Notes under the pieces: generated by a model
What the model was told of the DNA's origin: nothing
The model's input: only the letters and a program-made list of their open reading frames with translations
Database searches by the model: none
In this document: piece by piece, positions 1-64,000 of the stretch
Position numbering within the stretch: the first letter of the stretch is position 1
How the letters are laid out: each line of letters opens with the position of its first letter
Program-made: the position numbers and the translations under genes
Assembly (NCBI GenBank): GCA_019636675.1
Contig: JAHBXC010000001.1
Location: forward strand, 1,235,007-1,299,006
Direction of reading: 5' to 3'
Origin: Phycisphaeraceae bacterium
GTDB lineage: Bacteria > Planctomycetota > Phycisphaerae > Phycisphaerales > UBA1924
Length of the DNA: 64,000 nt

Positions 1-1785
1 CGCCCCGAGATCCTGCTGTTCGCCGGAGGCGGCTCGCTGCTGGTTATCGCGATCGGGTCGATCAGCAAGATCTGGGAGCTGCGCGGCGGCGGCATGACCG
101 TGGCGCGCTCGCTGGGCGGGCGCATGATCGTGCCCTCGACGACGAACCCGGTCGAGCAGCGCGTGCTCAACGTGGTGGAGGAGATGGCGATCGCGTCAGG
201 GATCTCGACGCCGCCGGTGTTCCTGATGGACGCCGAGACGGGCATCAACGCCTTCGCGGCGGGCTACGACCCGTCGGGCGCGGTGATCGGCGTGAGCAAG
301 GGCGCGGCCGAGCGACTGTCACGAGACGAGCTGCAGGGCGTGATCGCGCACGAGTTCAGCCACATCTTCTCCGGCGACATGCGCCTGAACATCCGGCTGA
401 TCGGCGTGCTCAACGGCATCCTCATCATCGGGATGATCGGGTACATGGTGTTCCGCGCCGCGGCCATCAGCGGCGGCGGGCGCGGTCGCTCGTCGTCGGG
501 CGGCAAGGGCGGGAACCCGCTCCCGATCATCGCGGTGGGCGCGGCGCTCATGGCGATCGGGTTCGTCGGGACCTTCTTCGGGAACCTGATCAAGGCGGCG
601 GTCAGCCGGCAGCGCGAATTCCTGGCGGACGCGGCAGCGGTGCAGTTCACGCGCAACCCCGACGGGATCGCGGGCGCGCTCAAGAAAATCGGCGGCGCGC
701 GGGTGGGGTCCGAGGTTCATTCCGCGCACGCCGCCGAGATGAGCCACATGTTCTTCGCCCGCGCGCTCTCGGGCGGGCTCAACGGGATGTTCTCGACGCA
801 CCCGCCCCTGAAGACGCGCATCAAGCGCATCCAGCCCTCGTGGGACGGGAAAATGCTCGCGAGCGAGGCGTCGCCCGGTATCAACCGTGCACCGACGACC
901 GAGGGCGCCTCCGGCTTCGGGGGCGAACGGCGCGAGCGGGCCGGCGCGATGCTGGCGGCCGTCATGGCGCCGACGCTGCTCGAGCAGATCGGGTCGCCTT
1001 CCTCGGCGCACCTGGAGTTCGCGCGCGAGCAGATCGCGCGGATACCCCAGACTCTCCGCGACGCGGCGCACGAGCCGTTCGGGGCTCGCGCTGTGGTTTT
1101 CGCGCTGCTGCTCGACGAAGACCTCGCCATCCGCGACGGCCAGCTCGCGATGCTGCTGCGCGCCGATCGTGCGGTGCACGACGAGCTGCTTCGTCTCGAG
1201 CGCGACGCGAAGGGGCTGTCGCGCGACCTGCGTCTGCCCCTGATCGACATGGCGTTGCCCGCCCTGTCGGCGATGTCTCCGGAGCAGGAGCGAGCGTTCC
1301 TCGACACGCTGCGGGGGTTCATCGAGGCCGACAGGAAGATCGATGTCTTCGAGTTCGTCCTGCAGCGCATCGTCCAGACACACCTGGTCGCGCGGCACTC
1401 GGGCGGGGGCCGGACCGTGGTCACGCACTACGGCCTGGGTAAGCTCGGCGCCGAGTGTTCCGCGTTGCTCTCCGTCCTGGCCGCGGCGGGGAACGCTGAT
1501 GACGAAGCTGCACAGAAGGCGTTCGACGAGGGCGCGCGAACGCTGGGCGAGCCGGGGCTGAAGTACACCGGGCGCTCGGGGGCGGCGCTGAAGCACCTCG
1601 CCGACGCGCTGGACGCCCTGGCGCACACCGCGCCCAAGCTGAAGGAGCGTCTGCTGCGCGCGTGCGCGATGGTGGTCGCGTCCGACCGGCAGGTCTCGGC
1701 GCGGGAGGCCGAACTTCTTCGCGCCGTCGCGGACACGCTGGGCGTGCCGATGCCGCCGCTGCTGCCCGGGCAGCGCCTGGTGTGA
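1..1785 (+). CDS. M48-family zinc metallopeptidase (HtpX-like), 5' end cut by the window edge, with a long helical C-terminal extension
   Basis: The frame is open from nt 1; hydrophobic LLFAGGGSLLVIAIGSI precedes the first Met at 94. The HExxH zinc motif in VIAHEFSHIFSGDM is followed by two hydrophobic helices, as in M48/HtpX peptidases. The ~300 aa Ala/Leu/Arg-rich helical tail has no assigned function. Confidence 0.8.
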   Translation, partial: RPEILLFAGGGSLLVIAIGSISKIWELRGGGMTVARSLGGRMIVPSTTNPVEQRVLNVVEEMAIASGISTPPVFLMDAETGINAFAAGYDPSGAVIGVSKGAAERLSRDELQGVIAHEFSHIFSGDMRLNIRLIGVLNGILIIGMIGYMVFRAAAISGGGRGRSSSGGKGGNPLPIIAVGAALMAIGFVGTFFGNLIKAAVSRQREFLADAAAVQFTRNPDGIAGALKKIGGARVGSEVHSAHAAEMSHMFFARALSGGLNGMFSTHPPLKTRIKRIQPSWDGKMLASEASPGINRAPTTEGASGFGGERRERAGAMLAAVMAPTLLEQIGSPSSAHLEFAREQIARIPQTLRDAAHEPFGARAVVFALLLDEDLAIRDGQLAMLLRADRAVHDELLRLERDAKGLSRDLRLPLIDMALPALSAMSPEQERAFLDTLRGFIEADRKIDVFEFVLQRIVQTHLVARHSGGGRTVVTHYGLGKLGAECSALLSVLAAAGNADDEAAQKAFDEGARTLGEPGLKYTGRSGAALKHLADALDALAHTAPKLKERLLRACAMVVASDRQVSAREAELLRAVADTLGVPMPPLLPGQRLV

Positions 1786-1924
1786 GCGGGGATTTCGGAC
1801 GCCGGGGGCCATCGCCCCCCTGCTCGAGCGAGTCCGAGAAGCAGAACTTCGGGCGATTCCTCGCTGGTGGCCCTGGCGGGCTTTTCTCGCCAAAGATGCG
1901 CGGCATGCTCTTGGTGGAGGCCCG

Positions 1925-4507
1925 ATGAGTCGTCGTTCGCTGGATATCGCCCGCCGCGTCGCGCGGCTGCAAGGCGCGGATCGCGCTCGCGAGGTCGCGC
2001 GCGCGTGCGAGGGCGACGATGCGCTTCGTCACGAGGTCGAGGCGCTGCTGCGCGCCGACGCCGGGGAGACGATCGAACGCTCGGGCGGGGCCGAGAGCGC
2101 GCCGGCCGAGAGCGCGGTGCGTGACCAATCGGGAGACGCGAGGTACACGCTCATGTCGCTGCTGGGCGAGGGCGGGATGGGGCTGGTGTATCTGGCGGAG
2201 CAGGCGTCGACGGGGCAGCGCGTCGCGCTCAAGTTCCTCCGTCCCGGGCTCGTGAGCCGGCAGGCGATGCGCCGCTTCGAGCGTGAGGCGAAGATGCTCG
2301 GCCGGCTGCAGCACCGCGCGATCGCGCGCGCGATCGACGCTGGTTCGATGTCGCTGGCGCCCGGCGCCCCGGCGCAGCCGTACATCGCGATGGAGTTCGT
2401 CGAGGGCGTGCCGATCACGCGGTACGTCGAGCTGGCTCGCCCGGGGCTCAGCGATCGGCTCACGATGCTCGCCGAGCTGGCGCACGCGGCGCACCACGCG
2501 CACACGCGCGGCGTGATCCATCGCGATCTGAAGCCGAGCAACGTGCTGGTCACGCCCGAAGGGCGCGTGAAGGTGCTGGACTTCGGCGTGGCCCGCGCGA
2601 TCGAGGAGAGCGACGACGGCCAGGGCGCGCAGTTCACCGAGGCGGGCAGTCTCATCGGCACGCTCGCGTACATGAGCCCGGAGCAGGCGTCGGGCGACGC
2701 GCGCGAGGCGGACACGCGCAGCGACGTGTTCGCGCTCGGACTGATCATGCTGGAGACGCTGACCGGGCGCGGCCCCGAGCCGCTGCACACCTCGACGCTG
2801 GCCGAGGCGCTCCGGCGCGCGAGCGAGCGGGACGTCAGCGCGGACCGCGGCGCGCTGGCCGCCCTCCCGCGCGACGTGCGCGTGATCGTTCGCACCGCCA
2901 CGGCGAGGGAGCCGTCGAGACGGTACCAGTCGGCCGAGCAGCTCGCGTCGGACATCGAGCGGTATCTGCGCAAGGAGCCGATCAGCGCGCGCCCTCCCAG
3001 CGCGGTGTATCACGCGACGAGGTTCGCGCAGCGGCACACGGGGGCTGCGGCGGCGACGCTGCTGGTCGCGCTCTCGATCGTGGGCGGCGCGGCGCTGGCC
3101 GGGCGTCAGGCGGTCATCGCGACGCGCGAGCGCGATAAGGCGGTCGCGGCGGAGGAGTCGGCGAGCGCCGTGAACCGGCTGCTCGTGGACATGCTGACCT
3201 CGGCCGATCCGGAGCGCTCGCTGGGGCGCGACCTGACCGTGCGCGACGTGCTCGCGCAGGCGGAGTCGGTCATCGCGTCAAACACCGGCGCGACCGAGCG
3301 CCCGGGCGTCGAGGGATCGCTGCGCGGCGCGATCGGGCGGAGCTACTACGGGCTGGGGATGTACGACGAGGCGGACGCGCAGCTCACGCGAGCGGCGGAG
3401 CTGCTGTCGCGCGTCGGGCCGGACGCGTGGAAAGCGCGGAACGATTCGGTGCGGTATCTCGGCCTTGTCGCGACGCAGCGGGGGGATGTTGAGTCGGCCC
3501 TCGCGCTGGCCCGAGAGTCGCACGCCGAGCTGCAGCTGCGCCTCGGGGCGGATCACCCGGACACGATCCAGGCGGAGGCCGAGATCGCGCGGGCCGTGTA
3601 CTCGAGCGGGAGCGTGGACGAGGGCATGACGATGTTCCTCGACATCGCCGAGCGCGCGGAGCGGGCGCTGGGCGTCGAGGACAACATCGCGATGACGCTG
3701 CGTCACAACTACGCGACAGCCCTGATCGATCGGGGCGATTTCCGCGGCTCGGCGGAGCAGCTCGCGGTCGTGCTCGAGCGGCGATCGCGGACGCTCGGGC
3801 CTGAGCACCCGCAGACCCTGTACGCGAAGAACAATCTCGCGACGACGCTCGTGCGCCTGGGCGAGAACGAGAGGGCGGAGCGCTTACTCCGTGAGACGCT
3901 CGAGGGGCGCCGTCGCGTGCTGGGCGAGTCGCACCCCGAGACGGCGAACGTCGCGATGAACCTGGGGAATCTGCTCGCGACCTCCGGGCGCGCCGAGGAG
4001 GCGGAGCCCCTGGTGCGCGCGGCGCTCGACGCGTTCGGCGCCCGGTTCGGCGACGCGCACCTGCGCACCGCGACGGCGATCAACATTCTGGCGTATCTGG
4101 TCGAGCAGCGCGGCGAGCTGGACGAAGCGGAGCGCCTGTACCGGCGGTCGCTCGCGGCGGTCGAGGCGATGTCTGGCGTTCTGGCGGCGGACACGCTGGC
4201 GCCGATGAACAACCTCGCGATGCTGCTGAGCGACAAGGGGGAGCACGGCCAGGCCGACGCGATCTTCGTGGAACTGATCTCGCGGACGACGGCGCTCGCC
4301 GGGGCGCAGCACCCCTTCGTGGCGGTGTTCACCAGCAACCGCGCGATGAACCTGACGCGCGCCGGGCGCGCCGACGAGGCGGTCGCGCTGCTCGAAGCGT
4401 GCATCCCGGCGCTCGAGGCGGGCTTCGGCCCTGACCACGCGCGATCGGTGACGGCGCGCGAGCGTCTGGCGGAAGCCGAGCGGGCGCGCGACGGGCGGTC
4501 AGGCTGA
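1925..4507 (+). CDS. Ser/Thr protein kinase with one TM segment and a C-terminal TPR array
   Basis: Hanks kinase motifs are present: GEGGMGLVYLA glycine loop, VALKFL lysine, HRDLKPSNVLV catalytic loop, DFGVAR, and YMSPEQ. A hydrophobic segment AAAATLLVALSIVGGAALAG follows. About 400 aa of TPR-like repeats come after it (NLATTL, NLGNLL, NILAYL, NNLAML). Confidence 0.9.
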   Translation: MSRRSLDIARRVARLQGADRAREVARACEGDDALRHEVEALLRADAGETIERSGGAESAPAESAVRDQSGDARYTLMSLLGEGGMGLVYLAEQASTGQRVALKFLRPGLVSRQAMRRFEREAKMLGRLQHRAIARAIDAGSMSLAPGAPAQPYIAMEFVEGVPITRYVELARPGLSDRLTMLAELAHAAHHAHTRGVIHRDLKPSNVLVTPEGRVKVLDFGVARAIEESDDGQGAQFTEAGSLIGTLAYMSPEQASGDAREADTRSDVFALGLIMLETLTGRGPEPLHTSTLAEALRRASERDVSADRGALAALPRDVRVIVRTATAREPSRRYQSAEQLASDIERYLRKEPISARPPSAVYHATRFAQRHTGAAAATLLVALSIVGGAALAGRQAVIATRERDKAVAAEESASAVNRLLVDMLTSADPERSLGRDLTVRDVLAQAESVIASNTGATERPGVEGSLRGAIGRSYYGLGMYDEADAQLTRAAELLSRVGPDAWKARNDSVRYLGLVATQRGDVESALALARESHAELQLRLGADHPDTIQAEAEIARAVYSSGSVDEGMTMFLDIAERAERALGVEDNIAMTLRHNYATALIDRGDFRGSAEQLAVVLERRSRTLGPEHPQTLYAKNNLATTLVRLGENERAERLLRETLEGRRRVLGESHPETANVAMNLGNLLATSGRAEEAEPLVRAALDAFGARFGDAHLRTATAINILAYLVEQRGELDEAERLYRRSLAAVEAMSGVLAADTLAPMNNLAMLLSDKGEHGQADAIFVELISRTTALAGAQHPFVAVFTSNRAMNLTRAGRADEAVALLEACIPALEAGFGPDHARSVTARERLAEAERARDGRSG

Positions 4508-6154
4508 CCAGGTGATGGACGCGATCGACGCGTCGTCGTCCCAGCTGGCTGTCTCGGCGAACAGCTCGAGCGCGTCGCAGGCGAGGCGGACATCGTCGTC
4601 GACGCCCGGCGAGGGGTGAAGGGACTGCGCAAGGCGCGCAGGGCCGAACATCTCCCCGTCGCGTGAACGCTGCTCGGTCATGCCGTCGCTGTAGAGGACG
4701 ATCCGGGCTCCCGGGGCGAGGGTGACGCGCTGCGCCGGGTAGTGCGTCGCGCCGTCGATGCCGAGGGGTATGCCCGTTGCGCCGGGACGGCGCTCGTCGG
4801 CGCCGTCCTTGATGATCCAGTGCCCGTGCCCGGCGTCGACATAGACGACGGATCGGTCGCGCGCGTCGAAGATCCCGAGCCACAGCGAGACGAAGCGGTC
4901 GAGCGGCGAACGCTCGGCGAGGTAGGCGTTGACGCGTTCGACGGCGCGCGTGGGGTCGAGGGTCTCGAGGAGCGTCGCGTGGAGCGCCGCTTCGGCGCTG
5001 GCCATGATGACGGCGGCGTCGACGCCCTCGCCGGTGACATCGCCCAGGAACACCGCGGCGCGCCCGTCGGGGAGCGGGAACGCGTCGAAGAGGTCTCCCG
5101 CGAGGAACGCGCCGGGGCGGATCGACGACGCGTAGCGGATCGGCGGGATGCTCGCCTTGCGCGGGGGGAAGATGAGGTTCTGCACCTCGCGGGCGGCGAG
5201 GAGGTCGCGCTCCATCTGTTCTCGGCGCGCGGCCAGCTCGCGCTGGCGCACGCGCTCGAGCGCGCCGGCGGCGAGGGACGCGAGCGCGACGCAGACCTCG
5301 GCGGCCTCTTCGCGCAGGGGCGGGTCGCTCTCGTGGCTCTCGAGGTACAGGAGGGTCCACCCGCTCGCCCCGGGCCCGACGGGCGTGCAGAGCGCGCCGA
5401 CGGCGCCGTGCTCGGCGAGCGTGCGCGACAGCTCGGCGGTGCGCTGGCTCGAGAGCAGGACCGGCCCGCGCTCGTCGATGGCGCGCCGGAGCAGCGTGCG
5501 GCTTGGGCGGATGGAGGACGCTTCGACGCCCGGCGGGACGGCGACGGCCTCGACGCGCTCGACGGCGTCATCGGTCCTCAGGAGGAACGCGTGGCGGCAA
5601 CGCGTGGCGCTCAGCGCTGATCGCAGGAGCGTGGCGTGGACGTCGTGCGCGTCGTCGTCGGACTGCAGCTCGCGCGACGCGGCGATGAGGAGCTCGAGGA
5701 GGCGAGCCGCGAGCGAGACGGACCCGGTGCGCGCGCGGGTGATCGCGCCGCCAAGATCGGCGACGGTCTCGACCGTGGTGGGCGCGTCCAGATCGTCGTC
5801 GAGGCCGGGTCGATGGGGTCTGGGGAGCTCGACGCGCAGGGCGGTCGCGCCGAAGGTGAGCATGTCCGAGGCGTGGATCGGCATCGAGAGGCCCGGCTGG
5901 AGGGGCGCCCCGTTGAGCAGCGTGCCGGTGCGCGACGCGAGGTCGGTGACGAACCAGTGCCCGGCGCGGCGCGTGAAGCGCGCGTGGCTCCGCGAGACGG
6001 CGGCGTCGGGGAGGCAGACCTCGGCGTCGAGACTGCGCCCCAGCGTGGCGCTGTCGGCGTCGACGCGGAACTCGGAGTCGGGGCGCACCTCGGGCGCGAA
6101 GGTCTGCGCGACGCGGAGCGTGAGGGGCGGGGTGTGCTCGTGCTCTGGCTTCAC
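4499..6154 (-). CDS. FHA domain - GAF-like domain - PP2C/SpoIIE-type protein phosphatase
   Basis: The N-terminal FHA signature is LGRSLDAEVCLPDAAVSRSHARF...WFVTDLASRTGTLLNGAPL. The central region is GAF-like. The C-terminal PP2C/SpoIIE motifs are GDLFDAF, VFLGDVTGEGVDAA and VLYSDGMTE. The track ORF begins at ATG 6313 but would then overlap the upstream gene by 53 nt, so GTG 6154 (VKPEHEH...) is my preferred start and remains uncertain. Confidence 0.8.
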   Translation of the reverse strand: MKPEHEHTPPLTLRVAQTFAPEVRPDSEFRVDADSATLGRSLDAEVCLPDAAVSRSHARFTRRAGHWFVTDLASRTGTLLNGAPLQPGLSMPIHASDMLTFGATALRVELPRPHRPGLDDDLDAPTTVETVADLGGAITRARTGSVSLAARLLELLIAASRELQSDDDAHDVHATLLRSALSATRCRHAFLLRTDDAVERVEAVAVPPGVEASSIRPSRTLLRRAIDERGPVLLSSQRTAELSRTLAEHGAVGALCTPVGPGASGWTLLYLESHESDPPLREEAAEVCVALASLAAGALERVRQRELAARREQMERDLLAAREVQNLIFPPRKASIPPIRYASSIRPGAFLAGDLFDAFPLPDGRAAVFLGDVTGEGVDAAVIMASAEAALHATLLETLDPTRAVERVNAYLAERSPLDRFVSLWLGIFDARDRSVVYVDAGHGHWIIKDGADERRPGATGIPLGIDGATHYPAQRVTLAPGARIVLYSDGMTEQRSRDGEMFGPARLAQSLHPSPGVDDDVRLACDALELFAETASWDDDASIASITWSA

Positions 6155-6260
6155 GGCCCGAAGCGTATCGCAAGAATGGCCGACGCGCAGGACAACGCCG
6201 CGACATGCGCGGCGTTGGGTGCAGGGGGTCGGGGTTATGGCCTGACGAGAGCGGTCTCGC

Positions 6261-6968
6261 TCAGCCGCGCGCGTCGCGCTTCGCCTGATTCTTCCGGGTG
6301 CGGCTGGACACATGGCCCTGAATCTTGGGCTGTCCGGCCTTCTGGAATCGGACCGACTTGCGCTTGCCCACGGATCTGTCGGAGACCGCCTTCCAGGAGG
6401 TCTGGCGGGAAGCGACGGCCCCGACGCTGGCGGCCGGGACGGGCGTCGCGCTTGCGGCGTGCACGCTGCTCATGGCGCGAGACGCCTTCTTGGCGAGCTG
6501 CTTCTTGGTGATCTTCTTCTTGCTGGTTTTCTTCGAGACGGGCTTCGGAGCGCCGGCCTTTTTCGTCGTCTTCTTGGCGGTCTTCTTCTTCGAAGCTTTC
6601 TTCTTGGAGGTCTTCTTCTTGGAGGTCTTCTTCGAGACCTTGGCGGCGGCCTTGGCGTCGGCGGCCCGGCGTGCGGCGAGCGCGTCCTCGAAGCGGGCGA
6701 GGGTCTCCTGGAAGAGTTGCTGCTTCACGCGGGTTGCGTCGTTGCCCTTGGCGGGCGTGCGCCCCTGGGGCTTGCCCTTGCCGCGCGCCTCGCGGCGCTG
6801 GCGGTCGCCGAGGTCGCGGAACTTGTTGCGCAGCTTGCGCGCGCGGGAGATCTTCTGGAGGAGTCTCGCTTCGGAGAGGTCTTCGACGCGTTTGCGCGTG
6901 CTCCAGTGGACGAGTTCGAGTTCGCTGGCGGTGCAGAGCGCCTTGGCGCGCTGGATGGTGACGGTCAT
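6261..6968 (-). CDS. Lysine-rich, histone H1-like basic protein (hypothetical nucleoid-associated protein)
   Basis: ATG 6968 (MTVTIQRAKAL...) is preceded by AGGAG. The C-terminal half is K/A/S/T low complexity (KKTSKKKTSKKKASKKKTAKKTTKKAGAPKPVSKKTSKKKITKK). The track ORF start at 7199 adds an implausible leader. Confidence 0.7.
   Translation of the reverse strand: MTVTIQRAKALCTASELELVHWSTRKRVEDLSEARLLQKISRARKLRNKFRDLGDRQRREARGKGKPQGRTPAKGNDATRVKQQLFQETLARFEDALAARRAADAKAAAKVSKKTSKKKTSKKKASKKKTAKKTTKKAGAPKPVSKKTSKKKITKKQLAKKASRAMSSVHAASATPVPAASVGAVASRQTSWKAVSDRSVGKRKSVRFQKAGQPKIQGHVSSRTRKNQAKRDARG
6571..6630. repeat. Four tandem 15-nt units (two of them identical) encoding the KKTSK-type pentapeptide repeats
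   Basis: The plus strand reads ttcttggcggtcttc / ttcttcgaagctttc / ttcttggaggtcttc / ttcttggaggtcttc. Confidence 0.9.
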
Positions 6969-7095
6969 TGGCTGTCTCCTCACGGGTGTCTGTGCGCGCC
7001 CACGGAGCCGGGCGCTTCGACGCATGGTAGCGATCACGGGGTTGACGCGCACCGGCCCGGCCGTATACTTCGTCCGATGACGAAATGAATCCGCG

Positions 7096-7548
7096 ATGAC
7101 CACGACCCTCTCCAGCATCGGGAAAGCGCTCTCCGACGACACGCGCGTGCGGCTGCTGGTCGCGTGCCGCGAAGGCGAGGTGTGCGTGTGCCAGCTCACG
7201 GCGCTGGTGGAGCTGGCGCCCTCAACGGTGTCGAAGCACCTTCAGATCCTGCGCGACGCGGGGCTGCTTCTCAGCCGCAAGGACGGGCGGTGGATGCACT
7301 ATCGCTGGCCTTCGCGCGCCGAGCGCTCTGACGCGACGAGCGACGCGCTGCGTCTGGTCGCGTCGGCGGCGGACCGCGAGGGGGTCTTTCGCGACGACTC
7401 TCAGAAACTGAAGGCCATCTGCGCGATCGACGCGGAGGATTTATGCCGGATGCAGCGGGAAGACCCCGGGTGTTGTTTCTCTGCACGGGCAACTCGTGCC
7501 GCAGCCAGATCGCCGAGGGGTTCGCGCGCTCGCTCCACGCGGGCGTGA
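7096..7548 (+). CDS. arsR: ArsR/SmtB-family metalloregulatory transcriptional repressor
   Basis: The winged-helix sequence [48 protein letters not shown] carries the CVC As(III)-binding motif typical of ArsR. It lies directly upstream of arsC-acr3. The last ~35 codons overlap arsC out of frame. Confidence 0.85.
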
Positions 7549-7919
7549 TCGACGCGTGCAGCGCCGGGACGGACCCGCACGGTCTGAACCCGCTCGCGGT
7601 CCGGGCGATGCGCGAGGCGGGCGTCGACATCTCGTCGCACACGAGCAAGACCGTGTCGGAGGTGGACCCGTCGACGCTCGACCTGGTCGTGACGGTGTGC
7701 GGGCACGCGGACGAGAACTGCCCGGTGTTCCCGGGGCGAGCCCGGGTGATCCATCGCGGGTTCGACGACCCCCCGAAGCTCGCGCTGGGCGCACGCGACG
7801 AAGCGGAGGCGATGGTCCATTACCGGCGCGTGCGCGACGAGATCCGGGCGTTCGTGGAGTCGCTGCCTCGCGTGCTGCGCGAGCACGGGATCCCGGCGCC
7901 CTCGGGGGCCGGCGCGTGA
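7443..7919 (+). CDS. arsC: Arsenate reductase, LMW-PTPase (thioredoxin-coupled) type
   Basis: The N-terminal CX5R P-loop is [17 protein letters not shown]. Downstream Cys residues ([10 protein letters not shown]) are typical of the Trx-coupled ArsC family. Confidence 0.9.
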
Positions 7920-9016
7920 CGCCCGACGCGAGCGATGCGTCGTGCGAGCCCTGCGCCCCTCGACCGAAGGGGCGCCTGGGGTTCCTCGACCGGTACCTGA
8001 CGGCGTGGATCTTCCTCGCGATGGCGCTGGGCGTGGCGATCGGCCGGCTCGTGCCGGGCGTCGCCGGCGCGCTGGACTCGGTGACGGTGGGGACGACGAA
8101 CATCCCGATCGCGATCGGGCTGATTCTGATGATGTACCCGCCGCTGGCGAAGGTGCGCTACGAGAAGCTGCCCGAGGTCTTCAAGGATTGGAAGATCCTC
8201 GCGCTGTCGCTGGTGCAGAACTGGGTCGTCGGCCCGACGCTGATGTTCGCGCTGGCGGTGTTGTTCCTGAGCGATCGCCCGGAGTACATGATCGGCGTGA
8301 TCATGGTCGGGCTGGCGCGCTGCATCGCGATGGTGCTGGTGTGGAACGACCTGGCGCGAGGGAGCAGCGATTACGCGGCCGGGCTCGTGGCGTTCAACAG
8401 CATCTTCCAGGTGCTGTTCTTCGGGGTGTACGCGTGGGTGTTCATCACCTTCCTGCCCCCCCTGCTCGGGCTCGAGGGCGCGATCGTCGACGTGAGCATC
8501 GGCGAGATCTTCGGGAGCGTGATGATCTACCTCGGCGTCCCGTTCTTCGCCGGGATGGCGACGCGGTTCGTGCTGCGCCCGCTGAAGGGGGAGGCGTGGT
8601 ACTCGGGGGTCTTCATCCCCCGGATCGCCCCGGTCACGCTGATCGCGCTGCTGTTCACGATCGTGGTGATGTTCAGTCTGAAGGGCGACACGATCGTGGC
8701 GCTGCCCCTGGACCTGCTGCGGATCGCGCTGCCGCTGACGATCTATTTCCTGGTGATGTTCCTGGTGAGCTTCCTGATGGCCAAGCGCGTGGGCGCGGAC
8801 TACGAGCGGGCGGCGTCGCTGGCGTTCACGGCGTCCGGGAATAACTTCGAGCTGGCGATCGCGGTGGCGATCTCGGTGTTCGGGATCGCGTCGGGTGTGG
8901 CGTTCGCGACGGTGGTGGGCCCGCTGGTGGAGGTCCCGGTCCTGATCGGGCTGGTGCATGTGTCGCTGTGGCTGGGCAGACGCCTGTACGGGCGGCGTGA
9001 GAGTCAGGGCGGGTGA
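7916..9016 (+). CDS. acr3: Arsenite efflux permease, ACR3 family
   Basis: GTG 7916 overlaps the arsC stop (GTGA). The polytopic membrane protein shows ACR3-like sequence ([64 protein letters not shown]). The 506-aa track ORF start at 7496 is an off-frame read-through of arsC. Confidence 0.9.
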
Positions 9017-9103
9017 ATCCCCCCGGGCCCGGGCGGGGAATATCCTTGGGCGTCGCGCGCGTTCCAGATCATGAGGCCGCGAGAGCCGGCCCGGAGACAC
9101 TTC

Positions 9104-10180
9104 ATGCGCAAGACCATTACGGCCGCGTGTTTCGCGGCCATCCCGATCGTCGCGCTCCTCGCGAGCGGCTGGCGATCACCCATGAACGACGCCGTCGCGG
9201 GAGGCGGCCACACCATGCGCACCGACGAAAGGCGTTCCGCGATTCATTACTCGAAGAGCGGCCACGACATCACCCCACTCTCGAAGGCCCGCGTCGCGGA
9301 GCTGGCGCTGACGCTGACCGATGAGGAAGCGCGGGTGCTTCTGAAGAAGGGCACAGAGCCCCCCTTCTGCGGCAACCTGCTCGATAACAAGAAGGAGGGC
9401 GTGTACACCTGCAAGCTGTGCTCGCTCCCTCTGTTCTCGTCGGACTCGAAGTTCAGCAGCGGCACCGGGTGGCCTTCGTTCTTCCAGCCCTACGACCGCG
9501 ACCACGTGAGTTACGTCGAGGACCGCTCGCACGGGATGACCCGCGTCGAGATCCTGTGTGCGCGCTGCGACGGGCACCTGGGTCATGTCTTCGACGACGG
9601 GCCCCGCCCCACCGGGCTGCGCTACTGCCTGAACTCGGCCTCGCTGACCTTTTACGAAAAGGGCGAGCCCATGCCCGAGATGGCGATGCCGGTCCGCGTC
9701 GAGCGGGCCTACTTCGCCGGCGGGTGCTTCTGGGGGGTCGAGGACCGCTTCCAGCAGCTGCCGGGCGTGATCGACGCCGTCAGCGGCTACATGGGCGGGC
9801 ACGTCGACAACCCGACGTACAAGCAGGTGTGCTACACGGACACCGGGCACGCGGAGACGGTGATGGTGGTCTTCGACCCGTCGAAGATCAGCTACGACGA
9901 GCTGCTCGGCTGGTTCTTCCGACTCCACGACCCGACGCAGCTCAACCGTCAGGGTCCGGACGTCGGGACGCAGTACCGCTCGGCGATCTTCGCGGCGGAT
10001 GAGAAGCAGCTCGAGGCGGCCAAGCGGTTCATCGCGGCCCAGCAGGCGACGGACCGCTTCAAGAACCGGCGCATCGTGACACAGGTGGATCTCGGCGGCG
10101 GGACCTTCTGGGAGGCGGAGGACTACCACCAGGACTACCACCTGAAGAATGGCGGGTCCTGCGCGCTGCCCGAGCACTGA
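9104..10180 (+). CDS. msrBA: Bifunctional peptide methionine sulfoxide reductase MsrB-MsrA with an N-terminal signal/anchor sequence
   Basis: The MsrB half has CKLCSLPLF...GWPSF...ILCARCDGHLGHVFDDGP. The MsrA half has YFAGGCFWGVE...GHAETV. The N-terminus MRKTITAACFAAIPIVALLASG looks like an export signal. An alternative upstream start is at 9071. Confidence 0.88.
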   Translation: MRKTITAACFAAIPIVALLASGWRSPMNDAVAGGGHTMRTDERRSAIHYSKSGHDITPLSKARVAELALTLTDEEARVLLKKGTEPPFCGNLLDNKKEGVYTCKLCSLPLFSSDSKFSSGTGWPSFFQPYDRDHVSYVEDRSHGMTRVEILCARCDGHLGHVFDDGPRPTGLRYCLNSASLTFYEKGEPMPEMAMPVRVERAYFAGGCFWGVEDRFQQLPGVIDAVSGYMGGHVDNPTYKQVCYTDTGHAETVMVVFDPSKISYDELLGWFFRLHDPTQLNRQGPDVGTQYRSAIFAADEKQLEAAKRFIAAQQATDRFKNRRIVTQVDLGGGTFWEAEDYHQDYHLKNGGSCALPEH

Positions 10181-10272
10181 TCGGCGCGAGACATCCGATC
10201 GACACCCCCACGCCGCCGGGCGATGCGTCCGTCGGCGTTGTCGTTGGCATGGATCATGGGCGCGGTGTGGTG

Positions 10273-10311
10273 CAAAAAAGACAACGGCCCCTGTGACAGT
10301 CAGGGGCCGTT
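10273..10311 (-). terminator. Rho-independent terminator downstream of the PEP-CTERM gene 10347..10985
   Basis: A perfect 11-bp stem aacggcccctg/caggggccgtt (10283-10311) has a 7-nt loop. On the minus strand it is followed by a T-run (plus-strand aaaaaa at 10274-10279). Confidence 0.75.
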
Positions 10312-10346
10312 GCGAAGTTCTGGAAGCGGTGCGGGGAACGCCTTAC

Positions 10347-10985
10347 TTAGCGGCGGCGACGCATCCCGGCGAGGCCGGCGACGCCCAGGAGGGCAGCAGC
10401 GCCGGGGGCGGGAATCTCGGCAACGCCGATGGACAGGAAGCCGCTCTCCCAGATGGCGTCGGCCGCGAGGGTGTCGTCAACGAACGACTCGTAGAACTCG
10501 AGGCGGAGGATGCCGTTGGGGAGAACGATGTTGGGGATCGCGTTGTCGGAGAGGTCGATCTGACCGGCCGACGCGAAGTTGACATTGGTGCCGCCGAAGC
10601 CGTTGCCGACGCCGGGGGTGAGGAACAGACCGGAGAGGTCCGGGGCGACGTTGTCGTCGAAGTAGATGCGGGCCTCAGAGAGCCACGAGCCACCGAAGGT
10701 GGTGAGGTTCACGTTCCAGCCGATGGAGGTCATGGTGACCGTGCTGCCGGACGCGAGGCCGAGGGCGGCGGCGAGGTCGACGTTGAGGACGACGTTGCCG
10801 GGGTTGCTGAGGGCGAAGCGGCTCTCAACGCCGGAGATGTCGACGTTGATGATGGTGTTGGTCGCGCCGCGGACGCCGGTGAACCCGGCGGGGGTGCCAT
10901 CAGCGGTGGCCGAGAGGTGGGGGTTGGCGAGGGCGGAGCCGGCGATCATCGCGAGGCCCGCAGCGCACAGAGCGAACTTGGTCAT
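10347..10985 (-). CDS. PEP-CTERM-anchored secreted protein (paralogue A1)
   Basis: ATG 10985 is preceded by AGGAGAGAAG. The signal peptide is MTKFALCAAGLAMIAGSALA. The C-terminal sorting tail is EIPAPGAAALLGVAGLAGMRRRR (PEP-like motif, TM helix, Arg cluster). It aligns clearly by eye with 11688..12320. Confidence 0.85.
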   Translation of the reverse strand: MTKFALCAAGLAMIAGSALANPHLSATADGTPAGFTGVRGATNTIINVDISGVESRFALSNPGNVVLNVDLAAALGLASGSTVTMTSIGWNVNLTTFGGSWLSEARIYFDDNVAPDLSGLFLTPGVGNGFGGTNVNFASAGQIDLSDNAIPNIVLPNGILRLEFYESFVDDTLAADAIWESGFLSIGVAEIPAPGAAALLGVAGLAGMRRRR

Positions 10986-11687
10986 GGTGTCTTCTCTCCT
11001 AAAGAGTTCGAACTCAACCGGCGCACAACACACATGTGCGCCACAGACACAAACACAGTGCGCCCGCGCGAACATCGCGCTTGCGCACCTGACCAACTGG
11101 CTGCGGGGACTTTGACGCGTTTCTCCCTCAGCCGATTGGCGCCTGGCCGGCAGAACCGGTTCAGGCATTGCAAACTGTACCCGGAAACGGATCTAGTGCA
11201 AGATGTTTTTCTCGAAGTACGGAACCCCATGTCCCCATCGCTGGGGCGCTTAGCCCCGATCCCGCCGAGCGGGAGGTTCTCGGACCTGGCATTGCGGGCC
11301 TCCGGCGCCACCGAACCGCTCTGACGACGCGGAAACGCGGTTTTCGGGTAAACGACCCCCTAAATTGGGCATTACCAGATTCGGGGCCAGCGAATTTGAC
11401 GATCCGATCGGCGTTGGCGTCTTCCAGGGCAGGGCTCGGCGCGAAGGGCGCTTCGAACCGGCCCGCGCGGGCGCCCGAGCGTGGTGGACGCGAACCCGTG
11501 ACGCCGTGCGCCAGCGCGCGGGTCTCCCCCGAATGAAGAGCGGGCGCCTCGCTGTCACGAGGCGCCCGCGGTCTGTCCGAGAACGAACAGGAAGGGATTG
11601 GATCAGAGCCGTTGAGGCGCGGCTCCGAGGTTTCGGGATCGTTGAGGCGCGATCCCGAGAGGAAGGAAGAAACGCGTCAGATCAGAT

Positions 11688-12320
11688 TCAGCGGCGACGG
11701 CGCATGCCGGCCAGACCAGCGACGCCCAGGAGCGCGGCGGCGCCGGGGGTCGGGACCTCGGTCACGCCCACGAACAGCGCGCCGCCCCAGATCGCGTCGG
11801 CCACGCCCGGGACGTCGTTGAACGACTCGTAGAACTCGATGCGCAGGATGCCGTTGGGGAGCACGATGTTGGGGATCATGTTGTCGGAGAGGTCGATCTG
11901 ACCGCCCGACGAGAAGGACATGCTGCCGGGCGCGTTCTGGCCGATGCCGGGGGTCAGGAAGAGCCCGGACTGGTCGGGAGCGACGGCGTCGTCGAAGTAC
12001 AGGCGGGCCTCGCTGAGCCAGCTGTCGCCGACCGTGCTGATGGTGACGTCCCAGCCGATGGAGGTCATGGTGACCTGCGAGCCGGCGGAGAGGCCGAGCG
12101 CGGCGGCCAGGTCGACGAGGAGGACGGTGTTGCTGGGGGAGCTGATCCCGTCGATGCTCTCGACGCCGTCAACGTTGACGTTGATGATCGTGTTGGTGAT
12201 GCCGCGCGCGCCGAGGTTGGCGGCGGACATCGTGTCCATCGTGCGACCCATCTCGGCCGCCAGGGCGGAGCCGCTGAGGGCGACGACGGCGGACGCCGCG
12301 ATGATGATGTTCTTCGACAT
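11688..12320 (-). CDS. PEP-CTERM-anchored secreted protein (paralogue A2)
   Basis: The signal peptide is MSKNIIIAASAVVALSGSALA. The tail is EVPTPGAAALLGVAGLAGMRRRR. The 5' UTR is the same as for A1 (ctttaggagagaag..cac..ATG). Confidence 0.88.
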   Translation of the reverse strand: MSKNIIIAASAVVALSGSALAAEMGRTMDTMSAANLGARGITNTIINVNVDGVESIDGISSPSNTVLLVDLAAALGLSAGSQVTMTSIGWDVTISTVGDSWLSEARLYFDDAVAPDQSGLFLTPGIGQNAPGSMSFSSGGQIDLSDNMIPNIVLPNGILRIEFYESFNDVPGVADAIWGGALFVGVTEVPTPGAAALLGVAGLAGMRRRR

Positions 12321-12730
12321 GTGCTTCTCTCCTAAAGAAACTCAGACAATTGGGGAAACGAAACAGACAACCCCGACGCAGGACGACGCGACAACGCGAC
12401 CGCCTTCGCGGGTGTGGCAACACATGAACGGCATGCCTCTGCTTGCCGAAAGGTCTGACGCGACGACGCCCCGTGCTCGGACACCGCCGCGACTCGCCCC
12501 GGTATTCGCCCGGGGTACTGACAGGGTTGCACCCGCTCGCGGAAACTCAAGTCGTAAGCTCATGTTTCTGCGATCTTTAGCGAAAACGAACGCTATGGGA
12601 CCCCCCCTTTCCGCGTACTTTGCCCCGTTTCATCCCACCATGCGGGGTGACCCATTCGGCGCCCTCGAGTCCTTTGCGCTTCGGCCGCCCATGGGCTTGA
12701 CCTCCTCGAACGCGCGGGCACAATCGTGCG

Positions 12731-12778
12731 ATGCTCGCGTCCCCCCACACTCGCGGTTGGTGGCGGCCCGCTCCGTAA
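12731..12778 (+). CDS. trpL: Candidate trp operon leader peptide MLASPHTRGWWRPAP (tandem Trp codons)
   Basis: A 15-codon ORF (atg ctc gcg tcc ccc cac act cgc ggt tgg tgg cgg ccc gct ccg taa) lies ~140 nt upstream of trpE. Its GWWR core matches the E. coli TrpL ...KGWWRTS pattern. I see no clear SD. Confidence 0.5.
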   Translation: MLASPHTRGWWRPAP

Positions 12779-12858
12779 GGAAGCGGCCGAGGGCGTCCCC
12801 TTCGATCAACTGATCTCACGATCAGGGCCTCTTCCGACGATGTTCGGGAGTAGGCCCT
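12765..12858 (+). promoter_or_regulatory. Attenuator-like set of mutually exclusive hairpins between the leader peptide and trpE
   Basis: The 1:2 hairpin (12765-12788) begins 2 nt after the second Trp codon, with the leader stop codon in its loop. Segment 12779-12788 (ggaagcggcc) can instead pair 9/10 with 12826-12835 (ggcctcttcc). The 3:4 hairpin 12824-12858 has 13 bp (agggcct+cttccg / cgggag+aggccct). No U-tract follows it. Confidence 0.45.
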
Positions 12859-12916
12859 CGCGGCGGTCTGCATCCCGGCGATCCCTGCACTCACGCCGCG
12901 ACGAACGCAGACCACG

Positions 12917-14326
12917 ATGAAGCCCCCCTTCGACATCGCCGCCGACCTGGACACGCCCGTCTCCGCGTACCGCAAACTCGCGCACGCCGGGTTCGAGCCC
13001 TCCTTCCTCCTCGAGAGCGTCGAGGGCGGCGCGCGCCTGGCGCGGTATTCGTTCCTCGGGCTCGGGCGCGCCGTCACGCTCACGATGTCCGAGAACGCGC
13101 TGACCATCAACGGCGAGGCGCGTCCCTCCCCCTCCTCACGCGCCGAACTGCTCGACGCGCTGCGCCACGCGCTCGAGCGTTCTCCGACGCTCGAGCCCGA
13201 CGCGGGAGGGCTTCCCTTCACCGGCGGGCTCGTCGGCGCGACCGGCTACGACGCCGTGCGCCGCTTCGAGCGCCTGCCTTCGCACGCGCAGTCTGATCCG
13301 TCGGCGCTGTGGGCGTCGTATGTCGCGCCGCGCTCCGTGCTCGTGTTCGACCACTTCACCCGGCGCGTCGCGCTCCTGCACGCCGGACCGGACTGGGAGC
13401 GCCAGTCGCTGCGGCGCGAGATCATCCACGCCCTGCGAGGCGCCCACCCCGCCTCCCCCACGCGCTCGGGACACGCGCCGCCCACGCCTTCCCTTTCGCG
13501 CGACGAGTTCCTCCGGCGCGTCGAGACGATCCAACGGCACATCGTCGACGGCGATGTCTTCCAACTCGTCCTCTCCGTCCGCTTCGAGGGCGAGCACCGT
13601 TCCGACCCGTTCGAGGTCTACCGCGCGCTGCGCCTGCTCAACCCCTCGTCCTACATGTACTACCTCGACCTGCCCGGCGCAGCGCCCGATCGCGCACTGC
13701 GCGTCGTCGGCTCGTCCCCCGAAGCGCTCGTCAAACTCCAGCGCGGCGTCGCGCACCTCCGCCCCATCGCCGGCACGCGCCCACGGGGCGACGACGACGC
13801 GAGCGACCTGACGCACGAGCGCGAACTCCTCGCCGATCCGAAAGAGGCCGCCGAGCATGTGATGCTCGTGGACCTGGCCCGCAACGACCTGGGGCGCGTC
13901 GCGAAGCCGGGCACGATCAGGGTCGACCCGTACCGCGTGATCGAGCGCTACAGCCATGTGATGCACATCGTCTCTGGCGTCAGCGGCGAACTCGACGAGG
14001 GCTTCGACATGTTCGACCTCTTCGCCGCCGCGTTCCCGGCCGGCACGCTCGTCGGAGCCCCCAAGGTCCGCGCGATGGAGATCATCGACGCGCTCGAGCC
14101 GGTGCGGAGAGGTCTCTACGGCGGCACGGTGGGCTATTTCTCCAAGTCCGGCGACATGGACCAGGCCATCTGCATCCGCACGCTCGTCTTCGACGACGGC
14201 AGATACGCCTATCAGGCGGGCGCCGGGATCGTGGCCGACTCGAAACCCGACGCGGAGCACGACGAGGTCCGCGCGAAGGTCGGCGCCCTCGAAGCGGCGC
14301 TGCGCCTGGCGGAGGAGGGCCTGTGA
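12917..14326 (+). CDS. trpE: Anthranilate synthase component I
   Basis: This is the chorismate-binding family (LESVEGG..., GTRPRG, HVMLVDLARND, GAPKVRAME, GGTVGYF, IRT...AGAGIVADS). It is the first gene of the trp operon. Confidence 0.95.
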   Translation: MKPPFDIAADLDTPVSAYRKLAHAGFEPSFLLESVEGGARLARYSFLGLGRAVTLTMSENALTINGEARPSPSSRAELLDALRHALERSPTLEPDAGGLPFTGGLVGATGYDAVRRFERLPSHAQSDPSALWASYVAPRSVLVFDHFTRRVALLHAGPDWERQSLRREIIHALRGAHPASPTRSGHAPPTPSLSRDEFLRRVETIQRHIVDGDVFQLVLSVRFEGEHRSDPFEVYRALRLLNPSSYMYYLDLPGAAPDRALRVVGSSPEALVKLQRGVAHLRPIAGTRPRGDDDASDLTHERELLADPKEAAEHVMLVDLARNDLGRVAKPGTIRVDPYRVIERYSHVMHIVSGVSGELDEGFDMFDLFAAAFPAGTLVGAPKVRAMEIIDALEPVRRGLYGGTVGYFSKSGDMDQAICIRTLVFDDGRYAYQAGAGIVADSKPDAEHDEVRAKVGALEAALRLAEEGL

Positions 14327-14898
14327 TGCCGCCGCGCGTGCTGATGATCGACAACTACGACTCGTTCACCTTCAACCTGGTGCAGTTGCTGCGCGAACTC
14401 GGCGCCGCGGTGACGACCGTTCGTAACGACGAGATCACCGTCGCGCAGGCGCTTGAGAAGTCGCCGACGCATGTCGTCGTCTCGCCCGGGCCCGGCCACC
14501 CCCGCGACGCGGGGATCAGCATGGGGGTCATCGAGGCCTTCGCGGGGCGCGCGCCGATCCTTGGCGTGTGCCTCGGGCACCAGGCGATCTGCGAGGTCTA
14601 CGGCGCCCCGGTCCGCCACGCGTCGCGTCTCATGCACGGCAAGCCGTCGATGATCACCCACGACGCGAAGGGTGTGTATCAAGGCATGCCCGATCGCGTC
14701 GAGGTCGGACGGTACCACTCGCTGGCCGCGTTTGAGGCGGAACTGCCGGCGTGCCTCCTCGCGTCCTCGCGCAGCGACGACGGCGAACTGATGGGCGTTC
14801 GCCACGTCGACTTGCCGATCGAGGGCGTGCAGTTCCACCCCGAGAGCGTGCTGACGCCGCTTGGGAAGACGATGCTGGAGAACTTCCTGCGATGCTGA
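14326..14898 (+). CDS. trpG: Anthranilate synthase component II (glutamine amidotransferase)
   Basis: The protein begins MPPRVLMIDNYDSFTFNLVQ. The GATase triad context is GVCLGHQ...VQFHPES. The ATG overlaps the trpE stop by 1 nt (gTGATG). Confidence 0.95.
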   Translation: MPPRVLMIDNYDSFTFNLVQLLRELGAAVTTVRNDEITVAQALEKSPTHVVVSPGPGHPRDAGISMGVIEAFAGRAPILGVCLGHQAICEVYGAPVRHASRLMHGKPSMITHDAKGVYQGMPDRVEVGRYHSLAAFEAELPACLLASSRSDDGELMGVRHVDLPIEGVQFHPESVLTPLGKTMLENFLRC

Positions 14899-15929
14899 GC
14901 GCGACCCTCGACCAACTGCTGCGAAGGGAGAGTCTGTCGGAAGCGCAGGCGTCGGACCTGCTGCGCGCGCTCGCGACCGAGGACATCGAGCCCGCGATCG
15001 CCGGCGCGCTGCTGGCGGCTCTGCGCGCGAAGGGCGAGACGCCCGAGGAAGTCCGAGGGTTCGCCCGCGCGATGCGCGACCTCGCGGTGCGCCCCGCGCT
15101 GCCCGAAGACCTGCGCTCGCGCGCGTGCGACCTGGTCGGCACCGGGGGCGACGGCTCGCACACCTTCAACGTCAGCACCGGCGCGGCCCTGCTCGCGGCG
15201 GCGTGCGGGCTGCCGGTCGTGAAGCACGGGAATCGGTCGATCTCGTCGAAGAGCGGCGCCGCCGACCTGCTCGAACAACTCGGCCTGCCCGTGCCGCTGC
15301 GCGACGGCTCGCAGGGCGAGTGCCTGACGCGCACGAACTTCTGCTTCCTCTTCGCGCCGGCCTATCACCCCGCGGCGGCGCGCGTCGCGCCGGTGCGCCG
15401 AGCGCTGGGCGTGCGCACCGTGTTCAACATGCTCGGGCCCCTCACCAACCCGGCGCAGCCCCCCTTCGGCGTCATCGGCGCGTTCTCGCTCGACGCGGCG
15501 CGCCTCATGGCCGACGCGATCAGCGGGCTGCCGATCGAGCGCGTCTTCGTCGTCCACGGGGCCCCCGCCTGGGACGAGCCCACCCCCGTCGGTGAGTTCC
15601 ATCTCTTCGATGTCCGCCCCGGACGCGTGAGGCACGAGGCTCGCGATCCTTCCACGGTCGGGCTGTCGCGATGCGCCGAAGCCGATCTGAAAGGCGGCGA
15701 CTCCTCGCACAACGCCGATGCGCTTCGACGGGTCTTCCACGGCGAGAAGTCCGCGCACCGCGACGCGGTCTGCCTCTCGTGCGCCCTCGCGCTCGAGGCG
15801 AGCGGCGTGGCGAACAGTCTCCGCGAAGGCATCGATATCGCTCGCTCGTCGCTCGACGACGGGCGCGCGGCCCGCCTGCTGGATACCCTCGCCGGCGTCG
15901 GTCGCGACGCGAAAGGAGACGCGGCGTGA
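14892..15929 (+). CDS. trpD: Anthranilate phosphoribosyltransferase
   Basis: Family motifs are present: MLSATLDQLL..., DLVGTGGDGSHTFNVSTGAA, VVKHGNRSISSKSGAADLLE, and FNMLGPLTNP. The gene overlaps the trpG end by 7 nt. Confidence 0.95.
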   Translation: MLSATLDQLLRRESLSEAQASDLLRALATEDIEPAIAGALLAALRAKGETPEEVRGFARAMRDLAVRPALPEDLRSRACDLVGTGGDGSHTFNVSTGAALLAAACGLPVVKHGNRSISSKSGAADLLEQLGLPVPLRDGSQGECLTRTNFCFLFAPAYHPAAARVAPVRRALGVRTVFNMLGPLTNPAQPPFGVIGAFSLDAARLMADAISGLPIERVFVVHGAPAWDEPTPVGEFHLFDVRPGRVRHEARDPSTVGLSRCAEADLKGGDSSHNADALRRVFHGEKSAHRDAVCLSCALALEASGVANSLREGIDIARSSLDDGRAARLLDTLAGVGRDAKGDAA

Positions 15930-16795
15930 GCGTTCGTGATTTCCTCGCCGAGATGGGCGTGTCGTCGCGCGAGCGGGCCGACATGGGGCGCCCTCGCGCA
16001 GAACTGCTGGATCTCGTGCGCGACCTGCCTCCAGCGCGCTCAGTCGAAAGAACCCCGTTCGGCCTGATCGCCGAGATCAAACTCGCGTCGCCCAGCGAGG
16101 GGCGCCTGTCGCACGCGACCGACGACGCGGCCCATGTCGCGGCGCAGGCGCGCGCGTACTCGCGCGTCGGGGCGTCGGCGATCAGCGTGCTGACCGAGCC
16201 GAGCGCGTTCGGGGGCGACCTCGGTCACCTGGCCGCTGCCAGCGACACGGCGCACACGCCCACGATGCGCAAAGACTTCCTCGTCGACCCGATCCAACTC
16301 CTCGAAGCGCGCGTGCACGGCGCGTCGGGCGCGCTGCTGATCGCGCGGATGCTCGACGACGCGCTGCTCGAGCGGATGCTGGACGAAGCGGCGGCGCTCG
16401 GGCTGTTCGTGCTGCTGGAGTGCTTCGACGAGCGCGACTGCGAGCGGGCGTGCCTGGCGCTCGATGGTCGACCGACGACGCCCGAGGTGATGACCGGGAT
16501 CAACACGCGTGATCTTTCGACGCTGGAGGTGCGCGAGGACCGGCTGGCGACGCTGGTGCACGCGCTGCCCCGGGATCGCAGGCGCGTGGCCGAATCCGGG
16601 CTGCGCACGCCCGACGACGCCGCGAGGGCGGCGGCGATGGGGTACGACCTCGCGCTGGTAGGCACCGCGTTGATGCGCGCGAACGATCCGGCGTCCCTCG
16701 CACGCGCGATGCTGGACGCTGGGAGCAACGCCTCACTCGCTCGAAGAGACCAGCCGGGCGCGCTGTGGCGCGAGACGCCGGGAGAGGAACCATGA
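15926..16795 (+). CDS. trpC: Indole-3-glycerol-phosphate synthase
   Basis: GTG 15926 overlaps the trpD stop (GTGA). Family motifs are [37 protein letters not shown], and GINTRDL. An alternative ATG start lies 9 codons downstream. Confidence 0.9.
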
Positions 16796-17421
16796 ACCGG
16801 ATCCGAGTGAAAGTCTGCGGCCTCACCACGCCCGAAGCGGTGGACGCCGCGGTTCGCGCCGGGGCCGACGCGATTGGCGTCGTGCTTGCGGAGTCGCCCC
16901 GTCGAGTGACGCTCGATCGGGCCGCGGAACTGCTGTCGCGCGTGCCGGCGTTCGTCGCTCGCGTAGGTGTGCTGCGGCATCCGAGCGAGGACGAGGTGAT
17001 CGACGCGCTGGAAGCGCTGCCGCTGGATCTGGTGCAGACGGACGCCGAGGACTTCGGCGAGGGGGCCGAGTGCGTGCCGGTCGCGATGCGCCTGCCGGTG
17101 GTGCGCGAGGGGGAGGCGTTCGAGAAGCGTCTGCGGGCGACGCTGGACGAGTGCCGCACGGCATTGGTCGAAGGCGCACGCTCGGGGGTGGGCGAGCGCA
17201 TCGCGCTCGACGCGATCGAATCGCTGCCGGAGCAGTCGCGATCCCGGATCGTGCTCGCGGGGGGGCTGTCGCCGACGAATGTGGGCGAGGTCATCCGTCG
17301 CGTGAAACCGTTCGGCGTCGATGTCTCCAGCGGCGTCGAGCGTTCTCCCGGCCAGAAAGACACACGACTCATCCACGACTTCCTCCTCGCGGTGCGCGAG
17401 ACGGAGCGAGCCCTGCCATGA
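16792..17421 (+). CDS. trpF: N-(5'-phosphoribosyl)anthranilate isomerase
   Basis: The protein begins [31 protein letters not shown] and ends ...GVDVSSGVE. It has an ATGA overlap with the trpC stop. Confidence 0.9.
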
Positions 17422-18692
17422 CGATGACGCTTGCGCGAGAACTCAGCCCCCCCACCGATGCGCGCGCCGAACTCGCGCGCCTGCTCGACGGCTCGTACCC
17501 CGACGCGAACGGGCGCTACGGGCCATTCGGGGGTCGTTTCGTGCCGGAAACGCTGATGCCGGCGATCACGCGCCTGGAATCCGCGGCGAAGGCGGCGTTC
17601 ACCGAACCGGCGTTCCTCGACGAGATCGCGCGCGAGGGGCGCGCGTGGATCGGTCGTCCCACGCCGATGTGCTTCGCGCCGAACCTGAGCCGCGAGTGGG
17701 GCGCCGAGGTGTGGCTGAAGCGCGAGGACCTGGCGCACACCGGCGCGCACAAGATCAACAACGCGCTGGGGCAGGCGCTGCTGGCCAAGCGCATCGGCGC
17801 AACGCGGATCATCGCGGAGACGGGCGCCGGCCAGCACGGCGTCGCGTCGGCGGCGGCGTGCGCGCGCGTCGGCCTGCCCTGCATCGTGTACATGGGCGCC
17901 GTCGATGTGGAGCGCCAGGCGCCCAATGTCATGCGCATGAAGCGGCTGGGCGCCGAGGTGCGTCCCGTGGAGAGCGGCGATCGCACGCTGCGCGCCGCGA
18001 TCGACGAGGCGCTGCGCGACTGGGTGAGCGACCCGGATCGCACGCATTACCTGCTCGGGTCGGCGGTTGGGCCGCACCCGTTCCCGTGGATCGTGCGGAC
18101 GCTGCAGAGCGTGATCGGGCGCGAGTCGCGCGAGCAGATACTGAAGGAAGCGGGCGCGCTGCCCGACGCGGTGCTCGCGTGCGTGGGCGGCGGGAGCAAC
18201 GCGATCGGCATGTTCCACGGGTTCCTGGCCGATGAATCGGTGCGCATCGTGGGCGTCGAGGCGGGCGGGCGCGGGCCGACCCCCGGAGAGAACAGCGCGA
18301 CGATCGCGACGGGTTCGCCGGGCGTGCTGCACGGGTGCTACTCGCTGCTGCTGCAGGACGACGACGGGCAGGTGAGCAAGAGCCACTCGATCAGCGCCGG
18401 GCTCGATTATCCGGGCGTCGGCCCCGAGCACGCGTTCCTGCGCTGGTGCGGGCGCGTCGGGTACATCAGCGCGACGGACCGCGAGGCGCTGGACGCGCTC
18501 GACGACTGCTGCCGCCTCGAGGGCATCCTGCCCGCGATGGAGCCGAGCCACGCGCTGGCGGGCGTGAAGAAACTCGCGCAGGAGCGCCCCGGATCGCGTC
18601 TGCTCGTGAATCTGTGCGGGCGCGGCGACAAGGACATGCCGATCCTGCTGAAGAACCCGCCGCGAGATCGCTCGAAGGGAGATGCGCAATGA
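17418..18692 (+). CDS. trpB: Tryptophan synthase beta chain
   Basis: Family motifs are [31 protein letters not shown] (PLP lysine), [10 protein letters not shown], and GGGSNAIG. It has an ATGA overlap with the trpF stop. Confidence 0.96.
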
Positions 18693-19468
18693 GCACCGGC
18701 GCAGCATCCATCGCTGAGTCGATTGCGCGAGCCCGTGACGCGCAGGGCATCGCCCTCGTCGCCTATCTGTGCGCCGGTCACCCCACGAAGGCCCGGTTCC
18801 GTGATCTGCTGCGCGAGGTCGCGTCGGAGGCGGATGTCGTCGAGGTGGGCGTGCCCTTCTCCGATCCGATGGCCGACGGCATGACGATCCAGGACGCCAG
18901 CCGCGTCGCGCTCGAGCAGGGGACATCGCTCGCGTGGATTCTTGACGAACTTCGCGCCATGAAGGGCGACCTCGGCGCGCCGGTCGTGCTGATGGGGTAC
19001 CTGAACCCGTTCGTGCGTTTCGGGATCGATCGCTTCGCGCTCGCCGCGAACGAGGCGGGCGTCGCGGGGCTGATCGTGCCCGATCTGCCCTTCGAGGAGA
19101 GCGCGAGCGTGCGCGCGGCCCTGGACGCCAAGGGCGTCGCGCTGGTGAACATGGTCACGCCGGTCACGCCGCCGGATCGCGCGCGCGATCTCGCGAGCAC
19201 GACGGGTGGGTTCCTCTACGCCGTCACCGTCACGGGCGTGACGGGCGGGACCGGGGGGAAGAACGCGGCGGGCGATCCCGTCGCGTACCTCCGCACGCTC
19301 CGTGGCGCCTCCGACGCGCCGGTGTGCGCGGGCTTCGGCATCCGCTCGAAGGCGCAGGTCGACGCGCTGCGCGGCGTGTGCGACGGCGCGGTCGTCGGCT
19401 CGGCGCTGATTGAGGCGATCACGCGGGGCGAAGACCCCGGCGCGTTCCTGCGCTCGCTGCGGGCGTAG
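18689..19468 (+). CDS. trpA: Tryptophan synthase alpha chain
   Basis: Family motifs are [22 protein letters not shown], and GFGI. It has an ATGA overlap with the trpB stop. Confidence 0.95.
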
Positions 19469-19471
19469 CGC

Positions 19472-21379
19472 TCACCGGACCGGCAGGACATCGCGGTACA
19501 CCCCGTGGCAGCGGGTGCAGGCGGCGGCGAGTCGCCCGTACTGCGCGCTGGCGGCGGGCGCGTTGTTCGCGTCGAGCGCGTCGCGCAGGAGCGATGCAAA
19601 GAGCGCCGCGTCGCGGAGTTCGTGGCGGTAGGCCTCGTCGTCGATGTCTGGCTTTGTCGCCGCGGCGAGCGCGCCGAGCTCGCTGGCGATGCGATCGGCG
19701 GCGTCTCGTGGGTCGTCGTGGTCGGCGCGTTCCCAGTCGCGACCTCGCGCCGGGACGAGCGAGCGCCACGCGCGATCGATCCGCGACATGGCGTTGGCGG
19801 TGTCGTTGGGCGATGCGTCGGCGAGGAGCATCGCCGGGTTGGTGAGGTCCGCGGCGGTCGCAGGCCTGGCGTCGCGGACGCTCGCGAAGAGCGCGCGGTT
19901 GGAGGGCGCCGCCCGGGCCTGGAGCATCATGGTGACCGCGTCGTTCGTGGATCGTTCGCCGAGGGTGATGAAGGCGAGAGCGACCGCCGCCGCGGCGCGG
20001 TCGCGCCCGGTCTCGCAGGTGACCAGCAGCGGGCGCGGCAGGTCTCTGACAGCGCGGGCGACGCGCAGGCGTGTCGGCTCGTCGACTCCCGAGTAGCGCA
20101 GCGGGACATGGGCGACGAGGATCGCGCGGCGCTCGGCCTCGCCCTCGTCGGGCGCCCACGCCTCGACGCTGAGCACGGATCGGACGCCCGCTTCCTCCAG
20201 CAGGTCGAGCGAGTGCGCGTCGTAGGGGGACCTCGCGACGAGCACCCCGGGCGCGAGCTCTCGCACTGCGCCGAATCCGGCGCGTTCGAGGGCCCCGGCG
20301 ACCGTCTCCGGCTCGTGCGTCACGAAGGCGACCGGCGACATCGCCGGCGTCGGGTCGGGCGCCGGCTCGCCGAACCACTTGGGCGCGAGCGTGAAGAGCA
20401 CGACGATGTAGCCAACGAGCACGACGAGGAGCGCGGCGCCCTCGGCCCGCGAGATGCGCGCGCCGGTCAGCATGATCGGCAGCAGCGCGATCGCGAGGAG
20501 GATCATGAGCGGGGCGTCGAGCCAGAGCACCTGCTCGTTCACCGCCGGGGGGCGGATGAGCGAGGTGACGCCCAGGATGCACGCGATGTTGAAGATATTC
20601 GATCCGAGGATGTTTCCGATCGCGATGTCGGACTGTTTACGGATCGCGGCGACGACGGAGGTCGCGAGTTCGGGCATGGAGGTCCCTCCCGCGATGATGG
20701 TGAGCGCGATGGCGAGCTCTGACACGCCCAGCGAGCGTGCGATGCTCGACGCCGAGTCGATCAGCAGCTTGGAGGAGCCGGTGAGGATGAGCAGGCCCAC
20801 GACGACGAGCCCGATGTTGAAGAGCGTGCTCTGGCGGAGGCGTTTCGCGGGCGGCGCATCGGGGGCGGGGCGGTCGGCGACGTGCGCGTCGGGCAGCGAG
20901 CTCGCGACCTCTTCGAAGGTGTTGGGGTCGCGCCTGCCGTAGATGTAGCCGCGGACCAGGTGGATCGCGAGCAGCGAGAGAAACACGACGCCCTCCCACC
21001 GGGAGACGATGCTGCCGGTGTAGGCGAACACCCACGCCAGCAGCGACAGCCCGATGACGACCCAGGCCTCGGCCTTGACGAGTTTGGTCTGCACCGGCGT
21101 GGGGCGGATCAGCGAGGCCACGCCGAGGATGAGGGCGATGTTGAGGATGTTGGAGCCGACCACGTTGCCGATGTTGATATCGGGTTTGTTCTTGAGGGCG
21201 GCGCCGATGCCGGCGGCCAGCTCGGGGGCGGAGGTCCCGAACCCGACGATCGTGAGCCCGACGAAGAACGAGGACACGCCCATGCGCAGGGCGAGGACGA
21301 CGGCGCCGCGGACGAGCGCTTCGGCCCCCAGCGTGAGGAGCACCAGCGAGACGACGAGCAGGAGCAGGTCGAGGAGCAA
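19472..21379 (-). CDS. CaCA-family cation/Ca2+ antiporter (YrbG-like) fused to a PTP-like CX5R domain and a cytochrome c'-like CXXCH domain
   Basis: Residues 1-335 form ~10 TM helices with the two alpha-repeats GTSAPELAAG...GNVVGSNILNI and GGTSMPELATS...GNILGSNIFNI. Residues ~345-480 resemble DUF442/dual-specificity-phosphatase-like domains, with a P-loop LLVTCETGRDR (C-X5-R). Residues ~520-635 are a helical domain ending AACTRCHGVYRD, a C-terminal CXXCH as in class II cytochromes c. Confidence 0.8.
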   Translation of the reverse strand: MLLDLLLLVVSLVLLTLGAEALVRGAVVLALRMGVSSFFVGLTIVGFGTSAPELAAGIGAALKNKPDINIGNVVGSNILNIALILGVASLIRPTPVQTKLVKAEAWVVIGLSLLAWVFAYTGSIVSRWEGVVFLSLLAIHLVRGYIYGRRDPNTFEEVASSLPDAHVADRPAPDAPPAKRLRQSTLFNIGLVVVGLLILTGSSKLLIDSASSIARSLGVSELAIALTIIAGGTSMPELATSVVAAIRKQSDIAIGNILGSNIFNIACILGVTSLIRPPAVNEQVLWLDAPLMILLAIALLPIMLTGARISRAEGAALLVVLVGYIVVLFTLAPKWFGEPAPDPTPAMSPVAFVTHEPETVAGALERAGFGAVRELAPGVLVARSPYDAHSLDLLEEAGVRSVLSVEAWAPDEGEAERRAILVAHVPLRYSGVDEPTRLRVARAVRDLPRPLLVTCETGRDRAAAAVALAFITLGERSTNDAVTMMLQARAAPSNRALFASVRDARPATAADLTNPAMLLADASPNDTANAMSRIDRAWRSLVPARGRDWERADHDDPRDAADRIASELGALAAATKPDIDDEAYRHELRDAALFASLLRDALDANNAPAASAQYGRLAAACTRCHGVYRDVLPVR

Positions 21380-21479
21380 GGGAGAGGTCCGATCCGGGAG
21401 TGTGAGCGTTGTGCGAAGTGGGTCCGGGGCATGGTATCGCGAAGGGCGACGGGGCGGTCTCGCGAACTACACTCCGGTC

Positions 21480-23006
21480 ATGTTCGCCCGGATCGCGTTG
21501 CTGACGGTGTTCGCGCTGCTCATCGGTGTGCCTCTGGCCCTGCGCCCGGAGCGGGTCGTCGAGCCCCAGAACGCCTCGCGCCTGATCGTGATCACCCCCC
21601 ATTCCGAGCAGATACGGTCGGAGTTCGGGCGAGCGTTCGCGCTGTGGCACCAGCGCGAGCACGGGGAGGCGGTGTATGTCGACTTCCGCGCGCCGGGGGG
21701 GACGGCGGAGATCCAGAACCTGCTGCGCGCCGAGTTCCGGGCCGCGGCCCGGACCGGGCGCGTCCGTCCGGACGGCTCGGCGGATCGCGGCGCGATGTCC
21801 TACGACCTGCTCTTCGGCGGCGGGTCGTACGAGCACGACCTGCTGCGTCGGGGCGTGGAGGTCGTGTTCCCGGGAGGCGCGCGCGCGACGCTCCCGATCA
21901 GCGAGCCCGCGGGGTTCAGCGACGAGCAGATGGTCGAGTGGTTCGGGGACAACATCATCGGGCCGGGCCCGATCTCGGACCCCGAGCAGTACTGGATCGG
22001 CTCGGCGCTCACGAGTTTCGGCATCGTCTTCAGCCGCGACCTGCTGCGCATGATGGACCTTCCCGATCCGACCGACTGGGAGGCCCTCACCGACCATCGC
22101 TACGCCGGGTGGCTGGCGATGACCGACCCGCGTCAGAGCGGGAGCGTGACGACGACCTACGACGCGATCCTCTCGCACTACGGGTGGGAGAAGGGCTGGC
22201 GCGTGCTGCGCGCGATGTGCGCCAACGCGCGCACCTTCGGCGACTCGTCGCAGAAGGCGCCGATCGAGGTCAGCATGGGCGAGGCGGCGGCGGGGCTGTC
22301 GATCGGCTTCTACGGTCGCTACCAGAGCCAGGCGGTGCTTCCCCCGGGTGCGCCGCTGGAATCGAGCCGCGTGGGGTTCATCGACCCGCCGGGCATGACC
22401 TACATCGACTCGGACCCGATCTCGATCATCCGCGGCGGGCCGAGCCCGGTGCTCGCGCGCCGGTTCATCGAGTTCGTGCTGACCGACGAGGGCCAGGCGC
22501 TGTGGCAGTTCCCCTCGCGCCGTCGCGCGGGAGAGTCGCCCGACGGTCTGGGCCCGGTCGAGCACGAACTGCGCCGGATGCCTGCGCGCCCTGATTTCTA
22601 CGACACGTATCGCGAGCGATTCGTCGACAGGGAGCTCTCCCCGTTCACGGTCGTGACGAAGACTCCCGTGAAGGGCTGGCGCAGCATGATCGCGCCGCTC
22701 ATGGCGTCGTCGTCGATCGACATCCACCACGAGCAGCGTGCGGCGTGGGACGCGATCGCGCGCGTGCGCGCCGCCGGGGCGCCCGAGTCTGTGATCGCGG
22801 CGATGGAAGACGAGTTCTTCGCAATGCCGATGCACGAGCTGCGCGACGGGACGCGCCTGCTGGTCAACGAGGAGAACTTCCGGCGCGTGCGCGACGACTG
22901 GCGCGATGCGGCGCGGGCCGCGGAACACTCCATCGTCTATACCGCGTTCTTCCGCGCGCAGTACCGGAAGGTGCGCGCGATGGCGGGCGAGGCGCTGGCG
23001 CAATGA
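21480..23006 (+). CDS. Extracellular solute-binding protein (Fe3+/AfuA-like family), no adjacent permease or ATPase
   Basis: The start is ATG 21480, with anchor MFARIALLTVFALLIGVPLAL. The SBP-like pattern is LIVITPHSEQIRSEF...W, then MTDPRQSGS, then FIEFVLTDEGQALW. The upstream part of the 650-aa track ORF is antisense to the CaCA gene. Confidence 0.7.
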   Translation: MFARIALLTVFALLIGVPLALRPERVVEPQNASRLIVITPHSEQIRSEFGRAFALWHQREHGEAVYVDFRAPGGTAEIQNLLRAEFRAAARTGRVRPDGSADRGAMSYDLLFGGGSYEHDLLRRGVEVVFPGGARATLPISEPAGFSDEQMVEWFGDNIIGPGPISDPEQYWIGSALTSFGIVFSRDLLRMMDLPDPTDWEALTDHRYAGWLAMTDPRQSGSVTTTYDAILSHYGWEKGWRVLRAMCANARTFGDSSQKAPIEVSMGEAAAGLSIGFYGRYQSQAVLPPGAPLESSRVGFIDPPGMTYIDSDPISIIRGGPSPVLARRFIEFVLTDEGQALWQFPSRRRAGESPDGLGPVEHELRRMPARPDFYDTYRERFVDRELSPFTVVTKTPVKGWRSMIAPLMASSSIDIHHEQRAAWDAIARVRAAGAPESVIAAMEDEFFAMPMHELRDGTRLLVNEENFRRVRDDWRDAARAAEHSIVYTAFFRAQYRKVRAMAGEALAQ

Positions 23007-23338
23007 GCGACGCCGGCAACGAACCGGCGCCTGTGCGTCTCGACCTGAAGACGGACGAGGGGCTGACCGTCGAGTGGGCGGACGGGGCGGTGTCGTTCTA
23101 CCCGATCGCGCATCTGCGGCGGATGTCGCCCAGCGCCGAGGCGCGCGAGACGCGCAAGCAGATCCAGAGCAACCCGCTGACGGTGCTGAAGCCGTCGTCG
23201 GGGGGCCCGCTGCGCGCCGTGTCGGCGGAGCTCGTGGGCAACTACGCGATCCGGATCGTCTTCAGCGACGGGCACAAGACGGGGATCTATTCGTGGGGGT
23301 ATCTGCGGAGCATCGATCCGGGAGGGCACGAGGCATGA
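23003..23338 (+). CDS. DUF971 family protein (gamma-butyrobetaine hydroxylase-like N-terminal domain)
   Basis: The DUF971 pattern is LTVEWADGAVSFYPIAHLRRMSPSAE...GNYAIRIVFSDGHKTGIYSWGYL. It has an ATGA overlap with the stop of the preceding gene. Confidence 0.75.
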   Translation: MSDAGNEPAPVRLDLKTDEGLTVEWADGAVSFYPIAHLRRMSPSAEARETRKQIQSNPLTVLKPSSGGPLRAVSAELVGNYAIRIVFSDGHKTGIYSWGYLRSIDPGGHEA

Positions 23339-23351
23339 GGCACGGAACCTT

Positions 23352-23433
23352 GGTGCCATCACACGAGCGCAGCGAGTGTGATGTGAACTGGCGCCAGCTC
23401 GCACTACACTCGCTGCGCTCGTGTAGTGGCACC
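23352..23433. repeat. Long inverted repeat (28-nt arms, one 2-nt mismatch) forming an extended hairpin between convergent genes
   Basis: The left arm is ggtgccatcacacgagcgcagcgagtgt (23352-23379). The right arm is acactcgctgcgctcgtgtagtggcacc (23406-23433). The loop contains a nested palindrome ctggcgccag. Confidence 0.9.
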
Positions 23434-23465
23434 GGGGATTGAGGAAAACCGGGGATTGAGGAAAC
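23432..23465. repeat. Tandem direct repeat, 2 x 17 nt
   Basis: The units ccggggattgaggaaaa and ccggggattgaggaaac directly abut the right arm of the hairpin. Confidence 0.95.
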
Positions 23466-23520
23466 ATGACCATCCGTGGCGCCCGCTGCGCGTGCACCAC
23501 GCCACCCCAGGTTTACTCGC

Positions 23521-25062
23521 TCACGCGAACTTGCAGACGTGCCAGTTCTTTTTGCCGCGGCGGAGGAGGATCACTTCTCCGTGCAGCAGGTGGTCGCGGG
23601 TGAGGCGGGTGTCCATCGCGGCCTTCGTCTCGCCGTTGACTGTCACGCCGCCGCCTTTGACGAACTCGCGCGCCTGGGACTTGCTCGAGGCGAGGCCGGT
23701 CTCGGCGAGGGCGTCGAGGATCGACCAGCCGTCGGCTTCGAGGATCGAGAAGGCGTGGTCGCTGCTGGGCGCCGCGGCGAAGACCTCGCGCAGCGTGGCG
23801 GCGTCGAGGTGGGCCACCTCGCCGGAGAACAGCGCCTCGGCGGCGGCGTTCGCGCGGGCGACGGCGTCTTTGCCGTGGACGAGTCCGGTCACGGAATCGG
23901 CCAGCGCGCGCTGCGCGACGCGTTTCTCGGGCGCCGCGCCGTGCGCAGCGACGAGGCGCTCGATGTCGGCCTTCGGCAGGAAGGTGAACATCTTGAGGAA
24001 GCGCTCGACATCGGCGTCGGCGGTGTTGAGCCAGAACTGGTGGAACGCGTAGGGCGAGGTGCGGTGGGCGCTCAGCCAGACCGCGCCGGCCTCGGACTTG
24101 CCGAACTTCCCGCCGTCGGACTTGGTGACAAGGGGGGCGGTGAAGGCGAAGGCGTTTTCAGAAAGCGACGAGTCCCGATGGGCTTCGATAGACAATTCTA
24201 ACTTCTGACTAATCAGCCACCGCTCAGTCTCATGATGAGACTGAGCGGGGTCACTCAGGGATACCCAATCAAGTCCAAGCTCTTGGCACTTGAGCCGTGT
24301 CTCATTCATGCTGAAGTGAAATTGTCTCGCAGTACCCGACATCTTCAGGCCAACGAGCACCCGTTCGATTGCCGCGATAATATTGTCAGCCTCGTTCGCT
24401 CTCTCGTTCCCGACTTTGCGAATCAGGTCGCTACCGCCAATGATGTTCCCCCACTGGTCACTCCCGCCGCACTGGACGGTGACGCCCATCTCGCGCGCGA
24501 GGTGGAGGAAGTCGTAGCTCTGGAGGATCTGGTAGGAGAACTCGGTGAACGAGATGCCCTGCTCGCGCGATTCGAGGCGTGACTTCACGGAGTCCTTCTG
24601 CATCATGACATTGACGCTGAAGTGCTTGCCGACCTCGCGCAGGACCCAGAGGAAGGACTTGTCCTTCCACCAGTCGAGGTTGTTCACGATGGTCACGGTG
24701 TCGCCGAGGATTCGCGTGAAGATCTCGCGCTGGCTGGCGATGTTGGCGTCGACCTGCGCGTCGGTCATCAGGGTGCGTTCGGCGGATTTGCCGGAGGGAT
24801 CGCCGATGCGTCCCGTGGCGCCGCCCATGAGGACGATGGGCGTGTGCCCGTGGCGCTGCACGTGGCGCAGGACGGTGATGGGGACAAGGTTGCCGATGGT
24901 GAGCGAGTCGGCGGTTGGATCGAAGCCGGCGTAGACCTTGCGCCCGCCGGTGGCGAAGTGCTCTTTCAGCGCGTTCTCATCGGTGGCCTGGTGGAGCAGG
25001 CCTCGCCAGCGGAGCTCGCTGAGCAGGTCGGGGAAGCCGGTTGTCTCGCTCGGGTGCGGCAT
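23521..25062 (-). CDS. tyrS: Tyrosine--tRNA ligase carrying an ~86-codon in-frame insertion
   Basis: Class I motifs are present: the HIGH-region GFDPTADSLTIGNL, then GGATGRIGDPSGK, GGSDQWGNI, and the KMSKS-type loop KFGKSE. The C-terminal S4-like domain is LSSKSQAREFVKGGGVTVNG. At 513 aa it is well above the usual ~400-430 aa. Confidence 0.95.
   Translation of the reverse strand: MPHPSETTGFPDLLSELRWRGLLHQATDENALKEHFATGGRKVYAGFDPTADSLTIGNLVPITVLRHVQRHGHTPIVLMGGATGRIGDPSGKSAERTLMTDAQVDANIASQREIFTRILGDTVTIVNNLDWWKDKSFLWVLREVGKHFSVNVMMQKDSVKSRLESREQGISFTEFSYQILQSYDFLHLAREMGVTVQCGGSDQWGNIIGGSDLIRKVGNERANEADNIIAAIERVLVGLKMSGTARQFHFSMNETRLKCQELGLDWVSLSDPAQSHHETERWLISQKLELSIEAHRDSSLSENAFAFTAPLVTKSDGGKFGKSEAGAVWLSAHRTSPYAFHQFWLNTADADVERFLKMFTFLPKADIERLVAAHGAAPEKRVAQRALADSVTGLVHGKDAVARANAAAEALFSGEVAHLDAATLREVFAAAPSSDHAFSILEADGWSILDALAETGLASSKSQAREFVKGGGVTVNGETKAAMDTRLTRDHLLHGEVILLRRGKKNWHVCKFA
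24154..24411 (-). mobile_element. Candidate in-frame palindromic insertion element inside tyrS (RPE-like)
   Basis: The 258-nt (86-codon) tract is ~52% G+C by hand count, against much higher GC in the flanks. It is open in the tyrS frame. It carries a 29-nt perfect palindrome. It also has imperfect subterminal inverted repeats: 24160-24172 agaaagcgacgag versus the reverse complement of 24391-24404, agagagcgaacgag. Confidence 0.4.
24220..24248. repeat. Perfect 14+14 nt inverted repeat with a 1-nt spacer inside the tyrS insertion
   Basis: The sequence is ccgctcagtctcat g atgagactgagcgg. Confidence 0.97.
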
Positions 25063-25143
25063 GGGGTTGAGGATAGGGTCGGGCGCGCCGCAACGCGTGC
25101 ACGCCGTGGCACGCCCTGCGGGCAGACCACGCCACCCCGTGTC

Positions 25144-26097
25144 TCAGTTGCCGCCGGGGCCGGGGAGTCGCCAGTCGCGGTCGTAGGCGAGGGGCGCCCA
25201 TCGGCGCATGTCGGTCATGTCGTCCCAGGTGAGGTTCTCGGCGTGGCCGTCGAGGTAGACGGTGACGGCCTGCTTCTTGGCGACGGGGAAGGCGCCGAAC
25301 CAGCCGGTCTGGGCGCTGACGCCTGCGCGGGTGGGCGTGCGGAACTGGAAGGCGCTCCAGGACTGCTGTGCCTGCGCGGTGTAGGGCGGCTCGACGTAGA
25401 AGTATCCGTCGCGGAAGCCCTCGGTCTGGATGTTGCTCGCGGCGCTGGTGAAGGCCATGAGCGACGCGGGGCGCGGTGCGCGGTCGAGCCGGGCGACGAA
25501 GAACTCGGGCCCGAAGGTGGCGATGTAGGGGTTGGGTCGGTTCGCGGGCTGCTCGTAGAACTCGCGCCGGCCGGCGATGTAGTAGCTGTTAAGCCCGAAG
25601 CCGGTGAAGACACTCGCGCGGTAGAGCGAGACATCGGCGCTGCCCAGGCGCTCGGCGCTGTTGACCTCGGCGAGGATGGCGCTGTCGCGGATGAGGGTTG
25701 GGAAGGAGAAGTCGAGGTAGGGTCCGAGACGCCAGATCCAGCGAGACGCGTCGACGCCCTCTGGCTCGGCGCCGCTGGGCAGAACGGACCGCGCGGCGCG
25801 GACGGCTTCGGGGAAACGGTTGCTGTTGATGTTGGCCGGGAGCAGGTAGTTCTTGTGGTCGGTCGCGAAGGCGATGTAGGCGGCGCCGGTCTGGCGCCCG
25901 TCGGCGGCTTCGGCGGCGAGCTTGGCGCTCTCACGCGTGGCGCTGAGGGTGGGGATGAGGATGCCGATGAGCAGCGCGATGATGCCGACGACGACGAGCA
26001 GCTCGAGGAGAGTGAAGGCGTCTCGGGCGCGGGTTGTGCCGCGGGTGTGCCGGCGGCGTCGTGCGGCGTGCATGGGGGTCATCGTTCCTGTGCGCAT
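25144..26097 (-). CDS. Prepilin-type N-terminal cleavage/methylation-domain protein, DUF1559-like
   Basis: The leader RARDAFTLLELLVVVGIIALLIGILIP is the class III signal pattern ([FT]TLxEL). The C-terminal YLDGHAENL resembles the conserved DG-H tail of planctomycete DUF1559 proteins. Confidence 0.8.
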   Translation of the reverse strand: MRTGTMTPMHAARRRRHTRGTTRARDAFTLLELLVVVGIIALLIGILIPTLSATRESAKLAAEAADGRQTGAAYIAFATDHKNYLLPANINSNRFPEAVRAARSVLPSGAEPEGVDASRWIWRLGPYLDFSFPTLIRDSAILAEVNSAERLGSADVSLYRASVFTGFGLNSYYIAGRREFYEQPANRPNPYIATFGPEFFVARLDRAPRPASLMAFTSAASNIQTEGFRDGYFYVEPPYTAQAQQSWSAFQFRTPTRAGVSAQTGWFGAFPVAKKQAVTVYLDGHAENLTWDDMTDMRRWAPLAYDRDWRLPGPGGN

Positions 26098-26243
26098 CGT
26101 CGTGTTCCAGACGAGGGTTCGGGAAATCGGCGTCGGGGCCGTCCCGCGGCTTGTTGAGACTGATTCTCAACGGTATCCTTCGGCGAAGCATTCGTCCTGC
26201 CAGACGCGAATGATTCTTGCCTGCCAGTCGGACTTTCTCGCCC

Positions 26244-26304
26244 GGAGAAGCGAGAAATCGTGTGGCTGGCTGCCAGACTTCCCGTGAGGGAGAAGCGAGA
26301 GATG
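26244..26304 (+). promoter_or_regulatory. Duplicated translation-initiation region (two SD-containing 12-mers, each followed by an in-frame start)
   Basis: ggagaagcgaga at 26244-26255 is followed by GTG 26260. The identical 12-mer at 26289-26300 is followed by ATG 26302. The two starts are 42 nt apart in the same frame. Confidence 0.5.
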
Positions 26305-27390
26305 GTCATGACCAGCCCGATTCTGTGTGCCGCCGCCGCGTGCGTCGGCTTGTCGCTCGCCGGGGTCTCCGACGCCGGTGGGTCGTTCGTGGCGCAGTTC
26401 GACGCGCCGACGCTGGACCGGTGGAACTACCCGTTCAACCCGTCGCCGGGCTCGAGGACGACGGCGTCGGTCTTCGGGACGGCGGGCTACGACAAGTTCC
26501 CCTTCGACGACCGCGACGCGCTGTTCCTGATCGGTTTCGACACCGGGGCGCAGGTCCCTGCCGGGGAGGCGCCGGAGCGGTACCGCGTGGTGTCTGCGGT
26601 GGTGACGGCGAGCATCGCCGTGGGCGGGGCGTTCCGGTACGACCCGACCTACGACTCGTATCGCACGCACCTGGACCCGATGGACCCCGAGTTCCTGGCG
26701 GATACGACGCCCGGTCGCCCGATCGAGCTGTTCGGGGCGGCGTTCCGGAACGGGTTCACGGCGGCGACGTTCCTTGAGAACTCGCCGCACGGGGCGGCGT
26801 TCGGTCTGGGCGTGCGGAACTCGTACGCGACGGACTACGCCGGGCCGAGCGGCGAGAGGGCGCGCGACATCGGGAACAACGTGAAGGACCGCTTCGAGCC
26901 GACGCCCTTCGCGATCGGGCAGACGAGCGACGCGGCGCCCGGCGCGCTCGTGCCGAGCGACGCGCTGTTCACCTTCACGCTGGATGTCGGGAACCCGAAC
27001 GTGCGCGACTTCCTGCGTGACGGGCTGTCGGGGGGGCGTCTGCGGTTCCAGATCTCGTCGCTGCTGTTCCCGGCGTTCAACGGGCCGGGCGTGGCGCTGG
27101 ACGATCCGCGTGGTGCCGTGATCGATTACCCCGTGTTCTATTGCAAGGAAGACAAGTTCGCGCCGTTCTTCGGGCTGACGGCGACGCTGTCCCTTGCGGT
27201 CGAGCTGGTCGACCCGCTGCCCGGCGACACGAACGGCGACGGGGTGGTGAACTTCGCCGACCTGAACACGGTGCTCACACAGTTCGGCCAGACGGGCGCT
27301 GGTCTGGCGGGCGACGTGAACGACGACGGCGTGGTGAACTTCGCGGATCTCAACGTGGTGCTGACCAACTTCGGGCAGACCGCCGGCTGA
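26302..27390 (+). CDS. Secreted hypothetical protein with two C-terminal dockerin-like (EF-hand-like) repeats
   Basis: The signal peptide is MVMTSPILCAAAACVGLSLAGVSDA. The C-terminus is GDTNGDGVVNFADLNTVLTQFGQTGAGLAGDVNDDGVVNFADLNVVLTNFGQ, a duplicated dockerin type I-like Ca-binding loop. An alternative start is GTG 26260. Confidence 0.8.
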   Translation: MVMTSPILCAAAACVGLSLAGVSDAGGSFVAQFDAPTLDRWNYPFNPSPGSRTTASVFGTAGYDKFPFDDRDALFLIGFDTGAQVPAGEAPERYRVVSAVVTASIAVGGAFRYDPTYDSYRTHLDPMDPEFLADTTPGRPIELFGAAFRNGFTAATFLENSPHGAAFGLGVRNSYATDYAGPSGERARDIGNNVKDRFEPTPFAIGQTSDAAPGALVPSDALFTFTLDVGNPNVRDFLRDGLSGGRLRFQISSLLFPAFNGPGVALDDPRGAVIDYPVFYCKEDKFAPFFGLTATLSLAVELVDPLPGDTNGDGVVNFADLNTVLTQFGQTGAGLAGDVNDDGVVNFADLNVVLTNFGQTAG

Positions 27391-27744
27391 TCAGTCCTCG
27401 GCCTTGTCGGGCTTGTCGCCCTTCTCGATGGTGTCCGCGCTGGTTCTGGCGACGACGGGGTCGAGCGCGATGGCTTCCTCGATGCGCTTTCGCACGCGCA
27501 GGAAGCGTCGCGCGCCGACGCCGATGACCATCAGGCCGAAGAGGATAAAGCAGACGCCCAGGACCTCGTAGACGAGCGAGTCGAAGAACTTGATCGCCGA
27601 CGCGCCGACGACGGCGAAGGCGAGCGCGGTTCGCAGGTAGCTCAGGAGCGTGCGCTCGTTCGCGAGGATCGTGCGGTCGATCGCGAGGTAATCGCGAAGA
27701 ACGGGTTTCTCGGCCGGGAGCTCGCTGTAGTGGATCTCGCGCAT
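27391..27744 (-). CDS. DUF202 (YidH-like) small membrane protein
   Basis: The DUF202 signature is LRDYLAIDRTILANERTLLSYLRTALAF, followed by further TM helices. Confidence 0.75.
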   Translation of the reverse strand: MREIHYSELPAEKPVLRDYLAIDRTILANERTLLSYLRTALAFAVVGASAIKFFDSLVYEVLGVCFILFGLMVIGVGARRFLRVRKRIEEAIALDPVVARTSADTIEKGDKPDKAED

Positions 27745-27775
27745 CCGGGGAGTCTATCGCCGATCGCGCTGGGGC

Positions 27776-30700
27776 TCACACGTTGAAGTAGCGGGCCTCG
27801 GGGTGGTGGACGACGATGGCGCTGGTGCTCTGCTCGGGGTCGATCTGCCAGTTCTCGGTCAGTTCACAGCCGATGCGCTCGGGGCGGAGGAGCCGGAAGA
27901 GCTTCTCCTGGTCGCTCATGTCGGGGCATGCGGGGTAGCCGAAGGAGTAGCGCGACCCGCGGTAGCCCTGCGCGAAGAGCTTTCGGATGCTGGGGGAGTC
28001 GTCGTTGGCGATGCCGAGTTCCTGGCGGACGCGTTTGTGCCACATCTCGGCGAGGGCCTCGGCGGTCTCGACGCCCATGCCGTGGAGGTAGAGGTACTCG
28101 GCGTACTCGTTGCGCTCGAAGAGTTCCTTGGCGCGTCTGGAGACTTCCTGGCCCATGGTGACGCACTGGAGCGCGATGACGTCGCGCTGGCCGCTGTCGA
28201 GGGGCCGGAAGAAGTCGCTGATGCAGAGTCGCTTGTTGGATTCCTGACGGGGGAAGGAGAAGCGTTCGAGCTCGCGCGACGGGTCGGCGGGGTCCCAGAC
28301 GATGAGGTCGTCGGCGTCGCTGTTGCAGTGGTAATAGCCGTACACGACCGCGGGGCGGAGGATCTTCTCGCGCCTGCACTGCTCCTTGAGGCGTGCGAAG
28401 ATGGGCTCGACCTCGTGCTCGACGAACTTCTCGTAGTCGGCGTCGGAGCGCGCGCCCTTGCGGAACTGCCACTGCCCTCGGAAGAGGGCGATGGTGTTGA
28501 TGAAGGGGTAGATGGCGTCGAGGTCGAGCGAATCGACGACGCGCGATCCGAGGAAGGGCGGCTCGGGGATATCGACGTCGACGCGGACCTCGCTGCGCAC
28601 GCGCGGTGCGGCCGGGGCGGCGACGCCCCCCTCCTGCGCCTCGCGCTCCCTGCGCAGGCGTTCGCCCTCGCGCGCGGCGCGCGAGCGTTCGACGGTCTCG
28701 TCGGCGGCGGCGCGTTTGACGAGTCGCTCCTCGATCTCGGCGTCGAGGGCGGTGAGCGTGTTGCCGGCGAGGGCGTCCATGATGCGCAGGCCCTCGAAGG
28801 CGTCGCGCCCGAAGTAGACCTTGCCGCTGGTGTAGGTCGCGCGGAGCGTGGTTTCGCAGTAGTGGCGCGTGAGGGCCGCGCCGCCGAGCAGGACGGGAAC
28901 GCCGACGCCCTGGCGGGCCATCTCTTCGAGGTTCTGCTGCATCACGCCGACGCTCTTGACGAGCAGGCCGCTCATCCCGATGGCGTGGGCGTCGTGCTCC
29001 CTGAACGCGTTCATGATGGAGGCGACGGGCTGCTTGATGCCGAGGTTGATGACCTCGTACCCGTTGTTGCTGAGGATGATGTCGACGAGGTTCTTGCCGA
29101 TGTCGTGGACATCGCCCTGCACGGTCGCGAGGACGATCTTCGCCTTTTTGGCGCCGGCGCCCTCGACCTTGGGCATGTGGGGTTCGAGGTGGGCGACGGC
29201 GGCCTTCATGACCTCTGCGCTCTGGAGCACGAAGGGCAGCTGCATCTCGCCGGCGCCGAAGAGATCGCCGACGGTCTTCATGCCGTCGAGCAGGTGGTCG
29301 TTGACGATGGCGAGGGGCGGGTACTTCGTCATCGCCTCGTCGAGCGATTCCTTCAGGTTGCGCATCTCGCCGTCGATGATGTGGCGGCGGAGGCGCTCTT
29401 CGACCGCGAGATCCTCGATGCGTTCGCGTTTGACCGTGTCGTCCTCGTCGGCCGGGAAGTGCTCGACGAAGCGCATGAGGGGGTCGCCCTTCTCGCGCCG
29501 GTCGTAGAGCAGGTCGAGCGCGACCTCCCAGCGTTCGTCGCTGATCTTGTTGCGCGGGAGGATCTTCGAGGCGTGCACGATGGCGGCGGTCAGGCCCGCC
29601 TCGCGGAGTTCGTGCAGGAAAACGCTGTTGAGCACCACGCGGGCGGCGGGCTTGAGCCCGAACGACACATTCGACAGCCCGACCACGGTGTGGCACTCGG
29701 GCAGTTCCTGCATGATCCGCCGCGTGCCCTCGATGGTTTCGAGGGCGAGGCGCCGATCGGCCTCGACGCCTGTGGTGACGGGGAGCACGAGCGGGTCGAA
29801 GAGGATGTCGCCGGGCGCGAGGCCGTGGCGGTTGACGGCGAGGTCGTAGATGCGTTTGGCGATCTCGAGCTTGCGCTGGGCGGTCTTGCCCATCGCCTCC
29901 TGCGGGTCGTCGTCGATCGTGCCGGCGACGACGGCGGCGCCGTAGGTCTTCGCGAGCGCGCACATGACGCCGAGTTTCTCCTCGCCGTCCTCGAGGTTCA
30001 TCGAGTTGAGGATGCACTTGCCGCCGGCGTGCTTGAGGCCTTCCTCGAGGACATCGACCTGGGTTGAGTCGAGCATGAGGGGCGCGCTGACCTGGCGCAC
30101 GAAGCGATGGACGAGCTCGCGCATGTCGGTGACGCCGTCGCGCCCGACATAGTCGACGCAGAGGTCGATGACGTGCGAGCCGTCCTTGATCTGCTCGCGG
30201 GCCATGGAGACCATGCCGTCGAAGTCCTGGGCCTCGAGGAGCTGCTTGAACTTGCGGCTGCCGTTGGTGTTGGTGCGTTCGCCGACGACGAGGAAGGAAT
30301 TGTCCTGGCGGAACTCGGCGGTGGAGTAGAGCGATGTTGCGGCGCGGGGCCACGGGGCTCGCTGGCGCGCACCGGGGGCGCGGTCGCCGATGCGTTTGAC
30401 GAGTTCCTCGATATGGGCGGGCGTGGTGCCGCAGCAGCCACCGACGACGGACACACCGTCTTCCTCGACGAAGCGTGCGATTGCCTCGGCGAATGGTTTG
30501 GGGGTGAGGGGGTATTCGGTGCGTCCGTCGACGAGGATCGGGAGCCCGGCGTTCGGGACGACGCTGACGTGGCGGTCCCAGTGCTTGCTGAGCCACTTGA
30601 TGTGCTCGGCCATCTCGACGGGGCCGGTGGCGCAGTTGAGCCCGAGGGAGAAGATCGGGAAGTTGCGGAGCGCCTCGGCGGCGGCGGCGATCTCGGTGCC

Positions 30701-31363
30701 CAGGAGCATCGTGCCGGTGGTCTCGATGGTGACGGAGACCATGATGGGGATCTGCTGCGCGGTGCGTTTGCGCTCGTCGAGCGCTTTGAGACAGGCGTTG
30801 ACGGCGCACTTGACCTGGAGCAGATCCTGGCAGGTTTCGATGAGGAGGGCGTCGGCGCCGCCGTCGATGAGGCCTCGCGCCTGCTCGGCGTAGGACTCGA
30901 GCATCTCGTCCCAGGTGGTGTTGCCGAGGGAGACGAGGCGCGTGCCGGGTCCGATGGATCCGAAGACGAAGCGGGGCTTGTCCTTGGTGGAGTGCTTGTC
31001 GCAGGCGGCTCGCGCGATCTCGGCGGCCCGCTTGTTCAGGTTGTATGTCTCTTCGACGAGGTCGAACTCGGCGAAGACGAGCTTGTTCGCGCCGAAGGTG
31101 TCGGTCTCGACGGCGTCGGCGCCGACGCGGAGGAAGGACTCGTGGATGCCCTGGATGATCTCCGGGCGCGTCTGGACGAGGATCTCGGTGCAGTTCTCGC
31201 GGCCGAGATAGTCGCGGTGCAGGTCGCAGTCGCACTGATGGATGGAGGTGCCCATCGCGCCGTCGAGGAAGAGCACGCGTTTCGCGATGGCCTGTTCGAG
31301 GGGACTGGCGGGCATGTCTGATCCTGGGTGATCGCGGCTGGTCGCCGGGTCGGTGTGCTTCAT
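27776..31363 (-). CDS. metH: Cobalamin-dependent methionine synthase
   Basis: All four modules are present. The Hcy-binding module has LDGAMGT, GLNCATGP, GGCCGTTP. The pterin-binding module follows. The B12-binding module has GDVHDIGKN...MSGLL...GGA. The AdoMet activation domain has RYSFGYPACPD. An alternative start at ATG 31315 (MPASPLEQ...) fits canonical N-termini better. Confidence 0.95.
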   Translation of the reverse strand: MKHTDPATSRDHPGSDMPASPLEQAIAKRVLFLDGAMGTSIHQCDCDLHRDYLGRENCTEILVQTRPEIIQGIHESFLRVGADAVETDTFGANKLVFAEFDLVEETYNLNKRAAEIARAACDKHSTKDKPRFVFGSIGPGTRLVSLGNTTWDEMLESYAEQARGLIDGGADALLIETCQDLLQVKCAVNACLKALDERKRTAQQIPIMVSVTIETTGTMLLGTEIAAAAEALRNFPIFSLGLNCATGPVEMAEHIKWLSKHWDRHVSVVPNAGLPILVDGRTEYPLTPKPFAEAIARFVEEDGVSVVGGCCGTTPAHIEELVKRIGDRAPGARQRAPWPRAATSLYSTAEFRQDNSFLVVGERTNTNGSRKFKQLLEAQDFDGMVSMAREQIKDGSHVIDLCVDYVGRDGVTDMRELVHRFVRQVSAPLMLDSTQVDVLEEGLKHAGGKCILNSMNLEDGEEKLGVMCALAKTYGAAVVAGTIDDDPQEAMGKTAQRKLEIAKRIYDLAVNRHGLAPGDILFDPLVLPVTTGVEADRRLALETIEGTRRIMQELPECHTVVGLSNVSFGLKPAARVVLNSVFLHELREAGLTAAIVHASKILPRNKISDERWEVALDLLYDRREKGDPLMRFVEHFPADEDDTVKRERIEDLAVEERLRRHIIDGEMRNLKESLDEAMTKYPPLAIVNDHLLDGMKTVGDLFGAGEMQLPFVLQSAEVMKAAVAHLEPHMPKVEGAGAKKAKIVLATVQGDVHDIGKNLVDIILSNNGYEVINLGIKQPVASIMNAFREHDAHAIGMSGLLVKSVGVMQQNLEEMARQGVGVPVLLGGAALTRHYCETTLRATYTSGKVYFGRDAFEGLRIMDALAGNTLTALDAEIEERLVKRAAADETVERSRAAREGERLRREREAQEGGVAAPAAPRVRSEVRVDVDIPEPPFLGSRVVDSLDLDAIYPFINTIALFRGQWQFRKGARSDADYEKFVEHEVEPIFARLKEQCRREKILRPAVVYGYYHCNSDADDLIVWDPADPSRELERFSFPRQESNKRLCISDFFRPLDSGQRDVIALQCVTMGQEVSRRAKELFERNEYAEYLYLHGMGVETAEALAEMWHKRVRQELGIANDDSPSIRKLFAQGYRGSRYSFGYPACPDMSDQEKLFRLLRPERIGCELTENWQIDPEQSTSAIVVHHPEARYFNV

Positions 31364-31383
31364 CCGTTCATCCGGATGAACGG
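31364..31383. promoter_or_regulatory. Perfect 20-nt palindrome abutting the annotated metH start codon
   Basis: ccgttcatccggatgaacgg equals its own reverse complement and lies immediately 5' of ATG 31363 on the minus strand. It could be an operator or a translational hairpin. Its function is unknown. Confidence 0.35.
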
Positions 31384-31699
31384 GAAGACGTAACGATACG
31401 TGGGGGAAGGGTTGGTTTCCAGCGCCAGCGGCGGGGCGCTGTCGCGCGGAAAAAAACGAACAACGCGCATCTGGAGCGCGCGACGAGGGTTGTCATTCGC
31501 GGCGCGCCGTTGCCGCTGATGGATGTGTCGAACCGTTTGGAACCGGGTGCGAAAGACAGTGCCATCAGTCATGCCATTGCGCGTGATTGTTCGATAGTTC
31601 GCGCGTCGAAAGACGCTCGCGTGTGTGCCGCCCGAAAGCGGCGGTCAAGGAACGGCGCCCCGGTCACGGGCGCGACTCTCTCCTAAACAGGTTGAAACA

Positions 31700-33475
31700 A
31701 TGCGTTTACGAAGCCTCGTCGCCTTGGCAACGGTTTTCGTCCTTTCGTTCGGGGCTGCCGCCGGCTGGCCCCGCCACGACACGAACCGCGACGGCGTCAT
31801 CAACTTCGCTGACCTTTCGCTCGCGGTGCAGAGCGGGGACTACCAGCTGGTGAACATGGTGCTGTCGCACTGGGGCCAGGACGTGCTGTCGCAGCCGACG
31901 GGCAACCCGAACGCGCCCGGGGCGGACGCGAAGGCGATCGCCCGCTGGAACATGGTGCCCTGGCAGACTTTCACGGGCGAGTTCAACGTGGGCGTGGTGG
32001 CGTTCCACATCAACGGGATCGGCGCCGTGTCGTTCAGCGTGAACGGGGGGGCGTGGGTGGATGTGACGGAGATGACGCTGAACCCGGAGTCGGGGACCTA
32101 CGAGTACTGGATCCGCGTGAACGCGGCGGACTACGCGGACGGGCTGGTGGAGATCAGGGCTGTGGCGTTCCCGGTGAACGGGATGCCGCGGGTGCTGGCG
32201 GGGGAGATCGACACCGCAACGATCAAGAACGGCGAGCACTCGATCCTCGTGAACATGAACGCCGGAGGCACGCTGCCCTCGCCTGTCCGCTATGTCTCTG
32301 GCAACGGCAGCGACGACACCGGCGACGGCTCGCGCGACAACCCGTTCCGCACACCCTACTTCGCGCTGCAGAGCATCCAGCACGCCGCTGGCAGCAGTGT
32401 CGCGGACGCCTGCGACGGGGCGATCATCTATTGCCTGCCCGGAGAATACACATGGGGACCGGCGACGAGCCCCAACCCCAGGACACTCAACCGCTGGGCG
32501 ACGATCACGACGGCGCCCGGCGTGAGTCGCGATGATGTTGTTTTCAATAGCTATACAGGCGGGGGTTTCCGCACTCGCCTCATCGCCGCGAAGAATATCC
32601 GGACCGAAGGGGAAATGCTATTCCGATCCACTGGTTCGGAGAAGTTTCTCTGGGTCAACGAGTGCGATGTCATAGGTGCTGGGCGGATCGACGACCGTTC
32701 GCCGCTCAACGGACATGTCTGGACCGGGGTTTGGGTTACGGATACGAGCGTGAGCGATGTCCGTGATGCCGTGCAGCACGCCACTCTCGCACGGAATGTT
32801 CATGTCAACAGAATTAGCTGCGATGCGTTCAGTATGTCCAGGCTCGTTGTGAATAGCACCGTTCACGACATCGATAGCTCCGGGACAGACGCTCACCCCG
32901 ACATCTATCAGTTCAAGGGGAGCGAGAACATCGATAACCACATCGTGTACGGCCTTCGCGCGACGGCGATCCGGGCCCAGGGAATCTTCGCGCGAGGTCC
33001 GGACCGTGTCGACAATATTGCCTTCGTCAACGCGCTGCTCGAGCGATGCCCCTCATTAGAGAGCGCCGGCAGATCCTCTCAGTGGATGGATGTTGCTACA
33101 AATCATTTGCTCTTGATCGGAATCTCGACGCCCAACTATACCTTTGCCTGGCGAACCTCTGACCTGCGCAACATTCTGGTGCGCGGGTCAGTGTTTCACA
33201 AGATGTCCACCGGTGCAACGAGTTCGGGAGGAACCGCGGTGATCTCTGACACTTGGTTCAGGAACAACCATTTCATCGATGTGACTTCCTTCGGTGCGCG
33301 CGTCGCGGGCCTCGACGCCACCACCGGCGACCCGGGCTTTGTGGCTCCCGATGAAGCAGACTACAGGCCGTCCAGTTCGTCCCCGCTCCTGCGTCGTCTC
33401 CCGCCGCTGATGCCAGCCGACACGGCGCACAACGTTCGCCCACCACTGGCGAGCGTTGGCGCCTTCGAGCGCTGA
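31700..33475 (+). CDS. Secreted protein, probable right-handed beta-helix (pectate-lyase-like) fold, with an N-terminal dockerin-like loop
   Basis: The start is ATG 31700, with signal MRLRSLVALATVFVLSFGAAAG. A single Ca-loop-like motif DTNRDGVINFADLS follows. Repetitive N/D/G-rich beta-strand periodicity appears later (NVHVNRISCDAF.., VVNSTVHDID.., IAFVNALLE..). The fold assignment is by eye only. Confidence 0.6.
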   Translation: MRLRSLVALATVFVLSFGAAAGWPRHDTNRDGVINFADLSLAVQSGDYQLVNMVLSHWGQDVLSQPTGNPNAPGADAKAIARWNMVPWQTFTGEFNVGVVAFHINGIGAVSFSVNGGAWVDVTEMTLNPESGTYEYWIRVNAADYADGLVEIRAVAFPVNGMPRVLAGEIDTATIKNGEHSILVNMNAGGTLPSPVRYVSGNGSDDTGDGSRDNPFRTPYFALQSIQHAAGSSVADACDGAIIYCLPGEYTWGPATSPNPRTLNRWATITTAPGVSRDDVVFNSYTGGGFRTRLIAAKNIRTEGEMLFRSTGSEKFLWVNECDVIGAGRIDDRSPLNGHVWTGVWVTDTSVSDVRDAVQHATLARNVHVNRISCDAFSMSRLVVNSTVHDIDSSGTDAHPDIYQFKGSENIDNHIVYGLRATAIRAQGIFARGPDRVDNIAFVNALLERCPSLESAGRSSQWMDVATNHLLLIGISTPNYTFAWRTSDLRNILVRGSVFHKMSTGATSSGGTAVISDTWFRNNHFIDVTSFGARVAGLDATTGDPGFVAPDEADYRPSSSSPLLRRLPPLMPADTAHNVRPPLASVGAFER

Positions 33476-33555
33476 ACTGCGAAGAACGAAAAGCACGCCC
33501 CCCGCATCCCAATCCCCCAACGAGGGTACGCTACTGCCCCCGATGGAGTGATTGC

Positions 33556-34566
33556 ATGACCCACCCACCCGGCAGCGACGCCGTCGTCCTGAGCGCCATC
33601 ACCAAACGATTCGGCTCCAAGGCCGCTGTCGACTCGCTCGACCTGCGGATCCCGGCGGGGTCGCTCTGCGGCTTCCTGGGGCCCAACGGGGCCGGGAAGA
33701 CCACCACGATCCGCATGATCATGGCGATCATCCTGCCCGACTCCGGCTCGCTGGAGATCCTGGGCAGGCGGTCCGCCGTCGAGAGCAAGGACCGGATCGG
33801 GTACCTGCCCGAGGAGCGCGGCGTCTACCGGACCATGCGCGTCGGGGATTTCCTGACCTACATGGCGCGGCTCAAGGGGGCCGACGCGTCGGGGCTCGGC
33901 GCGCGGATCGACGGGTGGCTCGAGCGACTCGCCCTGCCGGGCGTACGGAAGAAGCGCTGTCAGGAGCTCTCCAAGGGCATGCAGCAGAAGGTGCAGTTCA
34001 TCAGCACCGTGATCCACGACCCGGACCTGATCATCCTGGACGAGCCCTTCAGCGGGCTCGACCCGGTGAACGCGAGGCTGCTGCGCGAGCTCATCCGTGA
34101 GCTGAACACGCAGGGCAAGACGATCATCTTCAGCACCCACGTGCTGCCGGTCGCGGAGCAGATCTGCCAGCGCGTGGTGATGATCAACCGGGGTCGCAAG
34201 GTGCTCGACGGGACGGTGGGCGAGATCCGCGCCGAGTACGACCCACGGACGCTGGTGGTCGAGACCGTGTCGCGCCAGGACGCCGACCCGTCGCGGTTCG
34301 AGCGCGTCGAGGGGGTGCGCCACGCGTCGCTCATGAACGACAGCGCCGCGTCCCGGATCGAGCTCCACCTGCGCGACGACGCGGACCCCCAGCGGGTCAT
34401 GCGCGACGCGTCGCTGGTGGCGCCGGTGCGCCGGGTCGAGCTGCGTTCCGCGACGCTCGAGGACGTGTTCGTGCAGCTGGTCGCCGCGGGCGACAGCGAG
34501 GACGAGGTGAGGCGTTCGCTGCGCGCGGACGCTTCGGAGGCCGAGATGGAGCCCGCCAATGCGTAG
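33556..34566 (+). CDS. ABC transporter ATP-binding protein (ABC-2/NatA-like)
   Basis: It has Walker A GPNGAGKTT, signature LSKGMQQKVQF, Walker B IILDEPFSGLDP, and H-loop STHVL. Confidence 0.9.
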   Translation: MTHPPGSDAVVLSAITKRFGSKAAVDSLDLRIPAGSLCGFLGPNGAGKTTTIRMIMAIILPDSGSLEILGRRSAVESKDRIGYLPEERGVYRTMRVGDFLTYMARLKGADASGLGARIDGWLERLALPGVRKKRCQELSKGMQQKVQFISTVIHDPDLIILDEPFSGLDPVNARLLRELIRELNTQGKTIIFSTHVLPVAEQICQRVVMINRGRKVLDGTVGEIRAEYDPRTLVVETVSRQDADPSRFERVEGVRHASLMNDSAASRIELHLRDDADPQRVMRDASLVAPVRRVELRSATLEDVFVQLVAAGDSEDEVRRSLRADASEAEMEPANA

Positions 34567-35932
34567 CCCTGCCCGCAAGATCATGGATGTCGCCGGGCGT
34601 GAGTTCCGCTCGACGACGCTGACCAAGGCGTTCCTGTTCGGCGTGGTGCTGTTCCCGCTGATCGTGTTCGGGATCATCACCGTCGTCGCGCCGCTGTTCG
34701 ACAGCCCCGAGAAGCGGCTGGAGGGCGCGATCGCGGTGTACGACCGGACCTCACCGGAGCGAGAGGTCGAGGGCGCGATCCGGGCGGCGTTCGAGCCGGC
34801 GCGGATGCAGGCGGAGTTCGACGAGCGTCTCGCGAAAATCGAGGCGGAGATCGACCAGCGCGTGAAGCTGAACGCGCAGCAGCGCGCCGTCGCGATCACG
34901 CAGCTCAAGAAGCGTCTGCCGGGCGGGCCGACGAGCGTCGATGTCAGGCGCCTGGAGTCCGAGGCGGAGGTCGAGCCGGCGAAGGAGCGGGTTCGCGCGG
35001 GTGAGCTTCTCGCGGTGATCGATATCGCGGAGAACGCGAACAAGCCGGGTGGGATGTACTTCATCGCGACGCCGCCGGATCTGGCGAGAGAGCTCAACTC
35101 GAAGCTGCGCAGCGTCGTGGAGCGGTCGATCGTGGACGCGCGCCTGCGCGCCGCGCAGTACGACCCCCCCACCGTGCGGACGCTCATGGCGCCGCCCTCG
35201 GCCCAGCAGGTGACGATCACCGAATCGGGCGAGATGAAGTCGAACGAGGCGATGCAGTTCATCCTGCCCCTCGCGTTCATGATGCTGCTGTGGATAGCGT
35301 CGTTCAGCGCGGGGCAATACCTGCTGACGACGACGATCGAGGAGAAGTCGAGCCGCGTGATCGAGGTTCTTCTGTCGGCGGTCTCGCCCATGCAGCTGAT
35401 GACGGGCAAGATCATCGGGCAGCTGCTGGTGGGGCTGACGATCATCGGCGTGTACGCCGGGCTCGGGCTGCTGGCCGCCAGCCAGTTCGGGTTCCTCGCG
35501 CTGATCCCGCTGCAGAACCTGGCGTATCTGGCGATCTACTTCCTGATGGCGTTCTTCCTGATCGGGTCGTTCATGGCGGCGATCGGTTCGGCGGTGAACG
35601 AGCTGCGCGAGGCGCAGTCGTTCATGAGCGTGATCATGATCGTGTTCATGATCCCGATGTTCCTGTTCGTGCCGATCATCGAGGGCCCCAACAGCACCTT
35701 CAGCACGGTGGCGTCGTTCATCCCGCCTCTCACGCCCTTCGTGATGATCCTGCGCCTCGGCCAGAGCGCCGAGCCGATCCCGATGATCCAGATCGTGGGG
35801 TCGATCGTGGTTGGCTACGCGGGCGTGCTGGTGTCGATCTGGGCCGCCGCGAAGATCTTCCGTGTCGGCGTCCTGATGTACGGCAAGCCCCCCACCCCGG
35901 CGACGCTCATCAAATGGTTGCGCTACGCGTGA
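34559..35932 (+). CDS. ABC-2 type transporter permease (NatB-like)
   Basis: It overlaps the ATPase gene by 8 nt. It has an N-terminal TM helix, a ~200 aa extracytoplasmic loop, then 5 TM helices, which is the ABC-2 membrane architecture. Confidence 0.8.
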   Translation: MRSPARKIMDVAGREFRSTTLTKAFLFGVVLFPLIVFGIITVVAPLFDSPEKRLEGAIAVYDRTSPEREVEGAIRAAFEPARMQAEFDERLAKIEAEIDQRVKLNAQQRAVAITQLKKRLPGGPTSVDVRRLESEAEVEPAKERVRAGELLAVIDIAENANKPGGMYFIATPPDLARELNSKLRSVVERSIVDARLRAAQYDPPTVRTLMAPPSAQQVTITESGEMKSNEAMQFILPLAFMMLLWIASFSAGQYLLTTTIEEKSSRVIEVLLSAVSPMQLMTGKIIGQLLVGLTIIGVYAGLGLLAASQFGFLALIPLQNLAYLAIYFLMAFFLIGSFMAAIGSAVNELREAQSFMSVIMIVFMIPMFLFVPIIEGPNSTFSTVASFIPPLTPFVMILRLGQSAEPIPMIQIVGSIVVGYAGVLVSIWAAAKIFRVGVLMYGKPPTPATLIKWLRYA

Positions 35933-35967
35933 GAGACACGCGGCCGGTTTGCCGATAGTCTGCGGGC

Positions 35968-36906
35968 ATGAACCTGCTCGACGCGATCATTTTGGGCATT
36001 GTCGAAGGCATCACCGAGTATCTCCCGGTGTCCAGCACCGGGCACCTGATCCTCGCCAGCTCGCTGCTGGGCCTCGACGGAGAGGACCAGAAGGGCGCGA
36101 TCGATACGTTCAATGTCGTCATCCAGGGCGGCGCGATCCTCGCGGTGCTGAGTCTGTACAGGGCCCGCGTGAAGCAGATGATCCTGGGCCTGCTGGGAAA
36201 GGACGCGATCGGGCGTCGCCTCTTCTTCCACATCGTGATCGCGTTCCTGCCGGCCGCGATCCTCGGGGTGCTGCTGAACGACCTGATCGAGGCGAACCTC
36301 TTCTATCCCATCCCTGTGCTCGCGGCCCTGCTGCTGGGCGGCGTGTGGATGATCTGGCTGGGCAAGGGGCGTGCGCGCAAGGGCTCCGAAGAGCCTGCGC
36401 TGACGCTGGAGACCATGACCTGGAAGCACGCGCTGGGCATCGGGTGCTTCCAGGTCGTCGCGATGTGGCCCGGGACCTCGCGCTCCATGATGACCATCGC
36501 CGGCGGCACGGTGCTGGGGCTTCACCCGAAGCAGGCGGCGGAGTTCTCGTTCCTCCTCGGGCTTCCCACGCTGGGCGGGGCGTGCGTGTACTCGTTCCTG
36601 AAGGACTGGAAGCGTGCGCACGACACGGGCGAGGAGATGATGATCCAGACTCTGGGCGTCATGCCGGTGCTCGTGGGCGTCGCGGTCGCGACCGTGTCGG
36701 CGATGATCGCGGTGAAGTGGCTGGTTGGCTTCCTGAACAAGCACGGGCTGGCGGCGTTCGGCTGGTACCGGATCGCGCTGGTGGCCGTGCTCGGCACGCT
36801 CATCGCGACGGGCGTGGTGTCGATCAGCCCCGATGACGCGCCGATCCGTCCCGATCCCGTCCCGGCGGGCGGCGCGATCGAGGGCGTGCTCCCGGTGAAC
36901 GACTGA
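35968..36906 (+). CDS. uppP: Undecaprenyl-diphosphate phosphatase
   Basis: BacA/UppP motifs are present: GIVEGITEYLPVSSTGHLIL and GTSRSMMTIAGG. Confidence 0.93.
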   Translation: MNLLDAIILGIVEGITEYLPVSSTGHLILASSLLGLDGEDQKGAIDTFNVVIQGGAILAVLSLYRARVKQMILGLLGKDAIGRRLFFHIVIAFLPAAILGVLLNDLIEANLFYPIPVLAALLLGGVWMIWLGKGRARKGSEEPALTLETMTWKHALGIGCFQVVAMWPGTSRSMMTIAGGTVLGLHPKQAAEFSFLLGLPTLGGACVYSFLKDWKRAHDTGEEMMIQTLGVMPVLVGVAVATVSAMIAVKWLVGFLNKHGLAAFGWYRIALVAVLGTLIATGVVSISPDDAPIRPDPVPAGGAIEGVLPVND

Positions 36907-36928
36907 CAGGCGCGACGCGCCGGCTGCG

Positions 36929-37924
36929 TCAGATATCCATGACGACTTTGATCTGCTCGGGAGCGGCGGCGGCACGCAGCGCGTCGATGCCGTCGTCGAG
37001 CTTCATGCGCCGGGTGATGAGACTCGCGCCGTCGATATCGCCCTGCGCGAGGCGCTGGGCCGCCTCGGCGACGCTGCCCCCCTTGCTGCCGATGACCTCG
37101 ATCTCTCCCTCGACGATGCCCGAGAGGTCGATGGGCTCGCACGCGTCGCGCGGGGTGTTCCATCGCGACTTGAGCAGCACCTTGCCACGGGGCCGGACCA
37201 TGCGCAGCGCGTCGGCGAGCCCGTCGCGCGAGCCGGTGCACTCGACGATGATGTCCTGATCGGCGCGCCGGCCGACATCCCTGAGGAGACGGTGTTTCAC
37301 GCCCCACTTCTCGCACAGCGCGAGCTTGTGCTCGTGGAGACCGACGACGCGCACGCTCGCGTTCAGTTTGGCCATGACCTGCGCACAGAGCAGGCCGACG
37401 CGCCCGTCGCCCAGGACCGTGATGTAGGGCTTGCCCTCGATGCGGAGCTGCGCGGCGGTGTGCAGGGCGTCGGCGAGGGCGTTGGCGAGAACGGCGGCGT
37501 CATCGTCGACATTGCGGGGGACCTCGACGAGGTTCGCGACGGGGAGCGTGAACGCGTCGGCGAAGCAGCCGTCGAGGTTCTTCTCGCCCATGACGCGCGC
37601 GTCGCGGCAGTGGGCGCTGAGCCCTCGGGCGCAGAGGTCGCAGACGCCGCAGGGCACGCGAGGAGAGCCGACGACGCGTTTGCCCTTCCATTTCTTGGCC
37701 TGATCGGGGGTGAGGCCCTCGCCCGGTTCGACGCGTTCGACGATCGCGACGAACTCCTGGCCCAGGACGCCGCGAAAGGGAGAATCGGCGCGAGCGGCGG
37801 CGAGGTCGGCGATGCCGACGCCGACGCGCGTGGGTCGGAGGATGGCCCAGCCGGGCGCGAGGGCGGGCTCGGCGCAGGCGCGGTCGAGCGAGATGCCGGC
37901 GTCGTTGCGGCGCAGCGCGCGCAT
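36929..37924 (-). CDS. Medium-chain (zinc-type) alcohol/threonine dehydrogenase-family protein
   Basis: The start is ATG 37924 (MRALRRN...). The structural-zinc motif is CGVCDLCARGLSAHC (C-x2-C-x2-C-x7-C). The Rossmann segment is VLGDGRVGLL. Catalytic-site positions read G and Q (GQEF instead of GHE) in a by-eye alignment. Confidence 0.8.
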   Translation of the reverse strand: MRALRRNDAGISLDRACAEPALAPGWAILRPTRVGVGIADLAAARADSPFRGVLGQEFVAIVERVEPGEGLTPDQAKKWKGKRVVGSPRVPCGVCDLCARGLSAHCRDARVMGEKNLDGCFADAFTLPVANLVEVPRNVDDDAAVLANALADALHTAAQLRIEGKPYITVLGDGRVGLLCAQVMAKLNASVRVVGLHEHKLALCEKWGVKHRLLRDVGRRADQDIIVECTGSRDGLADALRMVRPRGKVLLKSRWNTPRDACEPIDLSGIVEGEIEVIGSKGGSVAEAAQRLAQGDIDGASLITRRMKLDDGIDALRAAAAPEQIKVVMDI

Positions 37925-38802
37925 CAGGTGGTGGATCCGTTGGCGGGAGCGGCGTCGGGCTGGCTGGCGGGGCGCGGCTGTTCGACGGGGGCGCCGGCCG
38001 GGCGCCCGGCGACCTCGTTGGGCGGGCTGCTCCAGGGGACGATGTACTCCCACCACTCGGAGTCGCGGTGGAAAATGGGGTACTCGTACACGCCGCGGTT
38101 GGCGAAGGGCTCGGCCGACGCGTTGTACCAGCGGATCCAGTCGCGTGTCTCGAGCCCGAAGTCCTCGCCGGTGAGGATGACGAGGGAACGATGGGCGGCC
38201 ATGTTCACCGAGAGGCGGCGGTCGTTGAGCGCGCTGAAAAGGGCCTGCACGACCCGGGGCTCAGCGTACTGGCCGAGCGCCACGACGACGGATTCACGGA
38301 CTTGCACGCTGATCTCGCGCTCGGGGGCGACGCGTTCGAGGAGTGCGCCGACCGCCTGGGGGGCGTAGACGCGCTGGAGGGCGCGGGCGCCCTCCCAGCG
38401 GACCAGCTCGGAATCGTCGGCGAGGAGCCCGACGAGGATCTGCGTGTGCTGGGGGCCTCCGTGACGCCCGAGGGCGCGGGCGGCCATGGCGCGCACGCCG
38501 GAGTCTCCGTCGGCGGCGGCCTGCTCGTACATGCGCACATAGAGCGAATCGCTCCCGAACCCGGAGTTGGAGATCAGGAGCAGGCCCCGGTATCGCTTGT
38601 CGGCATCGAACGGGTCGGCGGCCCAGGCGATCGCCTGCTGGGGCGAGGGTGGCTGGAAGAACTCGAGGACGCTGTCGCCCGTCCCGCCCTTCGCGCGCGC
38701 GTCGTCGAGCCATTCGCAGCCGGCGAGGAGGAGCGGCGCAGCGCAGAGCGCGGCGGCGGCTCGCAGGCGTCGTCGGGCGTGCTGGTCGGGGCGGGTCATC
38801 AC
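37924..38802 (-). CDS. HEAT-repeat lipoprotein
   Basis: The lipobox is LLLAGC. HEAT/PBS-type repeats are present (GVRAMAARALGRHG, SELVRWEGARALQRV, VQVRESVVVALGQY, RLSVNMAAHRSL). Its stop overlaps the downstream dehydrogenase start by 1 nt. Confidence 0.75.
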   Translation of the reverse strand: MMTRPDQHARRRLRAAAALCAAPLLLAGCEWLDDARAKGGTGDSVLEFFQPPSPQQAIAWAADPFDADKRYRGLLLISNSGFGSDSLYVRMYEQAAADGDSGVRAMAARALGRHGGPQHTQILVGLLADDSELVRWEGARALQRVYAPQAVGALLERVAPEREISVQVRESVVVALGQYAEPRVVQALFSALNDRRLSVNMAAHRSLVILTGEDFGLETRDWIRWYNASAEPFANRGVYEYPIFHRDSEWWEYIVPWSSPPNEVAGRPAGAPVEQPRPASQPDAAPANGSTT

Positions 38803-38869
38803 CGGCGAGTATATCGACGCGACGCGTCCTGCCTCCCCAGCGAGCGGCGCGTGGGCGTAGAGTGCGATT

Positions 38870-39613
38870 GTGCGTCACACCCCCCCTGGCCTGATCCTCG
38901 CGGCGGCGATCTGCCTCGCCGGCTGTGCGCGCGGACCCAGCCCGATGGTGTGTGTCCGCCCTGTCGGCACGGTCGGCTCGGCGCTCGCGCCGATCAGCCT
39001 CCCGGCGGCCTATCCCCTCGACGCCCCGGAGCGCACCTATCGCGTCGATCAAGGCCCGGACGCCGGGAAGACGCTCAGGAGGGAGTTCATCCGGCGCGAC
39101 GACGGCCTGACCGAACTGCGCGAGACGCTTGCGGAGAGCGGGGAGACCGTCGCGATCGTCGTGTTGTCCATCGACGACCGGGGCGGCGTGGTGGTGCACG
39201 AGACGGGTCGCCCCCGGCGCGACCTGCTGACGCGGTTCGACCCTCCCATGCTGTTCGCGCCCTCGTCGCTGGCGCCCGGCGAGACCACCACCCAGACGCT
39301 GCGCGTGACGACGCACCCGATGAGCGATCCGTCGCGCGTGCGCGACCGGGGCGAGGGGACGCTCGAGCTGACCCGCGAGGAGGACCGCGTGGAGATCGGG
39401 CGCGAGAGCGCGCCGTTCGCGACGGTCACCTCGACGCTGCGCCTGCGGCTTGGTGTCGCGTCGATCGAGAGCGTATCTGTCTATTCGCTGGCCTTGCCCG
39501 GGACTTCGGACGCGGGTGGGCCGGCGCGCGCCGGGCTGCTCGCTCGGTCGTCGGCCAGGACGGTGCGGGTGTTCGGCATCGTCGCCGAGCGCGAGGAAGA
39601 ATCGATCCGTTGA
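38870..39613 (+). CDS. Hypothetical lipoprotein
   Basis: It has a GTG start. The lipobox is LILAAAICLAGC. I recognise no family. Confidence 0.6.
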   Translation: MRHTPPGLILAAAICLAGCARGPSPMVCVRPVGTVGSALAPISLPAAYPLDAPERTYRVDQGPDAGKTLRREFIRRDDGLTELRETLAESGETVAIVVLSIDDRGGVVVHETGRPRRDLLTRFDPPMLFAPSSLAPGETTTQTLRVTTHPMSDPSRVRDRGEGTLELTREEDRVEIGRESAPFATVTSTLRLRLGVASIESVSVYSLALPGTSDAGGPARAGLLARSSARTVRVFGIVAEREEESIR

Positions 39614-39673
39614 CGGGATTCCTCGCCCGGCGGCCGGCGGTTCGCCGATGATGACGGACTGCCGGCGCACGGA

Positions 39674-40201
39674 GTGCGCGCCGAGACGACCATGCCCCAC
39701 GACGACGATCATCTGCGAGACGCCCCGCCGCTGTTCCGGCTCGACGCCGGGTGGCTGTTCCTCGCCGCCGGTATGGCGCTGCTGGCGGCGACGGTGCTGA
39801 TCCCGGCGCACGACGACCTGCAGCGCGCCGAACTCGTGCTGGCGCGTGCGCAGGCGGAGCGCGCGCATTCGGCGGCGCGTCTGGCGAACTACGGCGAGTA
39901 CCTCGACGCGCTGGACCGCGCTGACCGGGAGCTGGTGGTTGAACTGGCGGCGACGCACCTGAACCTGATCCCGCAGGGTCGGACGCCGGTCCCGGGGATG
40001 GGGCGTCGCCCAACGGATCTGATCGATACCTTCGCGGCACTCGAGCCGGCCCCCCCGGGGCAGTTCGTGCGTCACCCGCCCGAGTCGGTGCTGTATTCGT
40101 GGTCGACCGATAATCGACGCCGGCTCTGGCTGCTCGCGGGCGGGTCGCTGCTCACGCTGATCGGGTTGCTGCCAGCGGGTGCGGGGCGACGGAGCGGTTG
40201 A
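39674..40201 (+). CDS. Hypothetical membrane protein (2 predicted TM helices)
   Basis: The hydrophobic segments are WLFLAAGMALLAATVLI and LWLLAGGSLLTLIGLL. An alternative start is ATG 39692. I recognise no family. Confidence 0.55.
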   Translation: MRAETTMPHDDDHLRDAPPLFRLDAGWLFLAAGMALLAATVLIPAHDDLQRAELVLARAQAERAHSAARLANYGEYLDALDRADRELVVELAATHLNLIPQGRTPVPGMGRRPTDLIDTFAALEPAPPGQFVRHPPESVLYSWSTDNRRRLWLLAGGSLLTLIGLLPAGAGRRSG

Positions 40202-40204
40202 GCG

Positions 40205-40960
40205 TCAGAAGCGAAGGCGGATCGCGGCGAACGCGGCGTCGCGCAGTTCCTCGGCCGCGTCGGTCGGGGCGGAGTTCCTGCTCTCGAGGGTGCGGTATCC
40301 CAGCGAGAAGCTCATGCCCCTGCTGAGGTCGACGCCGAGCTCCGCGATGACTTCGGCGAGCGTGCCGCCGCGGTCGTCGACGTTGACGAGGGTGGACCCT
40401 CCGAGCCAGAAATCGCGCCGGGGGCGCCACTCGAGCCCGACGCCTGCGACGGGGGCCCACTGCAGCTCGCCCGCGCCGTTGGCGGGCGCGAGGTCGGTCT
40501 GGGTTCCGCCGGCCACGGTGCGCACGCCGCCGCGGAGCACGAGATTGACATCGCCGACGGTCGCGGCGTCGAAGCGCAGCGCCGCGTCGTAGAGGCGCTG
40601 GGTGTCGTCGATGAGCCCTGCTTCGGCGCGCTGCGTGGCGGTCATGCCGTCGGCGGCGATGCCGACGTCGATGGGTCGCAGCGCGGCCTGCCCGAACTCG
40701 AGTCGCAGGGTGGGGTCGACGCCGAGCTCGTCGAGCGAGAGCAGGTTGCTGCTTCGGCCGTAGATGTCGGCTGATCCGCTGACGGGGCGATACGCGCGTG
40801 CGCCGTTCGGCGACGCGCCGTTGAGGTACTCCTCGACAGACAGGCGGATGGGCCTTGACGATGGCGCGTCGGTGGACGACTGCGCGCCGAGTGCTCCCGT
40901 CGAGAGCGCGACGCTCGTCAGTGCTGCTGTCAGGATGGTCAGGGAACCCGCGGTCATCAT
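40205..40960 (-). CDS. Probable outer-membrane beta-barrel protein
   Basis: The signal peptide is MMTAGSLTILTAALTSVALSTGALGAQ. Strands show an alternating hydrophobic pattern. The C-terminal aromatic residue (...AAIRLRF) is typical of OMPs. Confidence 0.55.
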   Translation of the reverse strand: MMTAGSLTILTAALTSVALSTGALGAQSSTDAPSSRPIRLSVEEYLNGASPNGARAYRPVSGSADIYGRSSNLLSLDELGVDPTLRLEFGQAALRPIDVGIAADGMTATQRAEAGLIDDTQRLYDAALRFDAATVGDVNLVLRGGVRTVAGGTQTDLAPANGAGELQWAPVAGVGLEWRPRRDFWLGGSTLVNVDDRGGTLAEVIAELGVDLSRGMSFSLGYRTLESRNSAPTDAAEELRDAAFAAIRLRF

Positions 40961-41037
40961 GGGATGCTATCGGTTGGATGCGACCGACGCGATAAGGGTT
41001 CGTGAGAACCGGGGGTAATCGCCAAGTTTGTTTGTGC

Positions 41038-42108
41038 TCACCCTACATGAGGAACGCGCCGGGCGAGTCTCGCTCCGGCACGATAGATGGCGTGGAAGAC
41101 GAGGTTTGCGCCGAGCACCCCGGCGATCGCGATCGCGACGAGGGAGACGCCGGCGCGCACATTGAAGAGAGTCCAGACGAACTGGCCTATGCAGAGCACG
41201 GAAACGACGAGCAGGGTTGGCATGCGTCCGATGCGGCTGACGATGAAGACGCCAAGCGGGGCGCCCAGGATCACGATGGGGGCGGCGGCGAGCCAGTTCT
41301 TCCAGACTTCCGGCTCGACGACGCCGAGCGCGAGGTTGCTGGCGAGTCCGATGAGCGATGTCCACGCCATGATGATGACGCTGGTGGGGATCGCGATGCG
41401 CAGGTCGCATCGCAGGTAGAGCACGAGCATGGTGAAGATCAGCATGTCGATGCCGATGCCGGTGAGCGACGCGATGAAGGCGCCGCCGAAGAGACCGATG
41501 AAGAGCCCGAGTCGTCGGCGCGTTGGCGCGTCGGTGCTGGTGAGCCCCTGGTAGCCCACGAACTCTCGCACCTTGACGAGGGTCATGACGCCGAAGCTCG
41601 CCCAGATGATCGCGAAGAGGACCTTCACGAAGGTGTCGTTGGCGTGTGGCGCGACGAACGCGGCGCCGAGGGGCGTGCCGACGAGCGATCCGACCATCGC
41701 CCACTTGAGCACGCCCCAGGCGAAGGGCTTGCGCGTGGTGATGATGAAGATCGTGGCGCTGACCATGCCGACGGACTGCACCGCGAAGCTGAAGTTGCGA
41801 CCGATGCTGGCTGGCAGGTCGAAGAGCAGCACGAGGATGGGGAAACCCACCGTGCCGCCGCCCATGGGTGTGGAGCCGGCGACATACGAGCCCAGCGCCA
41901 TCGCGACGGCGATGGGCCAGTGGCCGGCGACGGTGCGCAGGTGCCCCCCTGCGAGCACGACCGTGAGCCATGCGGCGTAGAAGCACGCGAGCCAGACGAG
42001 CCAGGGCTTGGGCCAGACCGATCTCGCGGCGTTTCCCGGCGCGTTGGCGCGGGTGCTCACCCTTCGCTGGGACATCAACGCTCCTTCAGCAAACCCACTG
42101 CGAACCAC
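41038..42108 (-). CDS. TauE/SafE (DUF81) family anion exporter/permease
   Basis: It is a polytopic protein with two-fold internal repeats and the motif GSYVAGSTPMGGGTVGFPILVLLF. An alternative start is at 42075 (MSQRR...). Confidence 0.7.
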   Translation of the reverse strand: MVRSGFAEGALMSQRRVSTRANAPGNAARSVWPKPWLVWLACFYAAWLTVVLAGGHLRTVAGHWPIAVAMALGSYVAGSTPMGGGTVGFPILVLLFDLPASIGRNFSFAVQSVGMVSATIFIITTRKPFAWGVLKWAMVGSLVGTPLGAAFVAPHANDTFVKVLFAIIWASFGVMTLVKVREFVGYQGLTSTDAPTRRRLGLFIGLFGGAFIASLTGIGIDMLIFTMLVLYLRCDLRIAIPTSVIIMAWTSLIGLASNLALGVVEPEVWKNWLAAAPIVILGAPLGVFIVSRIGRMPTLLVVSVLCIGQFVWTLFNVRAGVSLVAIAIAGVLGANLVFHAIYRAGARLARRVPHVG

Positions 42109-42274
42109 GCCGGAGGGCTGTAGAAGGTATCTCGTCGCGGATGGAAGTCGAGAAACCGGGGATATTCCCGGGAGGGCCGGGATCCGCTAAGATCCGGAGT
42201 CCCCGCTGGCCAGGGAGGGTGGCCGCAGGGTGGAGTTTCGTTCACGCTCCGATCAACCAAGGAGAGGAAACACG

Positions 42275-42946
42275 ATGTCGTTCAAGATCACCACGGCCGC
42301 CGCGGGCGCGTTGCTCGCGCTGGCGTCGCACGGCGCGCTCGCGACGGGCGTTCAGTACGCGTACGACGACGGGATGGGCAACACGAACCAGGGCCCGCCC
42401 TCGTCGTTCAATCCGGACATGCTCTGGGGCAATTACTTCATGACCCAGCCGGGCGGCGAGGTCATCACGCAGATCTCCGTCGCGTTCGGGCCGACCTTCC
42501 CCTCGCTGGCGAACGGGCCGGTCACCTTCTGGCTGCTCAACGACCCCGACGACGACTTCGACCCGACCAACGCGCAGGTGCTGACCAGCGTGCAGGCCAC
42601 GCCCGATGTGTTCAACAACAACTTCTTCACCGTCGACATCAACCCGACGACGGTGAGCGGCGGGTTCTTCGTGGGCGCCAGCGCGCAGCTTCTGGGCGGG
42701 CAGGACCGCCCGGCGCGCGTCGACACGAACTCGTCGGGCGAGAACTCCTGGTTCTTCTACGCGCCGTCGATCGCCGACACGATCAATGACCTCGCCTCGG
42801 CGCCCTTCTTCACGCGCAACAACAACACGCAGTTCGTCGTGCTGCCCGGCGCCTTCATGGTGCGCGCCAACGCGATCCCCACCCCCGGCGCGCTCGCCCT
42901 GTGCGGCGTGGCTGTCGGCGTGATGGGCGTCCGGCGCAGGCGCTGA
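42275..42946 (+). CDS. PEP-CTERM-anchored secreted protein (B)
   Basis: The SD AAGGAGAGG precedes ATG 42275. The signal is MSFKITTAAAGALLALASHGALA. The tail is IPTPGALALCGVAVGVMGVRRRR. Confidence 0.85.
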   Translation: MSFKITTAAAGALLALASHGALATGVQYAYDDGMGNTNQGPPSSFNPDMLWGNYFMTQPGGEVITQISVAFGPTFPSLANGPVTFWLLNDPDDDFDPTNAQVLTSVQATPDVFNNNFFTVDINPTTVSGGFFVGASAQLLGGQDRPARVDTNSSGENSWFFYAPSIADTINDLASAPFFTRNNNTQFVVLPGAFMVRANAIPTPGALALCGVAVGVMGVRRRR

Positions 42947-43002
42947 TTCTCCAGCACACCGCGCCCTGAGGCGCGGAATTTCTCAGCACAGCCACAGCCC
43001 CG

Positions 43003-43037
43003 AAAAACCGCGTTTTTGACGCGGTTTTTCTCGTTTT
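43003..43037 (+). terminator. Rho-independent terminator (bidirectional-looking)
   Basis: The stem is aaaaaccgcg / cgcggttttt, with loop tttttga. It is followed by ctcgtttt. Confidence 0.8.
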
Positions 43038-43144
43038 CCGGCTTGAGTCCCGGAACCGGATGTGGCATTCTTCGGAATCAGATCGCGGCGACCGGCGCGG
43101 CGGCAAGGGCCGACGACCGGCGCCTCACCAAGGGAGAGACACGA

Positions 43145-43882
43145 ATGCGTCACCTGAACACACTGAGCGTGCTCGTCGCGGCGTCGATCGCGACCGCGGC
43201 GGGAGCGGGCAACATCCTCGTCAGCGAAGACTTCGAGACCGGGACCGGGGGCTGGCAGCTCCAGGGCCATGAGATGCTCTTCCCCGGGGGCAACCCGGGC
43301 AACTACCTCGGCATCCCGCTGATCGATTCGTTCGGCATCACCTTCGGCACGAGCGACGCGTCCTCGCCGCTGATCGGCGATCTGACCGGCTATGCCGGGC
43401 TCGAGATCTCGTTCGACATGCGCACCTTCCAGTTCCGTAACTTCGCCGGCGAGCCGATCGACCCGGCGTCGCGCCCGCTCGTGCTGCAGTTCATCGACCG
43501 CGGCGACCCGGACGACTTCCTCGACGATGTGTCGGTCTACATCGTCGGGCAGCACATCCCCTACGAGAAGGACGGCTGGTCGCGCATCACCTTCAGCGTG
43601 CCCACCACCACGGGCGACCTGCTGCCCGCCGGCTGGGGCGGGACGGGCGACGAGGACCCGGACACCTTCGAGCCGATCCTGCCCTCGAACCGCACCTTCG
43701 AGAGCGTGATGGCGAACGTGGACGAGGTGATGATCTCGACCTTTGTTCCCGGGTTCTTCTACGGGTTCGCGTTCTGGGAGGTCGGCGTCGACAACCTCCT
43801 GGTGCGAGAGATCCCTGCGCCCGGCGCCGCCGCGGTCCTGGGCATCGCTGGCGTGGGCATGCTGCGCCGTCGTCGCGCCTGA
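43145..43882 (+). CDS. PEP-CTERM-anchored secreted protein (C)
   Basis: The SD GGGAGAG precedes ATG 43145. The signal is MRHLNTLSVLVAASIATAAGAG. The tail is EIPAPGAAAVLGIAGVGMLRRRRA. Confidence 0.85.
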   Translation: MRHLNTLSVLVAASIATAAGAGNILVSEDFETGTGGWQLQGHEMLFPGGNPGNYLGIPLIDSFGITFGTSDASSPLIGDLTGYAGLEISFDMRTFQFRNFAGEPIDPASRPLVLQFIDRGDPDDFLDDVSVYIVGQHIPYEKDGWSRITFSVPTTTGDLLPAGWGGTGDEDPDTFEPILPSNRTFESVMANVDEVMISTFVPGFFYGFAFWEVGVDNLLVREIPAPGAAAVLGIAGVGMLRRRRA

Positions 43883-43940
43883 CCGCACCGAACCGAGTCT
43901 CCGCATCGGAGGGTCATCACACCTCCGCGATTCCTCCAGC

Positions 43941-43968
43941 GGGGGCGTTCCGGGAACGGGACGCCCCC
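43941..43968. terminator. GC-rich hairpin between convergent genes (possible terminator)
   Basis: It has an 8-bp stem gggggcgt / acgccccc with a 12-nt loop. Only a weak T-rich tail follows. Confidence 0.4.
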
Positions 43969-43987
43969 GTCTTGCCCCCTCGGGACT

Positions 43988-44458
43988 TCAGGAAAACGGC
44001 TCGCTCTTGGCCATCGCTTCGACGTGGCGTCGGGCGTCCTCCATATCCTGCGCGACGCACTTGATGAGCGTCTTCTTCATCAGCGGCATGGTGATCGCGC
44101 TCAACGCCTTCGCGAGGAAGGAGACCGGCTGCCCGGTGAACTCGAAGGTGACGGTGGTCCCGATCCCCTCGGGCGCGAAGTGGAAGGCGGAGGTGTAGCG
44201 GGCGCCGTGGGACGCGGCGGTGAGGGTGACCCGGCGCGGCGGCTCGAACTCGGCGATGGTCATCTCTTCGGTCGCCTCGCGCCCCATCATGACGCGGGTC
44301 TCACGGAAGCGCGTGCCGACGCCCACCGGGGGCGGGGTCAGCATCTCGACCCGGCGGATCGCGCTGATATACGACGCGGCGTTGGGGAAGTCGGTGAACA
44401 CCTCGAAGACGCGCTCGATGGGAGCGTCGACGTGCGATGAGACGGTGATTCCGTACAT
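43988..44458 (-). CDS. SRPBCC-superfamily (polyketide cyclase/START-like) protein
   Basis: The pattern is typical: ITVSSHVDAPIERVFEVFTDFPNAASYISAI...F.E....G...T.E..I.EFEPP.R. The size, ~156 aa, also fits. Confidence 0.7.
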   Translation of the reverse strand: MYGITVSSHVDAPIERVFEVFTDFPNAASYISAIRRVEMLTPPPVGVGTRFRETRVMMGREATEEMTIAEFEPPRRVTLTAASHGARYTSAFHFAPEGIGTTVTFEFTGQPVSFLAKALSAITMPLMKKTLIKCVAQDMEDARRHVEAMAKSEPFS

Positions 44459-44496
44459 GCGCGGCCTCCTGTCGCGGGCAGTCTACCGCAGAATCC

Positions 44497-44814
44497 TTAT
44501 GAACGCAGCGAGAGGGCGAGGACGGCGAGCCACGCCAGCGCGTGCAGGCACACGATCGCGCGTGCGGTCCAGACGAATCGGCGTTTGGCGCGGGCGTCGG
44601 TCTTGTGGCGCAGCGCCCGGCGGGCGAGCAGGCCCCCGGGCCACCCCCCCGCCAGGTCGGCGGCGTGCAGGGTTCGCTCTGGGATCCGCGATCGCGCGCG
44701 CCGAACGCCCGACGCGTTGCGGACGGCGCGACGCTTATCGATCGCGTAGAGCGCCGCGGACACGACGCTCGCCAGGGCGTACCAGGCGGCCACGATGATC
44801 GTCCAGTGAGGCAC
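44497..44814 (-). CDS. DUF1294 family small membrane protein
   Basis: The DUF1294 signature is YAIDKRRA...RIPERTLHAADLAGGWPGGLLARRALRHKT.K..F. GTG 44814 avoids the overlap with the divergent CDF gene. The track ORF extends to ATG 44877. Confidence 0.7.
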   Translation of the reverse strand: MPHWTIIVAAWYALASVVSAALYAIDKRRAVRNASGVRRARSRIPERTLHAADLAGGWPGGLLARRALRHKTDARAKRRFVWTARAIVCLHALAWLAVLALSLRS

Positions 44815-44852
44815 GGGCGGAGCGTACCACGCACGGGCGGTAGGATGGGGCG

Positions 44853-45794
44853 ATGGAGCGACGCGTCGAACAGCCACGCAACCCGGACAGGCAGCGCCGT
44901 GCGCAGCGGGCCGTGCTCGGGGGCGTCGCGGTCAGTGTGTCGCTGGGGGTCGTCAAGCTGCTGGCGGGCGTGCTGGGCAATTCGTCGGCGATGATCGCCG
45001 ACGCGGTCGAGTCGTTCACCGATGTGGTGGCGGCGGTGGTGGTGTGGGGAGGGCTGCACGTCTCGGCGCGACCTGCGAGCGAGCGACACCCGTACGGGTA
45101 TGGCAAGGCGGAGTCGCTGGCGGCGGTGATCGTCGCGCTGCTGATCCTCGGCGCGGGCGTCGCGATCGCAGTCCACGCGACGCGCGCGATGTTCACGGCG
45201 CACGACGCGCCGGCGCCCTGGACGCTGCTCGTGCTGCTGCTGGTGATGCTGACGAAAGAGGCGCTCTTCCGCGCGCTGCGCGCCGAGGCGCGGCGCGCCG
45301 GGAGCGACGCGCTGCACGCCGACGCGTGGCACCACCGGTCGGACGCGCTCACCTCGCTCGCGGCGTTCGTGGGCATCCTGATCGCGGTCGTCGGGGGCGA
45401 GGGCTGGCAGATCGCCGACGAGATCGCGGCGCTGTTCGCGGCGGGCGTGATCGTCTCCAACGCGCTGCGCATCCTGCGCGCGCCGGTCCGAGAGCTGCTC
45501 GACGCCCACTCGCCCGATCTCGCGCTCGAGGCGCAGCGCATCGCCGGAGAGGTCGAGGGCGTGCGCAACGTCGAGAAGGTCTTCGCTCGCAAGAGCGGCG
45601 TGTCGCACTACGTCGACATGCACGTCTGGGTCGATCCGGCGATGAATGTGCAGCGGGCGCACGAGCTGGCGCACCGCGTGAAGGACGCGGTGATGCTGGC
45701 CATTCCGGATGTCGAGGATGTGCTTATCCACATCGAGCCCGACTCGCGCCGCGAGGGCGGCGCTTCGCAGCGCGACGCCTCTTCTCCATCCTGA
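44853..45794 (+). CDS. Cation diffusion facilitator (CDF) family metal efflux transporter
   Basis: Family motifs are SSAMIADAVESFTDVV, HPYGYGKAESLA, and HADAWHHRSDALTS, followed by a C-terminal cytoplasmic domain. Confidence 0.88.
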   Translation: MERRVEQPRNPDRQRRAQRAVLGGVAVSVSLGVVKLLAGVLGNSSAMIADAVESFTDVVAAVVVWGGLHVSARPASERHPYGYGKAESLAAVIVALLILGAGVAIAVHATRAMFTAHDAPAPWTLLVLLLVMLTKEALFRALRAEARRAGSDALHADAWHHRSDALTSLAAFVGILIAVVGGEGWQIADEIAALFAAGVIVSNALRILRAPVRELLDAHSPDLALEAQRIAGEVEGVRNVEKVFARKSGVSHYVDMHVWVDPAMNVQRAHELAHRVKDAVMLAIPDVEDVLIHIEPDSRREGGASQRDASSPS

Positions 45795-45999
45795 CGCGCG
45801 CCGGGCGTGGTGGCGGAAAGCCGCCGGGATAACACTCTTCTGACGAAGGACTTCGCGTGCATATGCGCTTGCGTCCGACAGCGCCTGCGCCAGAGTGTGG
45901 TGTTGTTGCCCTCGGGCTCGGGGCCGGGTCGCCGGACCGTCCGAGGGGTCGATCCCTCTCCGGCCAGCGCCGGGCGTGACACAGGACTTTCAGGAGCAG

Positions 46000-46749
46000 A
46001 TGCCGATGCGCACCACCACCCTCGCCCTCGCGGGCGTCATTGTCGCTTCGATCTCTGGGCTCGCCAGCGCGGGCTCGGTCGTCGCCAACCCCGTGCTCGA
46101 CTCGGGCTCGTTCGCCGGGACGACCGTCGCGAACGCGCGGTTCCGACTCGACGCGACCAACTGGGACATGCGTCTGGCGAACACCTCGAGCCCGGCTGTC
46201 GGCGATGCGACGAAGAACATCTCGAATAATGTCGCACAGCTGGCCGGGTCGTGGGCGTTTCAGCTCTCGTTCGCGTCGGCGACCGGCGACATGACCTTCA
46301 CGCTGACGGATATGGATCAGGCGAGCAACCTCGGCTCGCACTCGCTGACGATCAACCGCGCGGGCGAGTCGTTCAATCAGATCCAGGTCGCCGCGGTCGC
46401 CGAGACGCTGAAGGGATCGCACCTGACCTTCGGCGCGTTCTCGTTCTCGGGCGCCACGCTGGTGGACGGCGCGTCGATCGATCTGGACCTCGTCGCCGGC
46501 AGCGGCGATTCGTTCAAGAACGCGTACCTCGTCGCGAGCGGCGTGGACCTGGCGGCGATCGACTGGGCGCTGTCTGGCACGCTCGACATCGCGAAGGGCA
46601 CGAGCACCTCGCAGGAGCGCCCGGCGTTCAACATCTATGTGCAGCGGAGCGACGCGGTCGTGGCGCCCGTGATCCCGACGCCGCTCGGTGGCGCGATGGG
46701 GCTCGCGGGGCTGTGCGCGATCGGGGCTCGGCGTCGTCGCCAGGGGTGA
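46000..46749 (+). CDS. PEP-CTERM-anchored secreted protein (paralogue D1)
   Basis: The SD CAGGAG precedes ATG 46000. A signal peptide is present. The tail is VIPTPLGGAMGLAGLCAIGARRRRQG. It aligns with 47069..47782 (VVANP.L.SGSF.GTTVANARFR.DATNWD...). Confidence 0.85.
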   Translation: MPMRTTTLALAGVIVASISGLASAGSVVANPVLDSGSFAGTTVANARFRLDATNWDMRLANTSSPAVGDATKNISNNVAQLAGSWAFQLSFASATGDMTFTLTDMDQASNLGSHSLTINRAGESFNQIQVAAVAETLKGSHLTFGAFSFSGATLVDGASIDLDLVAGSGDSFKNAYLVASGVDLAAIDWALSGTLDIAKGTSTSQERPAFNIYVQRSDAVVAPVIPTPLGGAMGLAGLCAIGARRRRQG

Positions 46750-46792
46750 GCAGAAGAAACAGCATCGCACCTGTTCAGAAATGGCCGCTTCC

Positions 46793-46833
46793 AGCCGGCG
46801 TCGCGATCGCGAGGCGCCGGCTTGTATTTCTTG
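46793..46833 (+). terminator. Rho-independent terminator
   Basis: The long hairpin is agccggcgtcgcga / tcgcgaggcgccggct, with a 2-nt bulge. It is followed by the T-rich run tgtatttcttg. Confidence 0.6.
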
Positions 46834-47068
46834 ATATTCCACTCCGGTTCTGCGCGCATTTCGCCCATTCTCCCGGAAGATGAACGAACCGTGAAGACCG
46901 TGCGCTCGGAGGCCGCAAACCCAGCGTTTTCATAGGTTTTCGTGAGTTGAATCGGCTCGGCGCTTCGGTACTGTCAGCATTGCTTTCCGGCGTGTCGCCG
47001 GGGCATGCGGCTGCGTCGTCATCGCGAATCGACGGGCCGAGCGTCCTTTGTGTATTGGAGAGAGACTC

Positions 47069-47782
47069 GTGAAGAACTTCACCTTTGCTGTTCTTGCCGT
47101 CGCGGCCGTTGCCGCGACCGCCGGGACCGCGACGGCGGCGAATGTCGTCGCCAACCCGACCCTGCAGTCCGGATCGTTCAGCGGCACAACCGTCGCGAAC
47201 GCGCGTTTCCGGACCGACGCCACCAACTGGGATATCGGCATCGGGCCCAACAGCAGCCCCCCGACCGGCTGGGTCACCAAGAACATCGCCAACGGCCAGG
47301 GCGCGTTCACCGGCGACTGGAGCTTTGTGCTCAGCCACAGCGCCGGGAGCGACACCCTGACGCTCTCGGTGTCTCACCTGTCCGGCTCGCTGGGCACGCA
47401 CTCCGTGACCTTCAACAATTTCGACACGTCCTTCAACCAGATCCAGCTGCAGAGCCAGTCCGACGCCGGCGGCGCGGTCAGCTTCAGCTCGTTCTCGTTC
47501 ACCGGCCTCGATGTCGCCAATGCCGGCAGCATCAACATCGACAACTCCGGCGGGCAGGGCCTGGCGTACCTCGTCTCCACCGGCGTCGACCTCGTGTCGT
47601 TCGACTGGACGATCGGTGGCTCGCTGTCGTGGCTCGACCAGGCCGCAGGCGAGCGTCCGGTGTTCAACATCCGCCTCCAGCAGTCCGACGCGGTCGCGGC
47701 GCCCGTCATCCCGACGCCGCTCGCCGGCGGCCTGGGCCTGGCGGGCATGGGCTTGATCGTCGCCCGTCGTCGCCGCGCCTGA
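47069..47782 (+). CDS. PEP-CTERM-anchored secreted protein (paralogue D2)
   Basis: GTG 47069 is preceded by GGAGAGAG. The signal is VKNFTFAVLAVAAVAATAGTATA. The tail is VIPTPLAGGLGLAGMGLIVARRRRA. Confidence 0.82.
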   Translation: MKNFTFAVLAVAAVAATAGTATAANVVANPTLQSGSFSGTTVANARFRTDATNWDIGIGPNSSPPTGWVTKNIANGQGAFTGDWSFVLSHSAGSDTLTLSVSHLSGSLGTHSVTFNNFDTSFNQIQLQSQSDAGGAVSFSSFSFTGLDVANAGSINIDNSGGQGLAYLVSTGVDLVSFDWTIGGSLSWLDQAAGERPVFNIRLQQSDAVAAPVIPTPLAGGLGLAGMGLIVARRRRA

Positions 47783-47842
47783 TCGCTGAGCGCTCTCCTG
47801 CCCGGCGTCAGAGCCGGTGAGTTCGACAGACAGCAGCACGGG

Positions 47843-47868
47843 ACCGGGCGCCTCGACGGGCGCCCGGT
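47843..47868. terminator. Perfect 10-bp GC hairpin between convergent genes
   Basis: The stem is accgggcgcc / ggcgcccggt, with loop tcgacg. It is followed by tcattt. Confidence 0.5.
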
Positions 47869-47883
47869 TCATTTGGCCGCGTG

Positions 47884-48651
47884 TCACGCGTTCCGGCGGG
47901 CGATCGACCGGGCGAGTTCCCGGACCTCGCGCAGCGCCGCGAGGTGGCTGGGGGACAGCGCGCGTGCGCCGGTTCGGGCGCTCCGGGCCGGGGCGTCGTC
48001 GCCCAGCCCTGCGCCCTGGAGTGCGCGGACCTTGAGCATGATGAGTTCGCGGATCTCCTGCGCGTTGTCGACGCCCTCGATGAGCCCGTGGTGCGAGCCG
48101 AGCGATCCGGCGGTGGCCGGGTGCCCTGACGCGCCGCCGCCCCCTGCGGTCTGAATGGTCACGTTGGCGACGCCGAAGTAGCGCTGGAGCGGGCCCTGGC
48201 GGACCTCGACGTTCTGGACGTTGTCGAACGTGAGGGTCTTTTCCTGGATGACGAGCACGCCGCGTCGGATGCGCACGCTGCGATCGCTCATGACGTACCA
48301 GGTGGTGTCGTAGCGCAGGTGGAGCATGACGTACGCGATGATATCGGGGATGATCATCAGCGCGAGCCACGGGACGAGCAGCCACATCGCGAGCGTGGGC
48401 TCGTTCGCGAAGACGATGATCCATCCGACGAGAAGGAAGAGATCGACGAGCGTCGCGATGAGCCAGAACTCGAACTTGCGCAGTCGGAGCCAGTTGGGCG
48501 AGGGCCGGAACGCGCGGACGGCGTCGCCCGAGCCGGCCGGCAGGCGTGGCGGCGCGTCGGGGACGGAGAGCCAGTTCGTCAGCACGCCCCAGACACCTCG
48601 ATAGACCCACTCGGCGGCGCGGTCGGGCATGTGTTCACGCGGCGCGTTCAT
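47884..48651 (-). CDS. Bacterial PH-domain (bPH_2/DUF304) membrane protein, YdbT-like
   Basis: Two or three TM helices (FWLIATLVDLFLLVGWIIVF, MWLLVPWLALMIIPDIIAYV) are followed by a PH-like module YVMSDRSVRIRRGVLVIQEKTLTFDNVQNVEVRQGPLQRYFGVANVTIQTAG. Confidence 0.65.
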   Translation of the reverse strand: MNAPREHMPDRAAEWVYRGVWGVLTNWLSVPDAPPRLPAGSGDAVRAFRPSPNWLRLRKFEFWLIATLVDLFLLVGWIIVFANEPTLAMWLLVPWLALMIIPDIIAYVMLHLRYDTTWYVMSDRSVRIRRGVLVIQEKTLTFDNVQNVEVRQGPLQRYFGVANVTIQTAGGGGASGHPATAGSLGSHHGLIEGVDNAQEIRELIMLKVRALQGAGLGDDAPARSARTGARALSPSHLAALREVRELARSIARRNA

Positions 48652-49160
48652 GGGCGTCCCCCGTGTTGCGCGGCGAGGACTCGGAGCGCATCGCGGATGT
48701 CGTGGAGTGTTTCAAGGAGCTCGTCGTGCTCGACGGGGGCTTCGGGCGCGTCTGTGTCGCCGGGCTGGCCCTTGGCGCCGCGCATGCGCTGGTAGAGGAA
48801 ATCGCGGAGCTTCTCGGGTTCGAGTATGCCGATGATGGTCATCTCGGCGGCGGCGCTGCCGCTGGCGGTCTGGACGGCGACATTGGCGAGGCCGAGCCAT
48901 CGCTGGATGAGGCCGCGCGTGACGTGGATGTCCTGGATGCGCCGGTAGGTGAGGTTGATCTCGCGCTTCCAGAGGAGGCCCCAGCCCATCCGGACGCCCT
49001 CGTCGTCGAAGGAGTACCAGAGGGTGCGGTACTTGATCCACTGGGGGATGAAGGCGAAGGGGAAGAAGACGAGCGCGAAAAGCGAGCTGATGAAGTAGTA
49101 CTGCAGCAGGCGCGGGTCTGGCCTGGTGAGCGTGCGCGGGTCGAAGGCGGGGTTCGTCAT
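48648..49160 (-). CDS. Bacterial PH-domain (bPH_2/DUF304) membrane protein, YdbS-like
   Basis: The start is ATG 49160 (MTNPAFD...). A TM hairpin is followed by YSFDDEGVRMGWGLLWKREINLTYRRIQDIHVTRGLIQRWLGLANVAVQTAS. It has an ATGA overlap with the downstream YdbT-like gene. Confidence 0.65.
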   Translation of the reverse strand: MTNPAFDPRTLTRPDPRLLQYYFISSLFALVFFPFAFIPQWIKYRTLWYSFDDEGVRMGWGLLWKREINLTYRRIQDIHVTRGLIQRWLGLANVAVQTASGSAAAEMTIIGILEPEKLRDFLYQRMRGAKGQPGDTDAPEAPVEHDELLETLHDIRDALRVLAAQHGGRP

Positions 49161-49227
49161 GACGACAGCATACTTGGGGAGCGTGGCGGTGCGCTTTCGA
49201 GCGTTCGCGGGCCCTGCGCAACGACGA

Positions 49228-49255
49228 GCGGGCGGGGCGCTTCCGCCCCGCCCGC
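49228..49255. terminator. Perfect 12-bp GC hairpin separating the secreted-protein genes from the PH-domain pair
   Basis: The stem is gcgggcggggcg / cgccccgcccgc, with loop cttc. There is no clear U-tract. Confidence 0.45.
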
Positions 49256-49297
49256 CGGCGTGTGTCCTGATTCGGTTGCTGCCTGCTGCGGCGTCGT

Positions 49298-49987
49298 TTA
49301 CGGGGCGAAGGTGGGGCACTCGAGCCCGAACCAGGAGAGGATCTGGTTGAGGTCGGTGAAGTTCACCTCGCCGTCGGCGTTGGCGTCGCCCGGACAGCCG
49401 TCGGGCATGGAGGGGATGCGCAGACCCGTGACGACGGCGGAATCGCCGGTGTTGAGCCGGATGATCGCGTGGCCGCCGACCTCGTGGAACGCGGCGTTGG
49501 TGAGTTTGTGAATGGTGCGCGTCGTCATGCCTGCCTGGACGGGGGCGGCGTCGAAAAGGAAGCGGATGCTGTCCCCGCCGCTCATGCGGATGACGGTGCT
49601 CGGCCCGACCTGGCCGGGTCGGTCGAGGCGGTAGTCGACATTCGTGGAGTACCCGATGTAATCGAGGAACTCGACCTCGACGATGGTCTGGCCCGCCGCC
49701 GCCGAGGTGTTGATGATGCGCGTCTCGAAGATGAGCACATCGAGGATGTTGCTGCGCGAAACGACCTGCTGCAGCGTGCCGTCGAAGATCGGGTTGCCGG
49801 CCTGGTTGTAGACCCGGAAGGGGAAGTTCTGGGTCGCGACGACGATCGTCGCGTCGAGGTAGGGCTCGGCGGCGACGGTGGTGCCGTTGAGGGGGGCCTG
49901 CGCCGAGTGGAGCGGGATCGCTGCGGCGGGCAGCGCGCCCAGGGTGGTCATGACGGCGGCGGCGAGCGTGAATCGTGTGGTGTTCAT
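49298..49987 (-). CDS. Small secreted protein, tandem paralogue 1, with a Cys-bracketed single dockerin-like repeat at the C-terminus
   Basis: The SD AGGAGAAAAG precedes ATG 49987. The signal is MNTTRFTLAAAVMTTLGALPAAA. The C-terminus is CPGDANADGEVNFTDLNQILSWFGLEC. Confidence 0.85.
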   Translation of the reverse strand: MNTTRFTLAAAVMTTLGALPAAAIPLHSAQAPLNGTTVAAEPYLDATIVVATQNFPFRVYNQAGNPIFDGTLQQVVSRSNILDVLIFETRIINTSAAAGQTIVEVEFLDYIGYSTNVDYRLDRPGQVGPSTVIRMSGGDSIRFLFDAAPVQAGMTTRTIHKLTNAAFHEVGGHAIIRLNTGDSAVVTGLRIPSMPDGCPGDANADGEVNFTDLNQILSWFGLECPTFAP

Positions 49988-50034
49988 GTGGCTTTTCTCC
50001 TGGCTCATGGCCCGCGGTGCGTTGATGGGAGCGC

Positions 50035-50712
50035 TCAATTGCAGGCCTGTCCGAAGCTGGAGAGCGCGGCGTTCAGGTCGGCGAAGTTGATGATGCCGTC
50101 GCGGTTCAGATCGCGTGCGCAGTGCGGCAGATACTGCGGTGAGCGCAGGCCTGAGATCGTCACGCTCTCGCCGGTGCTCACGTGGATCGTGGCGGTCCCC
50201 TCGATGAGCGTCTGCTTGGCGTTGGTGAGCAGGTAGAGCGGGAAGTGGTCGACGCCCTGGGGGAGGGAGTTGTCGAAGAAGGTGAAGGTGACGGAGTCGC
50301 CGTTGCCCGAGCGGATCGCGGCCTCGGGACCCGTGACGCCCGGCAGGTCGGTGCGGAAGTCCACGTTGGTCACGAACTGCGAGTAGCCGGAGACATCGAG
50401 CCGGGTGACCTTCGCGGAACTGGAGACGATGTCGCGGATGCGATAGTCCATGACGAGCATGCGGAAGGTCGCGCTCATGTACACGCGCTGCTCGAGCCTG
50501 CCGGTGAGGACGACGGCGTTGGACGCGTCGCGGACCGCGAAATTCCACTGGAAGGCGCTGACGACTCCCTGCGCGTCGAGCCACGGCTCCTGCGCGAGCG
50601 TGACGCCCGCGAGGGCGATCTGCTCGCCGTCGCGGAGTGGGGCGGCGAGCGCACCCGACGCGCCGAGGAGCGTGGCGGCGGATGCGGCGAGGATGGATGT
50701 TGCGTGTCGCAT
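50035..50712 (-). CDS. Small secreted protein, tandem paralogue 2, with a Cys-bracketed single dockerin-like repeat
   Basis: The signal is MRHATSILAASAATLLGASGALA. The C-terminus is CARDLNRDGIINFADLNAALSSFGQAC. Confidence 0.85.
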   Translation of the reverse strand: MRHATSILAASAATLLGASGALAAPLRDGEQIALAGVTLAQEPWLDAQGVVSAFQWNFAVRDASNAVVLTGRLEQRVYMSATFRMLVMDYRIRDIVSSSAKVTRLDVSGYSQFVTNVDFRTDLPGVTGPEAAIRSGNGDSVTFTFFDNSLPQGVDHFPLYLLTNAKQTLIEGTATIHVSTGESVTISGLRSPQYLPHCARDLNRDGIINFADLNAALSSFGQACN

Positions 50713-50905
50713 GTGGTTCCGTCTCCGAGCGCGATCTTCGGTCGCCTGTGGTTATGGGCGGCTGTGCCCGAGGCTTGTGTGCGCGATGACTCTCGCACGC
50801 TCAGAGGATTGTCGTGACGCTCCCGGCGCTTTCAGTTCGGGACAAAATAAAACGGCCCCGGCGCCGAGTTGGGCGAGGGGGCCGGGCGGTGTCCGAGGGA
50901 TTCGT

Positions 50906-51610
50906 TCAGGGAACCGACGGGGGCGGGCAGGTCGTGCCGAAGGCGGAGAGGACCTCGTTGAGGTCGGAGAAGTTGACGACCCCGTCACGGTTCACATCGC
51001 CCCGACAACTCGGGCAGGGCCGGCCCGGGGCGAACGCCGGCAGCACGACGAAGTCGCCTGTGTTGAGGATGATCGCGACCGATCCGTGGTCGTTGTACTC
51101 GGCGGCGTCGGTGAAGACATAGAAGAATCTGGACGCGACGCCGGAGAAGAGCAGCGGGTTGGCAAAGTCGAACTCGATCGTGCCTCCGGTGTACGCGCGG
51201 CTGGCGCGGCTCGGGCCTGTTGTGCCGAGTCCGTCGAGACGCCAGTTCACGTTGGCGCCCGAGCCGGAGTGCTCCGAGATCTCGACGCGAGCGACACTGC
51301 CGTTGAGGCCCGGCTGCGTGTTGAAGATGCGGTGAGAGAAGACGAGCGTGTTGGTGACGACAGAGCGTTCGACGCTGAGGGAGATCTGGCCCTGGAACAG
51401 CAGCGGCGCGCCGCCCGGGCCGGTGATCGAGAAGGATTGGACCGATGTCGCGACGTTGACCGTCGCGAGCGCCGGTTCCGCGGCGACGGTGGTGCCTGCC
51501 AGGGGTACGTTCGTCGAGCCGGGCGGCAGCGGGACCGCGCCGGCGAGCGACGTGAGAGAGACAGCGGCGACGAATGCGGATCCGGCGCGCACCATACGGG
51601 TTGCGTTCAC
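50906..51610 (-). CDS. Small secreted protein, tandem paralogue 3, with a Cys-bracketed single dockerin-like repeat
   Basis: The SD AGGAGG lies 5 nt before GTG 51610; an alternative start is ATG 51595. The signal is ...MVRAGSAFVAAVSLTSLAGA. The C-terminus is CRGDVNRDGVVNFSDLNEVLSAFGTTC. Confidence 0.82.
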   Translation of the reverse strand: MNATRMVRAGSAFVAAVSLTSLAGAVPLPPGSTNVPLAGTTVAAEPALATVNVATSVQSFSITGPGGAPLLFQGQISLSVERSVVTNTLVFSHRIFNTQPGLNGSVARVEISEHSGSGANVNWRLDGLGTTGPSRASRAYTGGTIEFDFANPLLFSGVASRFFYVFTDAAEYNDHGSVAIILNTGDFVVLPAFAPGRPCPSCRGDVNRDGVVNFSDLNEVLSAFGTTCPPPSVP

Positions 51611-51877
51611 GATGACCTCCTGCCCCGGGACGGTTGCCGACGGCGTCGGACTCGCCGATCCCGTCGACACACGGGAGCGCCGTCTGCGTCTTCACTCTAC
51701 TGCTCGGCCAGAGCGGCCGCAAGCAAGCGTCGCGTCTCTCGGTCCTTTGCCGCTGCTGGGGCGGGACTTCTTCCTTTGGCTTCGTCACCTTTCGGGCATA
51801 AGGGCGCGACGCTGGGGCTGGAGGTCCGAGCGCGCGGGATGTGGGTCGCGAATCCCTACAGACTGCGAACTGTTTAC

Positions 51878-53212
51878 TTAGGCCGTGTCGGCGGCGCCCA
51901 CGATGATCGCGCTGTTCTTGGCCCCGAAGGCGAGGCAGTTGACCAGGACCGCCCGCGCATCTGAAGGGCGGGACGCGAGGGGCGTGTAGTCGAGGTCGCA
52001 GGCCGGGTCGGGCTCGAAGAGGTTGATCGTCGGCGGCGCGAAGGGGCCGGCGTCGGGGTCGTCGAGACTCGCGAGCGCGCCGATGGACGCGACGACGCCG
52101 GCGGCGCCGCTGGCGCCCTGTGGGTGTCCGATCATGGACTTCACGCTCGACGCGGCGACGGCGCGCGCGATCGACTCGCCGAGCGCGAGTTTGAGTGCGA
52201 GGGTTTCGAGCTCGTCGTTGAGGCGCGTGCCGGTGCCGTGGCACTGGACGGCGCCGATGTCGTGCGGCGTGAGGCGCGCGTCGTCGAGGGCGAGCGAGAT
52301 CGCGCGCACGCACTCGGCCATGTCGGGTGCAGGGCGCACCCGGTGGTGCGCGTCACAGGTCGCGGCGTAGCCGAGGATGCGCGCGATCGGTGGCGCCTCG
52401 CGCCGGCGCGCGTGGTGTTCGCGCTCGAGGACGAGCGCCCAGGCGCCCTCGCCCAGGAGAAAGCCGTCGCGTGTCGCGTCGAACGGGCGAGACGCGGACG
52501 AGGGTCGGGCGCGCGGATCGTCGCTCGATTCGTCCCAGGGCGTCGACGAGATCACGCCCAGGAGCTCCATCGAGAGCAGGACCTCGTCGCGGACATGCGC
52601 GTCGGCGCCGACGACCAGCACGGCGTCGGGCGCGCCCGGGCTGTCGGATCGCAGCGACTGGGTGGCGAGGCCGATCGCGTCGCTGGAGCTTGCGCAGCCG
52701 GTGGAAACACAGAGCGAGGGGCCGCGCAGGCCGAGTCGGATGGAGAGCTCTCCGGCGAGATTGCCGTGGGTGGCGTTGGTGATGCTCCACAGCGAGGGTC
52801 GCTCGCCTTCGTGGGCGCGCCGGGCCTGATCGAGGGTGAAGTCGATCCCCCCGCCGCCGGTGCCGAGGACGAGCCCGACGCGGCGCGCGCGGTCGCGCAG
52901 GGCCGGGTCGGATTCGGCCTGGGTGAAGTCGGGCAGGCGCGCGTGCGCGAGGGCTTCGCGCGCGGCGGCGAGGGCCATGGGGATGAGTCTGGGCAGTCGT
53001 CGGAGGTCGGCTTCGGGCAGGACGCTGGAGGGGACGAAGTCGCGGCAGACGGCGGCGGCGCGGGTCCGCACGCGCGGGTCGTTGGGGTGGTAGGCCGAGA
53101 CGCCGCTGACGCCGGCGCGCAGCGATCGTGTGAACGCGGGTGCGCCGACGCCGATGGGGCTGACGGCGCCGAGTCCTGTCACGACGATGCCTTCGCGTGC
53201 CGGGGGATTCAC
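51878..53212 (-). CDS. Beta-ketoacyl-ACP synthase, KAS I/II (FabF-like), stand-alone
   Basis: The N-terminus is VVTGLGAVSPIG. The active-site Cys is in VSTGCASSSDAIG, with the His residues in QCHGTGTRLND and KSMIGHPQGASG (Cys-His-His triad). No ACP or other fab genes are adjacent. Confidence 0.88.
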   Translation of the reverse strand: MNPPAREGIVVTGLGAVSPIGVGAPAFTRSLRAGVSGVSAYHPNDPRVRTRAAAVCRDFVPSSVLPEADLRRLPRLIPMALAAAREALAHARLPDFTQAESDPALRDRARRVGLVLGTGGGGIDFTLDQARRAHEGERPSLWSITNATHGNLAGELSIRLGLRGPSLCVSTGCASSSDAIGLATQSLRSDSPGAPDAVLVVGADAHVRDEVLLSMELLGVISSTPWDESSDDPRARPSSASRPFDATRDGFLLGEGAWALVLEREHHARRREAPPIARILGYAATCDAHHRVRPAPDMAECVRAISLALDDARLTPHDIGAVQCHGTGTRLNDELETLALKLALGESIARAVAASSVKSMIGHPQGASGAAGVVASIGALASLDDPDAGPFAPPTINLFEPDPACDLDYTPLASRPSDARAVLVNCLAFGAKNSAIIVGAADTA

Positions 53213-53368
53213 TCACTGCCTTTCGATCGCGCCCCCGGGGTGGACTCCGTTCGAGTGTACCAGAGGCGAGAGAGGCGAAAAAGAACGGCGCCCGGCCAGT
53301 CATGGGCCGGGCGCCGTCACGGATAATGCGCAGGGGGATCTCCTGCGCGGGTCAAAGGGACAGTGGGA

Positions 53369-54967
53369 TCAGTTGCAGTCGGTGCCGAATTCGGAGAGGA
53401 CGCCGTTGAGGTCGGAGAAGTTCACGACGCCGTCGTTGTTGACGTCGGCCGGGTTGCCGGGGCCGGTCTGGCCGAAGGCGCTGAGGACGACGTTGAGGTC
53501 GGAGAAGTTCACGACGTTGTCGCCGTTGGTGTCGGCGGTGAGGGTGCAGGAAGCCGGGCCGACGATCGCGGCGGCGATGGTGGCCGGGCCGCCGCTGCGG
53601 TACATGGTGATGGTTGCCTCGCTCTGCTCGGGGGCGGAGGACGAGGTGAACCAGAAGGAGTAGGTGGTGCCCCAGCGGAGCGCGTTGGCGTTGGGGTTCT
53701 GCGCGAAGCTGTCGGTCATCCAGGACTGGACGCCGCCGCTGTTGCTGGAAGCCCAGGGGGTGTTGGAGAAGGGAGCGGCGCCGTTGTGGCCGTCGTTGGA
53801 GTGATAGAAGGGCGAGTGGAAGCCGACGTTGGTGAGGGTGGAGTTGCCGACGGGGACGCTGAACCCGCGACCGGAGAGGTGCGAGTCGAGGTTGTGGACG
53901 GCGTACTCGTAGCGCCAGGTGCCGTCGCCGTTGTCGTAGGCGCGAGAGGCGACGATGACGCGACCGTCGCCGGGGACGTCGATGTAGTCGAGCTGGACGT
54001 TGGGATCGACGTCCTGCCAGCCGACGATCGCGGGCTTGGTGCGCTGGGTCGCGCTCTGGAAGGAGGGCTGGAGAGACGTGTTGAACGCCACGCGACGGTA
54101 CGACGCGTTGTTCCAGCCGTTGCCGGCGGCGGCGTCGTCGGGGGTCACGTAGTGACCCTCGGCGAAGTAGATGGCGCCGGTGTTCTGCGCGGGGGTGACA
54201 TCGGTGGTGAGGACCTGGAGGCGGCGGCCGATGGTGCCGGGGTAGGAGGCGTTGAAGAAGGGATAGTTGAAGAAGCCGGTGGCGGCGTTGACCTGCCAGC
54301 GCGGGCCGAGGTTGCTCTGGCTCGCGTTGAGAGAGGTGGAGTAGGGGTCGGAGCAGAAGATGCCGAGGCGGCTGCCGGTGCCCGAGCTCTGGCAGGGGTT
54401 CTGCGCGGTGGCGCAGAGGTTCTGCTGCAGGGCGGTGAAGCCGTGCTTGAGGTGGGACATGCCGATCATCATGAAGCGGCCGTCCTTGAGGCGGTAGAGG
54501 TTCTGCCCGATGACGGGGTGCTGGTTGTTGCTGGAGATCCAGAGCAGCTGGGCGTCGCCGATGTTGCACGAGGTGGTGCCGATGGCGTAGGCGGTGATGC
54601 CGCTAACGGTGCCGTAGAGGCCCATGCCGTTGAGGTCGCCGACGATGACGTCGGGGCCGATGCCGCCGCGGGGGCAGTCGGCGCACGCGCCGCTGGTGGC
54701 GCCTGCGGCGTAGTCGTGCATCACGTCGATCTCGATGCCGTTGGCGGCGAGCTGATCCATGATGGCGTCGGCCTCGGCAGACTGGCCCATGTCACGGAGC
54801 ATCTGGGCGAGGCGCGCCATGGTGGTGGCGTCGTTGGGGTCCTCTTTGAGGGCGGACTGGATGGCGCCCAGCCCGAGCTCGTTGACGACGGGCGTCTCGG
54901 CGGCGAGCGCAGCGGAGGGGACGGCCACAGCAAGGCCGACGACAGCGAGGAACGGATATCGCATCAT
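53369..54967 (-). CDS. Large secreted Cys-rich protein of unrecognised family (paralogue 1) with a C-terminal double dockerin-like module
   Basis: The signal is MMRYPFLAVVGLAVAVPSAALA. A helical TPR-like N-region follows. Conserved motifs are CADCP, TSCNIG, HLKHGFTALQQ, and IFCSDPY. The C-terminus is CTLTADTNGDNVVNFSDLNVVLSAFGQTGPGNPADVNNDGVVNFSDLNGVLSEFGTDCN. Confidence 0.85.
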   Translation of the reverse strand: MMRYPFLAVVGLAVAVPSAALAAETPVVNELGLGAIQSALKEDPNDATTMARLAQMLRDMGQSAEADAIMDQLAANGIEIDVMHDYAAGATSGACADCPRGGIGPDVIVGDLNGMGLYGTVSGITAYAIGTTSCNIGDAQLLWISSNNQHPVIGQNLYRLKDGRFMMIGMSHLKHGFTALQQNLCATAQNPCQSSGTGSRLGIFCSDPYSTSLNASQSNLGPRWQVNAATGFFNYPFFNASYPGTIGRRLQVLTTDVTPAQNTGAIYFAEGHYVTPDDAAAGNGWNNASYRRVAFNTSLQPSFQSATQRTKPAIVGWQDVDPNVQLDYIDVPGDGRVIVASRAYDNGDGTWRYEYAVHNLDSHLSGRGFSVPVGNSTLTNVGFHSPFYHSNDGHNGAAPFSNTPWASSNSGGVQSWMTDSFAQNPNANALRWGTTYSFWFTSSSAPEQSEATITMYRSGGPATIAAAIVGPASCTLTADTNGDNVVNFSDLNVVLSAFGQTGPGNPADVNNDGVVNFSDLNGVLSEFGTDCN

Positions 54968-55077
54968 TCACACTCCCTTTTCGATCCCACGGACAGTGGA
55001 CAGTGACAGCACAAACAGGAATGCCCCAGGGGACCGCGAAGTCCGCTGGGGCGGTGTTCATATCGCCGAACGGGGCG

Positions 55078-56679
55078 TTAGTTGCAGTCGATGCCGAACT
55101 CGGAGAGGACGGCGTTGAGGTCGGAGAAGTTGACGGCGCCGTCGTTGTTGACGTCGGCCGGGTTGCCGGGGCCGGTCTGGCCGAAGGCGCTGAGGACGAC
55201 GTTGAGGTCGGAGAAGTTCACGACGTTGTCGCCGTTGGTGTCGGCGGTGAGGGTGCAGGTGGCGGCGGGAGCGACGACGCGGGCGGTGATGCTGCCGCCG
55301 TTCTTAAAGAAGCCGATGGTGGCGTCGGTCTCCTCGGGGCCGGCGTTGGCGGTGAAGCGGAAGTTGTAGAGGGTGCCCCAGCGGAGGGCGAAGGAGTTGG
55401 GGCCGACGTCGACGAGCGACCAGACCATGTCGGAGCCGCTGACCTGCGAGGTCCAGGGGGTCATGTCGTAGGTGACGCCGCTGATGCCGTCGCCGGAGTG
55501 GTAGCGAACGCCCTTGAAGCCCATGCCGGTGATGTTGGCGGAGCCGACGGGGACGCGGAAGTTACGACCGGAGGCGTCGTTGTTGAGGTTGTACACGGCG
55601 TACTCGTAGTCCCAGGTGCCGTCGCCGTTGTCGTAGGCGCGGGAGGCGACATAGAGACGACCGTCGGTCGCGGGCTCGACGATGTCGAGGAGGACCTCGT
55701 TATCGATGGCCTTCCAGGCCTCGATGGCGGGCTTGGTGCGGACCGTGGCGCCCTGGGTGGCGAACTGCGCGCCGATGGGGCGGATCTCGCGGTAGGAGGC
55801 GTTGTTGCCGCCGTTGCCGGCCTGCGAGTCGTCGAGGGCGATGTAGTGGCCCTCGGCGAAGAAGCGGTTGGCGGGGTAGGGGTAGTTCGTCACGTCGGTG
55901 ACGGCGACGTTGATGCGGCGACCGAGGGTGGCGTCGGAGTACGAGCCGCCCTGGAACGGATACGCGAACTGGCCGGTGAAGGGGTTGACCTGCCAGCGGG
56001 GCCCGAGGCGGGACTGCTGGCCGTTGAGGGACGCGTCGTAGGGGTCGGAGCAGAAGATGCCGAGGGTCTGCATGCAGCCGCCGCCAGTGGGCTGGCAGGG
56101 GTTGCCGGGGGTCTGGCAGATGCCCTGCTGGAGGGCGCAGAAGCCGTGCTTGAGGTGGCCGATGCCGATCTGCTCGAAGCGACGCCCGTCGTAGCGGTAC
56201 ATGTTCTGCGCGATGACGGGGTGCTGGTTGTTGTTCTGGAACCAGTTGAGGATCTGGGTTCCGACGTTGCAGGAGGTGGTGGCGATGGAGTAGGCGCGGA
56301 AGCCGTTGGACTCGCCGAAGTAGCCGACGCCGGGGAGGTCGCCGACGATGACGTCAGCGCCGGTGTTGCCGAGCTCGCAGCCGACGCAATCGCCGCGGGC
56401 GATCTTGGCGCCGGGATAGAGCATGTCTTCGATGTTGGGGTCGAGTTCGATCGCGTCCATGATCATGGCGCGTCCCTCGGCCTCCTGCCCGAGCTCGATG
56501 AGCATGGACGCGAGACGAAGGCGGGTGGACGCGTCGCCCTGACCGGCATCGACGATGTCGGCGAGCGAACGGATGATGTCGGCCTGGGTGACGGCGGGGG
56601 TGGCGGGAACAACTTCGGCGACTGCGCCAGCCGACAGGATCGCGGCGGCGGACAGACCGAACACAAATCGTCTTTTCAT
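55078..56679 (-). CDS. Large secreted Cys-rich protein of unrecognised family (paralogue 2) with a C-terminal double dockerin-like module
   Basis: The start is ATG 56679 (MKRRFVFGLSAAAILSAGAVA). It is collinear with 53369..54967 (CVGCE, TSCNVG, HLKHGFCALQQ, IFCSDPY). The C-terminal module is near-identical. Confidence 0.85.
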   Translation of the reverse strand: MKRRFVFGLSAAAILSAGAVAEVVPATPAVTQADIIRSLADIVDAGQGDASTRLRLASMLIELGQEAEGRAMIMDAIELDPNIEDMLYPGAKIARGDCVGCELGNTGADVIVGDLPGVGYFGESNGFRAYSIATTSCNVGTQILNWFQNNNQHPVIAQNMYRYDGRRFEQIGIGHLKHGFCALQQGICQTPGNPCQPTGGGCMQTLGIFCSDPYDASLNGQQSRLGPRWQVNPFTGQFAYPFQGGSYSDATLGRRINVAVTDVTNYPYPANRFFAEGHYIALDDSQAGNGGNNASYREIRPIGAQFATQGATVRTKPAIEAWKAIDNEVLLDIVEPATDGRLYVASRAYDNGDGTWDYEYAVYNLNNDASGRNFRVPVGSANITGMGFKGVRYHSGDGISGVTYDMTPWTSQVSGSDMVWSLVDVGPNSFALRWGTLYNFRFTANAGPEETDATIGFFKNGGSITARVVAPAATCTLTADTNGDNVVNFSDLNVVLSAFGQTGPGNPADVNNDGAVNFSDLNAVLSEFGIDCN

Positions 56680-57162
56680 CTGAATGGTCCTCAGTTCTCG
56701 TGACAGGTACAGAGATCCCGGGCCAGACCGGGGGTACACCCATGCTACTTCATGAAACCGGCTCTGCAACACAAAAATGGCCCTCCGGGAAGATTCTCTT
56801 TGCCGGATATTCGGTGCCTGTTATCCCCTGATGACGGCGAGCCCCGACCCGGCCTCACGGGGAGAGCCGGCGCGTTCGCGACCGCCAACCTGGCAGGCGG
56901 CAAGGGGTTCCGGCATGCCGAAGGCGTCACAAATCGCGCCAGGTCTCACCCGGGGGCGTGGAAACGCCGATCTTGGACAATCTTCGCCGGACATCCACGG
57001 CGCCACGCTCGCTCATGTTCTCAGACGAAATCCTCACCGGCGCGTCCTCGGGCAATCCCTGAGACCACGCGCGACGAACCTAGTCTTGCACAGACGCGTC
57101 CTTGCTGGACGCAACGCCTCCAACCCCGGGCGCACCCGGGGCCTTGAGCAGGGAGAGCAGAC

Positions 57163-59730
57163 ATGTTTGAACGCTTCACCGATCGCGCGCGCAAGGTCAT
57201 GGCTCTGGCCAACCAGGAAGCGCAGCGTTTCAACCACGAATACATCGGGACCGAGCACATCCTGCTCGGGCTCGTCAAGGAGGGCTCCGGCGTCGGGGCC
57301 AACGTCCTGAAGAACCTCGACGTGGACCTGCGCAAGGTCCGGCTCGAGGTCGAGAAGCTCGTGAAGCCCGGGCCCGAGATGGTCACGATGGGCAAGCTGC
57401 CCCAGACCCCTCGCGCCAAGAAGGTGATCGAGTACGCGATCGAAGAGGCGCGCAACCTCAACCATAATTATGTTGGCACCGAGCACCTGCTGCTGGGCCT
57501 GCTGCGCGAGCACGACGGCGTGGCCGCCCAGGTCCTGATGAACCTCGGGCTCAAGCTCGAGGAGGTCCGCGAGGAGGTGCTGAACCTCCTGGGCGCCGGC
57601 ATGGACTCCGACGACGCCGAGGCCGGCAAGGGCGCTGGCGGGCCGACGGGCGAGCCCGGCGAGGCGATCGCCGGCGCGCCCGGCGCGGGCCCGGACGGGC
57701 GACGCAGCCGGTCGAAGACCCCGGCGCTGGACTCGTTCGGTCGCGACCTGACGGAGCTGGCGAAGGAGGGTCAGCTGGACCCGGTGATCGGTCGCGCCAA
57801 CGAGATCGAGCGCGTGGTGCAGATCCTGTGCCGTCGCACGAAGAACAACCCGGTGCTGCTGGGCGAGGCGGGCGTGGGCAAGTCGGCGATCGTCGAGGGC
57901 CTGGCGCAGCTGATCGTGAGCAACGAGGTGCCGGAGATCCTGTCCGAGAAGCGCCTGGTGGTGCTGGACCTGGCGATGATGGTCGCCGGGACGAAGTACC
58001 GCGGGCAGTTCGAGGAGCGGATCAAGGCGGTGATGAACGAGGTCCGTCGCGCCAAGAACGTGATCCTGTTCATCGACGAGCTGCACACGCTGGTGGGCGC
58101 CGGCGGCGCGGAGGGCGCGATCGACGCGTCCAATGTGCTCAAGCCCGCGCTGGCTCGTGGCGAGATCCAGTGCATCGGCGCGACCACCTTCGACGAGTAC
58201 CGCAAGTACATCGAGAAGGACGCGGCGCTGTCCCGTCGCTTCCAGCCCATCACGGTCGACCAGCCCACGGCCGATCAGACCGTCGAGATCCTCAAGGGCC
58301 TTCGCGACAAGTACGAGGCGCACCATAGGGTGCAGATCACCGACGACGCGATCAAGGCGGCGGTCGAGCTGTCGGGCCGGTACATCACCGGTCGCGTGCA
58401 GCCGGACAAGTCGATCGATGTCATCGACGAGGCGGGCGCTCGGGTGCGTCTGCGCTCGATGAGCAAGCCGCCGGATCTGTCCGACCTCGAGGAGCAGATC
58501 GAGCGTCTGTCGATCGAGAAGGACGAGTCGGTCAAGAACGCCGACTACGAGCGCGCCGCCGAGCTGCGCGACAAGGCCGAGCAGCTGCGCAAGCAGAAGG
58601 AAGAGATGCAGCGCAAGTGGCGCGAGGAACGCGCCCGCGAGGTCGACGGCACGGTGGACGAGGAGGTCATCGCCGAGGTGGTCTCCAAGATGACCGGCGT
58701 GCCCCTGACCCGTCTCGAGAGCGAGGAGGCCGAGCGCCTGCTGCGCCTCGAGGCCGAGCTGCACAAGAAGGTCATCAGCCAGGACGACGCGGTCAAGGCG
58801 ATCTCTCGCGCGCTGCGCCGTGCACGCGCCGGGCTCAAGGACCCCAAGCGCCCCATGGGCTCGTTCATCTTCGTCGGGCCCTCGGGCGTCGGCAAGACGC
58901 TGCTCTCCAAGGCGCTGGCGCACTTCATGTTCGGCGACGAGGAGGCCCTGATCCACCTCGACATGTCCGAGTACATGGAGAAGCACAACGTGAGCCGCCT
59001 GATCGGCGCGCCCCCGGGGTACGTCGGGTACGAGGAGGGCGGGCAGCTCACCGAGCGCGTCCGTCGTCGCCCGTACTCGGTCGTGCTGCTCGACGAGATC
59101 GAGAAGGCGCACCCCGATGTGTTCAACATGCTCCTCCAGATCATGGAGGAGGGGCGCCTCACCGACTCGTTCGGGCGTCACGTCGACTTCCGCAACACCG
59201 TCATGATCATGACCAGCAACATCGGCGCTGATCTGATCAAGGGCGGCGGCGGGTTCGGCTTCAGCAAGCGCGACGAGCAGCAGAACTTCGACAGCATCAA
59301 GTCGGTGCTCAGCAAGGAGATCGAGCGCTACTTCCGCCCCGAGTTCATCAACCGCCTCGACGAGGTGATCGTGTTCCGTCCGCTCAACCGCGACGACCTG
59401 GTGCACATCATCGAGCTGGAAGTGGGCAAGGTGTCGAACCGGCTGAAGACCACGCACAACATCACGCTCGAGCTCGACCAGGCCGCGAAGGACTTCCTCA
59501 TCGAGAAGGGCTACAACCCCGACTTCGGCGCCCGCCCCCTCCGCCGCGCGATCGGCCAGTACATCGAGGACCCGCTCTCCGAGCAGCTGCTCATGGGCGA
59601 CCTCAAGGACAAGGCCGGCGTTCGCGTGACGCGCAAGGAAGGTCAGGACCACCTCTACTTCGAGTCCGAGGACCGTCCTGCGGAGAGCGCGAGCGAGAAG
59701 GCCGCGGAAGCGAGCGCCGGCTCGACCTGA
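57163..59730 (+). CDS. clpC: ATP-dependent Clp protease ATP-binding subunit ClpC
   Basis: The SD GGGAGAG precedes the ATG. There are two Clp_N repeats ([16 protein letters not shown].., [15 protein letters not shown]..). The Walker A motifs are [13 protein letters not shown] and [13 protein letters not shown]. The middle domain has a UVR-like [16 protein letters not shown]. The sensor motif is GARPLRR. Confidence 0.95.
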
Positions 59731-59768
59731 CGCGACGCACCCGCACTCCCCCCCCACGACCCCACCGA

Positions 59769-59802
59769 CGCCCGCTCGCGACCTCGCGCAGCGGGCGTTT
59801 TT
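59769..59802 (+). terminator. Rho-independent terminator of clpC
   Basis: The 8-bp stem cgcccgct / agcgggcg is followed directly by ttttt. Confidence 0.75.
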
Positions 59803-59893
59803 CATTCCGGTGCGAGTGTCACAGAAATGATCCACGCGCCATCCACGAGATTTTCTTGCGCGTTGACTGATTCGGATGATCTGGTAGGTTGGC

Positions 59894-60985
59894 GTGATGC
59901 GCCCAACGCCGCGTCGCGGCATCCCGGGATGTGTGCGCAGCGTTCCTCGCGATCGCGCGTTTACGCTTGTCGAGCTGCTGGTGGTCGTGGCGATCATCGG
60001 GGCCCTGACGGGGCTGCTGATCCCTGCGCTGGGCTCGATGCGCGCGATGTCCCGTCGGGCGGCGTGCGCGACGAACCTGCGCGAACTGCACAGCGCGACC
60101 ATGGCGTGGGCCGCCAGCAACAAGGACCACCTGCCCGGGATCAACACCACCGGCCAGCCCTATCTGCGCCTGCAGGACTCGCTGCGCCTCACCGGCAACA
60201 CCTCCCCCACCACACCGACCTCGGTGTTCGACTGGATCAGCCCGACGATGGGCGACGCGATGGGCTTCTCCCCCAACCGCGCCGAGCGCACGGCGCAGAT
60301 CTTCGATCGCCTGGCGTGCCCCGACTCCCGGCGCATGAACAACGCGCTCTACGGGCCCACGAGCGTGCCGGACTTCGCGGATTTCGATCGCATCCACCGC
60401 TCGGGCCCGGGGTTCAGGCAGATCTCGTACTTGTCGCCGGCGTCGTTCCATCTGATGGGCAAGCGCGACACGGGCAGCCCGTGGACCTCGCCCACCGGTG
60501 GCTGGCACTACCCCTATCGCGGGCCGGTCGAGACGCCCTCTGCGTACAAGCCCCGGACCTACGCCGTCGGCGCGCCGGCGGCGAAGATCTGGGTCGCCGA
60601 CGGGACACGCTATGTCGCGTCGCCCACGGTTCTGGACTTCGATGTGAACCCGCGACCCCACTTCTACGGCTCGTTCACCTCGAGCGGGCCGATCTATGTC
60701 GGGTCGACGGCGTACGGGCAGGACCCCAGCCAGGTCGAGTTCCCGGGCGGGCAGACCGCGGAGCGCGTGCTGCCTCGCAGCGTCTACCCGCACAACGCGC
60801 GCCGGTCGTACCGGCACTCGGGGTCGATCCAGGCGATGTACTTCGACGGCCACATGGACACACTCACCGAGAAGCAGTCTCGCACCGACGCGCGCCCGTG
60901 GTACCCCAAAGGCAGCCGCTTCACGGGCATCCGCGCGACGAGCGACTCGCTCAACTTCCACACCGTCGGTGAAGAACTGAACTGA
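59894..60985 (+). CDS. Prepilin-type N-terminal cleavage/methylation-domain protein, DUF1559-like
   Basis: The leader is RDRAFTLVELLVVVAIIGALTGLLIPAL. The C-terminal YFDGHMDTL tail resembles that of the other two members in the window. Confidence 0.8.
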   Translation: MMRPTPRRGIPGCVRSVPRDRAFTLVELLVVVAIIGALTGLLIPALGSMRAMSRRAACATNLRELHSATMAWAASNKDHLPGINTTGQPYLRLQDSLRLTGNTSPTTPTSVFDWISPTMGDAMGFSPNRAERTAQIFDRLACPDSRRMNNALYGPTSVPDFADFDRIHRSGPGFRQISYLSPASFHLMGKRDTGSPWTSPTGGWHYPYRGPVETPSAYKPRTYAVGAPAAKIWVADGTRYVASPTVLDFDVNPRPHFYGSFTSSGPIYVGSTAYGQDPSQVEFPGGQTAERVLPRSVYPHNARRSYRHSGSIQAMYFDGHMDTLTEKQSRTDARPWYPKGSRFTGIRATSDSLNFHTVGEELN

Positions 60986-60995
60986 GCGGGCGCGG

Positions 60996-63032
<2,037 letters not shown>

Positions 63033-63118
63033 GGGGGGAGGGTAGGCGTGCGCGGGTGGGCTGAATCCTTCGCGAGCGCCGGATCACGCCAGCGGGTGAT
63101 CACCGGCGTCGCGATGCT

Positions 63119-63994
63119 CTAGAAGTCACGCCCCAGGTGCCCGTCCAGTGTGGCGAAAACGGGCCTTCCGGGCCTTCCGGCGGCTGATTGGGGATGAACG
63201 CCTGTTGGCGCGGCGGTGGATTCTTCATGCACCGCCGCGTGGCCGTCGGCGAACGCGACCGCCAGGTGGTTGGCACGCAGCCCTCGCGTGTAGACGAGCA
63301 CGCCCTTGGCTGCGGGTGTTCGGATATTCAAGTGCTTGACCCTCATGTAGTGCTGCGAGTACTCGATGAACGAACGGGGATGCGTTGGCGATGCCAGCCA
63401 TATGTCTGGTCTCGTGAGCATCGGGTCGGGGTAGCGGTAGTGGGAGGCCATCCACCCGTACGCAATCTCGGGGCCGCCGATCGCGAGAATATCGTCGAGC
63501 CGTTCCGGCGTGTCTGGTCCGATGGTTGCGTGCCAATGCGGCGAAGGCGTCAGCCCGCTTTCGAGCAGGACTCTCGGCCAGAGCGTGTTGTGATTGAGGT
63601 AGTGCATCTCCGGTTCGATGCCCGCGCCGAGTTCGGTGTAGAACCAGTTGTGCGCAGCCGTGTCGGGAAGCCCCGCGTTGACGACGACGCCGTCGTGATC
63701 GTTCGCCCACGCGAAGAAGTCCTGCATCGTCGCGCCCATGTTGCGGATGTTGACGAGATCGTCCTGCTTCACCTTGAAGTTCCGGATCACCGGGACGCTG
63801 ATGAGCAGCAGCACGCTGATCACGAACGCGACGACCAGCAATTCGACAAGCGTGACGGCGCGATCGTAGGCAGGCTTTGACTTTTGCCGGGCTCGCTGCG
63901 TGTTTACTTTTGAAGAATGGTCTTCAAGCGCCAAAGAGCGGCACTGAACGGAAGTCCGCTGAAGCCTGAGAGGAAGTACGATCCTTTCGTCCAT
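63119..63994 (-). CDS. Prepilin-type N-terminal cleavage/methylation-domain protein (DUF1559-like), lower GC than its surroundings
   Basis: The leader is YDRAVTLVELLVVAFVISVLLLISVP. The C-terminal motif is AFADGHAAVHE. The start choice is uncertain because the pre-leader is long. Confidence 0.7.
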   Translation of the reverse strand: MDERIVLPLRLQRTSVQCRSLALEDHSSKVNTQRARQKSKPAYDRAVTLVELLVVAFVISVLLLISVPVIRNFKVKQDDLVNIRNMGATMQDFFAWANDHDGVVVNAGLPDTAAHNWFYTELGAGIEPEMHYLNHNTLWPRVLLESGLTPSPHWHATIGPDTPERLDDILAIGGPEIAYGWMASHYRYPDPMLTRPDIWLASPTHPRSFIEYSQHYMRVKHLNIRTPAAKGVLVYTRGLRANHLAVAFADGHAAVHEESTAAPTGVHPQSAAGRPGRPVFATLDGHLGRDF

Positions 63995-64000
63995 CGCTCT

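Follow-up and report, generated by a model that had tools for sequence, protein, structure and literature searches.

A probable hypervariable cassette in a surface loop of Phycisphaerales tyrosyl-tRNA synthetase

Results

The tyrS gene and its product

The window analysed here is a 64-kb stretch of DNA from a Phycisphaeraceae bacterium, and it contains a tyrS gene with an in-frame segment close to the class I signature of its product (Table 1). Pfam assigns PF00579 (tRNA-synt_1b), split over two stretches, together with PF22421 and PF01479 to this protein, in which the C-terminal and S4 domains of tyrosyl-tRNA synthetase (TyrRS) are both present. It matches TyrRS entries of the PDB with an E-value of 5e-117, and Foldseek aligns it to TyrRS structures with a TMt of 0.8-0.9. 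In the alignment with the Bacillus stearothermophilus enzyme (2ts1), residues 12-220 correspond to residues 2-212 and residues 303-513 to residues 214-419. Because the alignment blocks stop at residue 220 and resume at residue 303, residues 221-302 are without a counterpart in 2ts1. An insert at this site is absent from every solved TyrRS compared, both in the PDB alignment and among the Foldseek matches. We refer to the additional segment as the cassette.

The cassette is framed by functional positions. KFGKS is located 15 residues beyond its end, and the basic pair R215-K216 two residues ahead of it. The residues that align with this pair, R207 and K208 of the B. stearothermophilus enzyme, reportedly touch the tRNA acceptor stem (Bedouelle and Winter are said to have described this in 1986), and we take the basic residues beside the cassette to be these same acceptor-stem-binding positions.

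Table 1. Positions of tyrS and of the features in and around the cassette, in window coordinates.
Feature	Position	Strand	Basis
tyrS, tyrosyl-tRNA synthetase, bacterial type with S4-like C-terminal domain	23521..25062	-	513-aa ORF
KFGKS, class I KMSKS signature, K319-S323	24094..24108	-	translation; 2ts1 alignment (KFGKT)
Downstream flank, codons for AFAFTAPL	24130..24153	-	mismatches to L001
Cassette, 86 in-frame codons, G218-N303	24154..24411	-	absent from solved TyrRS structures and from the sister allele
Imperfect subterminal inverted repeat, arm 1	24160..24172	.	AGAAAGCGACGAG
Perfect 14+14 palindrome, 1-nt centre, coding for P272-W282 at the predicted arm tip	24220..24248	.	sequence
Imperfect subterminal inverted repeat, arm 2	24391..24404	.	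reverse complement AGAGAGCGAACGAG
Upstream flank, native but diverged TyrRS codons (SDQWGNIIGGSDLIRKV), read as brought in with the cassette	24412..24460	-	mismatches to L001
R215-K216, aligned with B. stearothermophilus TyrRS R207-K208	24415..24420	-	2ts1 alignment

Composition and coding capacity of the cassette

The cassette has a G+C content of 0.516, whereas that of the window is 0.686, and no other 250-nt stretch of the 64 kb is as poor in G+C (minimum 0.508, window mean 0.686, sd 0.040). Its GC3 is 0.58, against 0.92 in the remainder of tyrS. No stop codon interrupts the tyrS frame across the cassette, while four other frames contain 5-8 stops each; only the tyrS frame is open. Neither an internal promoter or terminator nor a Pfam or PHROG family was found within it. 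From its reading frame, the cassette is presumably translated with the host protein. In DNA-level scans, 160 of the 161 tyrS genes with both flanking motifs keep the site in frame, and the sole exception, L090, is due to a scaffold gap; a frame-breaking insert in L090 was rejected for that reason. A separate gene of the window, at 31625-33475, is also compositionally mosaic.

Several of these properties had been set out in a preliminary description made from the letters of the DNA. The ORF list bears out its 513-residue TyrRS, its 86 extra codons have limits that are correct to about three codons, and its low-G+C tract (about 52%) in a richer tyrS agrees with the value measured here. The perfect 14+14 inverted repeat that it located is confirmed. 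It had also reported two frames without stops, of which the tyrS frame holds and the antisense frame does not, having one stop within the cassette.

The foreign composition and the strong internal hairpin could be read as signs of a tract that is missing from the mature enzyme, whether an intron, an intein, a translationally bypassed element or an assembly chimera, and in one metagenome-assembled genome (L090) the assembly breaks at this very site. We nevertheless regard such a reading as extremely unlikely. No Rfam family, group I and II introns included, matches the tract even at E <= 10, and the shortest inserts of relatives at the site, of 29-45 residues (87-135 nt), could not accommodate a self-splicing element; introns and other RNA families were rejected. 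An intein was likewise rejected, as 86 residues compare with the at least ~130 needed, no Hint/intein or other Pfam domain is present, and the terminal residues are wrong: the cassette starts with GNER, and N303 is followed by A304 instead of Cys, Ser or Thr. The single open frame, and the codon-position substitution pattern of homologous cassettes described below, also argue against this reading. Finally, P0125, an independent Logan assembly, carries an identical cassette with four differences elsewhere in the protein. This speaks against the chimera that the preliminary description had allowed for, and against the notion that the window contig could join two co-occurring strains at tyrS.

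Palindrome, inverted repeats and searches for copies

The 14+14 palindrome has a chance expectation of about 4e-6 in 258 nt, and it adjoins the low-confidence tip of the structural model (residues 269-273). The subterminal inverted repeat noted earlier is present, but it is gapped and marginal: it matches at 12 of 14 positions, requires one mismatch and one gap, and has a p of ~0.03 against shuffled ends. Both of its arms pair together in the minimum-free-energy fold of the RNA, and the fold of the cassette has a z-score of -2.5 to -2.7. The palindrome is unique to this cassette, arms being at most 8 nt in all others. Terminal repeats reach p < 0.05 in only 4 of 14 cassettes and fold z-scores are mostly near 0, so that terminal inverted repeats and excess folding were rejected as class-wide properties.

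The preliminary description had suggested a selfish element like the Rickettsia palindromic elements (RPEs), which are known from in-frame insertions in housekeeping genes (PMC10969869). The cassette shares several features with them, being short, compositionally odd, palindrome-bearing, in frame in an essential gene and predicted to form a surface excursion (PMC10969869). An RPE- or MITE-like palindromic DNA that transposed in frame into tyrS would account for the perfect palindrome, for the marginal subterminal repeat that closes the RNA fold, for the fold z-score, and for the foreign composition, the frame and the surface location. RPEs, however, form multi-copy families that bring a conserved peptide into many unrelated genes, whereas one copy of the cassette was found. 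Further copies, which the preliminary description had proposed to look for, were recovered neither from the window (pattern search with three mismatches, blastn and tblastn) nor from 617 kb of fetched related loci (blastn and tblastx). GTDB representative genomes held no copy of the palindrome core, IMG/VR none of the palindrome, and JGI metagenomes and IMG/VR none of the cassette peptide patterns; PLSDB and INPHARED, searched with blastn in distant mode, gave no copy either.

No donor or homologue of the window cassette emerged from the protein, metagenome and viral searches. A phmmer search against 1.84 billion representatives returned four matches, all of them repeat-protein artefacts. The word-index protein search gave no candidate for the cassette alone, and for the cassette with its flanks only short TyrRS fragments with ordinary 14-residue loops; both are weak negatives, since the index seems biased towards candidates of query length. 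Pfam and PHROGs scans of ten cassettes yielded nothing significant, and no account of this TyrRS insertion came up in literature searches.

Empty and filled alleles

The allele P0002 (L001-L004, at least 8 contigs) is ~99% identical to the window over 4.5 kb and lacks the cassette, reading RRAGDHAF where the window has RKV[...]NAF. The presence/absence polymorphism for which the preliminary description had advised looking in sister taxa thus exists at exactly this site. The filled allele is longer by a net 249 nt, its product of 513 residues comparing with one of 430 for the empty allele. The insert-less form is common to the nearest relatives, P0003, P0006, P0008 and P0014; the cassette is therefore the derived state.

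The two alleles differ by more than the cassette. Fourteen nucleotides of the empty allele (GCGTGCGGGCGATC) are absent from the filled one, and their comparison reveals neither a target-site duplication nor a clean empty site. On the upstream side, positions 24421-24460 contain 8 mismatches to L001 in 40 nt, mostly synonymous, against a background of 0.006 per nt (Poisson P = 2.7e-10), and identity to L001 is 78% in the proximal 54 nt as compared with 98% farther upstream. Additional mismatches are located at 24519, 24523 and 24589, the next only at 25591, and the imported tract may extend to 24589. On the downstream side, identity is 93% in the proximal 30 nt and 99% beyond; mismatches occur at 24151, 24130 and then 24052, the next only at 23798, and the flank at 24130-24153 was probably imported with the cassette. 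Judged by sequence, these clustered and mostly synonymous mismatches have the pattern of divergence between orthologues. The co-differing flanks and the 14 nt private to the empty allele are as expected if a diverged tyrS had supplied the segment by homologous recombination, and do not fit a transposition.

A palindromic mobile element is, in our estimate, very unlikely. To the single copy are added the missing target-site duplication and clean empty site, the diverged flanking codons that appear to have been co-imported, and the dozens of unrelated sequences, mostly without inverted repeats or excess structure, that relatives hold at the site. The selfish-element proposal of the preliminary description is not sustained. 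Its broader suggestion, that an in-frame peptide module of foreign composition was acquired recently just ahead of KMSKS (here KFGKS), is supported.

Variation at the site among relatives

Loop length at the site varies from 13 to 107 residues among 106 Phycisphaerae-type TyrRS, and the 43 loops of at least 30 residues fall into 32 unrelated BLASTP families. Among the matches listed, TyrRS from outside the Phycisphaerales, which come from contig and metagenome profile scans and serve as controls only, nearly all have a 14-residue loop and a few have one of 15-24 residues. Relatives carry, lack or swap a segment at exactly this spot, which is a hotspot across the clade. The core of L046 is as near to that of P0065 as the P0109 core is (pN 0.08), and the L046 cassette is unrelated to that of P0065 (17% identity). 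The same cassette is also found on divergent cores: L007 and L011 are 100% identical over nt 541-1200, cassette included, and 48-98% identical elsewhere, although both are short metagenome contigs whose mosaic could be an assembly chimera.

Some cassettes are related to each other and evolve as coding sequence. Between P0065 and P0109, cassette differences at codon positions 1, 2 and 3 number 25, 13 and 50 (pN 0.21, pS 0.66), and in the P0065/P0109/P0022 family the pN of the cassette exceeds that of the core by a constant factor of 2.6-2.8. No such partner of the window cassette was found. hhalign gives a probability of 0.14% for its relation to the other cassettes and BLASTP no alignment, and at the level of sequence, deep homology between cassettes was rejected. 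Contrary evidence, according to the preliminary description, would have been a homologous insert kept by the whole clade with native G+C; this was not encountered, and occupants of the site are mostly unrelated and of non-native composition. Conservation as a lineage-specific domain is seen in some inserts, for example a 42-residue family, and not in the window cassette.

The unusual synonymous composition is shared by other inserts. In 14 of those with fetched DNA, GC3 is 0.40-0.58 against 0.86-0.95 in host genes, and the four-fold sites of cassettes contain A.24, C.17, G.27 and T.33. Other inserts at the site have native composition, and some families are ordinary in both composition and rate. 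Relaxed amino-acid constraint was rejected as the cause of the low GC3, as core GC3 is 0.91 in invariant columns and 0.87 in the most variable ones. Two low-GC3 families are conserved between species and show coding-like evolution with GC3 still low. This persistence is not predicted by a simple import followed by compositional drift towards the host, and it counts against the explanation that we favour below.

These data also bear on whether the loop is an ancient TyrRS insertion domain of Phycisphaerales that changes very rapidly at its site, with frequent shortening or loss, the window allele being an old polymorphism and the cassettes diverged homologues. Occupation of the site across the clade would agree with it, as would the ordinary composition and rate of certain families and the helical arms of similar topology predicted for two unrelated cassettes, those of the window and of P0109. 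The constant pN ratio in the P0065/P0109/P0022 family moreover suggests fast vertical co-divergence, by which homology would be nearly gone at a core pN of ~0.2. We still consider an ancient domain unlikely. Strains that are 99% identical differ by an entire cassette and by diverged flanks, L046 and P0065 have cassettes that are only 17% identical on cores at pN 0.08, and neither profile nor pairwise comparison links the window cassette to others. A GC3 of 0.4-0.58 is likewise unexpected in an old resident, core GC3 being independent of amino-acid conservation.

Predicted structure

AlphaFold predicts helices at residues 201-240, 245-261 and 276-302 of the window protein, with pLDDT values of 55-86. 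The result is a helical arm at the surface, in keeping with the surface excursion that the preliminary description had suggested looking for by modelling. For P0109, with its unrelated cassette, AlphaFold also predicts a helical arm. In the model, the arm would prolong a native helix and then return into the strand ahead of the KMSKS loop. The cassette is presumably an appendage that the enzyme tolerates or that modulates it.

Discussion

We conclude that the tract is probably, though with appreciable doubt, one allele of a hypervariable translated cassette that occupies a fixed surface loop of Phycisphaerales TyrRS and that it arrived by recent recombination. The loop lies between the helix that follows GGSDQWGN and the β-strand that precedes KFGKS. 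Recent homologous recombination with a diverged tyrS allele would have replaced about 330-460 nt, comprising the cassette and the adjoining native codons. The flanking motifs are near-invariant and GC3 is ~0.9, and they are therefore near-invariant as DNA too; as such they could act as recombination anchors. As no donor was found, the divergence of the flanks is our sole ground for inferring the import. Recombination does not account for the palindrome or for the marginal subterminal repeat, which may reflect an event at the DNA level during the history of the cassette.

The arrangement resembles mosaic genes that are exchanged by homologous recombination, such as flagellin fliC with its central domain and the mosaic pbp genes of streptococci. 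In both cases conserved flanks enclose a non-homologous centre of variable length and atypical composition that differs between close relatives, with junctions in the flanks; in tyrS, divergence is confined around the centre. The products of fliC and pbp, however, are exposed to an evident selective agent as surface antigens or drug targets, whereas TyrRS is cytoplasmic, and we know of no selective agent of that kind for a cytoplasmic aminoacyl-tRNA synthetase. Insertion modules are known from class I synthetases, among them the leucine-specific domain that closely precedes KMSKS in LeuRS and the H0, Ins1 and Ins2 elements of the fungal mitochondrial TyrRS CYT-18; the CYT-18 structures 1y42 and 2rkj are among our Foldseek matches. 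Like these, the cassette is an extra module in the catalytic fold, near the KMSKS loop and tRNA-binding residues, that is tolerated in an essential enzyme. Unlike the LeuRS and CYT-18 modules, which are lineage-conserved and of native composition, it is present in some members of a species and not in others, close relatives bear unrelated sequences in its place, and its synonymous sites are non-native in composition. Should the arm touch tRNA or a partner protein, it would be a new functional appendage of TyrRS.

A further and rather doubtful proposal is that the pre-KMSKS loop of Phycisphaerales is a long-lived polymorphism of non-homologous cassettes under balancing or diversifying selection, which escape a GC-raising force linked to recombination. 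The selective agent might be, for example, a phage or toxin factor that docks beside the tRNA acceptor-binding residues. Alleles that cannot pair would be spared the recombination-linked force, which elsewhere would yield the GC3 of ~0.9, and the cassettes would sit at mutational equilibrium. What sets the G+C content of GC-rich bacteria is an open debate (summarised in PMC11879095), on which the locus would bear if low GC3 reflects an exemption from such a force. Were the long-lived polymorphism real, the locus could serve as a natural reporter on whether bacterial G+C is set by biased gene conversion or by selection.

For annotation, the cassette illustrates that an in-frame, low-G+C and palindromic tract is not necessarily a transposable element. 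Aminoacyl-tRNA synthetases are textbook examples of conserved housekeeping proteins, and their lineage-specific insertions are normally stable and serve as clade markers. Here, a site in an essential synthetase varies as the central part of a surface antigen would, with presence and absence within a species, replacement between close relatives and more than 30 unrelated families.

The extra tract in tyrS

The window encodes a bacterial-type TyrRS. Alignment to the B. stearothermophilus enzyme (2ts1) pairs residues 12-220 with 2-212 and residues 303-513 with 214-419, leaving ~82 residues at the position held by one residue in 2ts1. The extra in-frame tract of the preliminary description is thereby borne out. 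No insert at this position was found in any solved TyrRS by PDB sequence and fold matches. The tract (G218-N303, hereafter the cassette) is also low in G+C as described, with 0.516 versus 0.686 for the window, and is the minimum-G+C 250-nt stretch across the 64 kb. The tyrS frame is its sole stop-free frame; the antisense frame earlier claimed to be open contains one stop, and the four others contain 5-8.

The perfect inverted repeat within the cassette is real, and codes for P272-W282, the tip of the predicted arm described below. The subterminal inverted repeat is present but requires a gap and is marginal (p ~0.03). The palindrome is unique to this cassette, the longest arms in other cassettes being ≤8 nt, and the fold z-score is -2.5 here and mostly near 0 elsewhere. 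Cassettes as a class have no unusual structure. The palindrome may have arisen by recent template switching, a plausible guess.

The prepilin-type gene upstream of tyrS keeps this arrangement in many related loci, where Pfam N_methyl is found. The 616-aa gene is compositionally mosaic, and its low-GC3 part has the lowest G+C in the window after the cassette. Neither tRNA genes nor Rfam families at gathering threshold were found in window 1-64000.

Features of the window and of three related tyrS loci
Feature	Sequence	Position	Strand	Remarks
tyrS, bacterial-type TyrRS, 513 aa	window	23521..25062	-	ORF + Pfam
Cassette, 86 extra in-frame codons	window	24154-24411	-	
Perfect 14+14 palindrome	window	24220-24248		expected by chance 4e-6
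Upstream flank rich in mismatches	window	24421-24460		
Prepilin-type gene, ~300-320 aa	window	25144-26097	-	adjoins tyrS; N-terminal methylation motif (FTLLELLVVVGIIALL)
Secreted-looking protein, 616 aa	window	31625-33475	+	dockerin-like N-terminal motif; C-terminal half beta-helix-like
High-GC3 part of the 616-aa gene	window	31745-32340		GC3 0.90-0.97
Low-GC3 part of the 616-aa gene	window	~32500 to stop		GC3 0.57-0.80
Shared block	L007	nt 930-1589		660 nt, 100% identical to L011
Shared block	L011	nt 2041-2700		660 nt, 100% identical to L007
Run of N, duplicated flanks	L090	~2210-2310		exactly at tyrS loop site

Searches for further copies

Searches of the 64-kb window, GTDB representative genomes, JGI metagenomes, IMG/VR, PLSDB, phage records and 617 kb of related loci gave no further copy of either the tract or its palindrome. 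RPE-like elements (after the Rickettsia palindromic elements) are by definition families with multiple copies and a conserved peptide (PMC10969869), whereas no second copy of this tract turned up in the collections searched. The proposed RPE-like selfish element is not supported. A search of 1.84 billion representative proteins gave no homologue of the cassette peptide, its four weak matches being repeat proteins, and the peptide matches no Pfam or PHROG family. The tract has no Rfam match, and contains no promoter- or terminator-like sites.

Presence and absence among close relatives

The tract is missing from the closest relative, TyrRS P0002 (430 aa), which is represented by at least eight contigs. 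Along 4.5 kb of DNA, only 42 aligned positions distinguish it from the window. At the site of the tract, the empty allele has ...ATCCG GCGTGCGGGCGATC ACGCG... (RRAGDHAF) and the window allele ...CGCAAAGTC-cassette-AACGCC... (RKV...NAF). Fourteen nucleotides of the former are absent from the latter, and the difference is not a clean insertion. Mismatches cluster in the flanks, with 8 in the 40 nt upstream and 2 in the 25 nt downstream against a background of 0.006 per nt (Poisson P = 2.7e-10). They are mostly synonymous third-position changes in conserved codons (GGT/GGC, ATT/ATC, CTG/CTC), and look like divergence between orthologues. The insert-less form is common to the nearest relatives P0003, P0006, P0008 and P0014, which makes possession of the cassette derived. 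We conclude from these alignments that homologous recombination with a diverged tyrS probably brought in ~330-460 nt, which would comprise the cassette and adjoining native codons. An assembly artefact is argued against by P0125, from an independent Logan assembly, which has the identical cassette and four substitutions elsewhere in the protein. Presence/absence at this exact site in sister taxa, and the alternative reading of a recently acquired foreign peptide module, are both supported.

A hypervariable loop in Phycisphaerales

The loop between GGSDQWGNxxxGxDL and PLVxKxDGxKFGKS varies in length from 13 to 107 aa across 106 Phycisphaerae-type TyrRS. Loops of ≥30 aa are found in 43 of them and form 32 BLASTP families; outside Phycisphaerales, the sampled TyrRS almost always have a loop of 14 aa, with 15-24 aa in a few. 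The window cassette has no similarity to any other, either pairwise or by hhalign (probability 0.14%). Replacement at the site is not confined to the window. Outside the cassette, locus L046 and P0109 are equally close to P0065 (pN 0.08), whereas the L046 cassette is unrelated to that of P0065 (17% identity). Loci L007 and L011 share tyrS gene nt 541-1200, including a 94-aa cassette, and are 48-98% identical outside this block in 60-nt windows. As both are short metagenome contigs, this pattern may reflect either mosaic recombination or a chimeric assembly. The gap in L090 (Phycisphaeraceae MAG CAZIWA010000019.1) suggests that assemblers break at the loop site, perhaps from co-occurring strains with different cassettes.

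DNA-level scans, which are independent of gene calling, gave 161 tyrS loci with both motifs, of which 160 are in frame and stop-free; the exception is the scaffold gap of L090. P0065 and P0109 have a common 101-aa cassette (73% identity) with 25/13/50 differences at codon positions 1/2/3, pN 0.21 and pS 0.66, which points to coding sequence under purifying selection. Cassettes of L096 and L098 show the same kind of pattern. The codon-level evidence thus indicates that cassettes are translated.

AlphaFold predicts that the window cassette prolongs the native helix (201-240), followed by a helix (245-261), a low-confidence tip and a long return helix (276-302) into the strand preceding KFGKS, with a cassette pLDDT of 55-86. 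A similar helical arm is predicted for the unrelated P0109 cassette. R215-K216, two residues ahead of the cassette, correspond in the alignment to R207-K208 of B. stearothermophilus TyrRS, which are reported to contact the tRNA acceptor stem (protein engineering of Bedouelle and Winter).

Synonymous composition of the cassettes

Cassettes of long or medium length in 14 genes have a GC3 of 0.40-0.58 versus 0.86-0.95 in the rest of the same gene, with an abrupt downstream boundary and a short shoulder upstream. At four-fold sites, pooled frequencies in cassettes are A.24, C.17, G.27 and T.33 (C rarest, T commonest) versus A.03, C.57, G.37 and T.03 in cores. On the coding strand, G exceeds C at third positions in 11 of 14 cassettes (window, L005-L013, L046, L093-L095), independent of core skew (-0.55 to +0.09). 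Intergenic DNA next to tyrS has a G+C of 0.59-0.75. Relaxed protein constraint was rejected as the cause of low GC3, core GC3 being 0.91 at invariant and 0.87 at the most variable columns.

For the window cassette, a donor of lower G+C and a recent import would be explanation enough. This does not account for every case: two families conserved between species, P0065/P0109/P0022 and L096/L098, have retained low GC3 despite extensive turnover at synonymous sites. In the former, cassette pN is constantly 2.6-2.8 times core pN. Conserved inserts of native composition also occur at this site (a 42-aa family, L016 and L103). Candidate explanations for the persistence are that non-homologous alleles escape a recombination-linked force that raises G+C (PMC11879095 summarises the debate over biased gene conversion versus selection), that cassettes circulate through lower-G+C hosts, or that selection acts on mRNA.

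The description that fits the tract best is one allele of a hypervariable cassette, translated and exchanged by recombination, at a fixed TyrRS loop in Phycisphaerales. No prior description of such a TyrRS cassette was found in the searchable literature; it resembles both mosaic or hypervariable segments of genes and the idiosyncratic insertions of aaRS. What makes the site genuinely interesting is a synonymous composition that persistently differs from the host's.

Follow-up and report, generated by a model that had tools for sequence, protein, structure and literature searches.

A co-directional run of genes for dockerin-tagged secreted proteins, a FabF-like ketosynthase and a PH-domain membrane pair in an uncultured Phycisphaerales genome

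Gene content and predicted transcription units

According to our analysis, the window (the whole stretch of 64,000 nucleotides under study) carries a run of eight genes at positions 47884 to 56679 (8.8 kb), all eight open reading frames of which were confirmed, and all of which lie on the minus strand. In the direction of transcription, the run starts with L1 (55078..56679), encoding a 533-amino-acid protein that comprises a signal peptide, a short TPR-like helical region, a conserved beta-rich core of about 370 amino acids and a C-terminal two-loop dockerin, and continues with its paralogue L2 (53369..54967), whose 532-amino-acid product is 56% identical to L1 and shares its architecture. KAS (51878..53212) encodes a 444-amino-acid accessory FabF-like beta-ketoacyl-ACP synthase. 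The next three genes encode small secreted paralogues, of which A1 (50906..51610; 234 amino acids), with a GTG start behind AGGAGG, is a beta-sandwich protein with a single-loop, Cys-bracketed half-dockerin, while A2 (50035..50712) and A3 (49298..49987), 34% and 42% identical to A1, respectively, also end in half-dockerins. PH1 (48648..49160) and PH2 (47884..48651) encode membrane proteins of 170 and 255 amino acids, each with one bPH_2 domain, that of PH1 being YdbS-like; the start of PH1 was set by comparison with orthologues of 175 to 185 amino acids. The intergenic gaps from L1 to PH1 measure 110, 156, 267, 193, 47, and 137 nt, in that order, and there is a 4-nt overlap between the ATG of PH2 and the PH1 stop, which bears out the original prediction of eight minus-strand genes separated by 47 to 267 nt and ending in a coupled PH pair. 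Signal-peptide-like N termini were recognized by eye on all five exported proteins. The large proteins had been described as Cys-rich, a trait that is modest only, with 10 and 8 cysteines. The Rfam search of the whole window returned no RNA family.

As far as predicted hairpins indicate, transcription most likely proceeds in several units. Between L2 and KAS lies an intrinsic-terminator-like hairpin (53284..53318, minus strand) with a 14-bp stem that includes 12 GC pairs and is followed by a T-run; its fold has a z value of -4.86, and none of 200 shuffled sequences folded as well. Folding of the minus strand from 50760 to 50905 revealed a terminator-like structure just after A1, namely, a GC-rich hairpin plus GUUUUAUUUUGU (50841..50884, minus strand), which the consensus terminator scan did not flag. 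Another stable hairpin is predicted between A3 and PH1. A scan of the island for sigma-70 promoters found none.

The shared dockerin-type tail

All five exported proteins end in a D-x-N-x-D-G-x-V-N-F-x-D-L-N...FG..C module. The original prediction of one and the same Ca-loop tail on all of them therefore holds for the motif but not for the number of loops, since the large proteins have two and the small ones have one, i.e., a half-dockerin. In L1, the module (55081..55260, minus strand) spans residues 474 to 533 and consists of two Ca-loop/helix repeats between Cys474 and Cys532, modeled with a pLDDT of 90 to 97. The Pfam model Dockerin_1 (PF00404; gathering cut-off, 22.9 bits) is passed by both L1 (25.1 bits) and L2 (23.0 bits), while A1 scores 14.7 bits, below the cut-off, and A2 and A3 are not matched. 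For the NF041540 model of the "GC-type dockerin", with a curated cut-off of 29 bits, hmmscan on the proteins gave 24.9 (L1) and 25.5 bits, and a six-frame search of the genome gave 29.6 bits for L2 and 28.9 bits for L1 (29.2 bits with its neighbors); A1 to A3 were not matched. When the L-family profile was compared with PDB sequences, dockerins were matched at an E value of 2.4e-5. As judged by sequence, the tag is a true dockerin homologue, already catalogued as the GC-type dockerin, and it has the EF-hand-like loop-helix fold of the dockerin type. The earlier view of a dockerin-type tail thus stands, with Ca binding and surface anchoring as its probable properties; the bracketing cysteines would be expected to close the module by a disulfide. 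Our literature search found no publication on the GC-type dockerin domain. The dockerin-coding 3' ends of L1 and L2 are 91% identical in DNA, versus 71 to 76% in the other aligned tracts of both genes.

The tag is by no means confined to the run. NF041540 has 69 matches in this genome in the six-frame search, L1 and L2 among them, and about 105 open reading frames, often in tandem, bear the motif; it is Cys-bracketed in 75 of these and lies within 35 amino acids of the stop in 95. In sister genera, the number of NF041540 matches reaches values above 100 per genome, and tagged proteins are plentiful in at least 20 other genomes. The tag is thus the lineage's general label for exported proteins, borne by about 70 to 105 proteins of the genome. 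That no cohesin is recognizable, as had been stated for the window, extends to the 98.6%-complete genome, where the six-frame search with Pfam Cohesin (PF00963) gave no match at an E value of ≤0.01. The tag likely serves as a tether to a non-cohesin partner on the cell envelope.

Proteins encoded in the run

Outside the tag, Pfam and NCBIfam searches with the five secreted proteins gave weak TPR matches and no other family. The L core, for which there is no Pfam model, belongs to a very large secreted domain family: 2,644 clusters (50% identity) match it at an E value of ≤1e-3, and its distant homologues reside in unrelated gene contexts. Fusions of the core to PQQ-dehydrogenase and to cytochrome c domains recur, and apart from PQQ-dependent sugar dehydrogenase (GSDH) and cytochrome c, no catalytic or redox domain was seen attached to it. 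Matches of the L-family profile to PDB sequences are confined to the dockerin and the TPR/EF-hand parts. In Foldseek searches, the L1 model gave matches of low TM-score to MSCRAMM adhesins, AP mu-homology domains, and LOXL2. Homology to adhesins of the "dock, lock and latch" type was considered and set aside (TM-score of ≤0.3). The LOXL2 structure 5ze3 was matched at an E value of 6.5e-4 with a Foldseek probability of 1.0 and TM-scores of 0.21 to 0.25. For the comparison with lysyl oxidase (LOX), hhalign was run against a single LOX sequence and against a profile built from 18 real LOX sequences, a reversed sequence serving as the control. The score was 23, versus 9.5 for the control, and only the Lys...Tyr cysteine-rich segment was aligned, with a probability of 2 to 5%; in this alignment, K177-x3-C...G-C-x-D-x-Y214 of L1 faces the LTQ-forming K320...Y355 and the LOX cysteine framework. 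Neither the Lys nor the Tyr varies among 40 diverse members of the family; His153, His178, and His394 are nearly invariant.

We do not count the L core among the lysyl oxidases (PF01186), considering the low hhalign probability and the results of two further comparisons. PF01186 is not among the families listed (25 of 53) for 66 full-length members at an E value of ≤1, nor did it match five isolated L cores at an E value of ≤10. The His-rich "copper talon" that defines LOX, WEWHSCHQHYH (PMC4448552), is absent from the L core, whose equivalent strand, N-x-H-P-V-I-A-Q-N, has one His. The likeness to LOX (PF01186; 5ze3), weak as it is, consists of the Foldseek match and the Lys/Tyr and cysteine pattern, with the talon not shared, and we keep it as a lead. 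The LTQ-equivalent Lys and Tyr, the near-invariant His residues, and the GSDH and cytochrome c fusions point toward a redox reading, in which the core might, with a low probability, define a large secreted planctomycetal family of metal- or quinone-cofactor oxidases remotely akin to lysyl oxidase, presented here on the surface via the dockerin tag. The family is worth following.

The bodies of the small proteins are predicted by modeling to be beta-sandwiches of cohesin-like size. Their family has seven copies in the genome, namely, A1 to A3, a second trio, and a solitary copy; in our survey of relatives, it was found only in one genus, while the tag is plentiful across the taxonomic family. 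The original prediction proposed these bodies of about 165 amino acids as cohesin-like partners, and an explanation of the run as one accessory surface module can be built on it, with the small proteins acting as receptors for the dockerins of the large ones. The fold and size, the short gaps between co-directional genes, and the recurrence of the same order on the metagenome contig L003 would suit such a module, and so would the lack of a canonical cohesin in the genome, by which some other receptor must exist. However, the Cohesin HMM (PF00963) did not match A1 to A3, and Foldseek with the small-protein model gave no match at an E value of <1e-3, cohesins appearing only at ranks 37 and 44 (E values of 0.04 to 0.05; TM-scores of 0.22 and 0.32 to 0.33). 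Neither are the two kinds of protein co-distributed: the small family is restricted to the genus, tags occur in at least 20 other genomes, and sister genera rich in the tag, whose genomes each encode around 100 tagged proteins or more, are devoid of the small family. In addition, terminators are predicted inside the run, and about 1 Mb separates the small genes from the L genes in a congener. The cohesin-like role was dropped, and the receptor module, disfavored because of the family distribution, is very unlikely. P0017, remotely homologous to the small proteins, carries a PTPA-CTERM exosortase signal (36 bits; cut-off, 29 bits) where the dockerin would stand. That a small protein can end in a half-dockerin or, instead, in a PTPA-CTERM signal supports the view of the tails as interchangeable surface-sorting devices; the tag acts like an anchor that can be swapped.

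KAS, an accessory FabF paralogue, has both ketoacyl-synthase domains and an intact catalytic triad (Cys173, His325, and His363, along with Lys358). There is no ACP or fab partner near the gene, in agreement with its earlier description as a stand-alone FabF-like KAS; the housekeeping cluster plsX-fabH-fabD-fabG-acpP-fabF, with the canonical fabF next to acpP, is located elsewhere (C4:116578-123038). An orthologue at ≥59% identity is present in 9 of 24 genomes of the same family. In G000, G001, G002, G003, and L013, KAS comes after L genes in the same orientation, which would fit a functional coupling of the two, for instance, via a lipid product needed by the secreted L proteins. This coupling is very unlikely, given that a strong predicted terminator separates L2 from KAS, that KAS is cytoplasmic and the L proteins are exported, and that thousands of L homologues occur in other contexts. 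Moreover, the KAS orthologues of other genera (59 to 63% identical) are unlinked to L genes: in G011, G012, and G023 the two are on different contigs, and in G014, which has no L gene at all, the orthologue resides beside BamD-LptE-FtsH and a LysR gene.

Both PH proteins exceed the 22-bit cut-off of PF03703 (bPH_2), with 68.8 bits for PH1 and 60.4 bits for its partner. The proposed YdbS/YdbT-like nature of the pair is supported in this respect but not in the domain number, since YdbT of Bacillus subtilis has three bPH_2 domains and PH2 has one matched stretch. The pair was found in 16 of 41 relatives, many of which lack KAS or the small family. These translationally coupled bPH_2 membrane proteins are widespread in the order and, judging from their family, probably envelope related. 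In each of the four genomes of the genus, as well as on L003 and L006, the small array precedes the PH pair, as would be expected if they formed a functional unit, e.g., an envelope-stress or surface-layer module. We regard this unit as unlikely: a gene on the opposite strand intervenes in G001/L006 and G002, a 1.5-kb gap does so in G003, and a stable hairpin is predicted between A3 and PH1 here. Furthermore, 12 more genomes have the PH pair but not the small family, and in this genome the second small trio and the solitary copy have no PH neighbor, the second trio being also without a KAS neighbor.

Gene order, origin of the run, and relation to known systems

The survey of relatives retrieved the exact order of the window, KAS followed by three small genes and the PH pair, only on L003, from the closest sister lineage, so that conservation of this neighborhood is seen there and not elsewhere. 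Since it recurs there at about 79% protein identity, the order has persisted for some time. In the near-complete assembly of the congener G002, ADSL-MgtE-KAS-Lx4-ClpC is located at 0.18 Mb and GroES/EL-small x4-PH pair at 1.20 Mb, and L013 has the L-KAS block as in G002 without small or PH genes. Every one of the four genomes of the genus has the L array next to KAS and the small array next to the PH pair; this genus-level linkage is indistinguishable from simple synteny. Beyond close relatives, the eight-gene order is not conserved and the genes are unlinked in other genera. With a genome-wide tag, an order restricted to the closest sister lineage, blocks separated by about 1 Mb, and predicted terminators inside the run, the eight genes were not upheld as one accessory module.

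In our judgment, the run most likely consists of four independent gene sets, placed side by side in a lineage-specific manner in the genome of an uncultured member of the Phycisphaerales (Planctomycetota), five of the eight genes being united only by the GC-type dockerin. The sets would be L1 and L2, tandem members of a very large family of secreted planctomycetal proteins; KAS, a solitary accessory FabF-like gene; A1 to A3, a tandem trio of a genus-restricted small beta-sandwich family; and PH1 and PH2, a coupled bPH_2 membrane pair. A recent rearrangement would have brought the eight genes together. Five tagged genes stand in a row because two tandem-paralogue arrays meet a tag borne by about 105 open reading frames, and four unrelated gene sets with a catalogued genome-wide tag make the island ordinary. 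Tagged co-directional runs in Phycisphaerales should not be taken as functional islands by themselves; such runs are common, given a tag on 3 to 4% of the proteome and paralogues in tandem arrays. The biological question is not a local one; it is what some 70 to 105 cohesin-less, cysteine-clasped dockerins per genome bind.

As regards known systems, KAS resembles FabF/KAS II (TIGR03150) in having both domains and the Cys-His-His triad and in aligning over the full length, and differs from it in scoring 300.8 bits, below the equivalog cut-off of 493.75, in lying outside the fab cluster, and in its patchy distribution. The PH pair shares with YdbS/YdbT the adjacent, overlapping genes, each encoding a membrane hairpin and a bacterial PH domain. 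The tags of L1 and L2, like type I dockerins (PF00404), are C-terminal and have two D-x-N-x-D-G loop-helix repeats, and they align with solved cellulosomal dockerins; unlike these, they feature two bracketing cysteines and non-CAZyme bodies and occur in a genome without cohesin. With NF041540 GC-type dockerin-anchored proteins they share the C-terminal position, with scores at or near the cut-off. For the half-dockerins, the closest counterparts are the "group-2" dockerins of Ruminococcus flavefaciens, single-repeat, naturally truncated modules with one Ca-coordinating loop that are still functional and bind the ScaE cohesin (PMC12270676). The tails of A1 to A3 likewise have one Ca loop, but they fall below the Pfam cut-off, are modeled with moderate confidence (pLDDT, 61 to 73), and belong to a genome without cohesin. 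In the "planctosome" model, put forward for Nemodlikiaceae (Phycisphaerae), non-cellulosomal dockerin-tagged secreted proteins are suggested to come together on the cell surface via cohesin-bearing anchor and adaptor proteins (PMC6461901). While such anchors and adaptors are not detectable in this genome, it has in common with the planctosome a set of non-cellulosomal, dockerin-tagged secreted proteins in a member of the Phycisphaerae.

Gene layout of the island within and beyond the genus

The source genome (3.31 Mb, 69% G+C, 98.6% complete) carries the window at C1:1235007-1299006. As described in the original prediction, eight genes are present there, all on the minus strand: the large dockerin-tagged secreted paralogues L1 (55078-56679) and L2 (53369-54967; 56% identity), the stand-alone FabF-like ketosynthase gene KAS (51878-53212), the small secreted paralogues A1 (50906-51610), A2 (50035-50712), and A3 (49298-49987; pairwise identity, 34 to 42%), and the membrane-protein pair PH1 (48648-49160) and PH2 (47884-48651), both matching bPH_2 far over the cut-off. 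From L1 to PH1 the intergenic gaps are 110, 156, 267, 193, 47, and 137 nt, exactly the range of 47 to 267 nt given earlier, and PH1 and PH2 overlap by 4 nt. Homologues carry the names of Phycisphaerales or Planctomycetota MAGs.

The proposal that these genes form one module was not borne out: in the island, four mutually independent gene sets have come to lie side by side at the species level, its parts lying ~1 Mb apart in the congener G002 and being unlinked beyond the genus. One metagenome contig carries KAS, three small genes, and the PH pair in the window's order (A1 homologue 79% identical), and since its flanks are likewise syntenic with the window, this order reflects shared ancestry. 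In the two-contig assembly of G002, the arrangement at ~0.18 Mb is ADSL-MgtE-KAS(-)-Lx4(-)-ClpC(+), while at ~1.20 Mb GroES-GroEL precede four small genes, a 202-aa gene on the opposite strand, the PH pair, and SRPBCC. Contig L013 has the ClpC | Lx4-KAS | MgtE-ADSL block of G002, without small or PH genes. The KAS/A1 junction is thus a rearrangement breakpoint limited to the source species and its closest sister.

The small family comprises seven paralogues within 42 kb of the source genome. Neither KAS nor PH genes adjoin a second tandem trio (C1:1323645-1326126, plus strand), which lies downstream of GroES/GroEL; the last of the three shows 56% identity to A1 and shares with it the tail ...CPSCRGDVN...CPPPSVP. 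The seventh copy, solitary and outside the window (C1:1311417-1312421, minus strand), separates ADSL from MgtE, two genes that adjoin directly in G002 and on L013. Each rearrangement breakpoint of the region holds small-family copies, which may have mediated the rearrangements.

Beyond the genus, a KAS orthologue (59 to 63% identity) occurs in 9 of 24 same-family genomes. It is on a separate contig from the L genes in three of them (G011, G012, and G023), and G014 has no L gene; in that genome the orthologue is solitary and oriented divergently from BamD-LptE-FtsH, with LysR and what by eye is probably an aconitase downstream of it. The PH pair was found in 16 of 41 relatives, some without KAS or the small family; the latter is restricted to the genus, with weak partial matches only elsewhere, and two more distant L homologues inspected lie in unrelated gene contexts. 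Predicted transcription signals within the island are a 14-bp GC hairpin with a T-run after L2 (53318-53284, minus strand; z = -4.9) and, after A1, a hairpin and GUUUUAUUUUGU; stable hairpins are also predicted behind A3 and PH2, but neither has a clear U-run.

The dockerin tag

The shared C-terminal tag had been correctly recognised. L1 and L2 terminate in a Cys-bracketed module of two loops, which scores 25.1 and 23.0 bits against the Pfam Dockerin_1 cut-off of 22.9, and the L-family profile matches solved cellulosomal dockerins (2y3n_B, E 2.4e-5). In the AlphaFold model, the module has a pLDDT of 90 to 97 and the two expected helices. Against NCBIfam NF041540, "GC-type dockerin domain-anchored protein" (cut-off, 29 bits), L1 and L2 score 24.9 and 25.5 bits by hmmscan and 28.9 and 29.6 bits in a six-frame search, at or near the cut-off; a literature search for this domain found no paper. 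The A1 to A3 tails hold a single loop-helix between two cysteines, a half-dockerin, and share this one-loop state with the functional one-loop dockerins of Ruminococcus flavefaciens (PMC12270676). The dockerin-coding 3' ends of L1 and L2 (55080-55291 and 53371-53582) share 91% DNA identity versus 71 to 76% in other aligned tracts, a difference pointing to gene conversion or homogenisation of the tag.

Already catalogued as an anchor, this tag is genome-wide and not island specific. NF041540 matches 69 places in the source genome, and a motif scan yielded ~105 tagged ORFs, frequently in tandem runs (75 Cys-bracketed; 95 with the motif ≤35 aa from the stop). In sister genera, NF041540 matches number up to >100 in a single genome; no match was obtained in four other families of the order. 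No Pfam cohesin was detectable in the source genome, and two exosortase genes lie on C2, outside the window.

Other secreted proteins were also observed. Convergent with the island, two paralogues (45994-46749 and 47048-47782, both plus strand) end in ...VIPTPL-hydrophobic-RRRR tails, which by eye resemble exosortase signals of the PEP-CTERM or PTPA-CTERM type; NCBIfam gave no match to either at E ≤ 0.1. Beside the KAS orthologue of another genus (G014:C16, 8845-11740, minus strand), two secreted proteins carry a different Asp-rich C-terminal repeat (...DITGDGVVDNGDIGAFVECFLA...), which may be another tag subtype. The protein at 59894-60985 (plus strand) has, judged by eye, an N-terminal prepilin-type motif (FTLVELLVVVAIIGAL...) of the kind typical of the planctomycetal DUF1559 family.

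The ketosynthase and the small proteins

KAS contains both ketoacyl-synthase domains with Cys173/His325/His363 and scores 300.8 bits against a fabF cut-off of 493.75; it is an accessory elongating condensing enzyme and probably active. Of the other three KAS genes in the genome, one belongs to the canonical plsX-fabH-fabD-fabG-acpP-fabF cluster on C4. The remaining two, tandem paralogues of 472 and 465 aa with a 178-aa ORF between them (C3:196654-200070, minus strand), lie away from the fab cluster and may be another accessory condensing-enzyme pair.

Only 17 to 20 small-protein homologues were found among 5.8 billion proteins. Modelled at pLDDT 82, the small protein is a beta-sandwich of ~10 strands, with no Foldseek match in the PDB at E < 1e-3. 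The suggestion that these proteins are cohesin-like partners of the tag was rejected, cohesins appearing only at ranks 37 and 44 (TM 0.22/0.32-0.33). The remote homologue P0017 has, in place of the half-dockerin, a sorting domain of the PTPA-CTERM family, scoring 36 bits (cut-off, 29), so that the C-terminal module behaves as an exchangeable surface-sorting device.

The L-core family

The L-core family is the single lead from the island worth pursuing in its own right. Represented by only two copies in the source genome, it has >2,600 homologues at 90% clustering and 2,644 clusters at 50% identity (E ≤ 1e-3; 1,228 at E ≤ 1e-30), and no Pfam model covers the 370-aa core in any member analysed. 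The L1 model (pLDDT 88) has an N-terminal region that is short, helical, and TPR-like, followed by tandem beta-sandwiches and the dockerin. Among 48 long members, 9 carry GSDH, a PQQ-dependent glucose/sorbosone dehydrogenase, and 7 carry cytochrome c, the only catalytic or redox partners fused to the core; the others are binding or anchor modules, and fusions to HYR, GBD_T9SS_assoc, MAM, PKD, and CBM56 modules also occur; core fusions in other organisms include P0266, P0267, P0280, P0285, and P0303, among others. The GSDH and cytochrome c fusions make a redox role conceivable, although cytochrome c fusions are common in planctomycetes.

Foldseek returned low-TM matches only: MSCRAMM adhesins, AP mu-homology domains, and the lysyl oxidase (LOX) LOXL2 (5ze3; E 6.5e-4, probability 1.0, TM 0.21/0.25). 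By hhalign, K177-HGFC...GCSDPY214 aligns over the LTQ-forming K320...Y355 and the LOX cysteine framework, alike with one LOX sequence (97% identical to the database LOX) and with an 18-sequence profile, at E 0.007 to 0.026 and a probability of only 2 to 5% (score, 23 versus 9.5 in the reversed control). Across 40 diverse members, neither the aligned Lys nor the aligned Tyr varies. Copper-talon histidines, which define LOX (PMC4448552), are absent from the L proteins, and membership in the LOX family was therefore rejected.
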